A stretch of DNA of 64,000 nucleotides. It comes from Dehalococcoidales bacterium. Lineage in GTDB: Bacteria; Chloroflexota; Dehalococcoidia; Dehalococcoidales; UBA2162. Of the stretch, positions 1-64,000 are shown in pieces. Numbering within the stretch: the first letter of the stretch is position 1; each line of letters begins with the position of its first letter. The stretch spans positions 5,737-69,736 of the forward strand of contig JAUYHA010000135.1 of NCBI GenBank assembly GCA_030690265.1, given 5' to 3'. The position numbers and the translations under genes are program-made. Under the pieces are notes generated by a model. The model ran no database searches, had not been told where the DNA came from, and saw only the letters and a program-made list of their open reading frames with translations.

Positions 1-27
1 AATACCCAGAACGAGTAATCCGCTCAT
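1..27 (-). CDS. 5' end of an unidentified CDS running off the left edge of the window
   Basis: ATG at 27..25 on the minus strand. GGAGG lies 5 nt upstream (complement of 33..37). Only 9 codons (MSGLLVLGI) are visible. Confidence 0.3.
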
Positions 28-151
28 ACTTGCCTCCTTTTTGAAAATTCAGGGGTAAATGAAAGACTCGGTAGCAAATCCCAGCATATCGGGATTTTCG
101 CCTTTATTGACAAGTCAGCCCTTCCGCCTTCACCCACTTTCAGTATAAAGG

Positions 152-685
152 CTACCCTATGGCACGATACCTGTCAAGCCACCCACCATGAGATTGTTTG
201 GTAAAATATTCTGGCTTCATGCCTAGCGAGCCAAGCACCGCCATTATCTTCTGCCCCATTTCATCAGGGTCATAATAGAGGTGACTCGGACATTTACAAT
301 CGCTTGAGCCGAAGCCGGGGATAGCCTCAAACCGGCGGTTAAGACCCCGGGCAATGGTGCATTCAACTCTATCCTCAGTCTCACAGACGATTATATCCCT
401 GAGAGACGCCTTTTCCAGCAAATAGTCAATATGCCAGCGGAGTTTTTTATTTCTCTGGAGGTGACGGTTTACCCGGGCACTGATTCCGCCGAGGGCTGAA
501 CCTACATAAGCATAGTAGCCCCGGGGAAACCGGGACACTTTAAGGCTGCCGATGACGGTTGTTTGCTCCCGGGAGAGTTCAATAAGCAGGACATAACTGC
601 CTTTCCCTTTAGCCCTTGAATTTTCTTTCAAGGGCAAGGCACTCTTCCCGGCTTCAGTCACGAGTCTCAGTCTTCTCCACTTCAA
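152..685 (-). CDS. GIY-YIG-like nuclease superfamily protein (DUF123-type)
   Basis: 177-aa ORF. The block YYAYVGSA..RVNRHL..KLRWHIDYL is typical of DUF123/GIY-YIG-like proteins, and the C-terminal part is Cys-containing. The start is uncertain because the ORF overlaps the upstream gene by 32 nt. Confidence 0.6.
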   Translation of the reverse strand: MKWRRLRLVTEAGKSALPLKENSRAKGKGSYVLLIELSREQTTVIGSLKVSRFPRGYYAYVGSALGGISARVNRHLQRNKKLRWHIDYLLEKASLRDIIVCETEDRVECTIARGLNRRFEAIPGFGSSDCKCPSHLYYDPDEMGQKIMAVLGSLGMKPEYFTKQSHGGWLDRYRAIG

Positions 686-911
686 TAGTGCATTCCGTTA
701 CCAGGGCGGCAAAGGCACCCAGAGCCGCCAGAACCGGAGCTACTAGAATTACTGCTGCTGTTGCAGGGGCGCCTATTGACAGGGGAATCTCTATTACCAC
801 TTTCCCTTCGTGTAACAGACGCACTCTTCTGATGTTACCTTCGTATATCAGTTGTTTCACCTTATCAACCAGCTGACCTCCAGATACGGTAAACTTTTCT
901 TTAATAGTCAT
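654..911 (-). CDS. small DUF4342-like protein
   Basis: ORF 654..929. The internal ATG at 911 is preceded by GAGGGGG. A soluble N-terminal part is followed by an Ala/Val-rich hydrophobic segment. Confidence 0.5.
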   Translation of the reverse strand: MTIKEKFTVSGGQLVDKVKQLIYEGNIRRVRLLHEGKVVIEIPLSIGAPATAAVILVAPVLAALGAFAALVTECTIEVEKTETRD

Positions 912-963
912 TTTTAACCCCCTCTTCAAAACCAGCTGTAGCGGACTGGATTAACGAATTTTG

Positions 964-1326
964 TCATTCCAGGTCTTTCTTCTTTTCCTCATATTCTTCT
1001 TTGTTTATCTCACCCCGGGCATACCTCTTCTTCAGTATTTCCAAGGCCGAATCAGATTGGCTGGAGGCAGAGCCAGAACCGCCTGCCTGACTTGTGCTAC
1101 TGATTGCGGCGACCACCGCCCAGATGATTAGTACCAGAATAACGAGCCAGGCAATTGGCCACAGCCACATCAAGCCAAAACCACCCATCATCCCCGGCCC
1201 CATCATTCCCCAGCCCCAGTCTCCACCCTGCCATCCTGAAATCGCTCCAACTACAGAGGGCACTATAATAAAGGCAGCCAGGACAATACTTCCGATAATC
1301 AGAGCCGTTTTCACATTCTTATCCAT
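964..1326 (-). CDS. SHOCT-domain membrane protein
   Basis: 120-aa ORF with two hydrophobic helices and a Gly/Met/Trp-rich loop. The C-terminal ALEILKKRYARGEINKEEYEEKKKDL matches the SHOCT short C-terminal domain. Confidence 0.6.
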   Translation of the reverse strand: MDKNVKTALIIGSIVLAAFIIVPSVVGAISGWQGGDWGWGMMGPGMMGGFGLMWLWPIAWLVILVLIIWAVVAAISSTSQAGGSGSASSQSDSALEILKKRYARGEINKEEYEEKKKDLE

Positions 1327-1419
1327 AGTCCGCCTCCTTTGGTGAAGTTTAGATGAATAGTATATCTTATCGAAGCCTTAGTCAATCAGGGGAAACTAAG
1401 GTCGTTTAGTAGTTCAACC

Positions 1420-1742
1420 TGTCATTGCGAGCGACTCGTTCCGATTATCGTCAGAGTGAACTCGTTCCGATTATCGTCAGAGTGAACTCGTTCCGACTTG
1501 CCTCGACAAGCTCGGAGCAGGTTACCTGTAGCGAGGTTCGGTAACGAGTTATCGTCTTCAGACTTCAGGCCGAGCCTTCAGTCCGAGGCCCGAGTTCAGC
1601 GTTCGACTGAGCTCACTCGTTCCGATATGTCAGAGTGAACGCCGAAGTCCCGAGGTCAGAGTGAAAGCGTGGCAATCTGTAGGATTAAGATTTATAGAGA
1701 TTGCCACGTCGTCTTTCCAGTGAAAGACTCCTCGCAATGACA
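1420..1742. repeat. PAL-A nested palindromic repeat element (323 bp)
   Basis: Bounded by tgtcattgcgag (1420) and ctcgcaatgaca (1731..1742). Contains a 26-bp tandem direct repeat (actcgttccgattatcgtcagagtga, 2.5 copies). The central hairpin is cgtggcaatct..AT-rich..agattgccacg. Confidence 0.85.
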
Positions 1743-1822
1743 ATTGAACGGCCTTAGAAACCACCTTGGCTATCGAATTATCGCTTTTCGTGATAAACTA
1801 TAGGACACTAAAAGGGGCAAAT

Positions 1823-2770
1823 ATGAAACGCAAGGATTTTCTTTCCATATCCGACATCAGTGGTGAGGATATTCGCTCGCTCATCTCTGATGCTGTTGCG
1901 AGCAAAGATAAAAGCTGGCTTTCTTCACTGGAAAGAAAAACGCTGGCTATTCTTTTTGAGAAACCTTCGCTAAGGACGAGGGTTAGCTTTGAAATGGCTA
2001 TGCGGCAGCTGGGTGGGGAGACCATCTATCTATCACCTGCTGAGGTCGGGCTGGGAAAACGGGAATCAGTGCCTGATGTAGCCCGGGTGCTCAGCCGCTA
2101 TGTGGATGCCCTTGCCGTTCGTACCTTTTCCCATCAGACTCTGGAAACTCTGGCTGAATATGCCGCTGTGCCGGTGATTAACGCCCTTTCTGACCTGGAA
2201 CACCCCTGTCAGGCGCTGGCTGACCTGCTTACCATTTATGAGAAAAAGAGGGAGCTAAAAGGCTTGAGGCTGGCTTTCATTGGTGATGGCAACAATGTAG
2301 CTCACAGCCTGCTGCTGGCCGCTGCCCTCGCCGGGATGAATTTCAGGATTGCTTCTCCGGCGGGTTACGCTGTCCAGGAAAGAATATTAAGTCAGGCTCA
2401 GGATTATGCTGCCGCCAGTGATGCCGAGATATTCTGCACCGAGGAACCGCAGCTGGCAGTCAACGGGGCGGATATAGTTTATACCGATGTCTGGACGAGT
2501 ATGGGACAGGAGGCTGAAGCCGAAAAGCGACGCAAAGTATTTGCTAATTTCCAGGTAAATGATGAGCTGATGGCTTTTGCCAAAGAAGATGCTATACTGA
2601 TGCACCCCTTGCCGGCCCATCGCGGTGAGGAGGTCAGCGAAACCATTCTGGATAGTCTGCAGTCGGTGGTATTTGACCAGGCTGAGAATAGACTGCACGC
2701 CCAGAAGGCAGTGCTATTACGAATGCTGGGCGGTCTGGATGTACCGCTCACCGGCTTACGCTGGAGGTGA
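1823..2770 (+). CDS. argF: ornithine carbamoyltransferase
   Basis: Motifs SLRTRVSFE, HPCQALADLLT, FIGDGNNVAHSL and DVWTSMGQE. The ATG at 1823 (MKRKDFLSI) is preferred over the ORF-track start at 1766. Confidence 0.9.
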   Translation: MKRKDFLSISDISGEDIRSLISDAVASKDKSWLSSLERKTLAILFEKPSLRTRVSFEMAMRQLGGETIYLSPAEVGLGKRESVPDVARVLSRYVDALAVRTFSHQTLETLAEYAAVPVINALSDLEHPCQALADLLTIYEKKRELKGLRLAFIGDGNNVAHSLLLAAALAGMNFRIASPAGYAVQERILSQAQDYAAASDAEIFCTEEPQLAVNGADIVYTDVWTSMGQEAEAEKRRKVFANFQVNDELMAFAKEDAILMHPLPAHRGEEVSETILDSLQSVVFDQAENRLHAQKAVLLRMLGGLDVPLTGLRWR

Positions 2771-2776
2771 AGACAT

Positions 2777-3511
2777 ATGTTAAGGACGATATTAAACCGG
2801 GGATGGTCTGCTATCTTAATCGCGGTGCTGGCTGTGCTTGGCGTTTTCTATGAGTTGCCAGTTGTGGTTGTCGCTTCCGGTGCGGGCAGTATTCTGGTCG
2901 TCGGCTTGACCGTAGCGGCAGTCAGCGCCAGGGAGAAACAGCTTGAGCTTTTATCATTCAAGCTCAAGCAACTGGCCGGGTATTTTAACCGCCGCTTTAT
3001 GGGTAATTCTTCGCTGTCTGTCTTCTCTATTATTGATACTCTCTTCAATATTGATAGCCCACAGCTGTGGGATTGGGCACGTGCCTGTGACGTCTCTCAG
3101 CGGATTTTCAATACCTGGTGCAGCAGCTTTATCAATAGGTTAGAGAGTGATGTCAGGACCAGGAGGTTTGATGTTTACCTGCGTACCTACCTGAACGAGC
3201 TCTGGCTGGTCAACAGTCACTATTATGAGTTCATCGAGCAGTTCTGCGAGATAGCGGAAAGGACCGGGCTTCTTCGGGAAACTATCGAGCAGTATAACCG
3301 CTTCGCTGTGGAATACAACTCTTTTGTCCAGAATTTCCAGGAAACAATTGCTGAGCTGAGGAAAGCCGCCGGAACAGAGATTGAAGCTCCAAGCGTCAAG
3401 CTTGCCAGGGAACTATCAGTGGTCAAGTTTCCTCAGACCAGTCAAGAAAGTCAGGCTAAACCCGCTAAGCCCGGGCAAGGGCTGGGATACTTTTTGGAAA
3501 AGGACAAGTAA
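2777..3511 (+). CDS. hypothetical membrane-anchored protein
   Basis: 244-aa ORF with two N-terminal hydrophobic helices followed by a helical soluble domain. No family was recognised. Confidence 0.5.
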   Translation: MLRTILNRGWSAILIAVLAVLGVFYELPVVVVASGAGSILVVGLTVAAVSAREKQLELLSFKLKQLAGYFNRRFMGNSSLSVFSIIDTLFNIDSPQLWDWARACDVSQRIFNTWCSSFINRLESDVRTRRFDVYLRTYLNELWLVNSHYYEFIEQFCEIAERTGLLRETIEQYNRFAVEYNSFVQNFQETIAELRKAAGTEIEAPSVKLARELSVVKFPQTSQESQAKPAKPGQGLGYFLEKDK

Positions 3512-3526
3512 ATAAATGTCAACCTT

Positions 3527-3805
3527 ACCCCCTTTTCCCTCACCTTCAAAGGAGAGGGGTTCACCCTGAAGGGTTCTCCCTGAAGGGGAGAATAAAGAAA
3601 GAGGGGCGAAGTCCCTCTTAAAAAATATTCTCTGAGACTGTTCGAGGTTGTCACTCTGAGCACGTTCACTTCGTTCACTCTGACGATAATCGGAACGAGT
3701 TCAGTGTAAACTCCGCGAAGAATCTCGGGGTAGGGTTGGGGGCTCGACTCCTACCCCTCCCCAGATTCTTCTGTCGTCCTTCCTCGGACTCCTTCATAAT
3801 GACAG
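3527..3805. repeat. composite repeat block (PAL-B hairpins plus a degenerate PAL-A element)
   Basis: Shares ccttcaaaggagagggg and aagaggggcgaagtccctctt with the other PAL-B copies. Shares cactctgacgataatcggaacgagt, the reverse complement of the 26-mer at 1430-1490. Inverted gaagaatct..agattcttc is present, and the block ends in cataatgaca. Confidence 0.7.
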
Positions 3806-3869
3806 GGGATGGGGTTATAATTAAAAATAGGGTGAGCGTTTGGTAAATACAAGGCTTCTGGAGGTAAGT

Positions 3870-5183
3870 GTGGATAAGCCGGTGGTGGCGATTATTGGCA
3901 GGCAGAATGTGGGTAAGTCTACCCTGTTGAATCGACTGGCAGGTGAACGCATCGCTATCACTGCCGATTTGCCGGGGACAACCCGCGACCGAATCTTAGC
4001 TAATGTTTCCTGGCAGGGGACTGAGTTTACCCTGGTTGATACCGGCGGACTGGAGATAAAGCCCGAGACTACTATTGCCCAAGAGGTGAAGGAGCAGGTA
4101 GAGGCGGCTATCACTGAGGCTGATGTCATTATTTTTCTGGTGGATGTCAGGGACGGGATAACCCCGATTGACCTGGAAATAGCTGCTCTGCTTCGTCAGG
4201 CGAGTAAACCTTTACTGCTGGTGGTTAATAAGGCGGACAATGACAGGCTTGAGACTGAGGCAGTGGAGTTTTATGAATTAGGGCTGGGCGAGCCGCTGGT
4301 AATTTCAGCCTATCACGGCAGAGGCACTGCTGAGCTGCTGGATAAAATCACTGCCTGTTTACCGGTACCTCAACCGGTCGAAGCCGGACCGGAGATGATA
4401 AAGGTAGCCATTGTCGGCAGGCCCAATGTGGGTAAGTCAATGCTGGTAAATGCTCTCCTGGGTGAAGAGCGGGCTATCGTTAATGAGACTCCGGGAACAA
4501 CCCGCGATGCCATAGACACATTACTTGACTTTCAAGGGCAAAGTATGCTACTAATTGACACCGCCGGTATCAGGCGGCGGGGGCGGTTGGAAGCTGGAAT
4601 AGAAAAATACAGCGTCATCCGTTCCCTGCGGGCTATTGACCGGGCTGATATAAGTTTGTTAATTATTGATGCTGCCGAGCCTATTACGGCTCAGGATATG
4701 CATATAACCGGCTTCATTCAACAGATGGCGAAAGGAATCATATTAATAGTCAATAAATGGGACCTGGTTAAGGATAAGAATATCAAGGTATGGGATAAAT
4801 ACATCAGAGACCAGGTCAAGTTTTTGCCTTATGCCCCGATACTATATACATCTGCCAAACTCGGACAAGGAATAGACAGAATTATGCCCCAGGTATGCCA
4901 GGTTTATCAGGAAAGACAGAAACGTTTCCCCACCGCCACAGTCAATAGAGTTGTTCAGCAGGCACTGGCGGCACACAGTCTACCCCGAAAGGGCAACAGG
5001 CAACTAAAAGTCTTGTCGGCTACTCAGGCTGATATAAACCCGCCGACCTTTGTCTTTTTTGTCAATGATACCAAGCTAATCCATTTTTCCTATCAACGCT
5101 ACCTGGAAAACAAGCTGCGCCAGTCTTTTGGCTTCACTGGCAATCCGCTTCGCCTGGTCTTTAAGAAAAGGGGAGAATCATGA
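3870..5183 (+). CDS. der: ribosome-biogenesis GTPase Der (EngA), two G domains
   Basis: Two P-loops (GRQNVGKST and GRPNVGKSM) plus DTGG/DTAG and NKAD/NKWD. GTG at 3870 with GGAGG at 3860..3864 is preferred over the TTG at 3840. Confidence 0.9.
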   Translation: MDKPVVAIIGRQNVGKSTLLNRLAGERIAITADLPGTTRDRILANVSWQGTEFTLVDTGGLEIKPETTIAQEVKEQVEAAITEADVIIFLVDVRDGITPIDLEIAALLRQASKPLLLVVNKADNDRLETEAVEFYELGLGEPLVISAYHGRGTAELLDKITACLPVPQPVEAGPEMIKVAIVGRPNVGKSMLVNALLGEERAIVNETPGTTRDAIDTLLDFQGQSMLLIDTAGIRRRGRLEAGIEKYSVIRSLRAIDRADISLLIIDAAEPITAQDMHITGFIQQMAKGIILIVNKWDLVKDKNIKVWDKYIRDQVKFLPYAPILYTSAKLGQGIDRIMPQVCQVYQERQKRFPTATVNRVVQQALAAHSLPRKGNRQLKVLSATQADINPPTFVFFVNDTKLIHFSYQRYLENKLRQSFGFTGNPLRLVFKKRGES

Positions 5184-5863
5184 TAGTTGTCCAATTCCTG
5201 TCTGTGGTGGCAGTCGGTTATCTGATAGGTTCCATACCCTTCGGGGTGATAATAGGCAGGCGATTTATTAAAGAGGATATCAGGGGTTACGGCAGCGGTA
5301 AAACAGGGGCAACCAATGTCCTGCGTGCGGCTGGCAAAAAGGCAGCGGCCCTGGTACTCTTCCTGGATGCAGCAAAGGGAGCCCTGGCGGTAGTTGTAGC
5401 CGCAGTGATTGTTGGCAGAAACTATCTGGTGATAAATGATTTCGGTCTCGGTTTGCTGGCGGCTCAGTGTCTGGCAGCTTTAGCCGCCATGGCGGGGCAC
5501 AACTGGTCAGTGTTCCTCAAGTTTAAAGGAGGCAGGGGTGTTGCCACCTTCTTCGGCGGGTTGGTAGCTCTGAGCCCGGTAGTGGCATTATTCGGCAGTG
5601 AAGTCTTCATCATCGGGGTCGGGCTAACCAGGTTCGCCTCGCTAGGCTCTATCGCCGGAGCAGTAGGCGCCTATACTGTCCTGATACCCCTTACTCTCCT
5701 GGGCGGTTTTCCCCTCGAGTACCTCGTCTATACTTTAATCGGCACCATAGTAATAATTATTATGCATCACGATAATATTGGCAGACTGCTGATGGGCCGT
5801 GAGCGTAAACTGGGTGAGAAAGCCGAGCCAATAGATTCTCCTTCTGAGGATAGTAACGAGTAA
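5180..5863 (+). CDS. plsY: glycerol-3-phosphate acyltransferase PlsY
   Basis: GSGKTGATNVLRAAG and GHNWSVFLKFKGGRGVAT motifs in a multi-pass membrane protein. ATGA overlap with the der stop codon. Confidence 0.9.
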   Translation: MIVVQFLSVVAVGYLIGSIPFGVIIGRRFIKEDIRGYGSGKTGATNVLRAAGKKAAALVLFLDAAKGALAVVVAAVIVGRNYLVINDFGLGLLAAQCLAALAAMAGHNWSVFLKFKGGRGVATFFGGLVALSPVVALFGSEVFIIGVGLTRFASLGSIAGAVGAYTVLIPLTLLGGFPLEYLVYTLIGTIVIIIMHHDNIGRLLMGRERKLGEKAEPIDSPSEDSNE

Positions 5864-5866
5864 GAT

Positions 5867-6913
5867 ATGCCGAAAGTCACCATCATCGGCACTACTTCCT
5901 GGGGACTAACATTAGGGATAATATTAGCCCGCAAGGGAACAAAAGGCAGTGTCTGGGCTCGAACTGAGCAAGAGGCTGCTCAACTGATGGACGGTCAGGC
6001 AAACTTCACCAACGGGTTTACTCTGCCGCCCAATTTGTCCGTGACCAGCTCTTTAGAGAAAGCATTAAGCCAGTCAGAAGCAGTCATTTTGGCCGTACCA
6101 TCTCAGAGCGTCCGGCAGAATACCAAGCTGATTGCCAGTCACATCACTAGGTCTATGCTGGTAATAAGCGCGGCGAAGGGCATAGAGATTGCCAGCGGCA
6201 AGCGGATGTCACAGGTAATTGCCGAGGAAATAAAGCCAGAGTTCCAATCTAATATCTGTGTCCTTTCCGGACCCAATCTTTCCCGCGAGGTTCTCGAGGG
6301 CTTACCTGCCGCCACGGTAGTTGCTGCTGAGGATAAAGCTATAGTCAGAAGAGCCCAGAAATTATTTGCTACCCCTGAATTTTGTGTTTTTATCAATAGT
6401 GATGTTGTTGGTGTCGAGCTGGGCAGTTCTCTGAAAAATATCATCGCCTTGGGCGCTGGCATAACTGATGGACTGAGCTATGGAGATAATGCCAAGGCTG
6501 CCCTCATTACCCGGGGTTTGACCGAGATGACGGCTTTTGGGGTGGCACTGGGGGCAAATCCACTTACTTTCTCTGGATTAACCGGCCTTGGTGATTTAAT
6601 AGCCACCTGTGCCAGCCCGCTAAGCCGCAACCGTTATGTGGGCGAGGAACTGGCTAAAGGCAGGCCGCTAAAAGAGATAACCGAGGGAATGAACGGTGTT
6701 GCCGAAGGAGTAAGCACTACCGCCGCTGTCTGGAAGCTAGCCCGGCAAATGGACCTGGAAATGCCCATTACTGAAACAATCTACCGGGTGCTTTATAAGG
6801 GGGCTGACATTCGCCAGTCAGCAGCAAAATTGATGGAAGCCGGGGCTGTGCACGAACTGGCCGGGAGAAAGTGGAAATTATTCTCTGCCCTCAGGGTACG
6901 CCGCCGCTCTTGA
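5867..6913 (+). CDS. gpsA: NAD(P)H-dependent glycerol-3-phosphate dehydrogenase
   Basis: 348-aa ORF with SGPNLSREV and SSLKNIIALGAGI..GDNAKAALITRG blocks. It sits in the conserved der-plsY-gpsA arrangement. Confidence 0.9.
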   Translation: MPKVTIIGTTSWGLTLGIILARKGTKGSVWARTEQEAAQLMDGQANFTNGFTLPPNLSVTSSLEKALSQSEAVILAVPSQSVRQNTKLIASHITRSMLVISAAKGIEIASGKRMSQVIAEEIKPEFQSNICVLSGPNLSREVLEGLPAATVVAAEDKAIVRRAQKLFATPEFCVFINSDVVGVELGSSLKNIIALGAGITDGLSYGDNAKAALITRGLTEMTAFGVALGANPLTFSGLTGLGDLIATCASPLSRNRYVGEELAKGRPLKEITEGMNGVAEGVSTTAAVWKLARQMDLEMPITETIYRVLYKGADIRQSAAKLMEAGAVHELAGRKWKLFSALRVRRRS

Positions 6914-6954
6914 ACCAGAGCTTACCCGGGCAGAAAAGGGCATTACAACAAGAC

Positions 6955-7105
6955 CGTTCGCCCCCGTATCAGGTACGGGGCAGGCGCTGAGCATGTCAAA
7001 GGGCGCCGTTGTAGTTCGACAAGCCTCTCATGGTTCCACTGAGTCACCACGAAGTGAGCCGAAGCCTTCAGGCCGAGGCCGAAGGTCTCACCACGAATGG
7101 CGCAT
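6955..7105. repeat. PAL-C type hairpin cluster
   Basis: ccccgtatcaggtacgggg hairpin at 6962..6980. The gccgaagccttcaggccgaggccgaag module is shared with the element at 1420..1742. Confidence 0.7.
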
Positions 7106-7167
7106 ATGTGATGACATTATTATTGCAACCAAGTATTAGGGTAGCAGATGTTAATTACCTAATTCTT

Positions 7168-8226
7168 TTACCCCAATTCTTTGGCCAGTTCTTCAAATAA
7201 CTGCTGCTGTTTTTTGTTCAATGATGACGGAGTAACCACCAACAGCTTGACCAGTTGGGCACCATGTCCCCGTCCCCGGAGGTGGGGAACCCCTTTATTT
7301 TTCAGGCGAATGACCTGCCCCGTCTGGCTGCCGGCGGGAACCTTGAGCATAACTTTACCGTATAAAGTATGTACCTGCACCTCATCACCCAGAGCAGCCT
7401 GAGCAAAATTGATGGGCAGGTCATAGAGGATATTATCATTATCCCGGCGAAAAAGCTGATGTTCTCTAACAGATACATTAATATAGAGGTCTCCGGCGCC
7501 ACCACCCCTCAGCCCGGCATCGCCTTCATCAGCCAGGCGTATCCTGCCTCCATCCTGAATTCCGGCGGGTATCTGCACCTTGATACGTTCCTGGCGCTGC
7601 TCTCTGCCACTACCGTGACATTGCGTGCAGGGATTGGTAATAATCTTACCCTCACCATGGCACTGGGGGCAGGTAGTGATATTGGTAAAACGGCCAAAGA
7701 CACTCTGCTGAACCTGATGTATCTGCCCGGAGCCATTGCATTTGGGGCAGCGGCTTGGCTGGCTACCTGGCTGACTGCCGGTACCCTGGCACTGGGGACA
7801 GAGTTCAACTCGTGTTATATCCAGTTCTCTTTCCGCTCCAGAAACCACCTCTTCCAGGGTGATGGTTATACTGGCATAGAGGTCAGCTCCGCGCCGGGGT
7901 GCCCGACGGGCAGTTGCCCCCGCCCCTCCCCTGAAGAAAGCATCAAAGATATCGCCAAAACCTCCGAAATCAACCCCGGCAAAGTCCTGGTTAAATAGAT
8001 TCCGGCCATCTCCCTGACCAAAACGGTCGTAAGCAGACCGTTTTTCGGCATCGGAAAGCACCTCGTAGGCTTCGTTTATCTCCTTAAACTTCTCTTCAGC
8101 CCCATCCTCACGGTTGCGGTCAGGATGGTACTTGAAGGCTAGCTTACGAAACGCCTCTTTTATTTGTCCCTCGGTAGCATTTTTATCTACGCCGAGGACT
8201 TCATAATAATCTCGTTTGGGTGACAT
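7168..8226 (-). CDS. dnaJ: molecular chaperone DnaJ
   Basis: J domain (KYHPDRN), a G/F region, and four CxxCxGxG zinc-finger repeats ([32 protein letters not shown]). Confidence 0.95.
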
Positions 8227-8248
8227 TTTTCTACCTCATCCCCTATAT

Positions 8249-8307
8249 CCCCCTCTCCTTTGAAGGAGAGGGGGAGTGGGGTATCGAAGAGGGGCTTCGC
8301 CCCTCTT
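8249..8307. repeat. PAL-B double hairpin
   Basis: ccccctctcc-tttgaa-ggagaggggg (10-bp stem, 8249..8274) followed by aagagggg-cttcg-cccctctt (8287..8307). It lies immediately upstream of the dnaJ start. Confidence 0.85.
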
Positions 8308-8342
8308 AAACTCCCGTTACAGGGACTATTGTTTTACTCTTA

Positions 8343-8528
8343 TTAAACTCCTATTTGAGAGGCAAAATGAGCCAGAAAATACAGTATCACTGACCCACTA
8401 AACGTTGCCGTTAGCAAGACAGTAAGAATCCCTGGAAGCCCAGCGTTGCTTATTGCATTGGCTATCGCACTTTCGCCAGTAATTGCAATAAGAATGCTGG
8501 TATAGATAAGTACTATAGTTGCTACCAA
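8343..8528 (-). CDS. possible small two-helix membrane peptide
   Basis: 61-aa hydrophobic ORF between dnaK and dnaJ with a TTG start and a weak SD. It could be spurious. Confidence 0.3.
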   Translation of the reverse strand: MVATIVLIYTSILIAITGESAIANAISNAGLPGILTVLLTATFSGSVILYFLAHFASQIGV

Positions 8529-8574
8529 TTAGCCTTGACCTCACTTTAGATTTCGGCGCTATTACCATCAGCAC

Positions 8575-10497
8575 CTAGACTTCCCGAAATTCACCTTCCA
8601 CGGTGCCTTCGTCACCACCGTCTCCCTGGGGTGGAGGTTGCTCCCCGCCCGGAGGTGTCTCGCCTCCCGGGGGTGGTTGCTGCTGCTGGTAGACAGCCTG
8701 CCCCACCTTTTGCAGGGTTTCATTTAGCTCCTGTGTTGCCCGCTTGATAGCCTCAGCATCCGTTCCCTGTAAAGCGGAGCGCACCGCCTGAACCTTGCTT
8801 TCTACCTCCTGGTTCAAATCGGAGGGTATCTTGTCTTTTTGTTCCCGCAGGGTTTTTTCCGCAGTGTAAGCCAGGGTATCGGCAGTATTGCGGACCTCAA
8901 TCTCTTCACGGCGTTTGGCATCTTCGGAAGCATGCATCTCTGCTTCCCGCTGCATTTTCCCCACCTCTTCTTTACTCAAACCGCTGGAAGCAGTGATGGT
9001 AATTTTTTGCTCTTTACCCGTGCCTTTATCATGAGCCCTAACACTGAGGATGCCATTGGCATCAATATCAAAGCTGACCTCAATCTGGGGTATTCCCCGG
9101 GGTGCCGGCAGAATGCCATCAAGCATAAACCTGCCCAGGGTTCTGTTATCCGCCGCCATCGCTCTTTCCCCCTGGAGGACATGAATTTCCACGCTGGGCT
9201 GATTATCAGCGGCAGTGCTGAAACTCTGACTCTTTGAGGTAGGGATGGTAGTATTACGCTGGATGAGCGGCGTAGCCACTCCGCCAAGTGTCTCGATGCC
9301 CAGGGTGAGTGGGGTAACATCGAGCAGCAGAACATCCTTGACTTCTCCCGTGAGCACTCCTGCCTGGATAGCAGCGCCAATCGCCACCACCTCATCAGGG
9401 TTAACTCCTTTATGGGGTTCCTTACCAAAAAGCTCCTTTACCTTTTGCTGGACCAGGGGCATCCTGGTCTGCCCGCCCACCAGGACCACACCGTCAATCT
9501 GAGATGCGGTCTTGCCGGCATCAGCGAGTGCCTGACGGCAAGGCTCCAGAGTTTTATCCACCAGGTCCATTACCAGCTGTTCCAGCTTGGAGCGGGTAAA
9601 GGTGATATTAAGGTGTTTGGGCCCGCTGGCGTCAGCAGTAATGAAGGGGAGATTTACCTCGGTTTGCTGAACGGTGGATAGCTCACACTTAGCCTTTTCG
9701 GCAGCCTCTTTCAAACGCTGGAGAGCCATCTTATCCTGTCTCAGGTCTATTCCCTGGTCTCGTTTAAACTCATCACACAGCCAGTCCATAATCTTCTGGT
9801 CGAAATCATCACCACCAAGGTGGGTATCACCGTTGGTTGACTTAACCTGAAAGGTGCCTTCGCCTATCTCCAGGATAGATATATCAAAAGTGCCGCCACC
9901 GAGGTCATAGACAGCAATCGTCTCCTCTCCCTTTTTGTCCAGACCGTAGGCAAGAGCGGCGGCGGTTGGTTCGTTAACGATGCGCAGCACTTCCAGCCCG
10001 GCAATTTTGCCGGCATCTTTAGTTGCCTGGCGCTGGCTGTCATTAAAATAGGCAGGTACCGTGATTACAGCCTGGGTAACCTTTTCACCGAGATAAGCCT
10101 CAGCATCAGTCTTTAGTTTTTGCAAAATCATTGCCGAAATTTCCGGAGGACTGTATTCCTTGCCTCCCATCACCACTCGGACTTCGTTATCAGGTGCCTT
10201 AACTACTTTATATGTTTTGCGCCGGATATCCTCTTCCACAGGCAGTTCCCGCCCTGCCGGCTCACCCCATTTACGCCCCATAAATCTCTTAATGCTGTAA
10301 ATGGTATTTTCGGAGTTAACAATAGCCTGCCGTTTTGCGAGTTGCCCCACCAGGCGCTCCCCATTCTTGTTTACCGCTACCACTGAGGGAATGAGATTGC
10401 CGCCTTCAGCGGAGGGAACTACCTTCGGCTCGCCCCCTTCCATTACAGCCACTTCACTAAAAGTTGTTCCTAAATCAATACCTATTACTTTTGCCAT
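8575..10497 (-). CDS. dnaK: molecular chaperone DnaK (Hsp70)
   Basis: [16 protein letters not shown] and [10 protein letters not shown] signatures. 640 aa with a Pro/Gly-rich C-terminal tail. Confidence 0.97.
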
Positions 10498-10500
10498 AAT

Positions 10501-11079
10501 TTACTCCCCTTTACCACTATTTTCTGATTCAGCTTTCTTTTTCTCTTCTGTCTTCCCATCACCCACCACTACCATAGCCGGCCGAATCACTCTATCGCGA
10601 AACTTGTACCCTTTTTGTAGCTCTTCAATAACTATTCCTTCTTCACCTTTCCCGTTCATCGCCGCTTCATGAAGGTTCGGGTCAAACGGCTCGCCCACTG
10701 CTTTAATGTGGGAAAGCCCCTGTGACTCCAAACTGGCCTGCAGCTTACGAGTAATAAGCCGGATGCCATCTACCCAGCTAAGTTTAGCCAGATGAGGCGG
10801 GATAGCTGTAAAAGCTCGCTCCAGGTCATCCAGAACAGGCAGCAGATTGAGCATAAGCACTGAGTTAGCGAACTTGCTCATTTCCTCCTCTTCCTGTTCA
10901 CGACGCCGTTTGTAATTGATAAAATCTGCCTGGGCTCTTTGCCAGTTAGCCAGGTAGTTTTCTGCTTTCTCCTTCTCTTTAGACAGAAGCTCCTTTAATT
11001 TCTCCATATCTTCAGTCTCGGAAGTCTTTTCCACTTCATCATTTAACTCTTCTTCTGTCATTATTATTCTTACCCTCAT
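10501..11079 (-). CDS. grpE: nucleotide exchange factor GrpE
   Basis: Acidic N-terminus followed by YLANWQRAQADFINYKRR and a C-terminal beta domain. The ATG at 11079 overlaps the hrcA stop (TGATG). An alternative ATG is at 11061. Confidence 0.9.
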   Translation of the reverse strand: MRVRIIMTEEELNDEVEKTSETEDMEKLKELLSKEKEKAENYLANWQRAQADFINYKRRREQEEEEMSKFANSVLMLNLLPVLDDLERAFTAIPPHLAKLSWVDGIRLITRKLQASLESQGLSHIKAVGEPFDPNLHEAAMNGKGEEGIVIEELQKGYKFRDRVIRPAMVVVGDGKTEEKKKAESENSGKGE

Positions 11080-12119
11080 CAATTAGCATTAGATATTTCC
11101 CTGCCGTAAAGTTTGGTTACCAGTCCGGTCAGTACCAGAGAGAGATAGGTAACAATAGCGATAGTTCGGGTGTAGGGCATCCGGGTAGGCCCTATGACGC
11201 TTATAGTGCCACTGGCTTCTTCCCGCAAGCCATAGCGGATGGTAACCACGCTGTAATCACGCATAGATTCTACCTCGTTCTCTTTGCCGACAATTACTTT
11301 AACACCTTGCTGGGAGAGATGGGCAGGGATAATACTTGATAGCAGTTTTCGTTGCTCAATTAACTCCACCAGGTTTCGTGCCAACAAGTGGTTAAGAACC
11401 AGTTCAGGCTGATTAAGGGCAAAAGGCAAGCCAGCCAGGTAAGGTTCTTCATACCTCTCTTTGTCTTCCGCCTCCATTACCTTCACCAGGCAATCAGTTA
11501 CCCACCGTTCGGTGGAGGAAAGTTCTACCTCCTTAGCCGAAATCTGGGAGCTGGACAGGCCAAAATAAATCTCATTTATCTTATTGGCAATAACCGTTAG
11601 CTCCGCCTGAGTTACATTCTGAGCGAAAGTTATTAATTGTTGTCTTACCCTGGCAGCAGAAAGGGCAACGACCAGCAATACCAGCGTATTTTGCAGACTA
11701 ACCAAGCCTAAATGCTTGAGCAAGCAGGCTTTCCCTCTGGGCTTGGTAACCAGAGCCACATTTTGCACCCTTCGGGCTATAATGGTAGCCGCCAGGTTCA
11801 GCCATTCGTCCAATTCCTGCTCCACCTGATGGAAAAGGTGACTTAACAGACGCTGTTCCGCTAAAGGGAGTTTGACCTCACCTAACGATTCCAGATAGCG
11901 GCGGTAGCCCTTGTCTGAAGGTACGCTTCCGGCTGAAACATGAGGACGAATAATATAGCCTTCCTGCTCCAACTGTGCCATTTCATTTCGGATAGTAGCC
12001 GCACTCACTCCCAGCCCGCAGTCATCGGTAACACTCTGAGATGACACGGGTACCGCTTTGATGATATATTGTTCTACAATAGACTTGAGCAGAGTATCTG
12101 TCCTTGGAGATAACATCAC
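11079..12119 (-). CDS. hrcA: heat-inducible transcription repressor HrcA
   Basis: N-terminal winged helix (PVSSQSV..ATIRNEMAQLEQEGYI) in a 346-aa protein. It heads the grpE-dnaK-dnaJ operon and has a CIRCE element upstream. Confidence 0.9.
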   Translation of the reverse strand: MMLSPRTDTLLKSIVEQYIIKAVPVSSQSVTDDCGLGVSAATIRNEMAQLEQEGYIIRPHVSAGSVPSDKGYRRYLESLGEVKLPLAEQRLLSHLFHQVEQELDEWLNLAATIIARRVQNVALVTKPRGKACLLKHLGLVSLQNTLVLLVVALSAARVRQQLITFAQNVTQAELTVIANKINEIYFGLSSSQISAKEVELSSTERWVTDCLVKVMEAEDKERYEEPYLAGLPFALNQPELVLNHLLARNLVELIEQRKLLSSIIPAHLSQQGVKVIVGKENEVESMRDYSVVTIRYGLREEASGTISVIGPTRMPYTRTIAIVTYLSLVLTGLVTKLYGREISNAN

Positions 12120-12144
12120 AAGCTCCTATTATTAACAATTTCAA

Positions 12145-12171
12145 TTAGCAGTCTAACACCAAGACTGCTAA
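12145..12171. promoter_or_regulatory. CIRCE operator (HrcA binding site)
   Basis: Perfect inverted repeat TTAGCAGTC-N9-GACTGCTAA, 26 nt upstream of the hrcA start. The canonical sequence is TTAGCACTC-N9-GAGTGCTAA. Confidence 0.85.
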
Positions 12172-12319
12172 TAATAATTTTATAATTTCAAGCTATGACT
12201 TGTCAAGAGAAATTAGCAAGATAAACAGGACTTCTTGCATCTCATAATTAAAGTGTTTAGAATTGTAGAAAAGGGAAAGAAATGGGGTAGAGAGGTCAGG
12301 AAAAGAGGAGGCTATTCTC

Positions 12320-13969
12320 ATGACTAATTTAAGCCATTCTGAGCAAGACGAACTGACTGAATATACCGGAGGGATGACAATTTCCCACCTGTGGGAGCGC
12401 AATGCCCTCCAGTATCCAGACAAGGATGCTATCGAGGATTTGAGAGTTACCTTTACCTGGGCAGGGGCTGAACTCTGGATAGATAGAGTCGCCCTTGGTC
12501 TGCTGGAGCTGGGTATCAAGAGGGACGAAGTGCTCGTTGTCCAGCTGCCGAATTGCGTTGAGGTCCATTTACTCCGCGTCGTTTGTGAAAAAGCAGGAAT
12601 ACGCTGTCTCCCCCTGAACAGCAATATGCGAAAAACGGAAGTGGAAAATATCTTAATTAATACCCGGGCGGTTGGTGTGGTTATTCCCTGGGAGTATCGA
12701 GGGGTTAACTATATAGATATGATTAAAGAAATTTGTCCTAATCTACCTGATTTCAAATATATCTTTATTTCTGATGACAAAGTGCCTGGAGGGTTAATTT
12801 CTATTAGAGAGATGGCTGAGCAGCCGCTGGAGAAGAAATACCCGGCCGACTGTTTTGAGACAAGGCGCTATAAAGGAGGAGAAATCTCACTAATCGGCCC
12901 CACCAGCGGCTCAACCAGTTTACCCCGGCTGCTTATGTATTCTCCCCTCAGTTATTCAGGTCTCGGTAAGTTTTTTATGGAAGGATATTCCCTCAGCCCG
13001 AATGATACCTTAGGTGCGATGAGTCCGGCAGCCAGGGGACCCAATAATCCTCTTTACTTCGGCGCTCCGTGGGCAGCAGCTAAAATCTTTATGCTGCCAT
13101 GGACAGGACCCGGGGATGCCCTCAAGGTAATCGAGGAGAGAAAGATTACTTGTGTCTGTCTGGTTCCTGCCCAGCTGGCTATGATGCTGGAGCAAGTCCA
13201 GGCCAGGAACTATGACCTGAGTTCAGTGCGTATTTGGGAAAGTACCGGTGCCCCTTTACCTACCCCCCTGAGAAAAGAGACGGAAAGCAAAATGGGGGGG
13301 ACTGTTGTGAATACCTATGGGCTTACGGAAACCGGTAACCTGAGCTCGGTGGTGCCTGAAGATGCTTACGAAGTTCGTATGAATACGGATGGCAAGCCAC
13401 TCTTTGGCGTGCAAATCAGGATAGTTGATGATGAAGGTAAAGAGGTAGACAGAGGGATGACAGGTGAGGTTAGGGCTAAAAGCCTGTTTTATTCTCTGGG
13501 ATTTTATCATGATGAAAAGGCTACCGGTGAATTCTGGGATGAGGAAGGGTGGATTACCACAGGGGATATCGGTATGATTGACGAGGGAGGTAACCTGACA
13601 ATCGTCGGACGCAAGAAGGATGTAATTATCAGGGGAGGCCAGAATATTTACCCGGCGGAAATAGAAAAAATGCTTATCGACCACCCGAAAGTTATGGATA
13701 TAGTGGTAGTTGCCATGCCTGACCCGGTAATGGGCGAAAAGGCATGCGCTTATGTGGTGACAATGGGAGGACAGGAGTTTACTTTTAATGAGATGATAGC
13801 TTTTCTAAAGCAGCAAAACATCGCTTCTTTCAAATTACCTGAAAGGCTGGAGATTCTCGACAAATTCCCCACTTTAGCCGGTGGAAATAAAGTGGACAAA
13901 AACCTGCTCAGGCAGGATATAGCTCGGAAACTTGAGCAGGAAGGAACGGGGCGTAGCGCAGTCGGCTAG
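12320..13969 (+). CDS. AMP-dependent synthetase/ligase (acyl- or aryl-CoA ligase family)
   Basis: 549 aa. Adenylate-forming motifs [29 protein letters not shown] and [27 protein letters not shown] before the ATG at 12320. Confidence 0.85.
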
Positions 13970-14023
13970 CGCGCAGCGTTCGGGACGCTGAGGTCGGTGG
14001 TTCGAATCCACTCGCCCCGACCA
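13947..14023 (+). tRNA. tRNA-Pro (anticodon CGG), CCA encoded
   Basis: Hand-folded cloverleaf. Acceptor CGGGGCG/CGCCCCG, D stem GCGC/GCGC, anticodon stem CAGCG/CGCTG with loop ttCGGga, and T arm GGTGG-TTCGAAT-CCACT. Confidence 0.9.
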
Positions 14024-14069
14024 GCACTCATTCAATAGTGTGCTGTTTAGCATATAAGCTGGAATACTA

Positions 14070-14247
14070 CTAGTGTAGTGTCTTCAAAATAACGTTAGCT
14101 ACAGCCCCCCAATTCCGGCCCCGTATCAGGTACGGGATAAACTCCAGCCGGAATCCAGGCGATACCGGATAAGCCTACACGTCTGGATACCGACTTTCGT
14201 CGGTATGGTTAACCGCAAATAACGAAGCGTAAGATGCACTACACTAG
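14070..14247. mobile_element. MITE-like element bounded by the 11-bp terminal inverted repeat ctagtgtagtg / cactacactag
   Basis: TIR at 14070..14080 and 14237..14247. The interior is made of PAL-C hairpins (cccgta-tcagg-tacggg at 14120..14136, and ggataccgactttcgtcggtatgg). There is no ORF. Confidence 0.6.
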
Positions 14248-14250
14248 CAC

Positions 14251-14313
14251 GAGGTTTGGCTTCGCGTCATTCTGCGAAGCCTGTCCCGTGCTGATACGGG
14301 AGCCAGAATTCAG
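14251..14313. repeat. PAL-C module, near-identical copy of 53588..53653
   Basis: gaggtttggcttcgcgtcattctgcgaagcctgtcccgtgctgatacgggagccagaattcag aligns with cgaagtttgccttcgcgtcattctggcgaagcctgtcccgtacctgatacgggagccagaatccaat. Confidence 0.8.
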
Positions 14314-14366
14314 TCGTTCCTAGCTGATTTTACATAAAGATAGAAATGCTGCACAAGGAGGAGCTT

Positions 14367-14780
14367 ATGAAGTCAGCCACTGACTACCTGTGGTTTAATA
14401 CCAGAGAGCAGCGCGAGTTTATTAACATCACCGATAAAGTGCAGGATTTGGTAGAGCGGAGCGGTATAGCCGAAGGCTTTGTGCTGGTATCGGCGATGCA
14501 CATCACGGCGGCGGTATATGTGAACGATGCGGAAGCGGGTTTAATCAGTGATATCAATGAGTGGGCGGAGAATCTTGCTCCCTATAAGCCGGACTACCGG
14601 CACCACGCCACCGGCGAAAGCAATGCCGATGCTCACCTGAAGAGTCTGCTCTTACACCACGAGGTTATTGTCCCGATTACAAAAGGACGCCTGGACCTCG
14701 GCCCCTGGCAGCAAATTTATTACGCTGAGTTTGACGGGCAGAGGAGAAAGAGGGTCATCCTGAAGGCAATAGGTGATTAG
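14367..14780 (+). CDS. yjbQ: YjbQ/UPF0047 family protein (secondary thiamine-phosphate synthase-like)
   Basis: Blocks [23 protein letters not shown] and [30 protein letters not shown] before the ATG at 14367. Confidence 0.8.
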
Positions 14781-14855
14781 TCTACATTGGTTCTATTTGG
14801 TTTTGGTTGTCAATGTTAATCAATGATATAAAGAATATTAAGCAATCTCCTCCTC

Positions 14856-15077
14856 TGTCATTGCGAGCGACTCGTTCCGATTATTTATAGTGAGCGAAGC
14901 TGAACTATCGTCAGAGTGAAAGCGTGGCAATCTATAAGATTTTGAGATTGCTTCGCCCTCGGGACTTCGGCGTTCACTCTGACATATCGGAACGAGTGAG
15001 CTCAGTCGAACGCTGAACTCGGGTCTCGGACTGAAGGCTGAAGCCTCCGCGTGCGGCGGAATGGTCTCGCAATGACA
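14856..15077. repeat. PAL-A nested palindromic repeat element (222 bp)
   Basis: tgtcattgcgagcgactcgttccgatta at the left end and ctcgcaatgaca at 15066..15077. The central hairpin is cgtggcaatct..agattgcttcg. Internal modules are shared with 1420..1742. Confidence 0.85.
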
Positions 15078-15119
15078 TGGAAATCAACCAAATGCAAGCG
15101 AAACCCAATCATTTGAGGC

Positions 15120-15148
15120 TTGACAAGAATCTGGTGTATATTTAAGAT
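15120..15148 (+). promoter_or_regulatory. candidate sigma-70 promoter for the solute-binding protein gene
   Basis: TTGACA (15120..15125), a 17-nt spacer, then TAAGAT (15143..15148). Confidence 0.35.
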
Positions 15149-15280
15149 TATTAATTAAATTAAGTATAGTGGGGGTGGGGTGTATGAGAAAGTGTTGTGA
15201 CGCAGGTAAGGGAGGTGAAGAGATGTGATAGAGATTATGCCAGTAGGTTTGTCAAATAAATCAAACAAGAAGGAGGAAAG

Positions 15281-17110
15281 GTGAAAAGAAAAGTTATCTG
15301 GTTAATAGCAAGTAGTTTGATGGTACTATCCCTGGTGGCAACTGCTTGTGCCCCGAAGACAGAGCAGCCGCCGACAGAGCAGCCGCCAACGGAGCAGCCG
15401 CCGGTAGTAGAACCAACGAATGAAGAACCACAGTATGGTGGGGATTTGAAACTCTTTTACTGGCTGGGACGCCAGGAGCGTTTTGACCAGGAAATTCATT
15501 ATGTTGTTCCGCCAATGCAGAATAGTTTCGAAACTCTGCTGAGTGGTGACTGGGCTAAGGGCCGGGCTGGTGGCTATGGCACCAAGGAAACGGTGTGGGA
15601 AGATAGAATGGAAGGGTTCTACCACCTCTACACCGGGGTGCTCGCCGAGAGCTGGGAGTTCCCCAAAACAGTAGAAGGGGACAGAGCCAGGCTCATCTTT
15701 AATATCCGCCGGGGTGTCCACTGGTATGAGAAACCGGGCAGTAAAGCCAGTAACCTGGTCGGGGGACGGGAAATGACCGCCGATGATGTTGTCTCCTCCT
15801 TAAAGCGAGTTGGCACGGAAGGCTGGTATCTCTACTTACGCAATCCGGAACTGAGAAATGCCGAGATTACTTCTCCGGCGCCGTGGCAGGTTGAGGTCGA
15901 TGTTGATTGGGAAGCTCTGTCAACAGGTGAAAGCCGTTTCGGTATCGGGGCTTTTATCGTGCCACCGGAGGTTTATGAGGAATACGGCTCGATGACTGAC
16001 TGGCGGAACTATGTTGGTACTGGGCCTTTCATACTGACCGATTTTATCCCCAGTAGTACCCTGACCTATGTCAGAAACCCCAATTACTGGGATACAGACC
16101 CTGTTGGTCCCGGTAAAGGCAACCAACTGCCTTACGTAGACCAGGTTAAATATTTCCAGATACCCGACCGCTCTACCCAGCTCGCCGCCCTGCGCACGGC
16201 TAAACTCGACTGGATTGATAGCGTTAATGCCGAGGAGGCTGACATACTGGGAAAAACATCACCAGGGCTGGTTCTTCATCCCAGTGTGATGCTAAGTGAT
16301 ACAGGGGGTGGTGCTGCTATCGCTACAAAGATATACGAGACTCCTTACAATGATATCAAGGTTCGTAAGGCACTATATCTAGCCACCGATTTTGATACTA
16401 TAATAAAGGATTACTACGGTGGTAGGGCCAGAATTGCCTATTACCCCTTCGATGCAATTATAGAAACCACGGATATCTACTTCGGTCCCGACCGTGAAAC
16501 AGGTGAATGGCCCTCGGATGTTCCTGAATCAGTGAAGGAGCTATACACCTATAACCCGGAGAAGGCAAAGCAGCTCCTTGCCGAAGCCGGCTATCCCACC
16601 GGCTTCAAAACCAACGCCATAATTGAAAATACCTCGGAGAGGATTGATTACGCCTCTATTCTCCAGAATATGTGGTCTAAGGTAGGTATTGAGCTTGAGC
16701 TTCGCCCGCTGGAAGAAGTTGCCCATGACAGGGCTAAGTTCGTCCGTAGCTTTGACCAGCTGATAGACTACGGGGCGGGCTCAGGTGTGCTTTACCGGTT
16801 AGAGGATTTAACGGGCGCCTCGCATTCAAACCAGATGGCAATTAATGACCCGGTGCTTATGGACCTTAAAGCCCAGATGGAAGCAACCCTTATCGATGAC
16901 CCGGTCGCAGCTCACAAGCTGGTGCGCCAGATGCTTATCTACGCTGCCGAGCAAGCCTACGGTGTTTCAGCAGTTAAGGAGCTCACTTACAGAGCCTATT
17001 GGCCCTGGCTGAAGAACTACAGCGGCGAACTATACCTGGGTTACAATACCCGCCATTTCAACAAATGGGTCTGGGTTGACCAGGCACTGAAGAAGGAAAT
17101 GGGTTATTAA
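15281..17110 (+). CDS. ABC transporter substrate-binding lipoprotein (family 5, peptide/nickel type)
   Basis: Lipoprotein signal ending LVATAC, then a PTEQP x3 linker. 609 aa with the overall family-5 SBP layout. No permease or ATPase genes are adjacent. Confidence 0.75.
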   Translation: MKRKVIWLIASSLMVLSLVATACAPKTEQPPTEQPPTEQPPVVEPTNEEPQYGGDLKLFYWLGRQERFDQEIHYVVPPMQNSFETLLSGDWAKGRAGGYGTKETVWEDRMEGFYHLYTGVLAESWEFPKTVEGDRARLIFNIRRGVHWYEKPGSKASNLVGGREMTADDVVSSLKRVGTEGWYLYLRNPELRNAEITSPAPWQVEVDVDWEALSTGESRFGIGAFIVPPEVYEEYGSMTDWRNYVGTGPFILTDFIPSSTLTYVRNPNYWDTDPVGPGKGNQLPYVDQVKYFQIPDRSTQLAALRTAKLDWIDSVNAEEADILGKTSPGLVLHPSVMLSDTGGGAAIATKIYETPYNDIKVRKALYLATDFDTIIKDYYGGRARIAYYPFDAIIETTDIYFGPDRETGEWPSDVPESVKELYTYNPEKAKQLLAEAGYPTGFKTNAIIENTSERIDYASILQNMWSKVGIELELRPLEEVAHDRAKFVRSFDQLIDYGAGSGVLYRLEDLTGASHSNQMAINDPVLMDLKAQMEATLIDDPVAAHKLVRQMLIYAAEQAYGVSAVKELTYRAYWPWLKNYSGELYLGYNTRHFNKWVWVDQALKKEMGY

Positions 17111-17114
17111 TAAG

Positions 17115-17150
17115 AAGCGGGTTGGAGGCTTTCAAAGCCTCCAACCCGCT
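17115..17150 (+). terminator. hairpin downstream of the SBP gene
   Basis: agcgggttggaggctt/aagcctccaacccgct is a perfect 16-bp stem. It is followed by taaa rather than a long T tract. Confidence 0.5.
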
Positions 17151-17176
17151 TAAAGCTATGATTCAGGGGAGGAACC

Positions 17177-18361
17177 GTGGCACAAGAAAGTAAGGGCTCG
17201 TTTGAGCCAATAAGTGATGACGAGTTAAGAATTGCTAAACCGAAAAAGGCGCCACCATGTGCCTATGAGCTATTCATGTACGAGCAAAACATCCCGATTT
17301 ACCGGAGCCACGGGGTTTATGATATCCGCCAGTTACCCCTTGCGCCCTGGGAAAGAATGGGCGGACAGGGGACTTTTCTTCAACTCGATGGGCAAGCCAA
17401 TGTCTTCGGGATGTATGTTGTTGAAGTGCCGGCCGGCGGAGTCTTAACCGCAGAACGGCACATCTACGAAGAAACCTTTATCATCTTTGAGGGGCGGGGC
17501 AGCACCGAGGTATGGCGGGAAGGCAGCTCAAAGAAGCTGGCTTTTGAATGGCAGCCGGTGAGCAAATTCATTGTCCCTCCTAATGTCTGGCACCGACTAG
17601 TAAACGCTACCTCCAGCCCGGCACTGGCACTGGTGAAGACCAACGCTCCCCGCTGGATGGAACTGTGCCCTAATAAGAGCTTTATCTTTGACAATCCCTA
17701 CGAGTTCCGGGAGCAGTTTGATGAGAGCGAAGACTTCTATAAACCATCTGAGGAAATAGAGTATGGGGAGGATGGCAAAGCCAGCCGGGCCAAGACGAAC
17801 TTCAGACCGGATATCTCTCACTCTGAGATGCCGCTGGACAATATGCGCGCCCCGGGTATGAGACGCGGTGACGGGATGGAATATCCCAGCGGCCGTTATT
17901 CCAACGCCCACGCCCACATGGCATCAAGAGTTCTGGTTTGCGTCAGAGGCAAAGGATACTCACTCGCCTGGCCGATGGAACTGGGCATGCGCCCCTGGGA
18001 AGCGGGTAAAGGTCATTTGGTCAAGCGTCAGGAATACATCGCCGGCGGTATGGCCACAGCGGTTCCCGGCCACGGCGATTGGTTTCACCAGCACTTTAGC
18101 ATCGGCAAAGAACCCCTTAGAGTTGTTGTTTTCGGACTCTGGCTGGAACTGCCAACACAAGAAGGTGATTCCGGCCGCGGCCTTGCCCGCGGTACCGGTC
18201 GTGTAATTGGTGAAGGCGGCCATACCCTCCCTTATTACGAAGAGGACCCTCAGGTGCGAAAAGATTACCAGGAAGCTCTGAAGAAAGAGGGAGTCGAGTT
18301 CACCATGCCCGAGTGGGTCTATAACCGGGCAAACTACCAGGAAAAATTCCGGCAGCTCTAG
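17177..18361 (+). CDS. bicupin protein (gentisate-1,2-dioxygenase-like fold)
   Basis: Two cupin modules. The first has PPNVWHRLVN. The second has the metal-ligand pattern NAHAHM..VRGKGYS and GDWFHQHF. GTG start with GGGGAGG SD. Confidence 0.6.
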   Translation: MAQESKGSFEPISDDELRIAKPKKAPPCAYELFMYEQNIPIYRSHGVYDIRQLPLAPWERMGGQGTFLQLDGQANVFGMYVVEVPAGGVLTAERHIYEETFIIFEGRGSTEVWREGSSKKLAFEWQPVSKFIVPPNVWHRLVNATSSPALALVKTNAPRWMELCPNKSFIFDNPYEFREQFDESEDFYKPSEEIEYGEDGKASRAKTNFRPDISHSEMPLDNMRAPGMRRGDGMEYPSGRYSNAHAHMASRVLVCVRGKGYSLAWPMELGMRPWEAGKGHLVKRQEYIAGGMATAVPGHGDWFHQHFSIGKEPLRVVVFGLWLELPTQEGDSGRGLARGTGRVIGEGGHTLPYYEEDPQVRKDYQEALKKEGVEFTMPEWVYNRANYQEKFRQL

Positions 18362-18399
18362 CTGAGATAGCGGTTGAACCGAAATCAGAGGAGGACGAA

Positions 18400-19626
18400 A
18401 TGGCAGGTGTTCTCGAGGGTCTAAAAGTGGTCTCCATGGAGAGAAACATAGCCGGACCCCTCGCCAGCGCCTGCATGGCTGATTGGGGAGCTGATGTTAT
18501 CAGGGTAGAGCCGCCAACTGAAGAAGAGTCCGGTGGTGAGAGAGGCAGGCCAACAAAAGCCAAAGTAAATCCTGACTTCCAGTTCAGGAACCGGAACAAG
18601 AGAAGCCTGGCGGTAGACCTGAAGAAAGAAGCCGGGCGGGATATCCTCTACCGGCTGGTTCAGCAAGCGGATGTTTTCCTGTCCAACTACCAATCAAGCT
18701 CGCTCAAAAAGCTGGGCATGGACTATGAGAGCCTGAGCCGGCTTAATCCTAAACTCATCTATGCCATTGTTACTGGTTACGGAGCGAAAGGGCCCGATAA
18801 AGATGAGGGGGCTTTAGATAAGGTTGCCTGGTGGGCACGCTCCGGAATACAGGATGTCATCACCGAACCGGGGGTTTCCTCCGTGCAGCAGCCTCCCGGT
18901 CTGGGAGATATAAATGTAGCCATCTATCTTGTTGCCGGCATACTGGGTGCCCTGTTTCACAGGGAAAAGACCGGCCAGGGACAGGAACTGGAACTCTCTC
19001 TCTTCCATTGCGGCATCTGGGGCAACTTCAAATTTATCCTGAACGCCCTTAACGGTTTGCCGGTGCGCAAACCTGACCGGACCAAAGAAGAAAGACCGAT
19101 GCATAATGTCTACCGTACAAAAGACGACCGATGGCTTCTGTTATCGATGAGCACCGACCTCCACTGGACCGTTTTCTGTCGGGCTGTCGAGAGACCGGCA
19201 CTGGAAAATGACCCCCGCTTTAATACTATGGCTGGGCGGAGAGAAAACTGTGAAGAACTGGTCCGTCTCCTGGACGGAATTTTCGCCGCCAGAACTTTAG
19301 ATGACTGGGAGAAACGCTGCCGCGAGCATCACTTAATCTATTCGAAAGTTCAAACCCCGGCTGAGGTAATCAACGACCCCCAGGCCCTGGCGAACGACTT
19401 TTTTGTCGACCTGCCTCATCCTGAAGGAACGGTCAAGATAATAAACAGTCCGATGAACTTCCGTCAAAATCCGGCTTCGGTGAAAACTCCAGCCCCGGAG
19501 CTGGGGCAGCACAATGAAGAGATTCTCCTTGACCTAGGTTACAGTCGGGAAGAGATTACCCGGCTGAAAGAGCAGGGGGTTATTCCTGATAAAAGCAGGC
19601 TGGGAGTCCCTTCCCTGGAAGGATGA
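18400..19626 (+). CDS. family III CoA-transferase (CaiB/BaiF/Frc type), paralog 1
   Basis: MAGVLEGLKVVSME..ADWGADVIRVEPP N-terminus and NRNKRSLAVDLK. Putative active-site region GLGDINVAIYLVAGILGAL. Confidence 0.85.
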   Translation: MAGVLEGLKVVSMERNIAGPLASACMADWGADVIRVEPPTEEESGGERGRPTKAKVNPDFQFRNRNKRSLAVDLKKEAGRDILYRLVQQADVFLSNYQSSSLKKLGMDYESLSRLNPKLIYAIVTGYGAKGPDKDEGALDKVAWWARSGIQDVITEPGVSSVQQPPGLGDINVAIYLVAGILGALFHREKTGQGQELELSLFHCGIWGNFKFILNALNGLPVRKPDRTKEERPMHNVYRTKDDRWLLLSMSTDLHWTVFCRAVERPALENDPRFNTMAGRRENCEELVRLLDGIFAARTLDDWEKRCREHHLIYSKVQTPAEVINDPQALANDFFVDLPHPEGTVKIINSPMNFRQNPASVKTPAPELGQHNEEILLDLGYSREEITRLKEQGVIPDKSRLGVPSLEG

Positions 19627-19674
19627 ACCCTCCGGCACTGTCAAACTATAATTATAGTAAGGAGGCAAAGATAA

Positions 19675-20895
19675 TTGGCAGGTGTTCTTGACGGTATAAA
19701 GGTTATTTCTATGGAGCACTGGACGATGGTGCCTTTAGCCAGTGCCTATCTGGCTGACTGGGGAGCTGACGTTATCAAGATAGAGCCCCCGGGCGGGGAA
19801 CAGTCCCGGGGATTAAAAAGAGCCGGTGGGGTGGAGACACGGGTACAAGTCGGCAGTGTTGAAGTTGACCACTATTTCCAGTTCGTCAACAGAAACAAGA
19901 AGAGTCTGGCGATAGACCTGAAAAAGGAAACCGGCAGGGATATTCTCTGCCAACTGGTCAAGCAGGCGGATGTTTTCATGCATAACTACGAGCTAAACGC
20001 TGTTGAGAGACTGAGGCTGGACTACGATAACTTAAGCAAGGTTAATCCCGGGCTTGTTTATGCTACTCTTACCGGTTACGGTTCAAAAGGGCCGGACAAA
20101 GATGAGCAGGCTTTTGACAACGTGGCCTCCTGGGCTCGCGGCGGTCTGGCTTACCTGATGATAACCGACCCGGAGCTGGGCCCACCCACTCACCCCCACG
20201 GTATGGGAGACAGAAACGCTTCAGTCCATATGGTGGCCGGTGTCCTGGGCGCCTTGCTCCACAAAGAGAGAACCGGCAAAGGGCAGCAAGTGGAGTTCTG
20301 TCTCTATCATACTACTTTATGGAGTATGTCGCGCAATATCCAGGCGGCCCTCAGCGGAGCACCGGAGGACATTATCCCCCGTATCAAGCAGAAGAATGCT
20401 CTCCACATCCCTTACCGCACTAAAGATAACCGCTGGATTATGTTTGCCATGAGCCAGTCTGACCGTTACTGGCCTGATTTCTGTAAAGCCTTAGGGATGC
20501 CGGAACTGGAAAATGACCCCCGGTTCAACAATATGGATACCAGAGGCAAGAATAGTGAAGAGTTAATCCATCTCCTGGATAAAGTTTTTGCTACCAGGAC
20601 GGTAGCGGAGTGGTCAGAGCGCTGCCGGCAGCAGCACCTGATTTTCTCGCCCATTCAAACTCCGGCTGAAGTTATCACTGACCCGCAGGCTCAGGCCAAC
20701 GATTTCTTCGTCGATTTACCTCATCCTGCCGGAGCAATGAAGATATTAGCCAGCCCGACTAAATTCCACCAAAACCCAGCTTCAGTAAGAAGTATCGCCC
20801 CTGAAGTAGGCCAGAACACCGAGGAGATTCTCCTTGAGCTGGGCTATAGCTGGGAGGATATTGCCGGACTGAAAGACCAGGAGGTAATTCCGTAG
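19675..20895 (+). CDS. family III CoA-transferase (CaiB/BaiF/Frc type), paralog 2
   Basis: MAGVLDGIKVISME..ADWGADVIKIEPP, NRNKKSLAIDLK and GMGDRNASVHMVAGVLGAL. It is colinear with paralog 1 over its full length. TTG start with AAGGAGG SD. Confidence 0.85.
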   Translation: MAGVLDGIKVISMEHWTMVPLASAYLADWGADVIKIEPPGGEQSRGLKRAGGVETRVQVGSVEVDHYFQFVNRNKKSLAIDLKKETGRDILCQLVKQADVFMHNYELNAVERLRLDYDNLSKVNPGLVYATLTGYGSKGPDKDEQAFDNVASWARGGLAYLMITDPELGPPTHPHGMGDRNASVHMVAGVLGALLHKERTGKGQQVEFCLYHTTLWSMSRNIQAALSGAPEDIIPRIKQKNALHIPYRTKDNRWIMFAMSQSDRYWPDFCKALGMPELENDPRFNNMDTRGKNSEELIHLLDKVFATRTVAEWSERCRQQHLIFSPIQTPAEVITDPQAQANDFFVDLPHPAGAMKILASPTKFHQNPASVRSIAPEVGQNTEEILLELGYSWEDIAGLKDQEVIP

Positions 20896-20896
20896 G

Positions 20897-22612
20897 TCAG
20901 CGCCGCCCAAATTCCTTTTCCAGTTGCTCTGAACTCAAACGAATCATAGTCGCTCTCCCGTGAGGACAGGTATGGGAATTAGTCGCCTGTTCCAGCTGCC
21001 TTAACAGTTCACGCATTTCCTGGTCGGTTAGCCCTTTACCGGCTCTGACAGCGCTGTGGCAGGCGAGAACCGTGGCTAGCCTCTCCCTCCAGTCACTTTC
21101 AGTTTCCAGCGATAAAGAATCGAGCAACTCTCTAAAAGCACCTGCCCAATCTTTCCGGTGCAGCAAAAGCGGGACGGCTCTAACCAGGTAGCTCCGGCTG
21201 CCGAAGGGTTCGATGTTAAAACCAAACTCGCCTAGATTGACATAATATAACTTGAGGGTTTCATCTTCTTCGGGAGTAACCTCAAAGGTAGCCGGCTCCA
21301 GCAGCCCCTGTACTTCAACCTCTTGCTGTCTGCTCTGCCGGAGAATCTGCTCAAAGAGGACTCGCTCGTGGGCGGCATGCTGGTCGATGAGGTATAGTCC
21401 TTGAGGACCTTCGGCAACAATGTAGGTGCTGGCAAGCTGACCCAGCAGGCGCAGAGCCGGCAGCGAAAGAGACGGGGTTGGTTGAGTTACCGGTGGCGAA
21501 ATACCGGGCAGGGAAGCGATTACGGGCAGAGCCTTTAACGGCTGGTGTGCTGCCGGCCTCCCGTAGGCGATAGCAACATCTTCAATTCTGGGTACCGGAG
21601 CCGTTTCTATAAGAGCCCGCCGCACTGCTTTCTGCAGAGAGCTGAAAATCAGGCGCTCGTTCTGGAACTTCACCTCGCTCTTGGCGGGGTGGACATTAAC
21701 ATCCACCTCTCCAGCTGGGAGTGAAAGATTGATAACCGCCAGCGGATGTTTCCCGGTCATCAGCAGACCGTGATAAGCCTCCTCCACTGCCCAGGAGAGC
21801 AGCCGACTGTTTATCCAGCGGCGGTTGATGAAAAAGCTGAGGTAACCCCGGCTGGAGCGGCTTACTGCCGGTGAGCTGACCATACCCGTTACCTTGAGTG
21901 AGGAAAGTGCCGACCCATTTCCCCAGCCTCCATCTTCGCTGTTCACCTCCAGCATGTTCCGGGCTGTCTCCAGGCCGTAGACTTCAATAATGCTGTCAAT
22001 CAGTCGGCCGCTGCCCGGAGTTCTCAGTATTACTTTGCCGTCGATTGACAGAGTGAACTTGACCTCGGGAAAGGCAAGGGCATACTGGCTGACCACGCTG
22101 GCAATGTGGCTGTTTTCCGTCGCCGTGGACTTGAGGAATTTTAACCTGGCGGGCAGGTTGCGGAGCAGGTTCCGCACCGTCACCGTGGTGCCTTGAGGAT
22201 GCCCCCGGCTGCCCTGGTTAATCTTGACCCCCTCTTTTATACTGAGGAAGTTACCTGCCGGCTCACCGGCGGGACAGGTAACTATCTCCACCTGAGCTAC
22301 TGCGGCGATGCTGGGCAGCGCCTCGCCACGAAAGCCGAGGCTGGAAATTGAGGCTAAATCATCAGAACTGGATATCTTACTGGTAGCGTATCGCTGGAAA
22401 GCCAGCTCTAACTCCGTGGCTGGAATCCCCATCCCGTTATCACTTACACGGATGAGGCTCACCCCTCCACCCCCGGTCTCAACGCTAATCTGGCTGGCTG
22501 AGGCATCCAGCGAGTTTTCCACCAGCTCCTTCACCACCGAAGCCGGTCTCTCCACCACCTCTCCGGCGGCAATCCGGGAGACAACCTGAGGGTCTAAGAT
22601 TTTGATGGCCAT
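20897..22612 (-). CDS. mutL: DNA mismatch repair protein MutL
   Basis: GHKL ATPase N-terminus IAAGEVVERPASVVKELVENSLDA, DNGMGI and GFRGEAL. The ATG at 22612 (MAIKILDP) is preferred over 22648. Confidence 0.9.
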   Translation of the reverse strand: MAIKILDPQVVSRIAAGEVVERPASVVKELVENSLDASASQISVETGGGGVSLIRVSDNGMGIPATELELAFQRYATSKISSSDDLASISSLGFRGEALPSIAAVAQVEIVTCPAGEPAGNFLSIKEGVKINQGSRGHPQGTTVTVRNLLRNLPARLKFLKSTATENSHIASVVSQYALAFPEVKFTLSIDGKVILRTPGSGRLIDSIIEVYGLETARNMLEVNSEDGGWGNGSALSSLKVTGMVSSPAVSRSSRGYLSFFINRRWINSRLLSWAVEEAYHGLLMTGKHPLAVINLSLPAGEVDVNVHPAKSEVKFQNERLIFSSLQKAVRRALIETAPVPRIEDVAIAYGRPAAHQPLKALPVIASLPGISPPVTQPTPSLSLPALRLLGQLASTYIVAEGPQGLYLIDQHAAHERVLFEQILRQSRQQEVEVQGLLEPATFEVTPEEDETLKLYYVNLGEFGFNIEPFGSRSYLVRAVPLLLHRKDWAGAFRELLDSLSLETESDWRERLATVLACHSAVRAGKGLTDQEMRELLRQLEQATNSHTCPHGRATMIRLSSEQLEKEFGRR

Positions 22613-22687
22613 TTCTAATATGTTACACGCTTCCGTGTAAAATGTCAAGGGGGGTTTTTAGGAAATATTTAATAACCTATCCCCCTG

Positions 22688-22735
22688 CCCCTTCCCTTAT
22701 TAAGGGAAGGGGGCGTTTCAGTAAGAGAGGGGGCG
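22688..22735. repeat. PAL-B hairpin module
   Basis: ccccttccctt-att-aagggaagggg (22688..22712) followed by a degenerate agagaggggg arm. It lies between the mutL start and the pcrA stop. Confidence 0.7.
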
Positions 22736-22757
22736 AGGTTTGATAATTCCTAAAAAG

Positions 22758-24935
22758 CTATGCCATCTTTTCCAGGTTGGCGAAGCTGAGGAGGAGTTTT
22801 TTGACGCCTCCGTTGAAGGCGACCACCACCTCGGCATCGTCTTTTACCGGCTTATAGTTTACCACCACTCCGTTGCCAAATTGGGCATGGTAAACGCGGT
22901 CGCCTGCTTTCAACTCCGGAGCACAGTCAGGTGGGGCGGGGGGTTTGTTCCAGGAATAAAGCGAAGCTGCTACCCGGTTTTCGATCGCCGGTAAATCGCC
23001 GTCCGAGAGCAGTTGCCGGGGTATATCTGCCAGGAACCGGGAGGGCTGGCTCACCTGGCTGCGTCCCATCAGAGTGCGACGGAAAGCCCGCACCAGATAC
23101 ACCTTCTCTTTGGCTCTAGTCACGCCAACATAGCAGAGTCGCCTCTCCTCCTCCATCTGCTCGGGGTCATCAAACGACCTGATGTGGGGCAGGATGCCGT
23201 CTTCCATGCCGACGATGAAGACCACGGGGAACTCCAGCCCCTTGGCCTGGTGCAGGGTAATCAGGGTTACCGCCGAGGCGGTCTCTTCAAGCCCGTCAAC
23301 ATCGGATACCAGGCTTACTCCTTCCAGGAAATCGCTCAGTCCTGTCTCGGGGGCTGAGCTGGCATAATCCTGGGCGACGCTACGCAGCTCCAGGATATTT
23401 TCCCAGCGCTCCTCGCCGTCTACCTCGCTTAGAATATACCGCTTATAGCCGGAGCGTTCCACCACCAGGTCAAACAGGTCAACCAGCTTCACCTCCTGGC
23501 TGCGGGCGATAAACTCTTCCATCAGGTTAAAGAAAGAAGTCAGTTGTTTGGCAATATGAGGACTGAAGGTAGCTGGAGATGTAGCTTCTGCTGTTTCGCC
23601 TCTGGCTACCAGTCGTAATGCCTCAAAGAGGGAAATCCCTGAGGATGCAGCCCAGCTGGACAGCCGGGCTTGAGTCTGCGGTCCGATGCCCCGCTGGGGA
23701 ACATTAATCACCCTCATCAGGCTGACGCTGTCATGGGGATTCTGAATAAACCGGAGGTAGGCAATAATATCCTTGACTTCCCGCCTTTCGTAGAAGCGGG
23801 TGCCAGCTATCAGTCGGTAGGGGGTACCGTAGCGAATAAAGGATTCCTCAAGAGCTCTCGACTGGGCATTGGTGCGGAACATCACGGCACAGTCACCCAG
23901 ACTGAACTCGCCCTGACTCACCAGCCGCTCCACCTCATTGACCACAAACTGGGCTTCTTCCTGCTCGGTGTAGGTCTCAACAACCTTCGTCCGCTCACCG
24001 GTTTTATTTTGCGTCCACAGGTTCTTGGCTTTGCGCTGCTGATTAACCGAAATTATACTGGAAGCTACTTCCAGTATAATTTTAGTGGAGCGATAGTTCT
24101 CCTCCAGTATCACCACTTTAGCTTCCGGGTAGTCTTTCTCAAAGCTGAGGATATTCCTGAGGTCGGCAAACCGCCACGAGTAGATTGACTGGTCGGGGTC
24201 ACCAACGACGCAGATGTTGCGGTACTTTCCCCCTAGCTGCTTGATTAACTCATACTGCACCAGATTGGTATCCTGGAACTCATCTACCAGCAGGTGGATA
24301 TATCTCGACTGGTAGCGGGACAAAATCTCGGGACTTTGCCTGAATAGCTGGACTGTTTTCATCAGCAGGTCGTCAAAGTCCAGGGCGTTGCTTTCCCTAA
24401 GCAGCCGCTGATAATTCTCGTAGACTCGCCCCACTACCTCATCAAAATAGCTGCGGCCCCGCTGGAAGTAATCCTTCGGGGTCAGCAAGCAGCTCTTGGC
24501 TGCTGAGATGGCTGAGATGATAGCTCCCGGGGCATATTGCTTGGGGTCGAGGTCCGCCTGCTGAAGGCTGCGTTTAATCAAACTGAGCTGGTCTTCTCGG
24601 TCATAGATGACAAAGTGGGGGTCAATTTCTAAAGCTTTGCCTTCCCGCCGCAGGATACGGGCGCAGATGGCATGAAAAGTGCCCAGGGTTAATTCCGGCA
24701 CCGAACCTTTGACCAGTGACTGGAGCCTCGACGCCATTTCTCTGGCGGCTTTGTTGGTGAAGGTAACCGCCATGATTCGGCCGGGACTGACCCCGCAGAC
24801 CTTAATCAGGTAAGCCACCCGATGAGTAATGACCCGGGTCTTGCCGCTGCCCGGACCGGCAAGAATCAGCGCCGGGCCATTAACCGTTTCAACTGCCTCT
24901 CTCTGCGCCGGGTTAAGTTCTGCCAGAATATCCAT
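22758..24935 (-). CDS. pcrA: ATP-dependent DNA helicase PcrA/UvrD family
   Basis: Walker A AGPGSGKTRV, DEFQDTN, helicase motifs VGDPDQSIYSWRFA and TLHQAKGLEF, and CYVGVTRAKE. 725 aa. Confidence 0.92.
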   Translation of the reverse strand: MDILAELNPAQREAVETVNGPALILAGPGSGKTRVITHRVAYLIKVCGVSPGRIMAVTFTNKAAREMASRLQSLVKGSVPELTLGTFHAICARILRREGKALEIDPHFVIYDREDQLSLIKRSLQQADLDPKQYAPGAIISAISAAKSCLLTPKDYFQRGRSYFDEVVGRVYENYQRLLRESNALDFDDLLMKTVQLFRQSPEILSRYQSRYIHLLVDEFQDTNLVQYELIKQLGGKYRNICVVGDPDQSIYSWRFADLRNILSFEKDYPEAKVVILEENYRSTKIILEVASSIISVNQQRKAKNLWTQNKTGERTKVVETYTEQEEAQFVVNEVERLVSQGEFSLGDCAVMFRTNAQSRALEESFIRYGTPYRLIAGTRFYERREVKDIIAYLRFIQNPHDSVSLMRVINVPQRGIGPQTQARLSSWAASSGISLFEALRLVARGETAEATSPATFSPHIAKQLTSFFNLMEEFIARSQEVKLVDLFDLVVERSGYKRYILSEVDGEERWENILELRSVAQDYASSAPETGLSDFLEGVSLVSDVDGLEETASAVTLITLHQAKGLEFPVVFIVGMEDGILPHIRSFDDPEQMEEERRLCYVGVTRAKEKVYLVRAFRRTLMGRSQVSQPSRFLADIPRQLLSDGDLPAIENRVAASLYSWNKPPAPPDCAPELKAGDRVYHAQFGNGVVVNYKPVKDDAEVVVAFNGGVKKLLLSFANLEKMA

Positions 24936-25037
24936 TCATATCTATTATAGCATTAGTCCCTGTTCAGGGGAAAGCCGAGGTAAAAAGTCATGATTGATAT
25001 GAGCCAGAGAAAGGTTGTAAAATGTTTAAGATTGCAA

Positions 25038-25415
25038 ATGAAAGTTCTCTTTGTCTGTGTCCACAATTCCGGGAGGAGCCAGATGGCTGAAGCCTTCCTC
25101 AATAAACTGGCTGGAGGTCGGTTCAAAGCGCTTTCGGCAGGCACTGAACCAGCCGAAGCCATAAACCCGACGGTGGTTGAAGCAATGCGTGAGGTTGGCA
25201 TAGATATCAGTCACCAGAGACCGAAGAGGCTCACTTTGGAGATGATTGAGCAGTCGGATAGAGTAATTACTATGGGTTGCGGGGTAGAAGGGGTGTGCCC
25301 GGCAGCTCTTATCGAGACCGAGGACTGGGCATTAGAGGACCCGAAAGGGAAAAATCTTGAGCAGGTAAGAAAGATTCGGGACGAAATAAAGGAACGGGTG
25401 GTGAGGCTTATCTAG
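25038..25415 (+). CDS. arsC: arsenate reductase, LMW-PTP (thioredoxin-coupled) type
   Basis: [19 protein letters not shown] carries the CX5R P-loop, and downstream Cys residues are present (GCGVEGVCP). It is adjacent to acr3. Confidence 0.85.
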
Positions 25416-25465
25416 CACAGCAAATAGTTTCGTTCATCCAGGTAGACGAAAAAGGAACGAAAAAC

Positions 25466-26575
25466 ATGAGTAACATAGAACCGAGGGGTGTAGTTGCCGG
25501 GCTTTCACTGCTAGACCGTTTCTTAACCCTCTGGATTTTCCTGGCGATGGGCTTTGGGGTGGGTCTAGGGTATTCCGTCCCCAGGGTAGCCGACTTCATC
25601 GGCTTCTTTCAGGTAGACACTACCTCTATCCCCATCGCGGTGGGACTCATACTTATGATGTATCCGCCGCTGGCAAAGGTGCGATACGAAGAAATGAGCC
25701 GGGTGTTCCGCGACTGGCGGGTACTGGGGCTGTCTCTTGTACAAAATTACATTATCGGGCCGGTGCTCATGTTCTTTGTAGCCGTCCTCTTCCTCGGTTT
25801 CATCTGGCCGCATTCTGACTACATGGTAGGTCTGATTATGATAGGCCTGGCCCGCTGTATTGCGATGGTTATCGTCTGGAACCAGCTGGCCAGGGGCGAT
25901 ACCGAATACGCCGCAGGACTGGTGGCGTTAAACTCAATCTTCCAGATTCTTTTCTACTCTGTATATGCTTACATCTTCATCACCATACTGCCCGGTTGGT
26001 TTGGTCTGGAGGGCTCCGTAGTGAAGGTCACCATGGGCGAGATTGCCAAGAGCGTGCTCATCTATCTTGGCATTCCATTCTTCGGCGGTATTATTACGCG
26101 CTTCGTCTTTTTGAAGACCAAGGGGCGCGAGTGGTATGAGAGCAAGTTTATCCCTAAGATAAGCCCGATTACGCTCGCTGCCTTGCTCTTTACTATTGTA
26201 GTAATGTTCTCCCTAAAGGGGGAACTTATTGTGCAGATACCGCTCGACGTCGTCCGTATTGCGATTCCATTATTCATCTATTTTGTGGTCATGTTCCTGG
26301 TCTCTTTCTACATGGGCAAAAAGATTGGGGCTGACTATGCCAGAACAGCAAGCATCGCCTTCACCGCCGCCAGCAATAACTTCGAACTGGCGATTGCCGT
26401 TGCCGTAGCCGTGTTCGGCATTGGTTCTGGACAAGCATTCGCCGCAGTCATCGGCCCCCTGATTGAGGTGCCGGTACTCATCAGCCTGGTTAACGTGGCG
26501 CTTTACTTTCAAAGGAAGTTTTTCCTGGTCGAACCCGAGTTGGCAATGGCTACCAATCCCCAAGATAACCAATAG
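25466..26575 (+). CDS. acr3: arsenite efflux permease, ACR3 family
   Basis: 369-aa, roughly 10-TM protein. The block [17 protein letters not shown] is typical of ACR3. Confidence 0.85.
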
Positions 26576-26800
26576 GGTGAGAGTTCGCATGAAAAGTCCA
26601 TGACACTGACATTAAGTGATGAGGACCTGGACAAACAACTTAAGTGATGGAGTTGTTAGATAAACAGTTTCTTGACATAAGATATTGCTGCAAGGATAGC
26701 TTGACACTTTCAGCCTGCCGCTATAACATTAACGGTAGGTGAGACTTCACCTGCTAAATTCAAATCAGCGGGTATTCTGTGTGTGTTGGAGGTGAGAAAA

Positions 26801-27040
26801 ATGGCTGAGAAGCAAGTGGCTATCTATACTACTCCCACCTGTCCCTGGTGCCATAGAGCCAAGGAGTATCTATCCCAAAAGGGCATTCCTTATGCCGAGT
26901 ATAATGTAGCTCAGGACAGGGAAAAAGCCAAAGAGATGATACAGAAATCGGGCCAAATGGGCGTACCTGTTATCACTGTTGATGATGATGTTATCGTGGG
27001 TTTCAACCAGAGCCAGCTGGAAAAAATGCTTTCACAATAG
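26801..27040 (+). CDS. glutaredoxin-like/NrdH-type small redoxin
   Basis: 79 aa with a CPWC active site and GVPVITVDD, indicating a thioredoxin fold. GGAGGTGAG SD before the ATG at 26801. Confidence 0.8.
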   Translation: MAEKQVAIYTTPTCPWCHRAKEYLSQKGIPYAEYNVAQDREKAKEMIQKSGQMGVPVITVDDDVIVGFNQSQLEKMLSQ

Positions 27041-27070
27041 TCTCAGAGTTATATTGCCGGGGAGACAACC

Positions 27071-27985
27071 TTGTATGACTTGATGATAATAGGTGGGGGC
27101 CCCGCTGGACTTTCGGCCAGCATCTATACAGCTCGCAAGCGGCTTAATGCCTTGCTTATTAGCGGTGACATTGGCGGGCAGATAAACCAGACCCTGGGTA
27201 TTGAGAATTATCTGGGCTACCAGTTTATTGAGGGCCCGGAGCTTATCGATAAGTTCCAAACTCAGATGAGTCAGTATCCTATAGACCAGAAGATTGGCGA
27301 TAAAGTATCAAGGCTGGAGAAGATTGAGGGTGGTTTTGAGGCGGTAGCCGAGGCTGGCGACAGGTACCAGTCCAGGGCAGTAATCTTTGCCGCCGGCAAG
27401 AGAGCCCGGAAGCTAAAAGTTCCTGGTGAGACGGAACTGACCGGCAGGGGAGTAACCTACTGTGCTATCTGTGATGGCCCTGTATTTGCCGGGCAGAGAG
27501 TGGCAGTGGTGGGAGGAGGCAACTCAGCACTCGAGGCAGCCCTTGACATGGTGAAAATTGCTGAGTATGTATACCTGGTTTCACTTACCCCGCTGAGCGG
27601 AGATGCCATCCTTATTGATAAGCTTTCAGATGCTAAAAACCTGAGCATTCTTACGGAGCATCAAACCGAGAAAATAGAAGGACAGGATTTTGTCGAGAGA
27701 ATAGTGATAAAAAACCTGAAGAGCGGCGAAAGTAAACAGCTTGATGTTGGCGGAATTTTCATTGAAATCGGCCTGATGCCTAACTCCGAAGCAGTGAGCG
27801 GACTGATTAAACTAAACGAGGCAGGTGAGGTGCCGGTTAACTGCTCTAACGAGACAGAATTAGCCGGTTTTTATGCTGCCGGGGATGTAACTACTGTGCC
27901 TGAGAAACAGATTATTGTTGCCGCCGGCGAGGGTGCTAAGGCAGCCCTCCAGGCTCACCGGTATCTTCAGCGGCTGGCAGAGTAG
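27071..27985 (+). CDS. trxB: thioredoxin-disulfide reductase-like FAD-dependent oxidoreductase
   Basis: GGGPAG FAD motif, redox CAICDG, second dinucleotide fold VVGGGNSALEAA, and C-terminal AAGDV. Confidence 0.8.
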   Translation: MYDLMIIGGGPAGLSASIYTARKRLNALLISGDIGGQINQTLGIENYLGYQFIEGPELIDKFQTQMSQYPIDQKIGDKVSRLEKIEGGFEAVAEAGDRYQSRAVIFAAGKRARKLKVPGETELTGRGVTYCAICDGPVFAGQRVAVVGGGNSALEAALDMVKIAEYVYLVSLTPLSGDAILIDKLSDAKNLSILTEHQTEKIEGQDFVERIVIKNLKSGESKQLDVGGIFIEIGLMPNSEAVSGLIKLNEAGEVPVNCSNETELAGFYAAGDVTTVPEKQIIVAAGEGAKAALQAHRYLQRLAE

Positions 27986-28046
27986 CCTCAGGATGGTTTT
28001 GTTTTCAACTGGGGGAGCACAAGGCTGATTTTTGTCTCCCATTTAA

Positions 28047-28118
<72 letters not shown>

Positions 28119-28136
28119 TTTAGAAGGAGTTTGTTT

Positions 28137-28595
28137 ATGCCTAAGAAAATCCTGGTCGTTAGTCTGCTGGCTTTAAGCCTGCTGCTGTTATCCTGTTATC
28201 CTGAGTTGTCTGCTCAGCAATATGACAAACTGAGAAAAGAATTGGCTGAGCTGGACGCCCGGCGCCAGGAGCTGGAGGCAAAAAACCAGGTGCTGGAGGC
28301 AGAGTTGACTGCCTTTAAAGAAAAGAATACCGAAACACTTACCTATGTTAAGTTTCTAGATAAACTGGTAACAACCCAAAAGTCAGAGATGATTCTGTCA
28401 GGGCAATTTGATGCCCGTTCCTTAATCAGTTCCAGCGCTAATTTGACGAGCTTCGCAGAAAGCATGGAAGACGGTGATATCAATTTCTATCTGGGCCTGA
28501 TGAAACCCGAAAATGAGAGCCAGATTGTTACAGTTTACTACAAGGTCATAGAATACAGCCTGAAGAAAATGAGGCAGAACCTGGAGGAAAGGTAA
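28137..28595 (+). CDS. hypothetical lipoprotein with a coiled-coil segment
   Basis: Signal plus lipobox-like LLLLSCY, followed by heptad-like KLRKELAELDARRQELEAKNQVLEAEL. Confidence 0.5.
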   Translation: MPKKILVVSLLALSLLLLSCYPELSAQQYDKLRKELAELDARRQELEAKNQVLEAELTAFKEKNTETLTYVKFLDKLVTTQKSEMILSGQFDARSLISSSANLTSFAESMEDGDINFYLGLMKPENESQIVTVYYKVIEYSLKKMRQNLEER

Positions 28596-28617
28596 CCAAA
28601 ATAAGGAGAACGGAAGA

Positions 28618-29313
28618 ATGAGAAAGTGGGAAGCTGTCTTTTCAGATGCTGACCGGGAATTAAGGCAGAAAACGCACTTCGGGAGAAAGCAACCCTTCGG
28701 GACAAGACCTGCCCTTATTATTATTGATGTCAACAATGCTTTTGTCGGCTCACAGCCAAAACCGGTACTGGAATCGGTAGAGGAATACCGGACCAGTTGC
28801 GGGGAGGCAGGTTGGGCAGCTATAGAATACATAAAGAGGCTGCTCCTGGCTTGCCGGGCTAAAAAGGTGCCGGTAATCTTTACAACCGGCGACCCCATAA
28901 CGGCACAATTTTCCTGGGGAGCAACCAAGGCAACTAAGAGCCCTCGTCTTGATAAATCGTCTCTGGAAGGCCAGGAAATTGCGGACGAGATAAAACCGCT
29001 ACCCTCCGAGTTTATAGTCAAAAAGACCAAAGCCAGTGCCTTTCACGGCACCTCCTTACTAACAGTTTTACATAACCTGAAGGCCGACTGCTTGCTGGTC
29101 GCCGGCACCACCACCTCAGGCTGTGTCCGTGCCTCGGTGGTGGACGCTTTCTCCTACGGGTTCCCTTGCTTTGTCGTCGAAGAAGGCACCTTTGACCGCT
29201 TTGAACTCTCCCACCTGGTAAATCTATGGGATATGGATGCTAAGTACGCCGATGTCATCACCTTAGACGAAGCCCTTGAACATATTGCCAAACTCTCTCA
29301 AAAAACGTCCTGA
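28618..29313 (+). CDS. isochorismatase-family cysteine hydrolase
   Basis: PALIIIDVNNAF, KTKASAFHGT, and the catalytic-Cys block VAGTTTSGCVRASVVDA. Confidence 0.8.
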   Translation: MRKWEAVFSDADRELRQKTHFGRKQPFGTRPALIIIDVNNAFVGSQPKPVLESVEEYRTSCGEAGWAAIEYIKRLLLACRAKKVPVIFTTGDPITAQFSWGATKATKSPRLDKSSLEGQEIADEIKPLPSEFIVKKTKASAFHGTSLLTVLHNLKADCLLVAGTTTSGCVRASVVDAFSYGFPCFVVEEGTFDRFELSHLVNLWDMDAKYADVITLDEALEHIAKLSQKTS

Positions 29314-29343
29314 CCAATCAGTTTTTCTCCGTGCGGTAGCTTA

Positions 29344-30033
29344 TTGATAACCCTTAAAACAGGTAAGAGCACAAAACTTTTACTCGCTATTTTATTATTT
29401 CTGTTAGCAATCTGGCTAATAAGCTATATTGCCCATCTACCCCGGGAAGTCAGCTTTGCCGATGCCAATCTTGAGCTGGCGGTCAGGGCGCGAATAAACA
29501 AGCCCGCAGGCACCCTGCTCACCTCAGACCTGGAAGGCATTACTACCTTATCGGCTATAAGCCTAAACATCACCGATTTGAGCGGACTGGAAAAGTTTAC
29601 CAGCCTTAGAAGTCTCAGCCTGGCGGATAACAACATCAGCGATATCTCTCCGCTGGCTTCGTTGACCGGGCTCAGGACCCTCGTCTTGTTCAACAACCGG
29701 ATAAAGGATATATCACCGCTGGCTAAGCTCAAGCAGCTCAGCCGGCTTCACCTGATGGGAAACGAGGTTGAGGATATCTCGCCGCTGGCTTCGGGCAATA
29801 AATTGTATTCGCTGGTGCTTTCGGAAAACCGGATTACCGATGTCTCGGTACTAGCCTTACATAAAAATCTGACCAATCTCTACCTGCGGGATAACCGGAT
29901 AATAGATATATCGGCGCTGACTTCGCTGTCCCACCTCGAGGTGCTCGGCCTGGAACGAAACCCTCTTAACGAAGAAGGAAAAAACACCCTCATCCCCCGG
30001 CTCCGGGAAAGAGGGGTGGAGGTAAGGTGGTAG
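29344..30033 (+). CDS. leucine-rich repeat (internalin-like) protein with an N-terminal membrane anchor
   Basis: About eight 22-residue repeats of the form L..L..L.L..N.I.DISPL. N-terminal hydrophobic helix. Confidence 0.8.
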   Translation: MITLKTGKSTKLLLAILLFLLAIWLISYIAHLPREVSFADANLELAVRARINKPAGTLLTSDLEGITTLSAISLNITDLSGLEKFTSLRSLSLADNNISDISPLASLTGLRTLVLFNNRIKDISPLAKLKQLSRLHLMGNEVEDISPLASGNKLYSLVLSENRITDVSVLALHKNLTNLYLRDNRIIDISALTSLSHLEVLGLERNPLNEEGKNTLIPRLRERGVEVRW

Positions 30034-30411
30034 GGGGAGGAGAAACAACAGGCGTTCTTGTTGTAAATAAGTTTCCCGTTATGAGGAAACATACGATGAT
30101 GTATTATTCCTGGTTGAGGCAGCGCCAGGACTAAATGCTGGCTGGGTAACATTTCTATCGTATGTAACTAGCTTGAACCTGGTAAAGTATTCTAAAGCTC
30201 TTAACGGGTTAACAATAGCTTTGCTAATAGTCGGTATAGGGACAACAATTCTGGCTTTAGCCCAATTTCTTATTTTATAAATTTTACTTCGGCAGTGGGA
30301 TTTTCTCTCTTTTTTGCTCAACCCGACATAACAATAATAGTGCGAACCAAAGCATACCAATATAACGGTTTACATAATTTATCCTGGAATAGGGGGTAGC
30401 TACATCAAAAA

Positions 30412-31065
30412 TTAAAGTACGGTTTTGATTTTATTAGCTTCATTAAGAACTTTTATTGTATATTCGCTGAGCTTTTTTCTCTCTCCCCAATCCTCATCCA
30501 GATTCGCCTTATCCATTGACTTTTCCAGATATTCAATATAGTCTCCTAACCCTTTCCCAAGCTCTTGTACCACATTATCAAGTTCATCATTGAAACTATG
30601 AGATATGATTCTTATGTGTTCACCCTTTATGTTTAACGCTCGACATCCAAGTAAAATATTTCGAAAATACATTTTCAGCATTCTCGGATTATCGATTAAA
30701 GCTGCGAAATTAGAATATTCTTTCACGCCATAGGTGGGGACATCTATTGCCCACTCAATAATCTCATTTAGTAGGCGTTCTTTTCGGTCTCTGTTCTCTC
30801 TATCAATTTCGTCCCTTCTGTGTTCCTGTTCTCGTAGATTACTTTGTTCAGTGGCATTAAAAGTAGCGAGCGCTAGGAATAGTGTAACTAAAGCGGTTAC
30901 TGCCATGAATAAAGCAGCCACCTTGGCAGGATACTCTGGGCTGTGCTCCAGTGGAAGCCATAGGAGATAGAAATCTGAACCTATAATAACGATGATAACA
31001 GATAGTATTATTATCATACCGATAGTGATGTATTTCATACTTTTCATGTCCCCATTATACCACAA
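30412..31065 (-). CDS. hypothetical two-TM protein in an AT-rich segment
   Basis: 217-aa ORF with two hydrophobic helices followed by a charged helical domain. No family was recognised. Alternative ATG starts are at 31047 and 31038. Confidence 0.5.
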   Translation of the reverse strand: MWYNGDMKSMKYITIGMIIILSVIIVIIGSDFYLLWLPLEHSPEYPAKVAALFMAVTALVTLFLALATFNATEQSNLREQEHRRDEIDRENRDRKERLLNEIIEWAIDVPTYGVKEYSNFAALIDNPRMLKMYFRNILLGCRALNIKGEHIRIISHSFNDELDNVVQELGKGLGDYIEYLEKSMDKANLDEDWGERKKLSEYTIKVLNEANKIKTVL

Positions 31066-31127
31066 ACCTCCCTGAACTATTATGTCAACTCACTACCTAT
31101 AGTCTATTTAGTAATCCATCCCCCCGA

Positions 31128-31187
31128 CCCCCTTCCTTTAACTAAAGGAAGGGGGAAATAGTTTTTAAGAGGGGCTTCGCCTCTCTT
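31128..31187. repeat. PAL-B double hairpin
   Basis: cccccttccttt-aact-aaaggaaggggg (31128..31155) plus aagaggggcttcgcctctctt (31167..31187). Confidence 0.8.
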
Positions 31188-31470
31188 ACCTGACTACCTT
31201 GAGGCTGTCTGAAAAATGTCATTCCGTGTCAAGCACGGAATGACATCTGACCGTTACCAAATAATCGTCCCCTCCTTTTTAAGGGAGGGGGTTCACACTG
31301 AAAGGCTCGTCCTGAAGACTCGCTCTGAAGAGTTCACTCTGCAGGGGATAAAAGGGAAAGTAAAATCCCCTCAGTCTCCCCCTGTTCAAGCCAGGGGCAA
31401 GCTCTTTACGGAAGGGAGACGCTTAATTCAGGTAGGGGGATTAAGGGGGAGGATTATCAAACCCTCAGAA

Positions 31471-31615
31471 CTAGTGTAGTGTCTCAGAGATACCTTTACA
31501 ATACACTTCATATTGTCATTCCCGCGAAAGCGGGAATCCAGCATCATTACCCCACCTGGATTCCGTATCAAGTACGGAATGACATTGTTAAGTTATTAGT
31601 GAGACACTACACTAG
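31471..31615. mobile_element. MITE-like element bounded by the 15-bp perfect TIR ctagtgtagtgtctc / gagacactacactag
   Basis: TIR at 31471..31485 and 31601..31615. The interior consists of PAL-C hairpins (cattcccgcgaaagcgggaatcc and attccgtatcaagtacggaat). The right TIR contains the stop codon of the methyltransferase gene. Confidence 0.65.
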
Positions 31616-32193
31616 CTGGACTTCCCCTTAATGCCGATGGCTACATAGAGCCTTTCAGTCCACTCGATGTATTGGAAGCCGGAAAAGCCGGCTTGCCTGA
31701 ATGAGCGCTCAATATCCTGCCTGGTTACCTGGTAGTCTTCGGGGTGGCTTGAATCCATGCCCTCTCTCCGTTCCAGCACCAGCACTTTACCTCCCGGTTT
31801 GAGCAGGCGAAACGCCTCGGCAATAAAAGCATCGGACTTCTCGTACTCGTGCAGGACTAAAGACAGGAGACAGAAATCGGCAATCCGGCTGTCCAGTCCG
31901 GTCCGGCTGGCGTCACTCTGAACCGGTATCAGGTTGGGGGGTGGAATCTTTGCCTGCACACTTTTTATCATTTCAGCATCATAATCCACGGCGTAAACTG
32001 TGCCTTCGGTGCCGACGCAAAGCACCATGGGGAAAGATAAAGCCCCCGGACCGCAACCCAGGTCAACACAGGTCATCCCCGGCTTTATCCCGGCTACCTC
32101 TTTGAAAAGCTCATCGGGCTTGAGGGATTTAAGCCTTTCTTCCCTGTCCATCCGCCGGGCCCTCTCTCTGGAATCAAAAACCTCTTCCGTCAT
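31612..32193 (-). CDS. class I SAM-dependent methyltransferase
   Basis: Motif I CVDLGCGPG, then VYAVDYD, then LKPGGKVLV. 193 aa. Confidence 0.8.
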   Translation of the reverse strand: MTEEVFDSRERARRMDREERLKSLKPDELFKEVAGIKPGMTCVDLGCGPGALSFPMVLCVGTEGTVYAVDYDAEMIKSVQAKIPPPNLIPVQSDASRTGLDSRIADFCLLSLVLHEYEKSDAFIAEAFRLLKPGGKVLVLERREGMDSSHPEDYQVTRQDIERSFRQAGFSGFQYIEWTERLYVAIGIKGKSS

Positions 32194-32242
32194 AGCTCCC
32201 TCCTCCCTATCCTGAAATTTGTTTCGCTGTCTCCATTATAAT

Positions 32243-32578
32243 TTAACCAATGAAATACCTGATACCCAAAAGAGCAACTTCAGCCGCAAATAAAGCTGTA
32301 AACCATTTAATGGAATTTCGGGCAACTATTGCCGGCAGGAAGATATCAACAACAGAGCCTTTTTCGGCTCCGAGTTTCTCGGCAAGTGCTGCTAGCGGGC
32401 ATTTCCAATTATTAAAGATTAAAACAATACCTTCAATAAGAATAGCCGCCAGGGCTATAACTAAAAGCCAGTTGAAGACCCCCGCCAGCCCGGCATATAG
32501 AATATAAAGGAGACTGGCTAACATGAAAAAGAATATCAGCGAGTGAATCGATTTAATAAGGAACACTCTGTTCAGCAT
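32243..32578 (-). CDS. small three-TM membrane protein (possibly DUF2784-like)
   Basis: 111-aa hydrophobic ORF with a conserved-looking WKCPLAALAEKLG loop. The family assignment is tentative. Confidence 0.45.
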   Translation of the reverse strand: MLNRVFLIKSIHSLIFFFMLASLLYILYAGLAGVFNWLLVIALAAILIEGIVLIFNNWKCPLAALAEKLGAEKGSVVDIFLPAIVARNSIKWFTALFAAEVALLGIRYFIG

Positions 32579-32816
32579 GCCAAAGATTATAAGTCAAGAA
32601 AAAAGGAATAACAACACTGAAAGAGAGTGTCAAAAAATGAGCGATAAATTGCCCCTTTATCACCCTTAAAGGGTAGTTTACCCTTCTCAAGAATTTTCAG
32701 GGGCTTATTTTTTGATTTTAGGAGCCCTTTTTCTCAGGTTAGACCGGGGAGATGGCTACTTTACCATAAAAGGGTAACCTTGTCCCCATCTTCACCGTTA
32801 TGCTATACTTGCTACC

Positions 32817-33791
32817 ATGAAAAAACGAGTTTTTTCCGGAGCCCGCCCTACCGGCAGGCAGCATATCGGCAACTACATTGGAGCAATACAGAACTATGTT
32901 GCTCTGCAGGATGAATACGAGTGCATCTACTGCCTGGTTGATATTCACGCTCTGAGCACCTTGGAAGACACCGGTAAGCTTCAGGAAAACATCTGTGAGA
33001 TGGTGCTTGACTGGCTGGCGGCCGGTCTTGACCCGGAGAAAAGCATTATCTTTGTCCAGTCCCATGTGCCGGAAGTGATGGAACTGCACACCTTTCTCAG
33101 TATGATTACTCCCCTGAGCTGGCTGCTGCGAGTGCCCACTTTTAAGGAAAAGGCAAAGCTCCAGCCTCACAATGTTAACTACGGGCTGGTTGGCTACCCG
33201 GTGCTGATGACGGCTGATATTCTACTTTATAAGGCTGAGGTGGTGCCCGTAGGTGAAGACCAGCTGCCCCACCTGGAGCTTGCCAGGGAGATTGTCCGGC
33301 GCTTCAATAACCAGTTCGGCGATACTTTCCCCGAACCTCAAGCCAGGCTTACTTCTTTCCCCATGATACTGGGGCTGGATGGCAGAGAGAAAATGAGCAA
33401 GCAGCTAAATAACCATATTGAGCTGGCTCTATCCGATAAAGAGACCCTGGCACGGGTGATGACGGCGGTTACCGACCCGGCTCGCCGCTACCGCACTGAC
33501 CCGGGACGCCCGGCAATATGCAATATCCATAAGCTTGATGCCTACTTCAACCCGCTTCAGAGAGAGCTGTTCGCCGCCCAGTGCCGCCGGGCTGAAATCG
33601 GCTGTGTTGAGCACAAGCAAATACTGGCTGAGCGGATTAATAGTGAGCTTAGACCGCTCCGTGAACGGCGGGCTGTCCTGGCCACTAAGCCACATTATGT
33701 AAATGAAGTTCTGGCTGACGGAGCCGGGCGCGCCAGGGTTATTGCCAGGGAAACCATTAAAGAAGTGAAAGAACGAATGAGACTTGTTTAG
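32817..33791 (+). CDS. trpS: tryptophan--tRNA ligase
   Basis: Class I signatures GARPTGRQHIGNY (HIGH-like) and KMSKQ (KMSKS-like), plus VPVGEDQLPHLEL. Confidence 0.92.
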   Translation: MKKRVFSGARPTGRQHIGNYIGAIQNYVALQDEYECIYCLVDIHALSTLEDTGKLQENICEMVLDWLAAGLDPEKSIIFVQSHVPEVMELHTFLSMITPLSWLLRVPTFKEKAKLQPHNVNYGLVGYPVLMTADILLYKAEVVPVGEDQLPHLELAREIVRRFNNQFGDTFPEPQARLTSFPMILGLDGREKMSKQLNNHIELALSDKETLARVMTAVTDPARRYRTDPGRPAICNIHKLDAYFNPLQRELFAAQCRRAEIGCVEHKQILAERINSELRPLRERRAVLATKPHYVNEVLADGAGRARVIARETIKEVKERMRLV

Positions 33792-33805
33792 GCAGGTGAG
33801 AGAAA

Positions 33806-34240
33806 TTGTTCTTTGAGGAGCTTAATATCGGTGATAAGTTTAATACCCGTCCCAGGGTGGTTACCGGAACGGAGATTGATAACTTCGCTGTTTCCACCGG
33901 ACTGATAAACCCTTTATTCCTGGATGATAAGGCTGCCCGGAGCAGAGGATTTGAAACCAGGATTGCCCCCGGTTATCTAACCCTATCCCTGACGGTGGGA
34001 GCGGTATATGCCCTTGGATTGCTTGACCACGGCCTTGCCCTCTTAAGTATCACCGTTAATTTTACTGCTCCGGTGCAGGCGGGGGATGAGATTAGAAGCA
34101 CGGTAGAGGTGGTTGAGAAAAATGAAACGCAAAACAGGGGACGGGGAATAGTTGCTTTTAAGATTATCTGCCAGAACCAGGAAGGTAAGCAGGTATTTGA
34201 GGTGCCGAAACTTGTCACCCTGCTGCTCCGGAGCAGTTAA
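33806..34240 (+). CDS. MaoC-like (R)-hydratase/hot-dog fold protein
   Basis: 144 aa with FAVSTGLINPLFLD..A and the later beta-sheet segments typical of MaoC dehydratase domains. Confidence 0.7.
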   Translation: MFFEELNIGDKFNTRPRVVTGTEIDNFAVSTGLINPLFLDDKAARSRGFETRIAPGYLTLSLTVGAVYALGLLDHGLALLSITVNFTAPVQAGDEIRSTVEVVEKNETQNRGRGIVAFKIICQNQEGKQVFEVPKLVTLLLRSS

Positions 34241-34256
34241 CAGGGATGAGGTTAAT

Positions 34257-34976
34257 GTGGAAGTAATTCCGGCTGTTGATATTAGAAATGGTAATTGTGT
34301 CCGTCTCTATCAGGGTGATTACAACCAGGAGACCGTTTTCTCGGATGACCCGGTAGAGGTAGCTTTAGAGTGGCAATCGCTGGGGGCATGCAGAATCCAC
34401 ATCGTTGACCTTGACGGTGCTGCCAGCGGTGAGGTCAGTAACCTGGATATTATTAAAAAGATAGCCACCGCCGTACTGGTACCGACTCAGCTCGGGGGTG
34501 GTATCCGCCGGATGGAAACTGTGGAACAATTGCTTAAAATGGGTATCGAGCGCCTGGTTCTGGGCACCGCTGCCGTGGAAAACCGGGAGCTGGTGGCGGA
34601 GGCATGCCGCAGGTTCGGCGAATCTATTATTGTCAGCCTTGATGCCAGGGAGGGATGGATTGCCGTTGACGGCTGGCAGCGGGAAACGAGGCTGCACGCC
34701 GTAGAAACGGCTAAATCCGCAGCCGAACTGGGGGTAAAACGTTTCATTTATACGGATATCAATCGTGATGGCACTCTCACCGAGCCTAATTTTACGGCTA
34801 TTGCCGAGCTTATCAATACCATCAGGTTGCCGGTTATTGCTGCCGGTGGCATTTCGTCACTGCTTCACCTCAAAATGCTGGACCAGCTCGGTGCTGAAGC
34901 TGCCATTATCGGTAAGGCACTCTACAGCGGAGAAATCAACTTTAAACAAGCCCTGGCTACTGTGAGCGGGATGTAA
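34257..34976 (+). CDS. hisA: 1-(5-phosphoribosyl)-5-[(5-phosphoribosylamino)methylideneamino]imidazole-4-carboxamide isomerase
   Basis: VIPAVDIRNGNCVRLYQGDY, IHIVDLDGA, QLGGGIR, TDINRDGT and IAAGGIS. The in-frame GTG at 34257 is preferred, because the ORF-track start at 34152 overlaps the MaoC gene. Confidence 0.9.
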   Translation: MEVIPAVDIRNGNCVRLYQGDYNQETVFSDDPVEVALEWQSLGACRIHIVDLDGAASGEVSNLDIIKKIATAVLVPTQLGGGIRRMETVEQLLKMGIERLVLGTAAVENRELVAEACRRFGESIIVSLDAREGWIAVDGWQRETRLHAVETAKSAAELGVKRFIYTDINRDGTLTEPNFTAIAELINTIRLPVIAAGGISSLLHLKMLDQLGAEAAIIGKALYSGEINFKQALATVSGM

Positions 34977-34999
34977 AAAAACGGAAACAAATTGTATCT

Positions 35000-35072
35000 G
35001 GGCCGCTAGCTCAACTGGCAGAGCAGCTGACTCTTAATCAGCAGGTTACAGGTTCGATTCCTGTGCGGCTCA
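35000..35072 (+). tRNA. tRNA-Lys (anticodon CTT)
   Basis: Cloverleaf: acceptor GGGCCGC/GCGGCUC, D stem GCUC/GAGC, anticodon stem GCUGA/UCAGC with loop cuCUUaa, T arm ACAGG-UUCGAUU-CCUGU. Confidence 0.9.
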
Positions 35073-35089
35073 TATTCAACTTTCTCTTC

Positions 35090-35120
35090 TTGACAGTCAA
35101 TGACCCCTGAGCCTTAATAT
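35090..35120 (+). promoter_or_regulatory. candidate promoter of the retron operon
   Basis: TTGACA at 35090..35095, then TTAATA/TAATAT at 35114..35120 (18-19 nt spacing). It begins 18 nt after the tRNA-Lys 3' end. Confidence 0.4.
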
Positions 35121-35274
35121 TAATAGTCAAAAATCACAATTTTTCTACTCAACAGATTGCATAACGTAATAACTGGGTGTAGATTATAGGAAAAGGCTAG
35201 AGTGGTTCGCATGGCATACGACTGGAAGAATAAACTCTGTTAGGGAAGTACAGAAATTTAGGGAAAAGCATTCC

Positions 35275-36183
35275 ATGATGTTACTTAATAATGTCGCGAA
35301 GGTTATTGCCGAAGGATTTACAAATGATTTAGAGGTATCCGCGGTCACTGTATTTTTGGCTGGAGGTAGTACTGAACGCAGAACCAGCATCAGGCCACAA
35401 TTGCGTAAGGAATTGAGAGGTCGTCGTTACGTCCGTGGGTATGATGTCCTTTACCCAGAAGAGCTTTTTGATGAGCTTATGGGAAGACAGCCTGACCGCG
35501 ACTTATTAAGTCTCGAAAATATGCTAGCTGGTAGTGCACATGCAATCATAATAATTGTAGAAAGCCCAGGTGCCATTGCCGAGCTCGGAGCATTCGCGAA
35601 TAGTGAACAACTGCGTCCTAAGCTGATTGCTATTGTCGACAAGAGATATAGAGGACGCAGAACCTTTATCATGTTAGGTCCTGTCGCACAACTTCGAAAT
35701 TTCCGTCAGGGGGCTGTCATTATGCATGATTTTGGAAAGCCCGATATATCAAAACTAGCAGAAGATGTACGTCGGTCTGTAAGAGGGATAATTAAAGACA
35801 CAAAGGTCGACGCAAGTCTAAGCAACCCGATTCGTGCACAATACTTCTTACTAGCTAGCCTTTTTGTGGCTGAGCCCATAGAGTTATCATATTTGATAAA
35901 ACTCTTGACCGCAACAGATGAATGTGATTTAGCGCTTGCTAATGTGGTTGCTACCACTGCTTTAAATATACTACTCCGTCAAGGAGAAGTTGCTTTAGAG
36001 GAAACTTCGTATCACCTAACTCCAAAAGGCAGACAACGTCTGACTGACATTATTAGAGATTCAAAGGATAGTCGCAAGTTTATTCAATTGTTTGATAAAT
36101 GCCGAGTTGATATACTAAATGCTGCTAGGAGCGGGTCACAGATATGGTATAAAGATATGCTTGTTAAGGGGGTATCATCTTAG
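35275..36183 (+). CDS. retron type II-A-like effector: N-terminal nucleoside 2-deoxyribosyltransferase-like (N-glycosidase) domain plus a C-terminal winged-helix-like domain
   Basis: 302 aa. VFLAGG...IIIIVESPGAIAELGAF resembles the Rossmann-like NDT fold with its conserved Glu. The C-terminal part (LLASLFVAEP..LLRQGEVALEE..YHLTPKGRQRL) looks like a wHTH. It lies directly upstream of the retron RT. Confidence 0.7.
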   Translation: MMLLNNVAKVIAEGFTNDLEVSAVTVFLAGGSTERRTSIRPQLRKELRGRRYVRGYDVLYPEELFDELMGRQPDRDLLSLENMLAGSAHAIIIIVESPGAIAELGAFANSEQLRPKLIAIVDKRYRGRRTFIMLGPVAQLRNFRQGAVIMHDFGKPDISKLAEDVRRSVRGIIKDTKVDASLSNPIRAQYFLLASLFVAEPIELSYLIKLLTATDECDLALANVVATTALNILLRQGEVALEETSYHLTPKGRQRLTDIIRDSKDSRKFIQLFDKCRVDILNAARSGSQIWYKDMLVKGVSS

Positions 36184-36321
36184 AACGGCCTGGACTTCGT
36201 GTTTGGGTCAGTGGGTAGCGATGCAGCTGCCCGTGTCGAAAGCTGGTCACCGATTCATCCAAATAGATACGTTAGCAGTATCTATTTGGACGATATAATT
36301 GAGAGTAAGATGTTACCCCCT
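36167..36321 (+). ncRNA. candidate retron msr-msd non-coding RNA
   Basis: a1 AGGGGGTATCATCTTA (36167..36182) pairs with a2 TAAGATGTTACCCCCT (36306..36321) at 15 of 16 positions. G36183 lies directly after a1 in a UUAG context. A 7-bp hairpin is at 36213..36232. A perfect 13-bp stem (36258..36270 with 36278..36290) lies in the msd position. The RT start is 30 nt downstream. Confidence 0.65.
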
Positions 36322-36350
36322 CCACCCTTAACTATTCTGGAGGTCGACTA

Positions 36351-37316
36351 GTGACTCAAGGTAGACATTATATCCTAAATCCCCTTATTCCTAAGCTGGA
36401 TAATCTGCGAGACCTCAGCACCGCAACACATTTATCACCCGGACTACTTTTCAGCCTCGCTAAACATAATAGTTGGTACTATCGGGTTTTTACAATTCCG
36501 AAATCTGCAGGTGGAGCAAGAGAGATTGCTGAACCAGCTAGACCTATGAAAGCAGTCCAATATTGGATCCTGAAGAATATCTTGCAGTATCTACCTCTTC
36601 ATCCAGCAGCGACAGGGTTCCGAAAAGACCAAAATGTCTTGAAAAATGCTCAGGTTCACAAAAACAATAAATACTTTTTATGCTTTGACCTGAATGATTT
36701 CTTCCCTTCAATTAAATATCCTTTCGTATATACCATATTCAATAGCCTCGGATATAATATGCATGTCAGCCATATACTAGCTTCTCTTTGCACATTTAAT
36801 GGTTACTTGCCACAAGGAGGTGTTACATCTCCTACCTTATCCAACCTTTGCTGCGTGAGATTAGACCGTCGAATTAGTGGCTATTGTGGGCTTCGTAATA
36901 TCGCTTATACACGCTACGCAGATGATATGACTTTTTCCTCCATGAATTCAAAGAGACTCGTCGGTCTCTATCAGCGAGCAAAAACTATAGTCGAGGATGA
37001 ACATTTTATCCTTAACGAAGCAAAAACTAGATATATGGGTCCTGCACGTAGGAGGAAAATTACTGGTCTAATTGTCGGTGACGGACAAGCTGGAATTGGA
37101 CGAAAATTAGAGAGAAAATTAAGAGCGTCCATATACAATTTAAGTCAAGCCAAACAATTAGCTGGTATTAGTTGGACTGATGAGCAACTTAAAGGGTGGA
37201 TTTCTTATATACATTCTGTTGACCCGAACCGCCACCAGCGTATGATTAAATATATTCGTGATCTATCTTCTAGGCTGAATTTGCCCATGTTGAAATCAAG
37301 GCTGGGCATTAATTAA
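36351..37316 (+). CDS. retron-type reverse transcriptase
   Basis: 321 aa. Motifs NAQVH (NAxxH), FDLNDFFPSI, LPQGGVTSPTLSN, YTRYADDMTFS (YADD) and RKITGLIVG (VTG-like). GTG start with GGAGG at 36339..36343. Confidence 0.9.
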   Translation: MTQGRHYILNPLIPKLDNLRDLSTATHLSPGLLFSLAKHNSWYYRVFTIPKSAGGAREIAEPARPMKAVQYWILKNILQYLPLHPAATGFRKDQNVLKNAQVHKNNKYFLCFDLNDFFPSIKYPFVYTIFNSLGYNMHVSHILASLCTFNGYLPQGGVTSPTLSNLCCVRLDRRISGYCGLRNIAYTRYADDMTFSSMNSKRLVGLYQRAKTIVEDEHFILNEAKTRYMGPARRRKITGLIVGDGQAGIGRKLERKLRASIYNLSQAKQLAGISWTDEQLKGWISYIHSVDPNRHQRMIKYIRDLSSRLNLPMLKSRLGIN

Positions 37317-37480
37317 TCATGGTATTAAGAAACCTATAATCGAAGCAGCAAAATAAAATTGCGTTTTCGCTTTAGGATGAATGCAATCTGCTAACATTTT
37401 TGCTGACGAACATCCTGCCATTGTTCTAAATTACGAACTCAAAACTCTTTCTAAAGGTTCTACTTTCTATCATAAACGGC

Positions 37481-38320
37481 TCACCAGCGGATGTTTATTT
37501 TTATGCCGCGGCCTTTGTATACTGGCTGTCTTTTCTCTCGGAGAGATTTGCCGGCCTCAGTGCGTTCTTCCTCCAGGACCAAACTGTTTGCCCATTCCTC
37601 ATAGATATATCCTTGCTCCAGGTCTTTGGGCGTAACCTCACCGCAGGCTCTTATCGCTCTCTTTGTGGCGAAGAGCACGCTGGGAGCTATTTGTTTCATC
37701 CTTTCAATCATGGCTTGAGAGTAAGGAATAAGCTCTTCGTGAGGGACAACCCGGTTCACCATGCCAATTCGCAGCATCTCCCGGGCATCAATGAAGTCAT
37801 TGGTATAGGCAAGCTCCAAGGTATGGCTCACCCCGATGAGCTTGGTCAGCCAGTATGAGCAGCCACTCCACGGCGGCGTGCCGCTCCTGGGGAAGAGCAC
37901 AGTGAACCTCGCCTGCTCGGAAGCTATCCTGATATCGCAGGCGGACATGATGTTGATAGCTCCGCCGGCGACAATACCGTTTACGGCGGCGATAATCGGC
38001 TTGTCAAAATAATGCATACGTTCAACCAGGCGGGGAGTTCCTGAAGTCAGCCCCAGAAGAGCCCGTTTCTCTTCTACCCGGTCGGAGTCATGACCTGTCT
38101 TATCACCTGTCCCTTGAAAAAGTCCGGAGCTAAAAGCCCGCCCCGCTCCGGTGAGAATCACCCCCCGCACCTCCGGGTCGGCACTCGCTTCATCTAAAGC
38201 AGCTAGCAGCTCCTCCCTCATCTGGAGACCATAAGCATTCAGTACTTCCGGCTTGTTTAAGGTGATGACCGCAGCTCCGGTGCCGGTATCTTTGTCATAG
38301 AGAATTTGAGTGTAAGTCAC
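37481..38320 (-). CDS. enoyl-CoA hydratase/isomerase (crotonase) family protein
   Basis: ITLNKPEVLNA, GAGRAFSSG, KPIIAAVNGIVAGGA. 279 aa. Confidence 0.85.
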   Translation of the reverse strand: MTYTQILYDKDTGTGAAVITLNKPEVLNAYGLQMREELLAALDEASADPEVRGVILTGAGRAFSSGLFQGTGDKTGHDSDRVEEKRALLGLTSGTPRLVERMHYFDKPIIAAVNGIVAGGAINIMSACDIRIASEQARFTVLFPRSGTPPWSGCSYWLTKLIGVSHTLELAYTNDFIDAREMLRIGMVNRVVPHEELIPYSQAMIERMKQIAPSVLFATKRAIRACGEVTPKDLEQGYIYEEWANSLVLEEERTEAGKSLREKRQPVYKGRGIKINIRW

Positions 38321-38349
38321 CTTCTATCATATACACAAAGCTGTCTAAT

Positions 38350-38497
38350 TGTCATTGCGAGGAGTCCTTCCTTGGAAGGACGACATGGCAATCTATATGA
38401 ATAATCTCAGAGATTGCTTCGCCTCCGCCTTCGGCGGATGGCTCGCAATGACAAAGTGTGATTGCGAGTCCTTATGAGAAGGACTCGCAACGACAGG
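38350..38497. repeat. PAL-A element plus an adjacent satellite hairpin
   Basis: tgtcattgcgag (38350) .. catggcaatct..agattgcttcg .. ctcgcaatgaca (38442..38453). This is followed by ttgcgagtcctt-atgag-aaggactcgcaa. Confidence 0.85.
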
Positions 38498-38511
38498 TTG
38501 AATCACCAGCA

Positions 38512-38796
38512 TTATTTTGGGGCTGGAGATGAAGAAGCAGCTTTATTCAGCTTTTTCATCAGGCGGGATTTGCGCCGGGCGGCATTATTGGCATGTAAAA
38601 TGCCCTTCTTTACCGCCTTATCAAGAGTGCTAACTGCGGCAACAACCTCTTTTTGAGCCGCCTCAAGCTCACCGGAGAAAATAAGCTTTTCCGCCTTGGT
38701 TATTCTGGTTTTACTCTGGGTGCGAACGGGCTTATTGCGAGCTCGCCTTTTTTCCGCCAGACGGGCCTCTTGTATGGCTGATTTGGTAATTGGCAC
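38512..38796 (-). CDS. rpsT: 30S ribosomal protein S20
   Basis: 94-aa basic protein. ITKSAIQEARLAEKRRARNKPVRTQSKT is typical of bS20. Confidence 0.9.
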   Translation of the reverse strand: MPITKSAIQEARLAEKRRARNKPVRTQSKTRITKAEKLIFSGELEAAQKEVVAAVSTLDKAVKKGILHANNAARRKSRLMKKLNKAASSSPAPK

Positions 38797-38882
38797 TATC
38801 TACCTCCCGAAATTTTCTATTGGGCTTTTGCCCTCTTTTAAAAGAGAATGGCTGGGTTAGCGGGGCTTTTTACTAAAGCACT

Positions 38883-41060
38883 TCAAGAACTAACTTCACC
38901 GAGCTCCCTTTCTATCCTCATAGCACTGAGCACACCCGGTATCCTCTCAATTTTATCCAGTAGCCGGTTTAGCTGTACCAGGTTTGCCGTCTCTAAAGTA
39001 ATGAAAATTGATACGCTCCCGTCATCATTATTGGTCAGGCTTACAGCAACAATGTTTATCTTTTCCTCGGCAACAAGGATGGTAATATCACGCATCAGCC
39101 CTACCCTGTCCCAGGCTTGAACCTGAATCGGGACCGGATACAGCGAGCTTCTCTCCCCCCACTCCACCGAAATTAACCTTTCCCTCTCATCTTCATTGAC
39201 CACATTATAACAGTCCTGGCGGTGCACCGTTACGCCCCGGGTGCGAGTAATATAGCCGATAATACTATCTCCCGGCAACGGGTGACAGCATTGGGCCAGA
39301 TGGGTGAGCAAGTCTCCTACTCCCTCTACCTTAACTGCCGAAATATTTTCCTTCGGCGGTGCCACTTCAACTAGCCGGGGCTGTTGCTGCTGGGCGGCAA
39401 ATTTCACCACAATCTGATGGGTAGTAATATCGCCACAACCAATGGCGCCATAGAAATCAGCCAGGCTAGCATACTGGAACAGCCTGGCTAACTTCTCCCG
39501 CTCCATAGACGCCACGCCCAGTTGCCTCATCGTTTTCTCCAGAAGCTCCCGGCCGCGCTCAATATTTTCCGTCCGTTCCTGCTTTTTGAACCACTGCCTT
39601 ATCTTTACTTTAGCGTGAGATGTTTTCACAAAACCCAGGGCAGGGTTAAGCCAGTCCCGGCTCGGTCCCCTTCCCCCCTTAACAGACATAATTTCAATGA
39701 CATCCCCGTTCTTAAGGTGATAGCTAAGAGGAACCAGGCGACCGTTTACTTTTGCCCCGCTGCAGTTATGTCCCAGATCAGTATGAACATGATAGGCGAA
39801 ATCAAGAGGGGTGGAGCCGATGGGCAAATCCTTTATCTCCCCCTTGGGCGTAAAAACAAAAACCTGGTCATTGAAGATATCGGTCTTCACTGATTCCAGG
39901 AATTCTTCGGCACCGCTCAGTTCCCGATGCCAATCGATTAACTGGCGCAACCAGCCTACCCTTTCCTCCAGGTTAATGTCCTGCTTACCGCCTTCTTTAT
40001 AGCGCCAGTGTGAAGCTACGCCGAACTCGGCAACCCGATGCATCTGATAGGTGCGAATCTGTATCTCTAAAGGAGTTACACCCTGATACATCACCGTGGT
40101 ATGTAAAGATTGATAACCGTTAGATTTGGGATTAGCAATAAAGTCATTAAACTGGGCAAGTATGGGGTGCCACAAATTATGAATCACCCCCAGAGCGGTA
40201 TAACAATCAGAGAGGCTATTAACCAGGACCCTGAGGGCAAAAAGGTCATAGATATCGTTAAAGTCTTTGCCTTGAGCAGCGTATTTTTCCATTTTCTGGT
40301 GAATGCTATAGATATGCTTGGGCCTGCCCAGTATCTCGGCATTTAGACCTACCCGCTCAAACTCCCGCTTCAGCTCCGGGATTACCTGTTTGATAAAGTC
40401 CTCACGCCGGAGGTGCTGACCAGCCACCAGCTGGACAACCTGGTGATATTTTCTTGGCTGCAGATAGCGAAAGGAGAGGTCCTCTAATTGCCATTTAAGT
40501 TCCCATATTCCCAGGCGGTGAGCCAGTGGTGCGTAAACCTCAGCGGTCTCCTGAGCAATAGTATGTCGTTTTTCTGGAGGTAGAGCATCTAAGGTTTGCA
40601 TATTATGTAATCGGTCAGCCAGCTTAATAAATACCACCCGCAGGTCTTCAGCCATCGCCACCAGCATTTTTCTCAGGTTCTCCACCTGCTCTCCCCGTGC
40701 TGCGATACTGCCCCGCTGTTTTGCTTCTATCGGCCCTCGTAAGGGAACCTTACCCAGCTTGGTAGTGCCGTCCACCAGCCTGGCTACCTCCGAACCAAAG
40801 CTAGCTTCAATCTCCGCAACAGGTATGCCACAGTTCTCGGGCACATCATGGAGCAACGCCGCAACCAGGGAGCCGGTATCAAGTTGAAGCTCAGCCAGAG
40901 TCAAAGCAACCTGTAACGGGTGCTCCAGGTAAGGTTCGCCTGACTTACGCATCTGACCCTCATGTGCCTTGCTGGCATAGCTGTAGGCATCTTCAACTAA
41001 AGCTATTTTTTCCAGGGGAAGATACCCCTGGACTTTCTCTCTCAATTGACTGAAAGCCAC
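38883..41060 (-). CDS. rel: bifunctional (p)ppGpp synthetase/hydrolase (RelA/SpoT homolog)
   Basis: HD hydrolase (HPLQVALTL..LHDVPE), synthetase block (YQSLHTTV), TGS domain and C-terminal ACT domain. The in-frame GTG at 41060 (VAFSQLREKV) is preferred. The ORF-track start at 41294 would overlap the divergent flavoprotein gene. Confidence 0.9.
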   Translation of the reverse strand: MAFSQLREKVQGYLPLEKIALVEDAYSYASKAHEGQMRKSGEPYLEHPLQVALTLAELQLDTGSLVAALLHDVPENCGIPVAEIEASFGSEVARLVDGTTKLGKVPLRGPIEAKQRGSIAARGEQVENLRKMLVAMAEDLRVVFIKLADRLHNMQTLDALPPEKRHTIAQETAEVYAPLAHRLGIWELKWQLEDLSFRYLQPRKYHQVVQLVAGQHLRREDFIKQVIPELKREFERVGLNAEILGRPKHIYSIHQKMEKYAAQGKDFNDIYDLFALRVLVNSLSDCYTALGVIHNLWHPILAQFNDFIANPKSNGYQSLHTTVMYQGVTPLEIQIRTYQMHRVAEFGVASHWRYKEGGKQDINLEERVGWLRQLIDWHRELSGAEEFLESVKTDIFNDQVFVFTPKGEIKDLPIGSTPLDFAYHVHTDLGHNCSGAKVNGRLVPLSYHLKNGDVIEIMSVKGGRGPSRDWLNPALGFVKTSHAKVKIRQWFKKQERTENIERGRELLEKTMRQLGVASMEREKLARLFQYASLADFYGAIGCGDITTHQIVVKFAAQQQQPRLVEVAPPKENISAVKVEGVGDLLTHLAQCCHPLPGDSIIGYITRTRGVTVHRQDCYNVVNEDERERLISVEWGERSSLYPVPIQVQAWDRVGLMRDITILVAEEKINIVAVSLTNNDDGSVSIFITLETANLVQLNRLLDKIERIPGVLSAMRIERELGEVSS

Positions 41061-41184
41061 GACTGACCTGCCTCTAATCAGGGATGAGTATAGTATAGCC
41101 CAAGATAATAGCAGTGTAAAATCTGGCGGTTTGCCTCTGGCTGTGATAAGCGTTAAACTATAAGACAAATAAAGGGGTAAGAAG

Positions 41185-41754
41185 ATGAAGGTTCTTGGTA
41201 TAGCGGGTAGTCCGCGGCGGGATGGTAACACAGATATACTGCTGGCTGAACTGATGAGAGGTGCCGCCAGCAAAGGGGCTGAGGTTAAGACCATCGTCCT
41301 GGCTGACCTGAAAATTTCTCCCTGCGAGCACTGCGATAACTGCCTTAAAACGGGAGAATGTAAGATTCAGGATGATATGCAGACTATCTATCAGGAATTC
41401 GAGCGGGCAGATGTAGTTGTGCTGGCTTCTCCTATCCAGTTTAGCGGGATAACCGCCCCGATGAAGGCGATGATTGACCGTTTCCAGTCACGGTGGGCGA
41501 GAAAATACGTGCTGAAAAAACCGCCCCTGGGTGACGAGCGGCCACGAAAGGGGTTCTTTGTTTCCGTAGGGGGCAGGAAAAATGCAAATTTTGAGCCGTC
41601 TCTGGTAATGATAAAAACCATCTTCGCGGTCCTGAATATCAGCTATACCGGCGAGTTGCTCTTTTTTAAAATCGACAAAAAAGGGGCTATAGCCAAACAT
41701 CCTGACGCCCTGCGCCAGGCTTTTCTCGCCGGACAAAAGCTGGTGGAAAGCTGA
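41185..41754 (+). CDS. flavodoxin-like NAD(P)H-dependent FMN reductase / iron-sulfur flavoprotein family
   Basis: MKVLGIAGSPRRDGNT, a Cys cluster CEHCDNCLKTGEC, and VLASPIQFSGITAPMKAMIDR. Confidence 0.75.
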   Translation: MKVLGIAGSPRRDGNTDILLAELMRGAASKGAEVKTIVLADLKISPCEHCDNCLKTGECKIQDDMQTIYQEFERADVVVLASPIQFSGITAPMKAMIDRFQSRWARKYVLKKPPLGDERPRKGFFVSVGGRKNANFEPSLVMIKTIFAVLNISYTGELLFFKIDKKGAIAKHPDALRQAFLAGQKLVES

Positions 41755-41870
41755 CCGCAGGTATGGCAAGCACAAATTCTTTTATCTCTTGTAGTATAAT
41801 TGATAAAGCTGTTGAACCGGTCTTTTACAACCGGGCAACGAAACAAAAACTCAGGAAGGAGAATTACTAG

Positions 41871-42668
41871 ATGGAATGGGGAATGGCAAATCGCCTGGCA
41901 CAGTTAATTCAGCCGGATGGGCACGCTTTATTCCTGCCGGTAGACCACGGCTACTTTCAGGGTCCCACCAGAAAACTGGAGGAGCCGGGCAAAACTGTTA
42001 AGCCGCTGCTGCCTTACGCCGATGCTCTTTTCATTACTCGTGGCGTGTTACGTTCTTCGATAGACCCGGCTAAAACCAAGCCGGTTATTCTCAGGGTATC
42101 CGGAGGCTCCAGCGTAGTGGGTAAAGACCTTGCCAATGAAGGAATTACCACCTCTATGGAAGAAGCCATCCGCCTTAATGTTTCGGCGGTAGGCATCTCC
42201 ATCTTTGTCGGTACCGACTATGAGAAAGAGTCGCTCTTAAACCTGGCAAAGCTGGTTGACGAGGGTGAAAGGTACGGCATACCGGTAATGGCGGTTACCG
42301 CAGTGGGTAGAGAGCTGGAGAAGCGGGATGCCCGCTATCTTGCCCTGGCTTCCCGCATCGCCGCCGAACTGGGGGCGCGGGTGGTGAAGACCTACTGGTG
42401 TGAGAACTTTGAGAAAGTCAGCCAGGGCTGCCCGGTGCCGGTGGTGATGGCCGGGGGACCCCGGGTGGATACCGAGCTTGAGGTCTTTGAATTCGTCTAT
42501 GACGGCATGCAGAAGGGGGCAATCGGGGTGAACCTGGGGCGGAACATCTGGCAGAACGACTTTCCGGTTGCTATGATTAAAGCGCTGCGTGCTATTATTC
42601 ACCAAAAAGCAACCCCGAAAGAAGCTCATGAGATATTTAGCAATGCTAAAAATAGCAAAGGGTCATAG
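41871..42668 (+). CDS. class I aldolase of the DhnA/FbaB/LsrF family
   Basis: LFLPVDHGYFQGP, a Schiff-base Lys region RVVKTYW, and GGPRV..GAIGVNLGRNIWQ. Confidence 0.7.
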   Translation: MEWGMANRLAQLIQPDGHALFLPVDHGYFQGPTRKLEEPGKTVKPLLPYADALFITRGVLRSSIDPAKTKPVILRVSGGSSVVGKDLANEGITTSMEEAIRLNVSAVGISIFVGTDYEKESLLNLAKLVDEGERYGIPVMAVTAVGRELEKRDARYLALASRIAAELGARVVKTYWCENFEKVSQGCPVPVVMAGGPRVDTELEVFEFVYDGMQKGAIGVNLGRNIWQNDFPVAMIKALRAIIHQKATPKEAHEIFSNAKNSKGS

Positions 42669-42829
42669 CCTATATTCTGAATCTATCATGCTTATTTACA
42701 AAGGCACCACAAAGTATGAAAATATGACTACCCTCTGGATTCCGGCTTCCGCCGGAATGAGAAATTGTCTATTTTCGTAGCAAGTGATATGCCTGCCTCT
42801 AAAAACCTGGGTAAACGGACATAGAATAA

Positions 42830-43726
42830 ATGATTGAAGCGTTGCTTATCGCCGGGATTGTCCTGCTGATTGTGCTGACAGTGGTGCTGATTTTCCTGGT
42901 TCTCAGGAGCAAGGGAGTCCAGCCGCAGGATATTGAAACGGCATTATCAGGTACCTGGACGAAGCTCGGTTTAGACCGTGCCATAGGAGCTGTCGAAACC
43001 CACGCTAAAGATATCAGGGATAGCTACCGCTCTTTTGAGCAGATGCTACGGGTGCCGACAGACAGGGCATCATTTGGCGAGCTCTCTTTAGAAACAATAC
43101 TCTCGGACCAGCTCCCGCCCGATATGTGCCACATCAGGGAAAGAATCCTTGATGGCAAGACTCCAGACGCTCATATCAGGTCGACGGTAGGCATTATCTG
43201 TATTGATTCTAAGTTCCCACTGGATAACTATAGAAACATGCTGAAGGCGGAAAACCCGGCAGAAAGAGAGAGGTTCAGGAGGAAATTCCTGAAACAGGAT
43301 GTCCAGAACCACCTGAACAAGATAAGTGATGACTATGTCTGTCCGGAGAAAGGCTCTGCCGAGTTTGCCTTTGCCTATATCCCGTCTGAGGCTGTTTACT
43401 ATTTCCTGGTGAGTGATGATGAAGCCTTTGAAATGCTCCGGGATTATACCAAAAGGGGAGTCCAGGTGGTATCGCCACTCACTCTTTCCCATAAAGTCGA
43501 GCTGATAAAAGCTGGAGTTCATGCTAAGAAACTCTCGGAAGATGCGGAAAAGGTCAGGAAGCAACTCATCAGCATTTCACAGCGATTCGGCGACATCGAC
43601 GAGAAGTGGCGCGTCTTTTATCACACTCATCTGAGAAATATGGGCAGCAAAGCAGAGGAACTGGACGAAGCCTACAAGAAATTGAGAGATGAGTTTGACA
43701 GAATTTCAAAACTGTCCGAGGAATGA
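42830..43726 (+). CDS. rmuC: DNA recombination protein RmuC
   Basis: N-terminal TM helix, then TPDAHIRSTVGIICIDSKFPLDNY and AFAYIPSEAVYY blocks characteristic of RmuC. Confidence 0.75.
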   Translation: MIEALLIAGIVLLIVLTVVLIFLVLRSKGVQPQDIETALSGTWTKLGLDRAIGAVETHAKDIRDSYRSFEQMLRVPTDRASFGELSLETILSDQLPPDMCHIRERILDGKTPDAHIRSTVGIICIDSKFPLDNYRNMLKAENPAERERFRRKFLKQDVQNHLNKISDDYVCPEKGSAEFAFAYIPSEAVYYFLVSDDEAFEMLRDYTKRGVQVVSPLTLSHKVELIKAGVHAKKLSEDAEKVRKQLISISQRFGDIDEKWRVFYHTHLRNMGSKAEELDEAYKKLRDEFDRISKLSEE

Positions 43727-43740
43727 CCGGTAGGAATAAA

Positions 43741-44766
43741 ATGCGTGTTGCCAGGTGGTATAGCAACCAGGATGTGCGAGTAGAGGAGATGCCTGTCCCT
43801 AAAATCGGCTCTGGCGAGCTACTGGTAAGGGTGGAGGCTTGTGGTATCTGCGGTAGCGATGTTATGGAGTGGTACCGCCTTGACCGGGCTCCCCTGGTGC
43901 TGGGCCATGAGATTGGCGGGCAGATTGTGCAGGTGGGAGAAGGAGTGGAGGGCTACCGTGAAGGAGACAGAATATCAGCGGCCCATCATATCCCCTGCAA
44001 TACCTGCCACTACTGTCTCAGTGGTCATTACACTGTTTGCGATACCCTCCGCAAAACTAACTTTGACCCCGGGGGCATGGCGGAATATATCCGCTTGCCG
44101 GCAATCAATGTTGACCGCGGGGTATTTCTCTTACCCGATGAAGTATCCTACGAAGAAGCGACATTCATTGAGCCGCTTGCCTGCGTACTGCGTGGACTGA
44201 AGGCAAATCTGCAAACAGGAAGCACCGTCCTCATTATTGGCAGCGGTATTGCCGGACTGCTTTATGTGTCTCTTGCCCGTGCTTTAGGAGCTGGCAGGGT
44301 AATAGCCACAGACATCAATGATTACCGTCTGGAAGCGGCTAAACGCTTCGGGGCTGAAGCCGCCATCCGTGCCGAAGAGGACTTTCCCGCCCGTTTGCGC
44401 CAGCTCAATAAAAACCGCCTGGCTGACCTGATAGTAGTCTGCACCGGTGCCCTATCGGCTCTTAATCAGGCCCTGGCATCTGTGGAGAGGGGCGGCACCA
44501 TTCTTTTCTTTGCCCCGACAGAGCCCGAACTTACCCTTCCCATTTCAATAAATGAGCTTTTCTGGCGCAACGATATTACCCTGACCACCTCTTACGCCGG
44601 CAGCCCCGCTGATTATCAGACAGCCCTGGAGCTAATCCGGGCTGGCACTCTTCCGATAGACCGGATGATTACTCACCGTCTGGCTCTGGCAGAGACTGGC
44701 TTAGGTTTTCAACTCGTCGCCAAAGCTCAAAATTCCATCAAGGTAATCATTGAGCCACAGAGGTAA
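43741..44766 (+). CDS. zinc-dependent alcohol/polyol dehydrogenase (MDR family)
   Basis: CGICGSDV..GHE catalytic zinc site, structural zinc Cys cluster CNTCHYCLSGHYTVC, and GSGIAG Rossmann fold. An alternative ATG at 43723 overlaps the rmuC stop. Confidence 0.85.
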   Translation: MRVARWYSNQDVRVEEMPVPKIGSGELLVRVEACGICGSDVMEWYRLDRAPLVLGHEIGGQIVQVGEGVEGYREGDRISAAHHIPCNTCHYCLSGHYTVCDTLRKTNFDPGGMAEYIRLPAINVDRGVFLLPDEVSYEEATFIEPLACVLRGLKANLQTGSTVLIIGSGIAGLLYVSLARALGAGRVIATDINDYRLEAAKRFGAEAAIRAEEDFPARLRQLNKNRLADLIVVCTGALSALNQALASVERGGTILFFAPTEPELTLPISINELFWRNDITLTTSYAGSPADYQTALELIRAGTLPIDRMITHRLALAETGLGFQLVAKAQNSIKVIIEPQR

Positions 44767-44816
44767 TTAAAGCACCGCTTCCTCAAAATTTGTCCCTTTT
44801 TCTATGCTTCCAACTC

Positions 44817-44993
44817 TTGACAAATTACCCTTAATGCTTTATACTCAACATCTAAGTTAGCTCAACCGGTAGCGGTGAGCTTTCCCTAAAGGACTTTTAA
44901 AACTGAGTCGCTTGGATCCGGAACGACCGAGACGGCAAAAATAGCTGGATTTTTAATAGCCTTCTCGGCATCCGGGAAGGCTTTCTTATTATT
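44817..44993 (+). promoter_or_regulatory. promoter plus structured leader with an intrinsic-terminator-like hairpin upstream of the pantothenate operon (candidate attenuator/riboswitch)
   Basis: TTGACA 44817..44822, a 17-nt spacer, then TATACT 44840..44845. Hairpin agctca..tgagct at 44859..44881. An 11-bp stem agccttctcgg-cat-ccgggaaggct at 44958..44982 is followed by ttcttattatt. Confidence 0.55.
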
Positions 44994-45017
44994 AAATTTG
45001 CCTCAGGGGGAAATGAG

Positions 45018-45878
45018 GTGCTCAAGCTAGGTTTTATCGGCGCCGGAACCGTTGGCACTGCCCTGGCTATCAGGTTAAGCGAGAAGGGCTATCAGGTAGT
45101 GGCCGTTTCCAGTCGGAGCCAGAGTTCGGCAGAAAAGCTGGCACAGGCAATCAAGGGCTGCCATGCCGTTAACAGCAACCAGGCAGTGGCTGATGCGGCT
45201 GAGCTTGTTTTCATCACCACGCCTGATGGGGCTATCCCCCTGGTAGCCTCTGAAGTAAAGTGGCACGCCGGGCAGAATGTAGCCCACTGCAGCGGTGCTG
45301 ATTCAACAGCCACCCTGGAACCTGCCAGGAAAGCGGGCGCTCGGGTCGGTGCTTTCCATCCTCTGCAGACCTTCGCCAGTGTTCAGCAAGCCATTGATAA
45401 TATACCGGGCTCGACCTTTGCTATCGAGGCTAAGGAACCGCTCCTGACCAGCCTTAAGGAGATGACCGATGCTCTTAACGGCCGCTGGATAGAGCTGAAA
45501 GCTGGTGATAAAGTAGCCTATCACGCCGCCGCCGTCATCGCCTGTAACTATCTGGTAACCCTGGTCAAGCTGGCTACTGACCTGTGGCAGACTTTCAATG
45601 TGCCCACAAACGAAGCCAGCCGGGCACTTCTCCCCCTGCTGCGTGGCACCATTAATAATATCGAAAATGTCGGCATTCCCCAATGTCTCACCGGACCGAT
45701 TGCCCGGGGTGACAGCGGCACCATTAAAAAACACCTTGATGCTTTAGAAAAAGTAGCTCCTTCAGTGCTCTCGACCTATCGAGAGCTCGGCCGCCAGACT
45801 ATTCCCATTGCTCTGGCAAAGGGCCGCATAGATGAGCAACAAGCCAGAGAACTAAAGACTTTACTGAGCGAAACCTGA
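45018..45878 (+). CDS. Rossmann-fold oxidoreductase with a DUF2520-like C-terminal domain (candidate ketopantoate reductase)
   Basis: LGFIGAGTVGTALA dinucleotide fold. 286 aa. It is the first gene of the panD-panB-panC cluster. Confidence 0.6.
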   Translation: MLKLGFIGAGTVGTALAIRLSEKGYQVVAVSSRSQSSAEKLAQAIKGCHAVNSNQAVADAAELVFITTPDGAIPLVASEVKWHAGQNVAHCSGADSTATLEPARKAGARVGAFHPLQTFASVQQAIDNIPGSTFAIEAKEPLLTSLKEMTDALNGRWIELKAGDKVAYHAAAVIACNYLVTLVKLATDLWQTFNVPTNEASRALLPLLRGTINNIENVGIPQCLTGPIARGDSGTIKKHLDALEKVAPSVLSTYRELGRQTIPIALAKGRIDEQQARELKTLLSET

Positions 45879-45902
45879 ATTTTAAGGAAAGAGGTGAGCC
45901 CA

Positions 45903-46274
45903 ATGAGAACAATGCTTAAAAGCAAAATCCATCGAGCCCGTGTCACCGATGCTAATATAGACTACGAAGGCAGCATAACTATCGACCGCAAACTCATGGA
46001 GCTGGCTGACATTCTGCCGTATGAACAGGTACAGGTGTTGAATATCAACAACGGCGCCCGCTTTGCCACTTATGCCATTGAGGGAGAAAGAGGAGAAATC
46101 TGCCTTAACGGAGCGGCAGCCCGGTTAGCCGTTAAAGGAGATATTGTCATCATCCTTACTTATTGCAATGTTGCCGAAAAAGAAGTCCATAATATCATCC
46201 CCAAACTGGTTTATGTTGACGAGAAAAATGCTGTTGTCAAGACCAGCCAGCCAATGGGTATACCCAATCTCTAG
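45903..46274 (+). CDS. panD: aspartate 1-decarboxylase
   Basis: [28 protein letters not shown] contains the G-S self-processing site, followed by NGARF.TYAI.G. Confidence 0.92.
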
Positions 46275-46284
46275 GAGGCAGTAA

Positions 46285-47112
46285 ATGCGTGTTACCATAA
46301 ACCAGATAAAGGAAATGAAACAAAAAGGTGAGAAAATCACCATGCTCACCGCCTATGACTACTCTACCGCCAGAATAGTTGATGAGGCAGGAATACCCCT
46401 GATTCTGGTGGGAGACAGCCTGGGCATGGTCGTCCTGGGTTATGAATCAACCATACCGGTAACTATGAGTGAGATGCTCCACCACACCAAAGCTGTGGTC
46501 CGGGGTGCCAAGCAGGCATTGGTAGTTGGTGATATGCCTTTTATGACCTACCATGTCAGTGTTGAAGATGCCCTCAGGAATGCCGCCCGTTTTATCCAGG
46601 AGGCCGGGGCTCAGGCGGTTAAGCTTGAGGGTGGGGTAACCGTAGCTGAAAAGGTAAAACGGATTGTCGAGTGCGGCATCCCGGTGATGGGTCATATCGG
46701 ACTTACCCCCCAGTCAATCCACCAGTTCGGCGGCTTCAAGATACAGGGCAAAACCCCGGAGGCTGCCGTTAAGATACTCGAAGACGCTAAGGCTCTGGAG
46801 CAGGCGGGAGCTTTTAGTATTGTTCTGGAGACCGTCCCGGCTCCGCTGGCAACCCTGATTAGCCAGAAAATAAGTATCCCCACCATCGGCATCGGGGCCG
46901 GTATTGGCTGCGATGGTCAGGTGCAGGTTATCAATGACATTCTGGGTTCGTTTGCCGACTTCGTCCCCAAGCACGCCAAGCAGTATGCCAAACTTACCGA
47001 CATTATCCGAAGTGCCGTTACCGAATATGATAATGAGGTCAAAGCCGGCAGCTTCCCCACCGACAAGCAAAGCTTCTCCATGGACGAAAGCATCCTGGCG
47101 GGACTAAAGTAA
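46285..47112 (+). CDS. panB: 3-methyl-2-oxobutanoate hydroxymethyltransferase
   Basis: [51 protein letters not shown]. Confidence 0.93.
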
Positions 47113-47200
47113 AAACAGCCCAAAGGCTTGGTGGAGGTTAAAATGAAGAAGGAAACCTACCATATATTTCCTGTAATTCTTGCTAGGAACGAGTGGTAAC

Positions 47201-47566
47201 GTGGGTGTTGATTCGTTTATTGAAGGAATTCCATATGGCCAACAGAAACCCAGAGGGGATATAGAAGCACCTGACAGGTGGACTGAAGCTGTGAAGCAAG
47301 TGACAAAGAATCTCCCGAGAGTGAAAGGCTCATGCTACATGATCGTCGTGTTTGTCTTACCTGAAAATAAGTACCCATCAGATCACCCATATGGGCCTGA
47401 CCTGGATAACCTCATGAAGCGACTACTTGATGCCTTAAATGACACAGTATTCTCCGAAGTTGCAGGTAAAGATGGAAGCGTCGTTCAGTTGGTGGTCTCA
47501 AAACGCAAAGCAATGCAGAACGAGCCAACTGGTGCTAGGGTGATTATTGCTGATAGAGGAGACTAG
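47201..47566 (+). CDS. RusA-like Holliday-junction resolvase
   Basis: GPDLDNLMKRLLDALNDTVF matches the RusA DxDNxxKxxxDAL catalytic motif. N-terminal FIEGIPYGQQKPR. The start is uncertain (GTG 47201 or TTG 47180). Confidence 0.6.
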   Translation: MGVDSFIEGIPYGQQKPRGDIEAPDRWTEAVKQVTKNLPRVKGSCYMIVVFVLPENKYPSDHPYGPDLDNLMKRLLDALNDTVFSEVAGKDGSVVQLVVSKRKAMQNEPTGARVIIADRGD

Positions 47567-47591
47567 ATACAAAAGAGTTTGTGGAGTGTTT

Positions 47592-47650
47592 AAGAGGGGC
47601 GAAGCCCCTCTTTATATAATATTCCCCTTCCCCTTGTTAAGGGGAAGGGG
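47592..47650. repeat. PAL-B double hairpin
   Basis: aagaggggc-gaa-gcccctctt (47592..47612) and ccccttcccctt-gtt-aaggggaagggg (12-bp stem, 47624..47650). It lies just upstream of panC. Confidence 0.85.
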
Positions 47651-47677
47651 ATAAAGGGGATAGGGTAGATAAGAACT

Positions 47678-48511
47678 ATGAAAGTGATTGAAACCATAGT
47701 TGAGATGAACCGGCTCAGGCTTAAGCTGGCTGAGCCGGTTGGCTTTGTCCCCACTATGGGCTATCTGCACGATGGTCACCTGGCTCTGGTTAATCAAGCC
47801 AGGTCAGAAAACTCCACAGTGGTTGTCAGCATCTTTGTTAACCCCACCCAGTTTGGTCCCACTGAAGACTTCAAGAGCTATCCCCGTGATATTAAGCGTG
47901 ACCTGGCAATGCTGGAGAAGGCAAAAACTGACATCGTCTTTATGCCTTCTGCCGCTGAAATGTATCCTCCGCGATTCAGCAGTTGGGTAGATGTGGAAAA
48001 GATAACTGAACAATTGGAAGGTGCTGTCCGCCCCGGTCATTTTCGAGGGGTGGCAACAGTGGTCGCCAAGCTATTCAATATCGTCCGGCCAGCCAGAGCC
48101 TACTTCGGGCAGAAAGACGCCCAGCAGATGACAGTCATCAAGAAAATGGTAACCGACCTGAATATGAACCTGGAGGTAGTCGCCTGCCCCACGGTGCGCG
48201 AGCCTGATGGGCTGGCGATGAGCAGTCGCAACACCTACCTCAAGCCGGAAGAGCGTAAGGCAGCCGCAGTTCTCTATCAGTCACTCAAGCTGGCTCAGCA
48301 GTTGTGGTCACAGGGAGAGAAAGACGCCGAAAAAATACGTCGGCAAGTGATGGAGCTTATCCAGAAACAGCCTCTAGCCAGAATTGAGTATGTCAGTATC
48401 GCCGACAACGAGACCCTCGAAGAACTGGACGTGGTCAAGCCTCCGGCCCTGGTATCCCTGGTGGTAAAAATCGGCAAGCCCAGACTGATAGATAATGTAG
48501 TGCTGGAATAG
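47678..48511 (+). CDS. panC: pantoate--beta-alanine ligase
   Basis: GFVPTMGYLHDGHLALV, VSIFVNPTQF, GQKDAQQ, REPDGLAMSSRN. Confidence 0.93.
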   Translation: MKVIETIVEMNRLRLKLAEPVGFVPTMGYLHDGHLALVNQARSENSTVVVSIFVNPTQFGPTEDFKSYPRDIKRDLAMLEKAKTDIVFMPSAAEMYPPRFSSWVDVEKITEQLEGAVRPGHFRGVATVVAKLFNIVRPARAYFGQKDAQQMTVIKKMVTDLNMNLEVVACPTVREPDGLAMSSRNTYLKPEERKAAAVLYQSLKLAQQLWSQGEKDAEKIRRQVMELIQKQPLARIEYVSIADNETLEELDVVKPPALVSLVVKIGKPRLIDNVVLE

Positions 48512-49429
48512 CTATGTTGATATAAATCCCGCCACTTGCGCCTTAATTTCCGCCTCCATCTCTTCCTGTATATCAAACCAGTGTATTCTTTTGTCCGTCA
48601 GGCGGAACCAGTTGTACTGGCGGCGGACGAGGCGGTGGGTCTCGGTCTTAATCTGCCGGACAGCGCTATCCAGACCAAGCTCACCCTTGAGGAACATGCC
48701 AATCTGCTTGTAGCCGATGCCGGACATCGCCGGCAGGTCGAAGCCATAGCCCGTATCCAGCAGCTTTTTCACTTCCTCGACCAGCCCCTGCCCTATCATC
48801 CGGTCGACCCTCGAATCAGTCCGGCGGTAGAGTTCGGCTCTCTCCGTAGTTAAGCCTATAATGAGGCTGTCAAAAGGCGGGGCTTCTTTGCTATGGAGCC
48901 GGGAGAAGGGAGCTTCGGCATACCTGGATACCTCAAGAGCCCTTATCAGGCGGCGGACATTGCGACGGTCAATGCTCTGGGCGGCTACCGGGTCAACCTT
49001 CATTAGCTCCTGGTAAAGCTCCTCCCCTCCCCCGCTGACTGCCTTTTCTTCAAGCAGGCGCCTGAATTCTGGGTCAGAGGCAACCTCCGGTATCTGCCAC
49101 CCTTCCAGTACCGCCCAGACATAAAGCCCGCTGCCTCCCACTAATACGGGCAATTTCTGACGTTGCTGAATATCATTGATAGCCTGGTAGGCAAGCCGCT
49201 GATATTGGGCCAGGCTGAAATCTTCATCGGGGTTTATTATGTCAATAAGATGATGGGGGACGCGAGACAGCTCCTGGCGGCCGGGCTTGGCGGTGCCGAT
49301 ATCCATATGGCGGTAGACCTGCCGGCTGTCGGCACTGACTATCTCACCCTGAAACTGCTGAGCTAAATAAAGAGCCAGCCGGCTCTTCCCCGTAGCCGTG
49401 GGACCAACAATAGCTACCAGACGGTTCAT
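48512..49429 (-). CDS. miaA: tRNA dimethylallyltransferase
   Basis: P-loop GPTATGKS, YRHMDIGTAKP, GGSGLY. 305 aa. It is convergent with panC with no gap. Confidence 0.92.
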   Translation of the reverse strand: MNRLVAIVGPTATGKSRLALYLAQQFQGEIVSADSRQVYRHMDIGTAKPGRQELSRVPHHLIDIINPDEDFSLAQYQRLAYQAINDIQQRQKLPVLVGGSGLYVWAVLEGWQIPEVASDPEFRRLLEEKAVSGGGEELYQELMKVDPVAAQSIDRRNVRRLIRALEVSRYAEAPFSRLHSKEAPPFDSLIIGLTTERAELYRRTDSRVDRMIGQGLVEEVKKLLDTGYGFDLPAMSGIGYKQIGMFLKGELGLDSAVRQIKTETHRLVRRQYNWFRLTDKRIHWFDIQEEMEAEIKAQVAGFIST

Positions 49430-49442
49430 TCTGAAGCTTCCT

Positions 49443-49475
49443 TGTCATTGCGAGGGCGAAGCCCTCGCAATGACA
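49443..49475. repeat. minimal PAL-A palindrome (33 bp)
   Basis: tgtcattgcgagggc-gaa-gccctcgcaatgaca, a perfect 15-bp stem. It lies between the tpiA stop and the miaA start. Confidence 0.9.
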
Positions 49476-49547
49476 CTTTCTGGACAGCCTTAAGACTTCT
49501 CTTAAGAGAGACTTCACGCCTCTCTAACTCCTCTGTGACAAACGACC

Positions 49548-50300
49548 TTAGAGTTCTGCGGTCTGATTAACAATGCTCAGGAACTCGTTGGCTTTCAGAC
49601 TTGCCCCGCCGACCAGGGCACCGTCTATCTCGGGCTGCTTCATGAACTCGGTGGCATTGGCGGAAGTAACGCTGCCGCCGTAGAGAATACGCACATCCTG
49701 AGCGGCGATGTCGCTGTATAACTCGCCAATGAGCTGACGGATAAAAGCAATAGTCTCATTTGCCTGCTCACCGGTGGCGGCTCTGCCGGTGCCGATAGCC
49801 CAGACCGGCTCATAGGCGATTATGAAGCCACGGTGGTAATCTATCCCGGCCAAGGATGACCTTAGCTGTTCGGCCGCCACCTCTTCCGTTCTCCCCGCCT
49901 CGTTTTCCTCCAGCCTTTCCCCGATACAGAGGATGGGTTTCAAGCCCGCCTTCATCGCTGCCCGTATCTTCTTATTGACAATCTCCCCCGTCTCACCAAA
50001 GTACTGCCGGCGCTCCGAGTGGCCGATAATGACGAATTCACAGAGTTCAGCCAGCATCGGCGGAGAAATTTCGCCGGTATAAGCCCCTTTCTCTTCAAAA
50101 TACAGGTTTTGCGCCCCCAGCTTTATTGAAGAGCCTTTCAGCAAATCACGAATGCTAGACAGGGAAATAAAAGGCGGACAGACAACTTTATCAACACTAG
50201 ATATTATGTCAAGTCTATAAAGCATCTCCCCTACCAGTGCCAGGGCTTCGCCCAGGGTGGTATTCATCTTCCAATTACCAGCAATCATTGGCACTCGCAT
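49548..50300 (-). CDS. tpiA: triose-phosphate isomerase
   Basis: IAGNWKMN, IGHSERR, AYEPVWAIGTG, YGGSV. Confidence 0.95.
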   Translation of the reverse strand: MRVPMIAGNWKMNTTLGEALALVGEMLYRLDIISSVDKVVCPPFISLSSIRDLLKGSSIKLGAQNLYFEEKGAYTGEISPPMLAELCEFVIIGHSERRQYFGETGEIVNKKIRAAMKAGLKPILCIGERLEENEAGRTEEVAAEQLRSSLAGIDYHRGFIIAYEPVWAIGTGRAATGEQANETIAFIRQLIGELYSDIAAQDVRILYGGSVTSANATEFMKQPEIDGALVGGASLKANEFLSIVNQTAEL

Positions 50301-50347
50301 TTTAATCTCTCCTAAGGATAGTTATTTATCTACCTCACCCCCTGTAT

Positions 50348-50407
50348 CCCCCTCTCCTTCAAAGGAGAGGGGGAAGTAAGGTTTTGAAGGGGCTAAGCCC
50401 CTTCAAA
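50348..50407. repeat. PAL-B double hairpin
   Basis: ccccctctcc-ttcaaa-ggagaggggg (50348..50373) and tttgaaggggc-taa-gccccttcaaa (50383..50407). It lies just upstream of the tpiA start. Confidence 0.85.
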
Positions 50408-50429
50408 CTTTCCTTTTGGCTTCTTTGTT

Positions 50430-50738
50430 TTAACTAAACTTATACCCTAAATCTTTAAGACGTTGCTCAGCTGCCTTTAATTCCTCTTCACAAAATAGGC
50501 TTCTAAACTTATGATTAAGAACAAGAGCCTCCATAGAGATGTCTAGTCTGCCACATTCCCAAAGTTCGAATAATCCGCTTTGGGGAACGTTTGAGGAAAG
50601 TAGCCTTTTTGCTGCTGCTACACCACCCATTTCCGTAACCATACGAAGAAAGTAGGTCGCATTATAGTGGCATTCTTCTTTTGCCTTCACATAGATACTG
50701 AGCATTGCATTGTAGAAAGCGGATTCCATATCCGACAT
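50430..50738 (-). CDS. hypothetical small protein
   Basis: 102-aa ORF, visibly more AT-rich than its neighbours, inserted between apgM and tpiA. No family was confidently recognised. Confidence 0.45.
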   Translation of the reverse strand: MSDMESAFYNAMLSIYVKAKEECHYNATYFLRMVTEMGGVAAAKRLLSSNVPQSGLFELWECGRLDISMEALVLNHKFRSLFCEEELKAAEQRLKDLGYKFS

Positions 50739-50749
50739 GACTCACTCTC

Positions 50750-51955
50750 TTAAGCCCCGTATTTATCGAGCTTGAGGGCATTTGCCATCGCCAGTGGCAT
50801 AATCTGGGTGGCGAAAAGCCTGCCCAATCCGCCCGAAAGGCAGGCTGACTCGGAAAACTCTTTTACCCCGTCAGCCCGGCACCATTTAGAAAATAAAAGC
50901 ACCGGCAAGGGATGCCAGCTATGTGCTTTAAGTAAGGCCGGTGTCGAGTGGTCACCGGTAATCACGATAACATCGGGCTGCAGCTTTGTCAGCCCGGCTA
51001 ACCGGCTGTCAATTTCCTCAATGACAGCAACCTTGCGGTTAAAGTCGCCATCCTCACCGGCCGAATCAGTCGCCTTTATATGCATAAAAAAGAAGTCATA
51101 TTTAGCATAGTTCCGGGTCAGTGTCTCGAACTCAGCCTCAATTCCGGAGCCTGTCTCAAGAATTTCCATGCCGACCAGCCTGGCTAAACCCCGGTACATA
51201 GGATAGCTGGCAATGGCGGCAGGTTCCAATTTATAAACCTCGTTCATTGTCGGAAAATGAGGCTTTCTGGAGAAACCACGAAGGAGAATCATATTGGCCG
51301 GAGTATGTTCAGCCAGAATTGCCTTTGCCCTGGTCACAAACCTATTGGCAATATCAGCAATTCTGCCTGCTTCCGGGCTTGAGGCAGTGATAGCCAGCGG
51401 TGCCATCCCCTCCTGCTGAGGGTCGGAATCGGTAGCGTCAGGGGAAAGACCCTCTCCACGGAATACTGCGATAAAGCGGTGCTCCATCACCGGGCGGACC
51501 AGAACTGTGACCCCGTCTATTACCTGCCCGTCCAGTAAGAGGGAGAGTTCGGCACACTTCTCCGTAGAGATGCGGCCAGCCCTGCGGTCGCTAACCAGTC
51601 CGGTTGTATCCAGGGTGCAGAAGTTCCCCCTGGCAGCCACATCTTCTGTTTGAAGCTCAAAATCCACCCCGACTGCCTCCAGCACCCCGCGACCAATATT
51701 AAAACTGACCGGGTCATAGCCGAACAAAGCCAGATGACCGGGAGCACTGCCGGGGGTTATGCCCGGGCTTACCGGGTCGCTTAAGCCGCAGACGCCCTCA
51801 GCAGCCAGTTTATCAAGATTAGGCGTCTTTGCCGTTTCCAGTTCTGTCTTCCCCGTCTCCGGATGGGGTAGCCCACCCAGCCCATCAACAACCACCAGCA
51901 CTATCCTGGTCGGAGAAGGCCTGGAAATCGACTTTATTAAGTCCAAGCTGACCAT
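50750..51955 (-). CDS. apgM: cofactor-independent phosphoglycerate mutase, archaeal type (ApgM)
   Basis: VLVVVDGLGG, TPNLDKLA, SAPGHLALFGYDP, DSAGEDGDF, ITGDHSTP. The ATG at 51955 (MVSLDLIK) is preferred over 52042. Confidence 0.88.
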   Translation of the reverse strand: MVSLDLIKSISRPSPTRIVLVVVDGLGGLPHPETGKTELETAKTPNLDKLAAEGVCGLSDPVSPGITPGSAPGHLALFGYDPVSFNIGRGVLEAVGVDFELQTEDVAARGNFCTLDTTGLVSDRRAGRISTEKCAELSLLLDGQVIDGVTVLVRPVMEHRFIAVFRGEGLSPDATDSDPQQEGMAPLAITASSPEAGRIADIANRFVTRAKAILAEHTPANMILLRGFSRKPHFPTMNEVYKLEPAAIASYPMYRGLARLVGMEILETGSGIEAEFETLTRNYAKYDFFFMHIKATDSAGEDGDFNRKVAVIEEIDSRLAGLTKLQPDVIVITGDHSTPALLKAHSWHPLPVLLFSKWCRADGVKEFSESACLSGGLGRLFATQIMPLAMANALKLDKYGA

Positions 51956-51977
51956 TTTCTCAAAGTCGTCAGTCTTT

Positions 51978-52307
51978 CTAGGATGAGGATATCTCACTGA
52001 GCTTATCCAAAATAAAGATAGCATCGAAAAAGTCGAGGCCATAGTTTCTGGCTATTTGCTCTATGTCTCCCCCGGCAATTGCCTTGTAGGAAGAGAAATA
52101 TCCGCTGGCAGTAAGGGCATCAGCGAAAAATACCTTGGCGCTCTGAAGTTCGTCCTCGTGAAAATTTTCCTCGATTGCAGCCATTACATTGCGAATCGAC
52201 TCGTTTTGTTTACGCTGCTTTTCACGGAAGTACAGCCTTTGCTTTGGTGCATCTTGCTCTCTTATTTTGTGTAATTCCCGCTCGGTTTGTTCGTGAACAT
52301 CATTCAT
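51978..52307 (-). CDS. hypothetical small protein
   Basis: 109-aa ORF between pgk and apgM with a charged N-terminal half. No family was recognised. Confidence 0.4.
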   Translation of the reverse strand: MNDVHEQTERELHKIREQDAPKQRLYFREKQRKQNESIRNVMAAIEENFHEDELQSAKVFFADALTASGYFSSYKAIAGGDIEQIARNYGLDFFDAIFILDKLSEISSS

Positions 52308-52331
52308 AGTGGTTGTCCTTTCTTTCCAGTT

Positions 52332-53528
52332 TTAATTTGAGTCTTTATCGAGTAATGCCTCCACTCCGGGCAGCTTAGAACCACCCAGAAAGTTCAGCGA
52401 AGCCCCACCCCCCGTGGAGACAAAGCTCATCTTATCAGTCAGCCCCAGGTTAGTTACAATCTCAGCTGTTGAACCGCCCCCAATAACAGTGGTAGCATCA
52501 AGCTCAGCCAGCAGTTTTGCCATAGCCTGCGTTCCTTCAGCAAACCCGGGTATTTCGTAGATACCCATTGGCCCGTTCCAGAAGACTGTCTTACATTTTC
52601 GCAGCTCCTCAGAAAATCTATCGATAGTTTGCTTGCCTATATCCACAATCTTCTGTCGCGGTGGTATATTCTCAATAGAGACAACCCTGCTTTCCGCCCC
52701 GGCACTGATTTCATCGGCAACCACCACGTCAACCGGGAGGAACAAGGTGACACCATTATCGGCTGCCTTTCCCACCAATTCGATAGCAGTATCCAGCCTG
52801 TCCTCCTCAATCAAAGACAGCCCCACTTCATAAGAGTTAGCTTTGAGAAAGGTGGCTGCCATACCGCCGCCGATGAGAAGAAAATCCACTTTATCCATTA
52901 TATTTTCCAGCATACTGACCTTATCGCTTACTTTAGCTCCGCCAACCAGTCCGGCAAAAGGATGAGCCGGACTCGTCAGGATACTGCCCAGCGTTTCCAG
53001 CTCTTTTTGCATCAAAAACCCGGCTACTGAAGGCAGATACCTGGTGATTCCTGCTGTTGAGGCGTGGGCACGATGGGCAGTACCGAAAGCATCGTTGACG
53101 AAGAGGTCAGCTAACTCGGCCAGTTTCCGGGCAAAGGCGGGGTCATTCTCCTCTTCACCGGCATGAAAACGGAGGTTTTCCAGCAGCAGCACCTCGCCGC
53201 TCCTTAAACTCTCCACCGCTTCGCTTGTTTCAGGACCGATAGCATCCCTGGTAACTGCAACCTGTTTGCCCAGTATTTGTGACAGGCGCCGGGCAACACC
53301 GGTCAATCGCAGCTTATCAACCACCTTGCCGTCCGGGCGGCCCAGGTGGGAACAGAGGATAACCCTGGCTCCTCTCTCAAGAAGATAATTGATGGTAGGC
53401 AATGATGCCCGGATACGGCTGTCATCGGTGATTTCTCCTGTTTTCTCATCAAACGGGACATTGAAATCAACTCTGACCAGGACCCTTTTGCCGCTTACAT
53501 CTATATCCCTGACCGTCAGCTTAGCCAT
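52332..53528 (-). CDS. pgk: phosphoglycerate kinase
   Basis: RVDFNVP, SHLGRP, AFGTAHRAH, GGAKVSDK, WNGPMG, GGGS. Confidence 0.95.
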   Translation of the reverse strand: MAKLTVRDIDVSGKRVLVRVDFNVPFDEKTGEITDDSRIRASLPTINYLLERGARVILCSHLGRPDGKVVDKLRLTGVARRLSQILGKQVAVTRDAIGPETSEAVESLRSGEVLLLENLRFHAGEEENDPAFARKLAELADLFVNDAFGTAHRAHASTAGITRYLPSVAGFLMQKELETLGSILTSPAHPFAGLVGGAKVSDKVSMLENIMDKVDFLLIGGGMAATFLKANSYEVGLSLIEEDRLDTAIELVGKAADNGVTLFLPVDVVVADEISAGAESRVVSIENIPPRQKIVDIGKQTIDRFSEELRKCKTVFWNGPMGIYEIPGFAEGTQAMAKLLAELDATTVIGGGSTAEIVTNLGLTDKMSFVSTGGGASLNFLGGSKLPGVEALLDKDSN

Positions 53529-53587
53529 TTGCCACTCCAGGTTTGGTATTTAACAGTTGGAAATGAGATTTCCGATGTTCCGGGTCA

Positions 53588-53720
53588 CGAAGTTTGCCTT
53601 CGCGTCATTCTGGCGAAGCCTGTCCCGTACCTGATACGGGAGCCAGAATCCAATCGCCACCCTACCCCTGGATTCCAGCCAGAGTTTACCCCGTACTGGG
53701 ATACGGGGCTGGAATGACAG
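53588..53720. repeat. PAL-C hairpin cluster
   Basis: cccgta-cctga-tacggg (53634..53650) and ccccgta-ctggga-tacgggg (53689..53708). The first 65 nt are nearly identical to 14251..14313. Confidence 0.8.
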
Positions 53721-53793
53721 TTGTAAGAATAGCCTGAGTTATTCAAGTTATTTTTAGACCTCATATTAGCAATAATAGCAAGAAATTGAGGGG

Positions 53794-53823
53794 TTGACAA
53801 TGATATTAAGTTCAGGTTATAAT
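53794..53823 (+). promoter_or_regulatory. candidate sigma-70 promoter of fur
   Basis: TTGACA 53794..53799, an 18-nt spacer, then TATAAT 53818..53823. Confidence 0.55.
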
Positions 53824-53915
53824 ACTTGCAAATGATACCTAATAGCAATAAGTCAGCAAGCCGTAAAACCAGACCAACGAGGAACACCCCCCAGCTTAAT
53901 CTCTCCGGTACCGGA

Positions 53916-54296
53916 ATGAGAATGACCAGTCAGCGGGCGTTAATTCTGGAAATCGTTCGCCAGGGTCATTTTGATGCCGACGAAGTTTACCGGCGAGCGA
54001 GGGAGAAAATGCCCCGCATCAGCCTCTCTACTGTTTACCGTACATTACACAACCTCAAGAAGCGGAGCTTGATAGAGGAGCTCCATTTTGACGAAGAACA
54101 CCATCACTATGAAGTAAAACCATCTACCGAGCACCACCACCTGACCTGCCTTAGCTGCGGGCGGGTGATTGAATTCCAGTACCCGCTGGCTCGTCTGATA
54201 AAGAGGAATGTTACCGAAGCCAGAGATTTTGAGATTACCGAGACCGAGCTCCGCGTGAGCGGCTATTGTGCCCGGTGCCGTGAAAAAGGAAAATAA
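53916..54296 (+). CDS. fur: Fur-family metal-responsive transcriptional regulator
   Basis: TSQRALILEIV wHTH, His-rich HFDEEHHHYEV..EHHHL, and CxxC pairs CLSCG / CARC. The start is uncertain. ATG 53916 is chosen, and in-frame starts at 53826/53832 are possible. Confidence 0.8.
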   Translation: MRMTSQRALILEIVRQGHFDADEVYRRAREKMPRISLSTVYRTLHNLKKRSLIEELHFDEEHHHYEVKPSTEHHHLTCLSCGRVIEFQYPLARLIKRNVTEARDFEITETELRVSGYCARCREKGK

Positions 54297-54506
54297 TTTT
54301 TTTGGTTTAATTATTGCCAATGAGACGCATTTGTAATATCAAAGAAGAATTTACGGATGTGTATTTATTTTTTTTTCACGCTTCTTGCAAATAAGAGGCA
54401 CTTGTATTTGACACTAAGTATTTAAAACAGGGAGGAAACTACCAGATGTAAAAAATGCGAAGAAAACAGGCTAAATCATAAATATAAATAAAGGAGGATT
54501 ATATTC

Positions 54507-55391
54507 ATGATTGGACCATACCTGCTAACCTTTAGAGAAGGGCTTGAAGCGGCAATGATAATAGCCATTATTTTAGCCTATCTCAATAGGACTCAGAGGG
54601 GTTCCCTATCGCGCCATATCTGGTATGGCGTCGGCTTTTCCATACTCTTATCCCTTATCCTGGGGGTTTCCAGCTGGCTAATCTATGGCGCTATTCCGAA
54701 GTCGGCTCAGGTACTATTTGAAGGCGGAGCCGCCTTACTGGCCGTAGTTGTTTTAACCACCATGATATTCTGGATGGCGACCAAAGGCAGGCAGATTAGA
54801 AGCGAGATTGAACAGCGGGTCCAGACAATAGCCACCCGCGGTGCCGTGCTGGGGCTGGTCTCTTTCTCCTTCATCGTCGTTTTCAGAGAGGGACTTGAAA
54901 CAGTAGTTTTCCTGATGCCCTTCCTGGTAAGTAATACAGGAGCTACTCTCATCGGGGCAGTTCTCGGGGTGGGCAGTGCCATTGTCCTGAGTCTTGCCAT
55001 CTATGTTTTTGGCATGAAAATCAACCTGGGTAAATTTTTCTATTATTCCAGCTTGCTGCTAATCCTGCTCGCCGCCGGGCTCTTCGGTTACGGATTACAC
55101 GAACTAATCGAATATTTCGAACTGAGCGGCATGGAACTCGGCTGGTTGGCTCAGCCTGCTTATGTCTTAAACATTGCCGGCGATAGCATTTTCCACCACA
55201 AGGGTGCCGTAGGCTCCATCTTTGCTGTAATGTTTGGCTACACGGTGAAAGCAGAATGGGCAAGAGTGATTGTCCATCTAGCCTATCTTGTCGTTGCCCT
55301 GCCGCTGGTTATCCGGGTTTACCACAAAGGGAGGACTCAATCTACACCTCTAAGAGTTGAAAGCCAACCTTCTCTGGTAAAGGAGGGTTAG
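54507..55391 (+). CDS. FTR1-family high-affinity iron permease (EfeU-like)
   Basis: Two REGLE motifs (FREGLEAAMI and FREGLETVVF) in a 7-TM protein of 294 aa. Confidence 0.85.
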   Translation: MIGPYLLTFREGLEAAMIIAIILAYLNRTQRGSLSRHIWYGVGFSILLSLILGVSSWLIYGAIPKSAQVLFEGGAALLAVVVLTTMIFWMATKGRQIRSEIEQRVQTIATRGAVLGLVSFSFIVVFREGLETVVFLMPFLVSNTGATLIGAVLGVGSAIVLSLAIYVFGMKINLGKFFYYSSLLLILLAAGLFGYGLHELIEYFELSGMELGWLAQPAYVLNIAGDSIFHHKGAVGSIFAVMFGYTVKAEWARVIVHLAYLVVALPLVIRVYHKGRTQSTPLRVESQPSLVKEG

Positions 55392-55401
55392 GAAAAGAGC
55401 C

Positions 55402-56204
55402 ATGTGGCAAAAAGTTTTGAACATAATTACCTTGGGCAGGCGTGGTGGCAGCTGTCACGGAGAAGGACTGAGAATAGATGAGGATGGCTTGAGAAAGGTC
55501 ATCATCGTCGGCAGCCCGAATGGTGGGTAAAAGCGTGGTCTTCAACAGCCTTACCGGAGCTTATGTCACAGTTTCCAACTATCCGGGGACAACGGTAAAT
55601 GTGTCAAGGGGCAAAGCGAAGATTGACGGCGAGGAATTCGAGATAATGGATACCCCGGGGATGTATTCTTTTATGCCCATCACTGAAGAGGAGCAGGTAG
55701 CCAGGGAAATACTGCTGAAAGAAAAACCCGAGGTAATTCTGCATATGGTGGATGCCAGGAATCTGGAAAGAATGCTGCCCCTTACCCTTCAGCTAATTGA
55801 AGCCGGCCTGCCTGTTATCCTCGACCTCAATATGATGGATGAGCTGGAAAAGGCCGGTATAGAAATCAATGTTGAGCAACTTGGACAGGAACTGGGCATT
55901 CCGGTAGTTGCCACGGTGGCAACCAGCGGCCGCGGTATGGAAATATTACGAAAAAGACTGGTGGAATATGTTAGAAGCCAGAGCTGTACCGTTCAAATAT
56001 GATGATATATTAGAAGGTGCTTTAGCCAGAATTGGAGACCTCCTTAAAAGCGACTACGCTGTCTCCAAAAGAAGCCTTGGCTTGCTCCTTTTGCAGAGAG
56101 ACCGTGAGGTAGAGGAACAGGTCAGCCAGCAGGAAGCCGAGAACTACGGGGCAATTCAGGAAGTCGTCTCTCAGGCAATAGCCAGCTATCGAGAGGGGAA
56201 ATAG
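55402..56204 (+). pseudogene. feoB: decayed ferrous-iron transporter feoB (G domain plus helical domain only, at least two frameshifts, membrane domain absent)
   Basis: Three successive frames. 55402..55530 ends ..KVIIVGSPNGG*. 55520..56002 starts (M)VGKSVVFNSLTG..NYPGTTV..DTPG. 55908..56204 continues with the FeoB-like helical domain. One extra G in aatgGtgggtaaaagc splits the GxPNxGKS P-loop. dtd starts at 56208. Confidence 0.65.
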
Positions 56205-56207
56205 AAA

Positions 56208-56657
56208 GTGAAGGCACTAATACAGCGGGTTAGCGGAGCTTCGGTCAGCGTTGACGGGGAGATGGTGGGCAGGATAGACCGGGGAATGGTGGTTTTTGTC
56301 GGCATAGCTAAAGCAGATACCGAAGAGGATGCCCGTTACCTGGTGAAAAAAATCCTCAACCTGCGGATTTTCGCCGACGCCGAGGACAGGTTCAACCTTT
56401 CCCCTCTGGACATTATAGGCGAGCTATTGGTAGTGAGCCAGTTCACCCTGCTGGCGGATACCCGGAAGGGGCGCCGCCCCAGCTTTACTGAAGCGGCAGC
56501 CCCGGCTCAGGCTGAGGAACTGTTTCAGTATTTTATCACCCAGGCACAGTCCAGCGGCTTGAAAGTAGCCACCGGCCGCTTCCAGCAATACATGCAGGTG
56601 GAAATCCACAATGACGGCCCGGTAACCATAATGCTGGACAGCAAGGACAAAATATAG
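56208..56657 (+). CDS. dtd: D-aminoacyl-tRNA deacylase
   Basis: KALIQRV, LVVSQFTL, GRRPSF, and NDGPVTI at the C-terminus. GTG start. Confidence 0.92.
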   Translation: MKALIQRVSGASVSVDGEMVGRIDRGMVVFVGIAKADTEEDARYLVKKILNLRIFADAEDRFNLSPLDIIGELLVVSQFTLLADTRKGRRPSFTEAAAPAQAEELFQYFITQAQSSGLKVATGRFQQYMQVEIHNDGPVTIMLDSKDKI

Positions 56658-56675
56658 GTTGTTTAGTAACTATCC

Positions 56676-56826
56676 TGCCATTGCGAGTCGCGATGAAATC
56701 GGGGCGTCGCAATCTCTTAACTACTCTGTCATTGCGAGCCATTCGTAGAAGGCGAAGCAATCTCTATAGATTATTCATATAGATTGCCACGTCGTCCTTC
56801 CAAAGGAAGGACTCCTCGCCATGACA
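56676..56826. repeat. PAL-A elements (degenerate copy plus full copy)
   Basis: tgccattgcgag at 56676 and tgtcattgcgagcc internally. The central hairpin is gcgaagcaatct..agattgccacg. The block ends ctcgccatgaca at 56826. Confidence 0.8.
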
Positions 56827-56889
56827 AAGGAGGTGAGTTGACAAATCTGGCTACGGTTGAATACACTAAATCAACAGGAGGCAAAGAAA

Positions 56890-57270
56890 ATGCTGTGCGG
56901 GAAGTGTAGCCATCCTAACCCCGATGAGAACAAGTTTTGCGGCAACTGTGGCACCTCTCTGCCGCCAGTCGAAGTTATCAGCCTGAAAGACCTGGTGGAT
57001 GCCGGTATTTTAAGAGCTGGAGATGAACTTTCCATAAGCGTCAAGGGCAAAGATGTTGCGGCCACCCTGCTGGCTGATGGAAAGCTGAAGTATCAGGAGC
57101 AGACCTATGATGCTCCCCTGGCCTGTGCTGCGGCTCTTAGAGGGCAAGTCTGTGATAGCTGGTATTGCTGGGAGGCAGTTGACCATATTACCGGGAGGAA
57201 GTACCCCATCAGCCACTTCCGAGGTGCATTGCGAAGAAAGAGGGGAGAAGTCCCTCCCTCCCCCCGGTAA
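56890..57270 (+). CDS. zinc-ribbon protein with a C-terminal RAMA-like domain (tentative)
   Basis: MLCGKCSHPNPDENKFCGNCG zinc ribbon. The C-terminal LVDAGILRAGDEL..Y.APLACAAALRG..WYCW resembles domains attached to restriction/modification proteins. AGGAGG SD before the ATG at 56890. Confidence 0.5.
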   Translation: MLCGKCSHPNPDENKFCGNCGTSLPPVEVISLKDLVDAGILRAGDELSISVKGKDVAATLLADGKLKYQEQTYDAPLACAAALRGQVCDSWYCWEAVDHITGRKYPISHFRGALRRKRGEVPPSPR

Positions 57271-57299
57271 ACCCCGGCACCCCTGAGACGAAATTCTAT

Positions 57300-57375
57300 T
57301 CCCCGGTAGCTCAATCGGTAGAGCGGGCGGCTGTTAACCGCTAGGTTGTAGGTTCGAGTCCTACTCGGGGAGCCA
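57300..57375 (+). tRNA. tRNA-Asn (anticodon GTT), CCA encoded
   Basis: Cloverleaf: acceptor UCCCCGG/UCGGGGA, D stem GCUC/GAGC, anticodon stem GGCGG/CCGCU with loop cuGUUaa, T arm GUAGG-UUCGAGU-CCUAC. Confidence 0.9.
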
Positions 57376-57399
57376 GACTATTTGTCAGTTTCGGTATCC

Positions 57400-57638
57400 T
57401 GTCATTGCGAGCCGAAGGCTTCAGCTAGACTTCGTCGTGGTTCCAGTGATGTCGCCAGAACTGAGCGCTCAGTCGAACGAAGGTTCAGCCTGAAGGCGTG
57501 GCAATCCATATAGATAACTCAATTACTTTAGATTGCCACGTCGCTAAGTTTACACTGAGCTCGTTCCGACTTGCCTCGACAAGCTCGGAGCAGGTTATCG
57601 TCAGAGTGAACGAAGCGAATGTGCTCCTCGCAATGACA
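57400..57638. repeat. PAL-A nested palindromic repeat element (239 bp)
   Basis: tgtcattgcgagcc (57400) .. gcgtggcaatcc..agattgccacg .. ctcgcaatgaca (57627..57638). It shares the ctcgttccgacttgcctcgacaagctcggagcaggtta module with 1420..1742. Confidence 0.85.
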
Positions 57639-57714
57639 AATAAGAATTGCTATAAACCCCTTCTAATCCTGTTGACAGTATGAGGGCAGAGTTGTAGACT
57701 TCAACAGGAGAAAA

Positions 57715-58959
57715 ATGAATTTTTTAAGCCAGATTGACCCCGAAATTAAACGAGCCATTGATTTAGAGAAGAAACGGCAGAAGGAGACAATCAACCTTAT
57801 CGCCTCGGAGAACTATACCAGCCGGGCGGTGCTGGAAACTCAAGGCTCGTTTCTAACCAATAAATACGCTGAAGGCTATCCCGGGCGGCGCTACTACGGC
57901 GGATGTGAAAATGTGGATACCGTGGAAAACCTGGCCATCGAGAGGGCGAAAGAGCTTTTCCACGCCGAACACGCAAATGTCCAGCCCCACAGCGGTGCCC
58001 AGGCTAATATGGCCGCTTACTACACCCTGCTGAGCTACGGAGATACCGTCATGGGTATGAGCCTGGCTCACGGCGGTCATCTTACCCACGGCAGTCCGGT
58101 CAATTTTTCAGGCAAATCATATAATTTCATCCCCTACGGAGTTAATCAAGAAACGGGAAGAATCGACTACCAGCAGGTAGAGAGGCTCGCCCTGAAACAC
58201 AAGCCCAGGTTGATTGTGGTCGGAGCCAGCGCCTATCCCCGGATTATAGATTTTGAACGCTTCCACCTTATTGCTGACCGGGTGGGGGCAAAAGTTATGG
58301 CTGATATCGCTCACATTGCCGGTATGATAGCTGTCGGTCTTCACCCCACCCCGATACCCTATACCGATGTAGTAACCTCAACCACCCACAAGACACTGCG
58401 CGGGCCACGGGGCGGCTTTATCCTGTGCCGCAGTGAGCTGGCTTCAGCAATAGACGAGGCTGTTTTTCCCCAGATGCAGGGCGGGCCCCTGATGCATGTC
58501 ATTGCCGCTAAAGCGGTGGCTTTCCAGGAAGCCAGCCAACCTGCCTTCCTGGACTACCAGCGAGCCACCCTGGAAAACGCCCTCGTCCTGTCAAATGAGC
58601 TAAAGCACTCTGGATTTCAACTGGTCTCCGGGGGGACTGACACTCACCTGGTTTTGGTAGACCTCACCGGGACAGGGGTCAACGGCAGACAGGTTGAAGA
58701 GGCTCTTAGCAGGGTGGGTATTATTGCCAACCGGAACAGCATCCCCTTTGATACCCGCCCGGCAAGGACTACCAGCGGCCTCAGGCTGGGCACTCCGGCG
58801 GTTACCAGCCGCGGCTTTGGCAAAGATGAAATGAAGCAGATTGCTTCGTTGATTGTCAAGGTAATCAGTAATATCGGTAACCGGGACATTGAGCACCAGG
58901 TAAGTGAGGAAGTTAGCCAGCTCTGTTCCCACTTCCCGGTGCCCGGAATTGATGCCTAA
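57715..58959 (+). CDS. glyA: serine hydroxymethyltransferase
   Basis: [27 protein letters not shown], and the PLP-Lys block [14 protein letters not shown]. Confidence 0.95.
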
Positions 58960-58981
58960 AATTGGCTGAAGGCGGATTCAG

Positions 58982-59010
58982 GAGGGGCTTAAAACCCCTC
59001 TTTTCTTTCT
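58982..59010 (+). terminator. intrinsic terminator after glyA
   Basis: gagggg-cttaaaa-cccctc hairpin followed by ttttctttct. Confidence 0.6.
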
Positions 59011-59058
59011 CCACCATCTCCCTGGCAACAAAAGGCTCTTTAAGAAGTCGTTTATCAA

Positions 59059-59253
59059 TGTCATTGCGAGAAGTCCTTCCCTGGAAGGACCCGTGGCAAT
59101 CCATAAGATTTATTGAGATTGCTTCGCGGAGCCTGTCCTGAGCGCTATGAGATTCTTCGCTACGCTCAGAATGACACGAAGCGAAGGGTTCACCCTGAAG
59201 GGTTCAGCCCGAGTTCACCCCGAGGGGTTCTCCCTGAAGGGCTCGCAATGACA
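59059..59253. repeat. PAL-A nested palindromic repeat element (195 bp)
   Basis: tgtcattgcgagaagtccttccctggaaggac..cgtggcaatcc..agattgcttcg .. ctcgcaatgaca (59242..59253). Confidence 0.85.
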
Positions 59254-59339
59254 CAAAACATTCTTTAAGAGGGTGAGCCAGAGAGCAAATAGTGCTATAA
59301 TGAGTCTGTAATTTGTAAGCTGGAAAGGAAGTATTAAGC

Positions 59340-60281
59340 ATGGATGAGTTGAAGATTTTCTCCGGTAGTGCCCACCCGAAGCTGGCCAAAGCAGTAGCTG
59401 AATATCTAAACATGCCTTTAGCTAGCCTCGAAGTTTTCCAGTTCGCTAATGAGAATATTTTTGTTCGTATTCTGGAGAATGTCCGTGAGCGAGATACCTT
59501 CATCATCCAGCCCCTATCCTCTCCGGTAAACAGGAACCTGGTTGAGTTGCTCATTACGATTGATGCTTTAAAGAGGGCTTCCGCCAAGCGGATTACGGCG
59601 GTAGTCCCCTACTATGCCTACGGTCGCACCGATAAGAAAGACCAGCCCCGGGTGCCAATAACCGCCAGACTGATTGCGGACCTGCTCACGGTGGCTGGTG
59701 CCAACCGTTTGCTCACCGTGGATTTGCATGCCGCCCAGATTCAGGGTTTTTTTAACATCCCTGTTGATGAACTTACCGCCCTTTATCTCCTGCGCAATTA
59801 TTTTAAGAGGAAGGGCTTTGATGACCTCGTAGTTGTAGCTACCGATATCGGCATTTCCAAGCGAGCCCGGGACCTGGCTGAAAAGCTAAATGTCCCCCTT
59901 GCCATTATGGAAAAGAGACGACTGGGTAATGCGGACAAGGTTGAGACCCTCAACGTAATCGGTGAAGTCAAAGGTAAGGTAGCCCTCACCGTTGACGATG
60001 AGATAGATACCGCTGGTTCCCTGACGAATACCGTCTCTACCCTAATAGAGCACGGAGCGTCAGAAGTATACTCCTGCTGCACTCATGCGGTATTTTCCGG
60101 CCCGGCTGTTCAGAGGATAGCCAGCTCTCCGGTAAAAGAAGTGATAGTTACTGACAGTATCCCTGACAGAGAAGAGAAAAAGCTGGATAAAATCACTGTG
60201 TTATCTATTGCCCCGTTACTGGGTGAAGCTATCCGCCGTATTCATACCGGACAATCTATCGGAGCTATGTTTGAGGAATAA
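59340..60281 (+). CDS. prs: ribose-phosphate pyrophosphokinase
   Basis: IFSGSAHP.LA, YYAYGRTDKK, DLHAAQIQGFF, and the PRPP loop VDDEIDTAGS. Confidence 0.95.
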   Translation: MDELKIFSGSAHPKLAKAVAEYLNMPLASLEVFQFANENIFVRILENVRERDTFIIQPLSSPVNRNLVELLITIDALKRASAKRITAVVPYYAYGRTDKKDQPRVPITARLIADLLTVAGANRLLTVDLHAAQIQGFFNIPVDELTALYLLRNYFKRKGFDDLVVVATDIGISKRARDLAEKLNVPLAIMEKRRLGNADKVETLNVIGEVKGKVALTVDDEIDTAGSLTNTVSTLIEHGASEVYSCCTHAVFSGPAVQRIASSPVKEVIVTDSIPDREEKKLDKITVLSIAPLLGEAIRRIHTGQSIGAMFEE

Positions 60282-60295
60282 TTGGAGAGTGGATT

Positions 60296-63085
60296 ATGCT
60301 TAAGTGGTTGGGTAGCTTTATTGATTCTAATGAGAAAGAACTGAAAAACTTACAGTCAAGGGTAGCCAGGATAAACGCCTTTGAGGCTGAATTTGAGAGC
60401 CTTAGTGATGACGAACTTCGGGCTAAGACTGAGCAATTTAAAAGACGGCTTGCTGAGGCTACCAGTAAAATCAAGCAGCAACTGGATGAGGCAGAAAGTA
60501 ACCTCGCTGAAGTTAGTCAGCACTCTTCCGTGATAGAGAAAAAAGCTGAAAGAGAAGACCGCTATGCCCAGGGCAAGCTGCTTGAAGAAAGAGTTAGCCA
60601 GCTTCAAAAAGAACAGCGGGTAATAGAGCTGGAAGCGCTGAATGAACTATTGCCTGAAGCTTTCACTGCTGTCCGTGAAGCCGCCAGGCGAACCATGGGT
60701 CAGCGCCACTTTGATGTCCAGCTAATGGGTGGCATCGTTCTCCACCAGGGGAAAATCGCCGAGATGAAGACCGGTGAGGGCAAGACTCTGGTAGCTACAC
60801 TACCCGTCTACCTCAACTCCCTGACCGGGCGGGGCTGCCACCTGGTTACGGTTAATGATTACCTGGCAAAACGGGACCATCACTGGATGGGTGCCATCTA
60901 CCACGCTCTGGGGGTTTCCGTAGCCAGCATCCAGCATGAAGCTGCTTTCATTTATGACCCGGAATATAAAACAGAGGATGAACGGTGGAACTTCTTACGT
61001 CCTGCTTCCCGTCGGGAAGCTTACCAGGCTGATATCACCTATGGCACCAATAATGAATTTGGCTTTGACTACCTGCGGGACAACATGATTGTTGACCTGT
61101 CCCAGTGTGTGCAGCGTCCCCTGAACTACGCTATTGTTGATGAAGTAGATAATATCCTCATTGATGAAGCCCGCACCCCGCTCATCATCAGCGGGTCTCG
61201 CCCGGACACCTCCCAGGAATACCAAATCTTCGCCCGTATTGCCCGTCAACTACAGCCGGAGCGCGACTACAAGATGAGTGAAAAGGGGCGCTCGGTCGAT
61301 GAAATTTACGAGTCCGGCTACGAGACCAGTGAAAATATATTGAGACGTGAGGGAGTGCTTAAATCAGGTAATCTCTATGACTATGAGAATGCTTCTCTGC
61401 TCCATCACCTGAGAAATGCTATCACCGCTAAAGAGTCATACCACAGAGACCGGGAGTATGTGGTCAGGGAAGACCAGGTTATCATTGTTGACGAGTTCAC
61501 CGGACGGCTGATGATGGGCCGCCGTTTCTCAGAAGGGCTGCACCAGGCTATTGAAGCCAAAGAGGGCGTTAAGGTGCAGCATGAATCGCTGACCTATGCC
61601 ACCGTTACCCTGCAGAACTACTTCCGGATGTACAGCAAGCTTGCCGGAATGACCGGCACGGCGGTTACCGAAGCGGAAGAGTTCCACAAGATATACAAGC
61701 TTGAGGTAGTAGTTATTGACACCAATGAACCGATGATTCGCCAGGACTCCCCCGACCGCATTTATAAGGACGAATCAGCTAAGTTCAAGGCGGTGGTGAA
61801 TGAGTTAGAGCAGCTTCACCGCAAAGAACAGCCGGTACTGACCGGCACGGTATCCATTGAAAAGTCGGAAATCCTCAGTGCCATGCTGAAGAAAAAGGGT
61901 ATACCTCACCAGGTGCTTAATGCCAAGAACCACGAAAAAGAAGCGAGCATTATCGCCCAGGCAGGGCGGATGGGGGCAGTAACCGTAGCCACCAATATGG
62001 CAGGGCGTGGTGTTGACATTGTGCTCGGAGGCAACCCGGAAGGAAGAGACGAACAGGAGTGGCGGCAGGAGCACCAGAAGGTGATTGACCTGGGCGGGCT
62101 TGTCATTATCGGCACCGAGCGCCACGAGGCGAGACGGATTGATAACCAGCTTCGGGGCAGGTCCGGCAGGCAGGGCGACCCGGGGCAGTCCCGCTTCTAT
62201 GTCTCTCTGGCAGACGATACTATCAAGCGTTTCGGCGGCGACCGTATCAAGGGCATTATGGAATGGGCTGGACTGGATGAAGATACCCCCATTGAAAATA
62301 GGCTGGTCAACAGGGCTATTGAAGGTGCCCAGGTCAAGGTGGAAGGCTACCACTTTGACATCCGTAAAAACCTGGTTGAGTATGACGATGTGGTAAACAT
62401 CCAGCGGGAGATTATCTATAGTGAACGGAAGAAGATACTGAGCGGGGCTGACCTTAAAGCCAATATCCTTGACATGCTCAGGGATGAGATAGGCAGTATT
62501 GTTGCCAGCCATATTAAAGGTGGGCGCGGAGCTGACCGGGACATCGAGGGCTTAAGCAGTGAAATCGCCAGCATTATGCCCCTTCCCCCTGATTCCCTCG
62601 CCCTTTTCTCAGATAGACCTGAAGAGATTGAGGAGAAGCTTTTTGAGCAGGCGGAAGCCCTTTATGAACAAAGGGAGCAGGAGCTTGGCTCGGAGAATAT
62701 GAGGGTACTTGAGCGCCTGGTAATGCTCCGCACCATAGATAACCTCTGGATAGAGCACCTGACCACGATGGAAGAGATGCGCCTGGAGGCGGGCTGGCAG
62801 ACCCTGCGCCAGGTGAAAGCCGCTGATGCCTACAAGAATAAAGGCTTCGAGCAGTTCCAGATACTGCTGGATACTATCCGCTATGACATAGCCCGGGCTA
62901 TCTTCCATGTCGGCATTATCCGGCAGGCAGCCAGACAGCCGGAGCCTTCCCCGATGGCGCGGGTCGCCGCCGCCACCGCTAACAGCCGGCAGCAAGGACA
63001 AAAGGCAGCCGGCACAAAAATAGGTCGCAACGAACCCTGCCCCTGCGGCTCAGGCAAAAAATACAAACTCTGCCACGGAAAGTGA
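60296..63085 (+). CDS. secA: preprotein translocase ATPase SecA
   Basis: MKTGEGKTL Walker A, DEVDNILIDEARTPLIIS, TNMAGRGVDI, and C-terminal zinc motif CPCGSGKKYKLCHGK. 929 aa. Confidence 0.97.
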   Translation: MLKWLGSFIDSNEKELKNLQSRVARINAFEAEFESLSDDELRAKTEQFKRRLAEATSKIKQQLDEAESNLAEVSQHSSVIEKKAEREDRYAQGKLLEERVSQLQKEQRVIELEALNELLPEAFTAVREAARRTMGQRHFDVQLMGGIVLHQGKIAEMKTGEGKTLVATLPVYLNSLTGRGCHLVTVNDYLAKRDHHWMGAIYHALGVSVASIQHEAAFIYDPEYKTEDERWNFLRPASRREAYQADITYGTNNEFGFDYLRDNMIVDLSQCVQRPLNYAIVDEVDNILIDEARTPLIISGSRPDTSQEYQIFARIARQLQPERDYKMSEKGRSVDEIYESGYETSENILRREGVLKSGNLYDYENASLLHHLRNAITAKESYHRDREYVVREDQVIIVDEFTGRLMMGRRFSEGLHQAIEAKEGVKVQHESLTYATVTLQNYFRMYSKLAGMTGTAVTEAEEFHKIYKLEVVVIDTNEPMIRQDSPDRIYKDESAKFKAVVNELEQLHRKEQPVLTGTVSIEKSEILSAMLKKKGIPHQVLNAKNHEKEASIIAQAGRMGAVTVATNMAGRGVDIVLGGNPEGRDEQEWRQEHQKVIDLGGLVIIGTERHEARRIDNQLRGRSGRQGDPGQSRFYVSLADDTIKRFGGDRIKGIMEWAGLDEDTPIENRLVNRAIEGAQVKVEGYHFDIRKNLVEYDDVVNIQREIIYSERKKILSGADLKANILDMLRDEIGSIVASHIKGGRGADRDIEGLSSEIASIMPLPPDSLALFSDRPEEIEEKLFEQAEALYEQREQELGSENMRVLERLVMLRTIDNLWIEHLTTMEEMRLEAGWQTLRQVKAADAYKNKGFEQFQILLDTIRYDIARAIFHVGIIRQAARQPEPSPMARVAAATANSRQQGQKAAGTKIGRNEPCPCGSGKKYKLCHGK

Positions 63086-63133
63086 AAAAGTAATAAGAGT
63101 AGCCCTGTTGGATACTAAAGAGGAATTGATAAT

Positions 63134-64000
63134 ATGCTCGAAGCAAGTAAAAAAGCAGCCTTAAAGTTCGGCATAGATACAGCGCTGATTGAGAAAAAGA
63201 CAGACACCACAAAGAATATACGGATTTTGGGTGACGACCTGACTTTTCTTAGCATTAGAGAATTTGAGCGAACAAAGCATGTGCATAGGCTTCATCCTTA
63301 TCTTGGCAAGTTCATACCCCAACTGGTCGAGGTATTTTTAAGGAAATACTTCAGAAAAGGCGATACTGTCCTTGACCCCTTTTCGGGTTCAGGAACTACT
63401 CTGATAGAAGCAAACGTCTTAGGTATGAATTCAATTGGAATAGAACTATCGCCTTTCAATGTGCTAATCCAGCAAGTAAAAACCAGCAAATATAACATTC
63501 CTGAGGTTGAGCTAGAGATAAAAGACGCTCTATTACGATTAAAATCCTTCAGTGGCTATTTACAGTATGAGAGTTTACCTCTTTTTAAGCCACAAGCACA
63601 GAAACTAGAGACAAATAGTGAATATCTGAAAGAATGGTTTTCGGAAAGAGCTTTACAAGAGATTCTATTTTATAGAAGCATAATAAAAGATTATAAAAAC
63701 CAAGATATTTTAAAAGTTATTCTCTCAAGGTCTGCACGCTCTGCAAGGCTTATTCCTCATTACGACCTAGCTCGTCCCAAAAAAGCAATCCGTGAAACTT
63801 ATTGGTGCATCAAGCATAAGAGATATTGTCAGCCTGTTAATGAGGCTTTAAAGTTCATTAATAGGTATAGTCTGGATACGATAAGAAGGATAAAAGAATT
63901 TGATAAGCTAAGGACAAATTCTTTTATCGAGGTTATTCAAAGTGATGCACGACAGGTAAAATTACCTGAAGATTTGAGGTTTAGTGGCATATTTACTTCC
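63134..64000 (+). CDS. DNA methyltransferase (N6-A/N4-C type), 5' part; the ORF is open to the end of the window
   Basis: Hand translation from the ATG at 63134 gives 289 codons without a stop. HRLHPYLGKFIPQLV..GDTVLDPFSGSGTTLIEA is the SAM-binding FxGxG motif. The window ends at ..FSGIFTS, just where a (S/D)PPY motif would be expected. The region is AT-rich. Confidence 0.7.
   Translation, partial: MLEASKKAALKFGIDTALIEKKTDTTKNIRILGDDLTFLSIREFERTKHVHRLHPYLGKFIPQLVEVFLRKYFRKGDTVLDPFSGSGTTLIEANVLGMNSIGIELSPFNVLIQQVKTSKYNIPEVELEIKDALLRLKSFSGYLQYESLPLFKPQAQKLETNSEYLKEWFSERALQEILFYRSIIKDYKNQDILKVILSRSARSARLIPHYDLARPKKAIRETYWCIKHKRYCQPVNEALKFINRYSLDTIRRIKEFDKLRTNSFIEVIQSDARQVKLPEDLRFSGIFTS

Follow-up and report, generated by a model that had tools for sequence, protein, structure and literature searches.

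Type II-A3 retrons have the gene order effector, ncRNA and reverse transcriptase (RT), designated 'Nuc_deoxy+Retron' (PMC7736814). The closest described system is Retron-Eco1 of E. coli B (Ec86; II-A3; 7V9X, 7XJG, 8QBK-8QBM), in whose locus the effector gene spans 2091..3014, the ncRNA 3001..3170 and the RT gene 3234..4139. The reference mechanism of Eco1 has been described in detail (PMC12673091; bioRxiv 10.1101/2023.08.16.553469; PMC7736814), and it is for Eco1 only that an RT-msDNA-effector filament, the hydrolysis of NAD(P)+ and defence by abortive infection are known (bioRxiv 10.1101/2023.08.16.553469; PMC12673091). The RT of Retron-Sen2 (St85) from Salmonella, a II-A1 retron, belongs to clade 1, and its ncRNA is of the type common to type I-A retrons (PMC7736814); elsewhere its genes are described as arranged msr-msd, ORF, RT (PMC11701397).

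Here we describe a retron found in a stretch of 64,000 nucleotides (64 kb; hereafter the window) from a Dehalococcoidales (Chloroflexota) MAG. We hold with high confidence that positions 35275..37316 constitute an intact type II-A3 retron, i.e., one of the E. coli Retron-Eco1/Ec86 subtype, and nothing contradicts this classification. All three parts are complete and follow each other in the order effector (35275..36183), ncRNA (36167..36321) and RT (36351..37316). An earlier note on this DNA had pointed to this order, which is not a distinguishing trait, as the E. coli Ec86 locus is ordered in the same manner. By analogy with Eco1, the locus would be expected to produce msDNA, to encode a toxic effector and to provide defence against phages.

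The Locus and Its Surroundings

The retron and its immediate borders comprise the following features.

34999..35073, + strand: tRNA-Lys(CTT) (ARAGORN; Rfam tRNA, 68.1 bits)
35074..35274, + strand: AT-rich leader, possible promoter region (read from the sequence)
35275..36183, + strand: effector gene, 302 aa, ATG start
36167..36321, + strand: retron ncRNA (msr-msd), 155 nt (covariance model, 160.5 bits)
36339..36343, + strand: ribosome-binding site GGAGG, 7 nt ahead of the GTG of the RT gene (read from the sequence)
36351..37316, + strand: retron RT gene, 321 aa, GTG start
37317..37480, no strand assigned: AT-rich trailer from the RT stop codon to a convergent enoyl-CoA hydratase gene, no function given

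The tRNA-Lys(CTT) gene lies outside the retron proper and forms the left border of a low-GC stretch. The earlier observation that the DNA becomes AT-richer for about 2.4 kb directly 3' of this gene is correct, since the GC content of 35074..37480 is 0.409, compared with 0.500 over the window as a whole and 0.518 and 0.504 in the flanks; among 2407-nt stretches taken every 50 nt over the window, this one has the lowest GC. The two open reading frames also stand, both on the + strand, at the coordinates first given for them. The gene beyond the trailer, ECH_1 (enoyl-CoA hydratase), is convergent with the RT gene, and the retron copy sits among housekeeping genes, adjoining a tRNA. This adjacency is specific to the present genome, as a tRNA stands beside the retron in none of 14 related retron loci (0/14). 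In the leader, a perfect TTGACA is found by eye at 35090..35095, with TA-rich hexamers 17-19 nt further on, and the region 35074..35274 may accordingly be regarded as holding a candidate promoter. Rule-based consensus scans returned no promoter site in the leader and no terminator-like site in the trailer.

The Effector

The effector combines an N-terminal nucleoside-deoxyribosyltransferase (NDT)-like N-glycosidase domain with a C-terminal winged-helix domain, and carries the motifs VFLAGG (at residue 26) and ESPGAIAELGAF (at residue 96). This fold had been proposed in the earlier note and is borne out by the AlphaFold model of the protein (pLDDT 87), which Foldseek superimposed on the Retron-Eco1 effector (8qbl_E / 8qbk_E) with a TM-score of 0.75 over 295 columns covering both domains; no structure other than that of the Eco1 effector was returned by this search at E <= 0.001. 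At the sequence level, the Ec86 effector in the PDB is matched with E 1.3e-33. The type II-A effector architecture that had likewise been suggested agrees with the best PADLOC model, NDT_II-A PDLC02930 (2.5e-68), as well as with the Eco1 effector fold over both domains. NCBIfam STM3845_fam is matched with 137.7 bits (cut-off 100), and PF28093 (STM3845) is listed in the precomputed annotation of the identical protein, GenBank MDP2730683.1. Residue mapping equates E103 with the catalytic E106 of Ec86 and D66 with Ec86 D69, E103 being invariant among 60 homologues. As the effector is only ~29% identical to that of Ec86, its substrate and its mode of activation could differ.

The Reverse Transcriptase

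The succession of GGAGG, spacer and start codon ahead of the RT gene is also present in four other loci (L002, L003, L005 and L086). The encoded protein is identical in sequence to GenBank MDP2730684.1 and contains NAQVH (residues 99-103), FDLNDFFPSI (starting at 112), LPQGGVTSPTLSN (starting at 153), YTRYADDMTFS (starting at 186, with the catalytic YADD at 189-192) and RKITGLIV (starting at 235, with ITG, a variant of VTG, at 237-239). The retron-type motifs are therefore present where they were first read, and NAQVH, YADD and ITG align with the same motifs of the Ec86 RT. The protein stops 80 residues past the palm domain and has neither a maturase nor an endonuclease nor an RNase H extension.

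Profile searches matched the RT to Pfam RVT_1 (9.8e-24), to NCBIfam retron_St85_RT (284 bits, cut-off 235) and, best among the PADLOC models, to RT_II-A PDLC02941 (378 bits, 8e-114; next model 290 bits). Its nearest solved RT is that of Ec86, aligned over residues 10-318 of the window protein (E 1.5e-69; next 8e-32). Judged by the nearest solved RT and the best PADLOC model, the protein would belong to the Ec86 clade (clade 9, Mestre et al.). The earlier note had remarked that the well-studied members are enterobacterial, but the family is not mainly so: 813 RT homologues at E <= 1e-40 come from many phyla, and those named by NCBI as members of the family include proteins from Chloroflexota.

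The Retron RNA

The earlier note had placed a structured spacer between the two genes. The structure is real, as region 36160..36330 folds as RNA with -71.3 kcal/mol vs -45.7 +/- 4.2 in shuffled sequences (z = -6.1; 0/200 shuffles equal), although the limits have to be shifted to 36167..36321, so that the RNA starts inside the effector gene and shares its first 17 nt with the 3' end of that gene. As far as present tools show, the extent of this RNA had not been defined before. The RNA is made up of the following elements.

36167..36182, + strand: a1, 16 nt, which forms the 5' half of the closing inverted repeat with 36306..36321 (94% complementarity)
36183, + strand: predicted branching guanosine, the G of a conserved TTAG straight after a1
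36187..36209, + strand: msr hairpin 1 (MFE fold and consensus structure; 5/7 pairs with compensatory changes)
36213..36232, + strand: msr hairpin 2 (MFE fold and consensus structure; 99.1% of cells paired)
36233..36243, + strand: conserved linker GTGTCGAAAGC following msr hairpin 2
36243..36304, + strand: predicted msd template, ~62 nt, the ends being approximate and placed by alignment to Ec86
36255..36293, + strand: msd stem-loop with 16-bp arms (94% complementary) and a 7-nt loop
36306..36321, + strand: a2, the 3' partner of a1 in the closing repeat, with a conserved AGAGTAAG just before it

A covariance model built from six sequences of the clade of the window copy gave one match directly upstream of the RT gene, on the RT strand, in each of 16 loci. 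In the resulting alignment 93.1% of cells were paired and 37/43 pairs showed compensatory changes (0/500 shuffles as high; 28-46% of cells paired in slid controls), counts that favour the structure of the model because the alignment was fitted to that very structure. The covariance model was preferred to a plain MAFFT alignment with the distant RNAs and that of Ec86, in which the variable hairpin and some of the 5' ends were out of register. The same six-sequence model recovered the ncRNA of Ec86 over its full length as the top match in the E. coli locus (L166, 3001..3171), with a modest score (19.5 bits, E 5.7e-5 in a 6-kb search with filters off, the E-values of this calibration being rough). 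A simple search for complementary arms, independent of any model, also recovered a1 and a2. No Rfam retron RNA family matched the ncRNA at either permissive or gathering thresholds.

Arm a1 overlaps the final codons of the effector gene, and all 14 pairs of the a1/a2 helix have changed on both sides among the relatives. G36183 is the last base of the TAG stop codon of the effector and corresponds in position to the Ec86 G directly 3' of a1 (L166, 3014); the A and the G of TTAG are invariant in the alignment, Ec86 included. This guanosine is the predicted branch point, the 2'-OH of which would prime DNA synthesis. In this clade, the stop codon of the effector frequently coincides with the predicted branching G, at the base of the a1/a2 stem. 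The best conserved part of the RNA consists of msr hairpin 2 and the linker, with several positions invariant even against Ec86; in Eco1, the RT holds the equivalent hairpin and linker, which set the termination point (PMC12673091).

The msDNA is predicted to be the reverse complement of approximately 36243..36304. Folded as DNA, the msd stem-loop has a z-score of -4.6. All 15 pairs of this hairpin show compensatory changes, its sequence and length being wholly different between relatives, and the window hairpin contains neither CCWGG nor GATC sites.

Intactness and Classification of the Retron

It could be asked whether the locus is an inactive remnant, with genes that look intact and with msDNA production or defence lost, e.g., because a promoter or host factors are gone. 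The consensus scans, which identified neither promoter nor terminator, and the foreign-looking GC content of the cassette would fit such a state. However, both reading frames are full length against the family profiles, every catalytic and invariant residue is retained, and the helices of the RNA are intact, including an a1/a2 stem of 94% complementarity. Moreover, continued selection is indicated by relatives at ~80% nucleotide identity, in which neither reading frame is broken and the RNA structure persists. We therefore regard inactivity as very improbable.

We give hardly any credence to the proposal that this is a type II-A1 retron similar to Sen2/St85, in which the RNA would precede the effector and the RT would fall into the clade shared with type I-A retrons. 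NCBIfam does call both proteins 'retron St85 family', and the domain architecture of the effector is the same in II-A1 and II-A3 (PMC7736814), but the St85 name cannot separate the subtypes because NCBI gives it to Ec86 too. The ncRNA lies between effector and RT, as in the Ec86 locus; this is the only match of the covariance model in the window, the 200 nt ahead of the effector gene giving none, and among the longest inverted repeats listed for a 3-kb region there is no local pair in 35074..35274. The RT is matched to Ec86 with 1.5e-69 vs only ~5e-26 to the type I-A RT Ec78, a representative of clade 1, and the proteins of Ec86 themselves choose the same PADLOC sub-models as those of the window. 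The earlier note had assigned the locus to type II-A with both Eco1 and Sen2 as models; the assignment stands in its Eco1-like II-A3 form, whereas the resemblance to the II-A1 retron Sen2 does not extend to the place of the ncRNA or to the RT, which is nearest to Ec86.

We reject the alternative that an RT of the group II intron, DGR or Abi classes, or another defence-associated RT, stands here beside an unrelated gene. All these RTs share the RVT_1 core, but the best 25 PADLOC matches are all retron RT models, and the group II intron model TIGR04416 (58.3 bits, cut-off 300), Drt2 (28.4 bits, cut-off 390) and Drt3a (27.4 bits, cut-off 200) score far below their cut-offs. The protein has no maturase (X) domain and no endonuclease extension, and both sequence and structure show the product of the adjacent gene to be a homologue of the Ec86 effector.

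Origin of the Cassette

The type II-A3 retron forms a 2.05-kb cassette (~35264..37319) that was probably acquired horizontally, since nowhere else in the window is the GC content as low and since its close copies occur in unrelated genomic contexts. Nucleotide similarity to the relatives is confined to 35264..37319, leader and trailer not being shared. The right border carries no direct repeat matching the 3' end of the tRNA, and no integrase is present, nor would a gene for one fit into the interval from the tRNA to the enoyl-CoA hydratase gene; neither an integrase nor a flanking repeat thus accounts for the arrival of the cassette. An empty site was sought in related Chloroflexota via RelA/SpoT homologues, but synteny is lost beyond RelA and S20 (L170, L171) and precludes such a comparison. 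Close relatives come solely from metagenome contigs, and no relative above 51% identity was found in species-representative genomes. Relatives on viral contigs reach 42% identity only and hence give no sign of a phage-borne clade.

Proposed Mechanism and Significance

Following the Eco1 model, the locus would be transcribed and its ncRNA would fold, after which the RT would bind the conserved second msr hairpin together with the linker. With the 2'-OH of G36183 as primer, the RT would read the template from ~36304 to ~36243 and so produce branched RNA-DNA, the DNA part of which would be a hairpin of ~62 nt. The complex of RT and msDNA may then bind the effector and hold it inactive until a phage product modifies or destroys the msDNA hairpin. 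The effector freed in this way would hydrolyse NAD(P)+ or related nucleosides, and the infected cell would stop before the phage cycle is completed. It is unlikely that the trigger is the same as that reported for Eco1, because the msd hairpin has no CCWGG.

Within this clade, no sequence is shared between the hairpins of cassettes encoding proteins of 60-83% identity, and the lengths of these hairpins differ by more than 70 nt. One may speculate, although we consider it rather doubtful, that the msd hairpin is a fast-changing sensor, each variant being tuned to a different phage trigger, and that the overlap of stop codon and branching G couples the end of effector translation to RNA folding and thereby to antitoxin production.

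The locus adds little to the knowledge of retrons, as its type, layout and likely mechanism match those of Retron-Eco1. Both of its proteins had already been named automatically, and correctly, in GenBank (MDP2730683.1 and MDP2730684.1). What is gained is an RNA component with defined limits in a II-A3 branch outside the Proteobacteria, for which branch point and msDNA can be predicted, together with a covariance model that finds this RNA at 16 loci of several phyla where Rfam gives none. As a compact Dehalococcoidales retron with a short predicted msDNA, the cassette could also serve as a recombineering tool or for comparisons of trigger specificity.

Comparison with Known Retrons

Retron-Eco1 has the same three parts as the window copy in the same order. 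In both loci, a1 extends over the final codons of the effector gene, and the G after it comes from the TAG stop codon. The proteins of both select PDLC02930 and PDLC02941 as their best PADLOC models (the RT by a wide margin), and the models that follow for the two RTs are similarly ordered, with RT_XIII second and RT_III-A models thereafter. Over almost its full length the window RT matches that of Ec86, including the part aligned with the N-terminal segment of Ec86. The effectors share the two-domain fold and the catalytic Glu. The RNAs agree in their helices and in the junctions TTAG and GTAAG, and their second msr hairpins are similar. The differences concern the msDNA, predicted to be ~62 nt in the window vs 85-86 nt in Ec86, the msd hairpin, which is shorter and of unrelated sequence and is devoid of the CCWGG site of the Dcm trigger of Ec86, and the genomic setting: the window copy lies between housekeeping genes of a Chloroflexota MAG, whereas Ec86 resides within a P2-like prophage of E. 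coli.

Retron-Sen2 (St85, Salmonella, II-A1) resembles the window copy in the architecture of its effector (NDT-like and DNA-binding) and bears the same NCBIfam names. It differs in that the window RNA lies between effector and RT and in that the window RT is far nearer to Ec86. Close counterparts of the locus are the unstudied pairs annotated by NCBI as 'retron St85 family' in Chloroflexota and other MAGs (e.g., P0015/P0253 and P0042/P0302), which are of the same family and the same layout; in the P0015/P0253 pair, RT and effector are each 57% identical to those of the window. MDP2730683.1 and MDP2730684.1 together make up one such annotated St85-family pair, with no essential difference from the others.

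Identity and setting of the locus

At 35275..37316 a Dehalococcoidales genome carries an intact type II-A3 retron, the subtype of Eco1 (Ec86), whose function as a retron is presumed from homology. The earlier note's observation was accurate and its reading as a retron right; effector, ncRNA and reverse transcriptase (RT) are all present. In a retron RNA, complementary arms (a1 and a2) pair to close the molecule; they enclose the msr, which stays RNA, and the msd, which is copied into DNA (msDNA).

34999..35073: tRNA-Lys(CTT)
35275..36183, + strand: effector ORF, 302 aa
36167..36182, + strand: arm a1, 16 nt, 94% complementary to 36306..36321
36183, + strand: G within TTAG, directly after a1
36187..36209 and 36213..36232, + strand: msr hairpins, followed by conserved GTGTCGAAAGC
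36255..36293, + strand: 16-bp hairpin (msd), between conserved GTGTCGAAAGC and conserved AGAGTAAG
36306..36321, + strand: arm a2, pairing with a1, after conserved AGAGTAAG
36351..37316, + strand: RT ORF, 321 aa, GTG start

The two genes occupy, as had been claimed, an AT-rich stretch following tRNA-Lys: with a GC content of 0.409, 35074..37480 is poorer in GC than the window (0.500) and the flanks (~0.51), and has the minimum among all 2407-nt stretches sampled over the 64 kb. Every protein motif quoted earlier was found in its place. Ordinary genes flank the retron: TrpRS, a MaoC-like dehydratase and HisA to its left, and to its right an enoyl-CoA hydratase, ribosomal protein S20 and RelA/SpoT. 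The named best matches of RelA/SpoT all belong to Chloroflexota (73-81% identity); its ORF (38883..41294, − strand) has 803 aa as called mechanically, its homologues ~726-745 aa, and translation probably begins at an internal codon further downstream. A few kb before the retron, GC drops to 0.35-0.41 in two more patches (~30200-30800 and 32200-32800), which contain two ORFs without a Pfam match; a leucine-rich-repeat protein is close by (features at 29344..30033, + strand; 30412..31065 and 32243..32578, − strand).

Effector

The top PADLOC model of the effector is NDT_II-A PDLC02930 (2.5e-68), its NCBIfam STM3845_fam score is 137.7 bits (cut-off 100), and its sequence match in the PDB is to the Ec86 effector chains (1.3e-33). 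When a confident AlphaFold model built on the homologue alignment (pLDDT 87, pTM 0.83) was compared with the PDB by Foldseek (E <= 0.001), only Retron-Eco1/Ec86 effector chains matched, with a TM of 0.75 over 295 columns, so that both effector domains are covered. These matches bear out the fold proposed for the 302-aa protein. E106 is the catalytic residue of the Ec86 effector, in which D69 and E106 lock bound thymine in the active site (preprint, bioRxiv 10.1101/2023.08.16.553469); they map to D66 and E103 of the window protein, and E103 is invariant across 60 homologues.

Retron RNA

The RNA fold is much stabler than that of shuffled sequences (z = -6.1), and the same plan stands directly upstream of the RT in all relatives examined, down to ~40% RT identity. 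A covariance model made from the window RNA and five close relatives gave a single match in each of 16 loci, always upstream of the RT and in its orientation, the only other match being a weak reverse-strand one in the related locus L087. Standard pairs fill 93.1% of alignment cells; sliding the partners by 1-3 columns lowers this to 28-46%. Both sides have changed in 37 of the 43 pairs, and no shuffle out of 500 attains any of the observed measures. These counts come from an alignment fitted to the model's own structure, which favours that structure; the margin over the controls is large, and a plain model-free search agrees, finding complementary arms of 13-25 nt, differing in sequence, in 12 of 15 loci. 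No family of Rfam 15 detects the RNA (36167..36321) at either of two thresholds, a gap that the covariance model could fill for this II-A3 branch.

The effector TAG stop (36181..36183) has the predicted branching G as its final base, and thus the a1 arm also encodes the last residues of the effector. Ten of 16 loci, ranging from Ec86 in E. coli to Chloroflexota, share this overlap (noted, with the window, in L166 3012..3014, L005, L087, L088, L167, L168, L169 and L009); the remaining six have their stop 6-34 nt upstream. The branch position in L007 is ambiguous. The RNA outside the msd hairpin is well conserved among relatives. Among cassettes with 60-83% protein identity, by contrast with this, the msd hairpins have no sequence in common and differ in length by >70 nt (ncRNA 149 to 229 nt; window 36255..36293, L002 1076..1228, L005 1111..1262, L088 2789..2976, L168 2747..2975, L169 2745..2972).

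An inactive remnant, with which the failure of consensus scans to detect a promoter or terminator for the retron would agree, is unlikely, as both genes are full-length, catalytic residues are conserved and the RNA structure is kept among diverged copies.

Reverse transcriptase

The RT of this intact retron matches Pfam RVT_1. RT_II-A PDLC02941 is its top PADLOC model (8e-114, 378 bits; next model 290), it exceeds the NCBIfam retron_St85_RT cut-off (284 bits vs 235), and it falls far under the cut-offs of group II intron and DRT models. The retron class assigned earlier is thus upheld, and these PADLOC and NCBIfam scores exclude a non-retron RT. Among solved structures the Ec86 RT is nearest (E 1.5e-69, residues 10-318), the remaining retron RTs matching at 1e-32 or weaker. 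Of the two type II-A examples named in the earlier note, Eco1 and Sen2, the locus belongs with Eco1 (II-A3): a Sen2-like II-A1 assignment fails on the position of the RNA, between effector and RT, and on the affinity of the RT to Ec86.

Distribution and origin

GenBank has both proteins from a Dehalococcoidales MAG: MDP2730683.1 ('retron St85 family effector protein') is identical to the effector, and MDP2730684.1 ('retron St85 family RNA-directed DNA polymerase') to the RT. The proteins are thus already known under the correct family, and the find would hold no surprise for a specialist, as retrons of type II-A are widespread and the pair is already named by automatic annotation. Added here are the delineated RNA and an RNA model that works for this branch, together with two side observations, the very fast msd hairpin turnover and the frequent overlap of effector stop codon and branching G.

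At E <= 1e-40 the RT has 813 homologues, spread over many phyla, with other named Chloroflexota among them; the nearest (78-83% identity) are on short metagenome contigs. Nucleotide similarity to the nearest relatives (~80%) is confined to ~35264-35275 through 37319, and a tRNA adjoins the retron in none of 14 related loci. These limits and varied contexts make the recurring unit exactly the three-part cassette, which, with the GC dip, points to horizontal acquisition; no integrase or flanking repeat was found at the retron, so no route is indicated. RT relatives on viral contigs (IMG/VR, L172..L188) reach only 36-42% identity, none being close to the window's RT clade, and are consistent with Ec86 being prophage-borne. 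Archaeal-named MAG homologues of RT and effector (42-51% identity; P0023 and P0282, Candidatus Hodarchaeota; P0271, ANME-1 archaeon) are either true archaeal retrons or binning errors. In a Chloroflexota MAG (L167 1..6960, GCA_042581825.1) the retron adjoins Eco57I and MmeI-type methylase matches and a T5orf172 protein, all flagged weak, and its neighbourhood looks like a defence island.

Proposed mechanism

Each of the three parts is intact and has its homologue in Eco1. By analogy, the RT would bind the conserved second msr hairpin and linker (PMC12673091; bioRxiv 10.1101/2023.08.16.553469), be primed by the 2'-OH of G36183 and copy from ~36304 back to 36243, giving a hairpin-bearing DNA of ~62 nt. 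The RT-msDNA complex, which in Eco1 holds the effector as a filament (PMC12673091; bioRxiv 10.1101/2023.08.16.553469), would keep the N-glycosidase effector inactive. A phage factor altering the msDNA may then release the effector, which would hydrolyse NAD(P)+ and abort infection. Eco1 is reported to be triggered when a phage Dcm methylase acts on CCWGG in its hairpin; the window msd hairpin contains neither CCWGG nor GATC, and its trigger is thus unlikely to be the same.

Comparison with Eco1 and Sen2

Mestre et al. place Eco1 in type II-A3, RT clade 9, with the order written 'Nuc_deoxy+Retron', and Sen2/St85 in type II-A1, RT clade 1 (PMC7736814). The Ec86 ncRNA sequence used as query has matches of >=99% identity in 48 complete genomes of E. 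coli, and of 100% in the five records listed. In BLR(DE3) the Ec86 locus, inside a P2-like prophage, comprises effector (2091..3014), ncRNA (3001..3170) and RT (3234..4139). The order effector-ncRNA-RT, which the earlier note had singled out in this copy, is thus the standard Eco1 order. The same PADLOC sub-models are picked for the Ec86 and window proteins, and at both loci the effector TAG stop gives the G after a1. With filters off, the top match of the clade RNA model in the 6-kb E. coli locus is exactly the Ec86 ncRNA, at full length (19.5 bits, E 5.7e-5).

What the first reader, a model, noticed from the sequence alone, without database searches (positions are those of the whole stretch)
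36167..36321. Hand-resolved msr-msd candidate: 16-nt a1/a2 stem, UUAG branch context and a perfect 13-bp msd hairpin
AGGGGGUAUCAUCUUA (36167..36182) pairs antiparallel with UAAGAUGUUACCCCCU (36306..36321) at 15 of 16 positions, with a single U-U mismatch. These arms enclose 123 nt. A G (36183) follows a1 immediately in the context CUUAG, similar to the UUAG branching context of Ec86. The 5' half contains a 7-bp hairpin (GGGUAGC-GAUGCA-GCUGCCC, 36213..36232). The 3' half contains a perfect 13-bp stem with a 7-nt loop (UCCAAAUAGAUAC-GUUAGCA-GUAUCUAUUUGGA, 36258..36290), which is where an msd stem would lie. The RT start codon is 30 nt downstream of a2. This matches the canonical a1-msr-msd-a2-ret layout, although the total length (about 155 nt) is at the short end for retron ncRNAs.
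Basis: seen in the sequence. Interest (0 to 1): 0.8.

Follow-up and report, generated by a model that had tools for sequence, protein, structure and literature searches.

The report
Ec86-like retron template RNA gene
The flagged 155-base stretch is very probably the non-coding RNA (msr-msd) of an ordinary Ec86/Retron-Eco1-type anti-phage retron in an uncultured Dehalococcoidales bacterium: a correct call, but a new member of a well-known kind of system.

Summary
The 15/16 a1/a2 stem, the 7-bp hairpin, the perfect 13-bp hairpin and the CUUAG context all sit at the stated coordinates. The fold is far more stable than shuffles (z = -5.0).

The element lies between an NDT-like "retron St85 family" effector gene (35275-36183) and a retron RT gene (36351-37316). 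Among solved structures, both proteins match the Ec86/Retron-Eco1 proteins best.

E. coli Ec86 has the same layout: effector, then ncRNA, then RT. In Ec86 the last G of the effector's TAG stop codon also falls in the CUUAG just after a1, where I recall the branching G lies.

In homologous loci (RT 32-83% identical), four helices are kept through many compensatory changes: a1/a2, two msr hairpins and the msd hairpin. CUUAG and GUAAG at the inner end of a1/a2 are conserved. A covariance model built only from this clade ranks the Ec86 ncRNA position first in the Ec86 locus, in register.

The rival site, the leader at 35075-35274, is neither conserved nor structured.

From alignment to Ec86 I predict branching at G36183, first template base A36304, and an msDNA of about 63 nt. 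These details and the defence function are inferred, not shown. Novelty: new member of a known kind (type II-A3).

The parts
35275..36183 (+). [quoted passage not shown] Its last 17 nt overlap a1 and its TAG stop ends in the predicted branching G.
   Evidence: NCBIfam NF038232, 137.7 bits against a cutoff of 100. PADLOC NDT_II-A PDLC02930, 2.5e-68, which is also the best model for the Ec86 effector. 30% identical to the Ec86 effector, E 5e-40, with the ESPG...ELGAF motif kept. Best PDB match is the Ec86 effector 7v9x_C, 1.3e-33. GenBank MDP2730683.1.
36167..36321 (+). Retron ncRNA gene (msr-msd), from a1 to a2.
   Evidence: MFE z = -5.0. The covariance model hits only here in the window, 161.6 bits on + against 15.4 bits on -. 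Covariation. In register with the Ec86 ncRNA.
36167..36182 (+). a1, the 5' arm of the closing stem (P1).
   Evidence: 15 of 16 positions pair with a2. In 7 loci, 7 of the 16 pairs change on both sides. In the 16-sequence model-fitted alignment all 16 pairs do.
36183..36183 (+). Predicted branching G, whose 2'-OH would prime reverse transcription. It is the last base of the effector's TAG stop codon.
   Evidence: Invariant in CTTAG in the 7 closest loci. It aligns to the G of CCCUUAG in Ec86. 26 of 45 effector-RT gaps close their a1/a2 stem with ...TAG/GTA.... That this Ec86 G is the branch point is from my memory. The branch chemistry was not tested.
36187..36209 (+). msr hairpin 1 (P2): 9 bp with several G-U pairs.
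   Evidence: Present in the MFE. 4 of 9 pairs change on both sides in 7 loci. The G-U pairs would be C-A on the other strand, so they fix the strand.
36213..36232 (+). msr hairpin 2 (P3): 7 bp. The most conserved helix of the family and the likely RT recognition stem-loop.
   Evidence: 100% of cells paired in both alignments. Conserved G.G...G.t.cG...c.C pattern across 16 sequences. In the Eco1 and Eco7 structures, SL2 and its linkers are what the RT recognises (PMC12673091).
36235..36243 (+). Invariant single-stranded linker GUCGAAAGC between the msr hairpins and the msd. Predicted RT-contact and termination region.
   Evidence: Invariant in 7 loci. The core gaaA.C is conserved in 16 sequences. 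It aligns to UUGAAUCUG of Ec86, where by my recollection the msDNA ends. The role is inferred.
36242..36304 (+). Predicted msd template. Copied 3' to 5' from A36304 to about G36242, it would give an msDNA of about 63 nt: 5'-TCTCAATTATATCGTCCAAATAGATACTGCTAACGTATCTATTTGGATGAATCGGTGACCAGC-3'.
   Evidence: Ends transferred from the Ec86 msDNA ends (recalled from memory, located on L122) through the model alignment. The 5' end rests on the conserved GUAAG. The 3' end rests on a weak alignment, so allow several nt either way. As DNA it folds to a hairpin, -12.9 kcal/mol, z = -5.4.
36258..36290 (+). msd hairpin (P4): perfect 13-bp stem with a 7-nt loop.
   Evidence: The sequence varies between loci but pairing is kept: 7 of 13 pairs change on both sides in 7 loci, and 12 of 12 in 16 sequences. 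L036 has a stem-loop about 34 nt longer.
36290..36297 (+). Invariant ACGAUAUA at the 3' base of the msd hairpin. Specific to the close subclade.
   Evidence: Invariant in the 7 closest loci but not in more distant relatives. Role unknown.
36305..36305 (+). The G opposite the branching G, directly 5' of a2 (GUAAG). The base before it, A36304, is the predicted first template base.
   Evidence: GTAAG is invariant in 7 loci and aligns to GUAAG of Ec86. The ...TAG/GTA... junction recurs across the family.
36306..36321 (+). a2, the 3' arm of the closing stem (P1).
36339..36343 (+). GGAGG ribosome-binding site, 7 nt before the RT start codon.
   Evidence: Read from the sequence. The GGAGG-spacer-(A/G)TGACT arrangement is aligned in the close relatives.
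36351..37316 (+). Retron reverse transcriptase gene (321 aa, GTG start), carrying NAQVH (region X), YADD (catalytic) and ITG (region Y).
   Evidence: NCBIfam NF038233, 284.1 bits against a cutoff of 235. PADLOC RT_II-A PDLC02941, 8e-114, which is also the best model for the Ec86 RT. 40% identical to the Ec86 RT, E 3e-78. Best PDB match is the Ec86 RT 8qbk, 237.8 bits, against 113.8 for the next retron RT. Motif residues N99 A100 H103, Y189-D192 and T238 G239 are invariant in 25 homologues. GenBank MDP2730684.1.

Best explanation
Bases 36167-36321 (+) are the msr-msd non-coding RNA gene of a three-part type II-A3 retron of the Ec86/Retron-Eco1 kind. It sits in a low-GC cassette of about 2.4 kb next to tRNA-Lys in a Dehalococcoidales MAG.

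Proposed mechanism:
1. The RNA is transcribed with, or from within, the effector-ncRNA-RT operon.
2. a1 and a2 pair. This places G36183 opposite G36305 at the inner end of the stem.
3. The RT (36351-37316) recognises msr hairpin 2 and the GUCGAAAGC linker.
4. The RT primes DNA synthesis from the 2'-OH of G36183 and starts copying at A36304.
5. It copies through the 13-bp msd hairpin and stops near 36242. Host RNase H removes the copied template.
6. The product is a branched RNA-DNA molecule with about 63 nt of hairpin DNA.
7. By analogy with Retron-Eco1, the RT-msDNA complex binds the NDT-like N-glycosidase effector (35275-36183) and holds it in check. Phage interference with the msDNA then releases NAD(P)+ hydrolysis and aborts the infection.

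Shown here: the structure, its covariation, the gene order, and homology of all three parts to Ec86.
Inferred: the branch point, the msDNA ends, effector control, the defence role and the trigger.
For: Structure:
- All described pairings are present.
- MFE z = -5.0.

Proteins:
- Both flanking ORFs exceed the curated NCBIfam retron cutoffs.
- Both share their best PADLOC sub-models with Ec86.
- Both have Ec86 chains as their best PDB matches.
- Identity to Ec86 is 40% for the RT and 30% for the effector.

Layout:
- Ec86 in E. coli BLR(DE3) has the same order, with the effector's TAG overlapping the start of msr.
- 62 of 87 related loci carry the effector upstream on the same strand. None carries it downstream.

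Covariation:
- MAFFT alignment of 7 loci: 90.6% paired against 36-44% for slid controls, 19 pairs changed on both sides, 0 of 500 shuffles.
- RNAalifold finds the same four helices on its own.
- A model search finds the element just upstream of the RT in 19 loci. On the 16 distinct sequences, 40 of 44 pairs change on both sides (this alignment is fitted to the model).
- CUUAG and GUAAG are conserved.

Homology of the RNA:
- The clade-only model, run with filters off on the 5-kb Ec86 locus, ranks 2500-2676 first (18.3 bits, rough E 3.5e-4). That interval begins at the msr match (2501-2582) and spans the a1/a2 arms read.
- All four helices and both junction motifs align.

Literature:
- The Eco1 ncRNA has four helices, P1-P4 (PMC8989520).
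- Eco1 is type II-A3, and its RT-msDNA complex forms filaments with the N-glycosidase that hydrolyse NAD(P)+ (PMC12673091).
Against: - No experimental data exist for this locus. msDNA synthesis, the 2'-5' branch, the msDNA ends and defence are all inferred.
- The match to the Ec86 ncRNA is weak in bits, and E-values from the shortened calibration are rough.
- The predicted 3' end of the msDNA rests on an alignment of unpaired, poorly conserved bases.
- The Ec86 msr sequence, branch position and msDNA ends came from my memory. Only the msr sequence was verified, by its 100% match in E. coli genomes.
- The predicted msd has no CCWGG site. The Dcm-methylation trigger known for Ec86 therefore probably does not apply, and the sensing step is unknown.
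- No promoter or terminator was identified.
- Rfam has no match, but it also misses the Ec86 ncRNA, so this says nothing.
- The sequence comes from a MAG, so expression in the host cannot be assumed.
Confidence: 0.88

Rival explanations
1. The real msr-msd lies in the 200-nt leader between tRNA-Lys and the effector gene (35075-35274), giving the order ncRNA-effector-RT as recalled for St85/Sen2 and Ec73. The 36167-36321 structure would then be something else.
For: NCBIfam labels both proteins 'St85 family'. From memory, type II-A1 retrons place the ncRNA upstream of the effector. The leader is long enough, about 200 nt.
Against: - The leader does not align with the leaders of the closest relatives.
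- Its fold is no better than shuffles (z = +0.27).
- It has no model hit even with filters off.
- The 'St85 family' label also covers Ec86's own proteins, so it does not imply a type II-A1 layout.
- The proteins are closest to Ec86, whose ncRNA lies between effector and RT.
Confidence: 0.02
2. The conserved structure is a cis-acting RNA element of the effector-RT operon and is not reverse-transcribed in this lineage. It could be a processing site, a translational coupler or attenuator for the RT, or a protein-binding scaffold. This would be a retron-derived system that has lost msDNA synthesis.
For: No msDNA data exist for this clade. The element overlaps the end of the effector ORF and ends 29 nt before the RT start, a position where regulatory structures also occur.
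Against: - The RT keeps YADD, NAxxH and the (V/I)TG motif.
- The branching-G and opposing-G junction, which is only needed for priming, is conserved across the family including Ec86.
- The variable-sequence, variable-length but always paired msd hairpin is typical of a template whose product matters as a structure.
Confidence: 0.06
3. The inverted repeats and hairpins are chance features of an intergenic spacer.
For: None beyond the general fact that short hairpins are common.
Against: z = -5.0. Only two such inverted repeats occur in 64 kb and none in the shuffles. Covariation holds across loci at 32-83% RT identity.
Confidence: 0.01

Closest known systems
Retron-Eco1 (Ec86), type II-A3, E. 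coli B/BL21
   Same: - The gene order is effector, ncRNA, RT. The effector's TAG stop falls in the CUUAG after a1.
- a1 ends in CUUA-G and a2 begins G-UAAG.
- The ncRNA has four helices: P1 (a1/a2), two msr hairpins and an msd hairpin (PMC8989520).
- The RT is 40% identical and the effector 30% identical. Both share their best PADLOC sub-models with Ec86 and have Ec86 chains as best PDB matches.
- The ESPG motif is kept in the effector.
   Different: - The predicted msDNA is shorter: about 63 nt against 85-86.
- The msd stem is simpler: 13 bp perfect, against a long stem I recall as bulged.
- The msd has no CCWGG Dcm site, so the trigger is probably different.
- The close subclade has its own invariant motifs, GUCGAAAGC and ACGAUAUA.
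- The host is an uncultured Dehalococcoidales bacterium (Chloroflexota), not an enterobacterium, and the cassette is not inside a P2-like prophage.
Retron-Sen2 (St85), Retron-Eco3 (Ec73), Retron-Vch2 (Vc81): type II-A1
   Same: Same effector class: NDT-like plus a DNA-binding domain (cluster 42 of PMC7736814). The same NCBIfam 'St85 family' names apply.
   Different: - The RT belongs to a different clade (clade 1 against clade 9 in PMC7736814, Table 1), with a different ncRNA family (IA/IIA1).
- From memory, the ncRNA of those retrons precedes the effector gene. Here the leader carries no such element.
- The window proteins score much lower on the other PADLOC II-A sub-models.
Uncharacterised metagenomic relatives (loci L116-L121, L036, L037 and others)
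   Same: Same three-part cassette and the same ncRNA, at 150-169 bits to the model in the seven L116-L121/L037 loci and 137 bits in L036, with RT identity of 57-83%.
   Different: - They sit in different genomic neighbourhoods.
- In L116, L117 and L120 the effector stops 20 nt before a1 rather than inside it.
- L036 has a longer AT-rich msd stem.

Membership tests
Retron (general) | Retron-type RT with the catalytic YxDD motif, region X (NAxxH) and region Y ((V)TG) | tested here: met
   YADD, NAQVH and ITG are present and invariant or nearly so in 25 homologues. NF038233 scores 284 bits against a cutoff of 235. Motif definitions are from PMC7736814.
Retron (general) | Adjacent ncRNA with terminal inverted repeats a1/a2 enclosing 1-3 msr hairpins and a stable msd stem-loop, supported by covariation | tested here: met
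   Four helices, 19 of 45 pairs changed on both sides in 7 loci, 0 of 500 shuffles reach this.
Retron (general) | Conserved branching G directly 3' of a1, with an opposing G directly 5' of a2 | tested here: met
   G36183 and G36305. CUUAG and GUAAG are invariant in the 7 closest loci. The same junction appears in 26 of 45 family gaps, including Ec86. This tests the sequence only.
Retron (general) | Production of msDNA joined to the msr RNA by a 2'-5' phosphodiester bond | not testable with these tools
   Needs expression, msDNA purification, and debranching or sequencing.
Type II-A3 (Retron-Eco1/Ec86-like) | Effector with an N-terminal NDT-like (N-glycosidase) domain and a C-terminal DNA-binding domain, of the Ec86 sub-cluster | tested here: met
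   NF038232, 137.7 bits against a cutoff of 100. PDLC02930 is the best model for both this protein and the Ec86 effector. The PDB match to the Ec86 effector, 1.3e-33, covers residues 13-260.
Type II-A3 (Retron-Eco1/Ec86-like) | RT of the Ec86 clade rather than the St85/Ec73 clade | tested here: met
   PDLC02941 is the best model for both RTs, and the runner-up models fall in nearly the same order. The Ec86 RT is the best PDB match at 238 bits, against 114 for Ec83 and 95 for Ec78. No phylogenetic tree was built.
Type II-A3 (Retron-Eco1/Ec86-like) | Gene order effector, ncRNA, RT, with the ncRNA in the gap of about 170-300 nt | tested here: met
   Ec86 locus. Window. 62 of 87 related loci. Model hits lie directly upstream of the RT in 18 of the 19 loci and about 170 nt upstream in L042.
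Type II-A3 (Retron-Eco1/Ec86-like) | ncRNA homologous to the Ec86 ncRNA | tested here: met
   The clade-only model ranks L122:2500-2676 first: 18.3 bits, rough E 3.5e-4 for a 5-kb search, next hit 8.6 bits. Helices and junction motifs are in register. The score is weak and the calibration was shortened.
Type II-A3 (Retron-Eco1/Ec86-like) | RT-msDNA-effector filament, NAD(P)+ hydrolysis, anti-phage abortive infection | not testable with these tools
   Known for Eco1 (PMC12673091 and references there). Would need biochemistry and phage assays.
Type II-A3 (Retron-Eco1/Ec86-like) | Dcm (CCWGG) target in the msd stem. This is the trigger site of Ec86 itself, not a family-defining feature. | tested here: not met
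   No CCWGG between 36242 and 36304. The only CCTGG is at 36189 in msr hairpin 1.
Type II-A1 (St85/Sen2-like) | ncRNA of the IA/IIA1 family located upstream of the effector gene (the layout is recalled from memory) | tested here: not met
   The leader at 35075-35274 is unconserved, unstructured and has no model hit. No IA/IIA1 model was available to test directly.

The most novel reading that the evidence does not exclude
This subclade is found in metagenomes, and the few members that carry a taxonomic label include Chloroflexota. It may make an unusually compact msDNA of about 60 nt, built around a short AT-rich hairpin with no Dcm site. If so, it senses a phage cue other than the cytosine methylation that fires Ec86. 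The subclade-invariant ACGAUAUA and GUCGAAAGC motifs would then be specific determinants of initiation, termination or effector contact. A minimal, naturally short Ec86-type template could also be a useful scaffold for retron editing.
Probability: 0.35. Interest if true: 0.4.

Novelty: new member of a known kind. Interest (0 to 1): 0.28.

Why it matters
It completes the annotation of a defence system whose two proteins GenBank already names but whose RNA component is not in the protein records retrieved here. Without that RNA the system cannot work or be re-used.

Two points are of practical use. First, Rfam 15 has no model that detects even the Ec86 ncRNA. Second, a small clade-specific covariance model found the element in 19 loci. 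Together these show how such ncRNAs can be annotated in metagenomes.

It also documents an Ec86-type retron in Dehalococcoidales with a short msd that lacks the Ec86 trigger site. That hints at trigger diversity within type II-A3. None of this changes how retrons are understood.

Tried and rejected
- **Rfam scans.** Scans of 33000-39000 and 36100-36400 at E <= 10 found no retron family. The positive control on the Ec86 ncRNA also found nothing, so this negative carries no information.
- **Genome-contig scan.** A scan with the single RT returned only relatives at 30-41% identity, mostly from Bacteroidales. These were not used for the RNA analysis. Close relatives came from the protein search plus contig look-ups and from the metagenome scan.
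- **Second covariance model.** The iterative search was therefore not extended, and 26 of 45 gaps were assessed only by a simple stem scan.
- **Leader as the ncRNA site.** Rejected.
- **Island boundaries.** No direct repeat of the tRNA-Lys 3' end was found in the window, and I saw no integrase-like ORF in the ORF lists, though only some of those ORFs were scanned. The cassette is marked only by low GC.
- **tRNA near relatives.** A tRNA-like string in the leaders of L116, L117 and L120 suggested an adjacent tRNA, but ARAGORN finds none in those loci.
- **Promoter and terminator scan.** It gave nothing above the shuffle background. The best '-10' hit lies inside the msd hairpin and is not credible.
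- **Plasmid tblastn.** Only matches at or below 38% identity.
Full report
**1. The observation.**
- a1 (36167-36182, AGGGGGTATCATCTTA) pairs with a2 (36306-36321, TAAGATGTTACCCCCT) at 15 of 16 positions. The exception is one U-U. The arms are 123 nt apart.
- G36183 follows a1 in the context CTTAG.
- 36213-36232 forms a 7-bp hairpin, with one U-G wobble.
- 36258-36290 is a perfect 13-bp stem with a 7-nt loop.
- The next ORF starts with GTG at 36351, 29 nt after a2, behind a GGAGG at 36339-36343.

RNAfold of 36150-36340 gives -71.3 kcal/mol, against -49.6 +/- 4.3 for 200 dinucleotide shuffles (z = -5.0).

In the whole 64-kb window only two inverted repeats reach 16 nt with at most 1 mismatch at spacing 20-300. 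Five shuffles gave none.

**2. The surroundings.**
- The ORF 35275-36183 (302 aa) ends with the TAG inside CUUAG, so a1 overlaps its last 17 nt. It scores above the curated cutoff of NCBIfam NF038232, "retron St85 family effector protein" (137.7 against 100 bits). It also hits PADLOC NDT_II-A at 2.5e-68.
- The ORF 36351-37316 (321 aa) scores above the cutoff of NF038233, "retron St85 family RNA-directed DNA polymerase" (284 against 235 bits). It hits PADLOC RT_II-A at 8e-114 and Pfam RVT_1. It carries NAQVH, YADD and ITG, and these residues are invariant in 25 homologues.
- Exact-sequence look-up places the window in a 75-kb contig of a Dehalococcoidales MAG. GenBank already names both proteins as retron proteins: MDP2730683.1 and MDP2730684.1.
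- The cassette (about 35075-37480) has 37-44% GC, against 50-54% in the flanks. It lies directly 3' of tRNA-Lys(CTT), between hisA and an enoyl-CoA hydratase gene, with rpsT and relA/spoT further on. I saw no integrase-like ORF there, and there is no repeat of the tRNA end.

**3. Comparison with Ec86.**
I recalled the Ec86 msr sequence from memory. It matched 48 E. coli genomes at 100% identity. In BLR(DE3) the annotated "retron St85 family effector protein" ends at locus position 2514. The msr match starts at 2501, and the RT gene follows.

The sequence there reads ...TGCGCACCCTTAG...GACGTAAGGGTGCGCA. Three things follow.
- Ec86 has the same order: effector, ncRNA, RT.
- Ec86 has the same CUUA-G / G-UAAG junction.
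- The effector's stop codon in Ec86 also ends in the G of CUUAG. That this G is the branch point is from my memory of the Ec86 literature.

The window RT is 40% identical to the Ec86 RT (E 3e-78), and the effector is 30% identical (E 5e-40), with the ESPG...ELGAF segment kept. Among all PDB chains the best matches are the Ec86 RT (237.8 bits; the next retron RT, Ec83, scores 113.8) and the Ec86 effector (1.3e-33). The Ec86 proteins hit the same best PADLOC sub-models, PDLC02941 and PDLC02930, as the window proteins.

Mestre et al. and later work class Ec86 as type II-A3 (PMC7736814, Table 1; PMC12673091). The NCBIfam "St85 family" label is therefore broad and does not imply the St85 (II-A1) layout.

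**4. Comparative test of the RNA.**
A protein search found RT homologues at 44-91% identity. Contig look-ups and a metagenome scan supplied their DNA.

*Conservation in the closest loci.* In the seven closest loci (RT identity 57-83%), the effector-RT gap aligns along its length. Invariant blocks are CTTAG, GTCGAAAGC (36235-36243), ACGATATA (36290-36297) and G.GTAAG. In L116, L117 and L120 the effector stops at a TGA 20 nt before a1, yet CTTAG is unchanged. It is therefore conserved for the RNA and not merely as a stop codon.

*Covariation without structure fitting.* On this MAFFT alignment, which was not fitted to any structure:
- the four helices are 90.6% paired, against 36-44% when partners are slid by 1-3 columns;
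- 19 of 45 pairs change on both sides;
- no shuffle of 500 reaches any of the five measures.

RNAalifold, given only the alignment, returns the same four helices, with 16 compensatory pairs.

*Covariance model search.* A model built from these seven sequences found 19 hits in 88 sources. In 18 of these the hit ends within about 15-55 nt of the RT gene; L042 is the outlier, with about 170 nt in between. It hit only one place in the window, at 161.6 bits on + against 15.4 bits on -. On the 16 distinct sequences, 40 of 44 pairs change on both sides at 91.8% pairing. That alignment is model-fitted, so it leans towards the structure. Element lengths are 147-212 nt, so 155 nt is typical.

*Family-wide layout.*
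- tblastn shows the effector upstream on the same strand in 62 of 87 loci and never downstream.
- A simple scan of 45 distinct gaps finds an a1/a2 stem closed by ...TAG/GTA... in 26, including Ec86.

*Link to Ec86.* The clade-only model, run without filters on the 5-kb Ec86 locus, ranks 2500-2676 first (18.3 bits, rough E 3.5e-4; the next hit scores 8.6 bits). That interval begins at the msr match (2501-2582) and spans the a1/a2 arms read. a1/a2, both msr hairpins, the msd hairpin, CUUAG and GUAAG are all in register.

**5. The rival location.**
The leader at 35075-35274 does not align with the leaders of the closest relatives. It folds no better than shuffles (z = +0.27) and has no model hit. 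It is rejected as the ncRNA site.

Rfam finds nothing at either place, but it also finds nothing on the Ec86 ncRNA. Rfam is therefore uninformative here.

**6. How it most likely works.**
The Ec86 msDNA ends come from my memory and were located on the fetched sequence. The template starts at the C just before GUAAG and ends at UCUGAG. This gives 86 nt, or 85 in the recent structures (PMC12673091).

Transferring these ends through the model alignment predicts the following for the window:
- priming from G36183;
- first template base A36304;
- termination opposite about G36242, inside the invariant GUCGAAAGC linker;
- an msDNA of about 63 nt.

As DNA, this product folds into the 13-bp hairpin (-12.9 kcal/mol, z = -5.4). 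The 5' end rests on a conserved motif. The 3' end rests on a weak alignment of unpaired bases and could be off by several nucleotides.

In Eco1 and Eco7 the RT recognises stem-loop 2 of the msr and its linkers, and these define where synthesis stops. RNase H1 also contributes (PMC12673091, PMC8989520). Here, hairpin 2 and the following GAAA(G)C are the most conserved parts across the family, which fits that role.

By analogy with Eco1, the RT-msDNA complex would bind the N-glycosidase effector and restrain it. Perturbing the msDNA would then release NAD(P)+ hydrolysis (PMC12673091). The predicted msd contains no CCWGG, so the Dcm trigger of Ec86 probably does not apply here.

All of section 6 is inference.

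**7. Verdict.**
This is the ncRNA of an Ec86-like type II-A3 retron: a new member of a known kind, from a host lineage where retrons have had little attention. A text search for retron together with Dehalococcoid* returned only two papers, each mentioning both words only once or twice and neither on the topic.

It is a good catch from raw sequence, but it would not surprise a specialist. The modest points of interest are:
- the short msd without a Dcm site;
- the subclade-invariant motifs;
- the lack of any Rfam model for this ncRNA family.

Noticed in passing
window 31469-31617: This is the only other long inverted repeat in the window. Its arms are about 19 nt (CTAGTGTAGTGTCTCAGAG ... TGAGACACTACACTAG) and lie 111 nt apart. 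They enclose two internal hairpins, CATTCCCGCGAAAGCGGGAATCC and GGATTCCGTATCAAGTACGGAATG. It lies between a small ORF and a methyltransferase-like gene on the minus strand. It could be a MITE- or REP-like element or a structured RNA.
   Followed up: no
window 34999-37480: The retron cassette is a compact low-GC insert (0.37-0.44, against 0.50-0.54 in the flanks). It sits directly 3' of tRNA-Lys(CTT), among housekeeping genes: trpS, hisA, an enoyl-CoA hydratase gene, rpsT and relA/spoT. I saw no integrase-like ORF, and there is no direct repeat of the tRNA 3' end. How it was acquired is unclear.
   Followed up: partly
L116:40-110, L117:~935-1000, L120:~600-660 (leaders upstream of the effector gene): The three closest relatives share a conserved leader block, GCAGCGGCTGGATTTGAACCAGCGACTAAATTGTTTGACTACCAATCAAAA. 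It looks like the reverse complement of a tRNA T-arm and acceptor end. ARAGORN finds no tRNA gene there. It may be a tRNA fragment left at an integration site. The window's leader is unrelated.
   Followed up: partly
L122:2500-2676 (E. coli Ec86 locus) and Rfam 15: Rfam release 15 gives no retron-related match to the Ec86 ncRNA even at E <= 10. The current public RNA family library therefore cannot annotate this class of retron ncRNA.
   Followed up: yes
L122:2677-2736: RefSeq annotates the Ec86 RT from an internal ATG (locus 2734; 301 aa). The PDB Ec86 RT chains are 320-349 aa, and an in-frame ATG lies at 2677, 7 nt after a2. The RefSeq start is probably too far downstream.
   Followed up: partly
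L036:2380-2450: In this relative (RT about 60% identical) the msd stem-loop carries an extra stretch of about 34 nt that is very AT-rich. The rest of the ncRNA is conserved. This is a natural example of msd length variation within one subclade.
   Followed up: no
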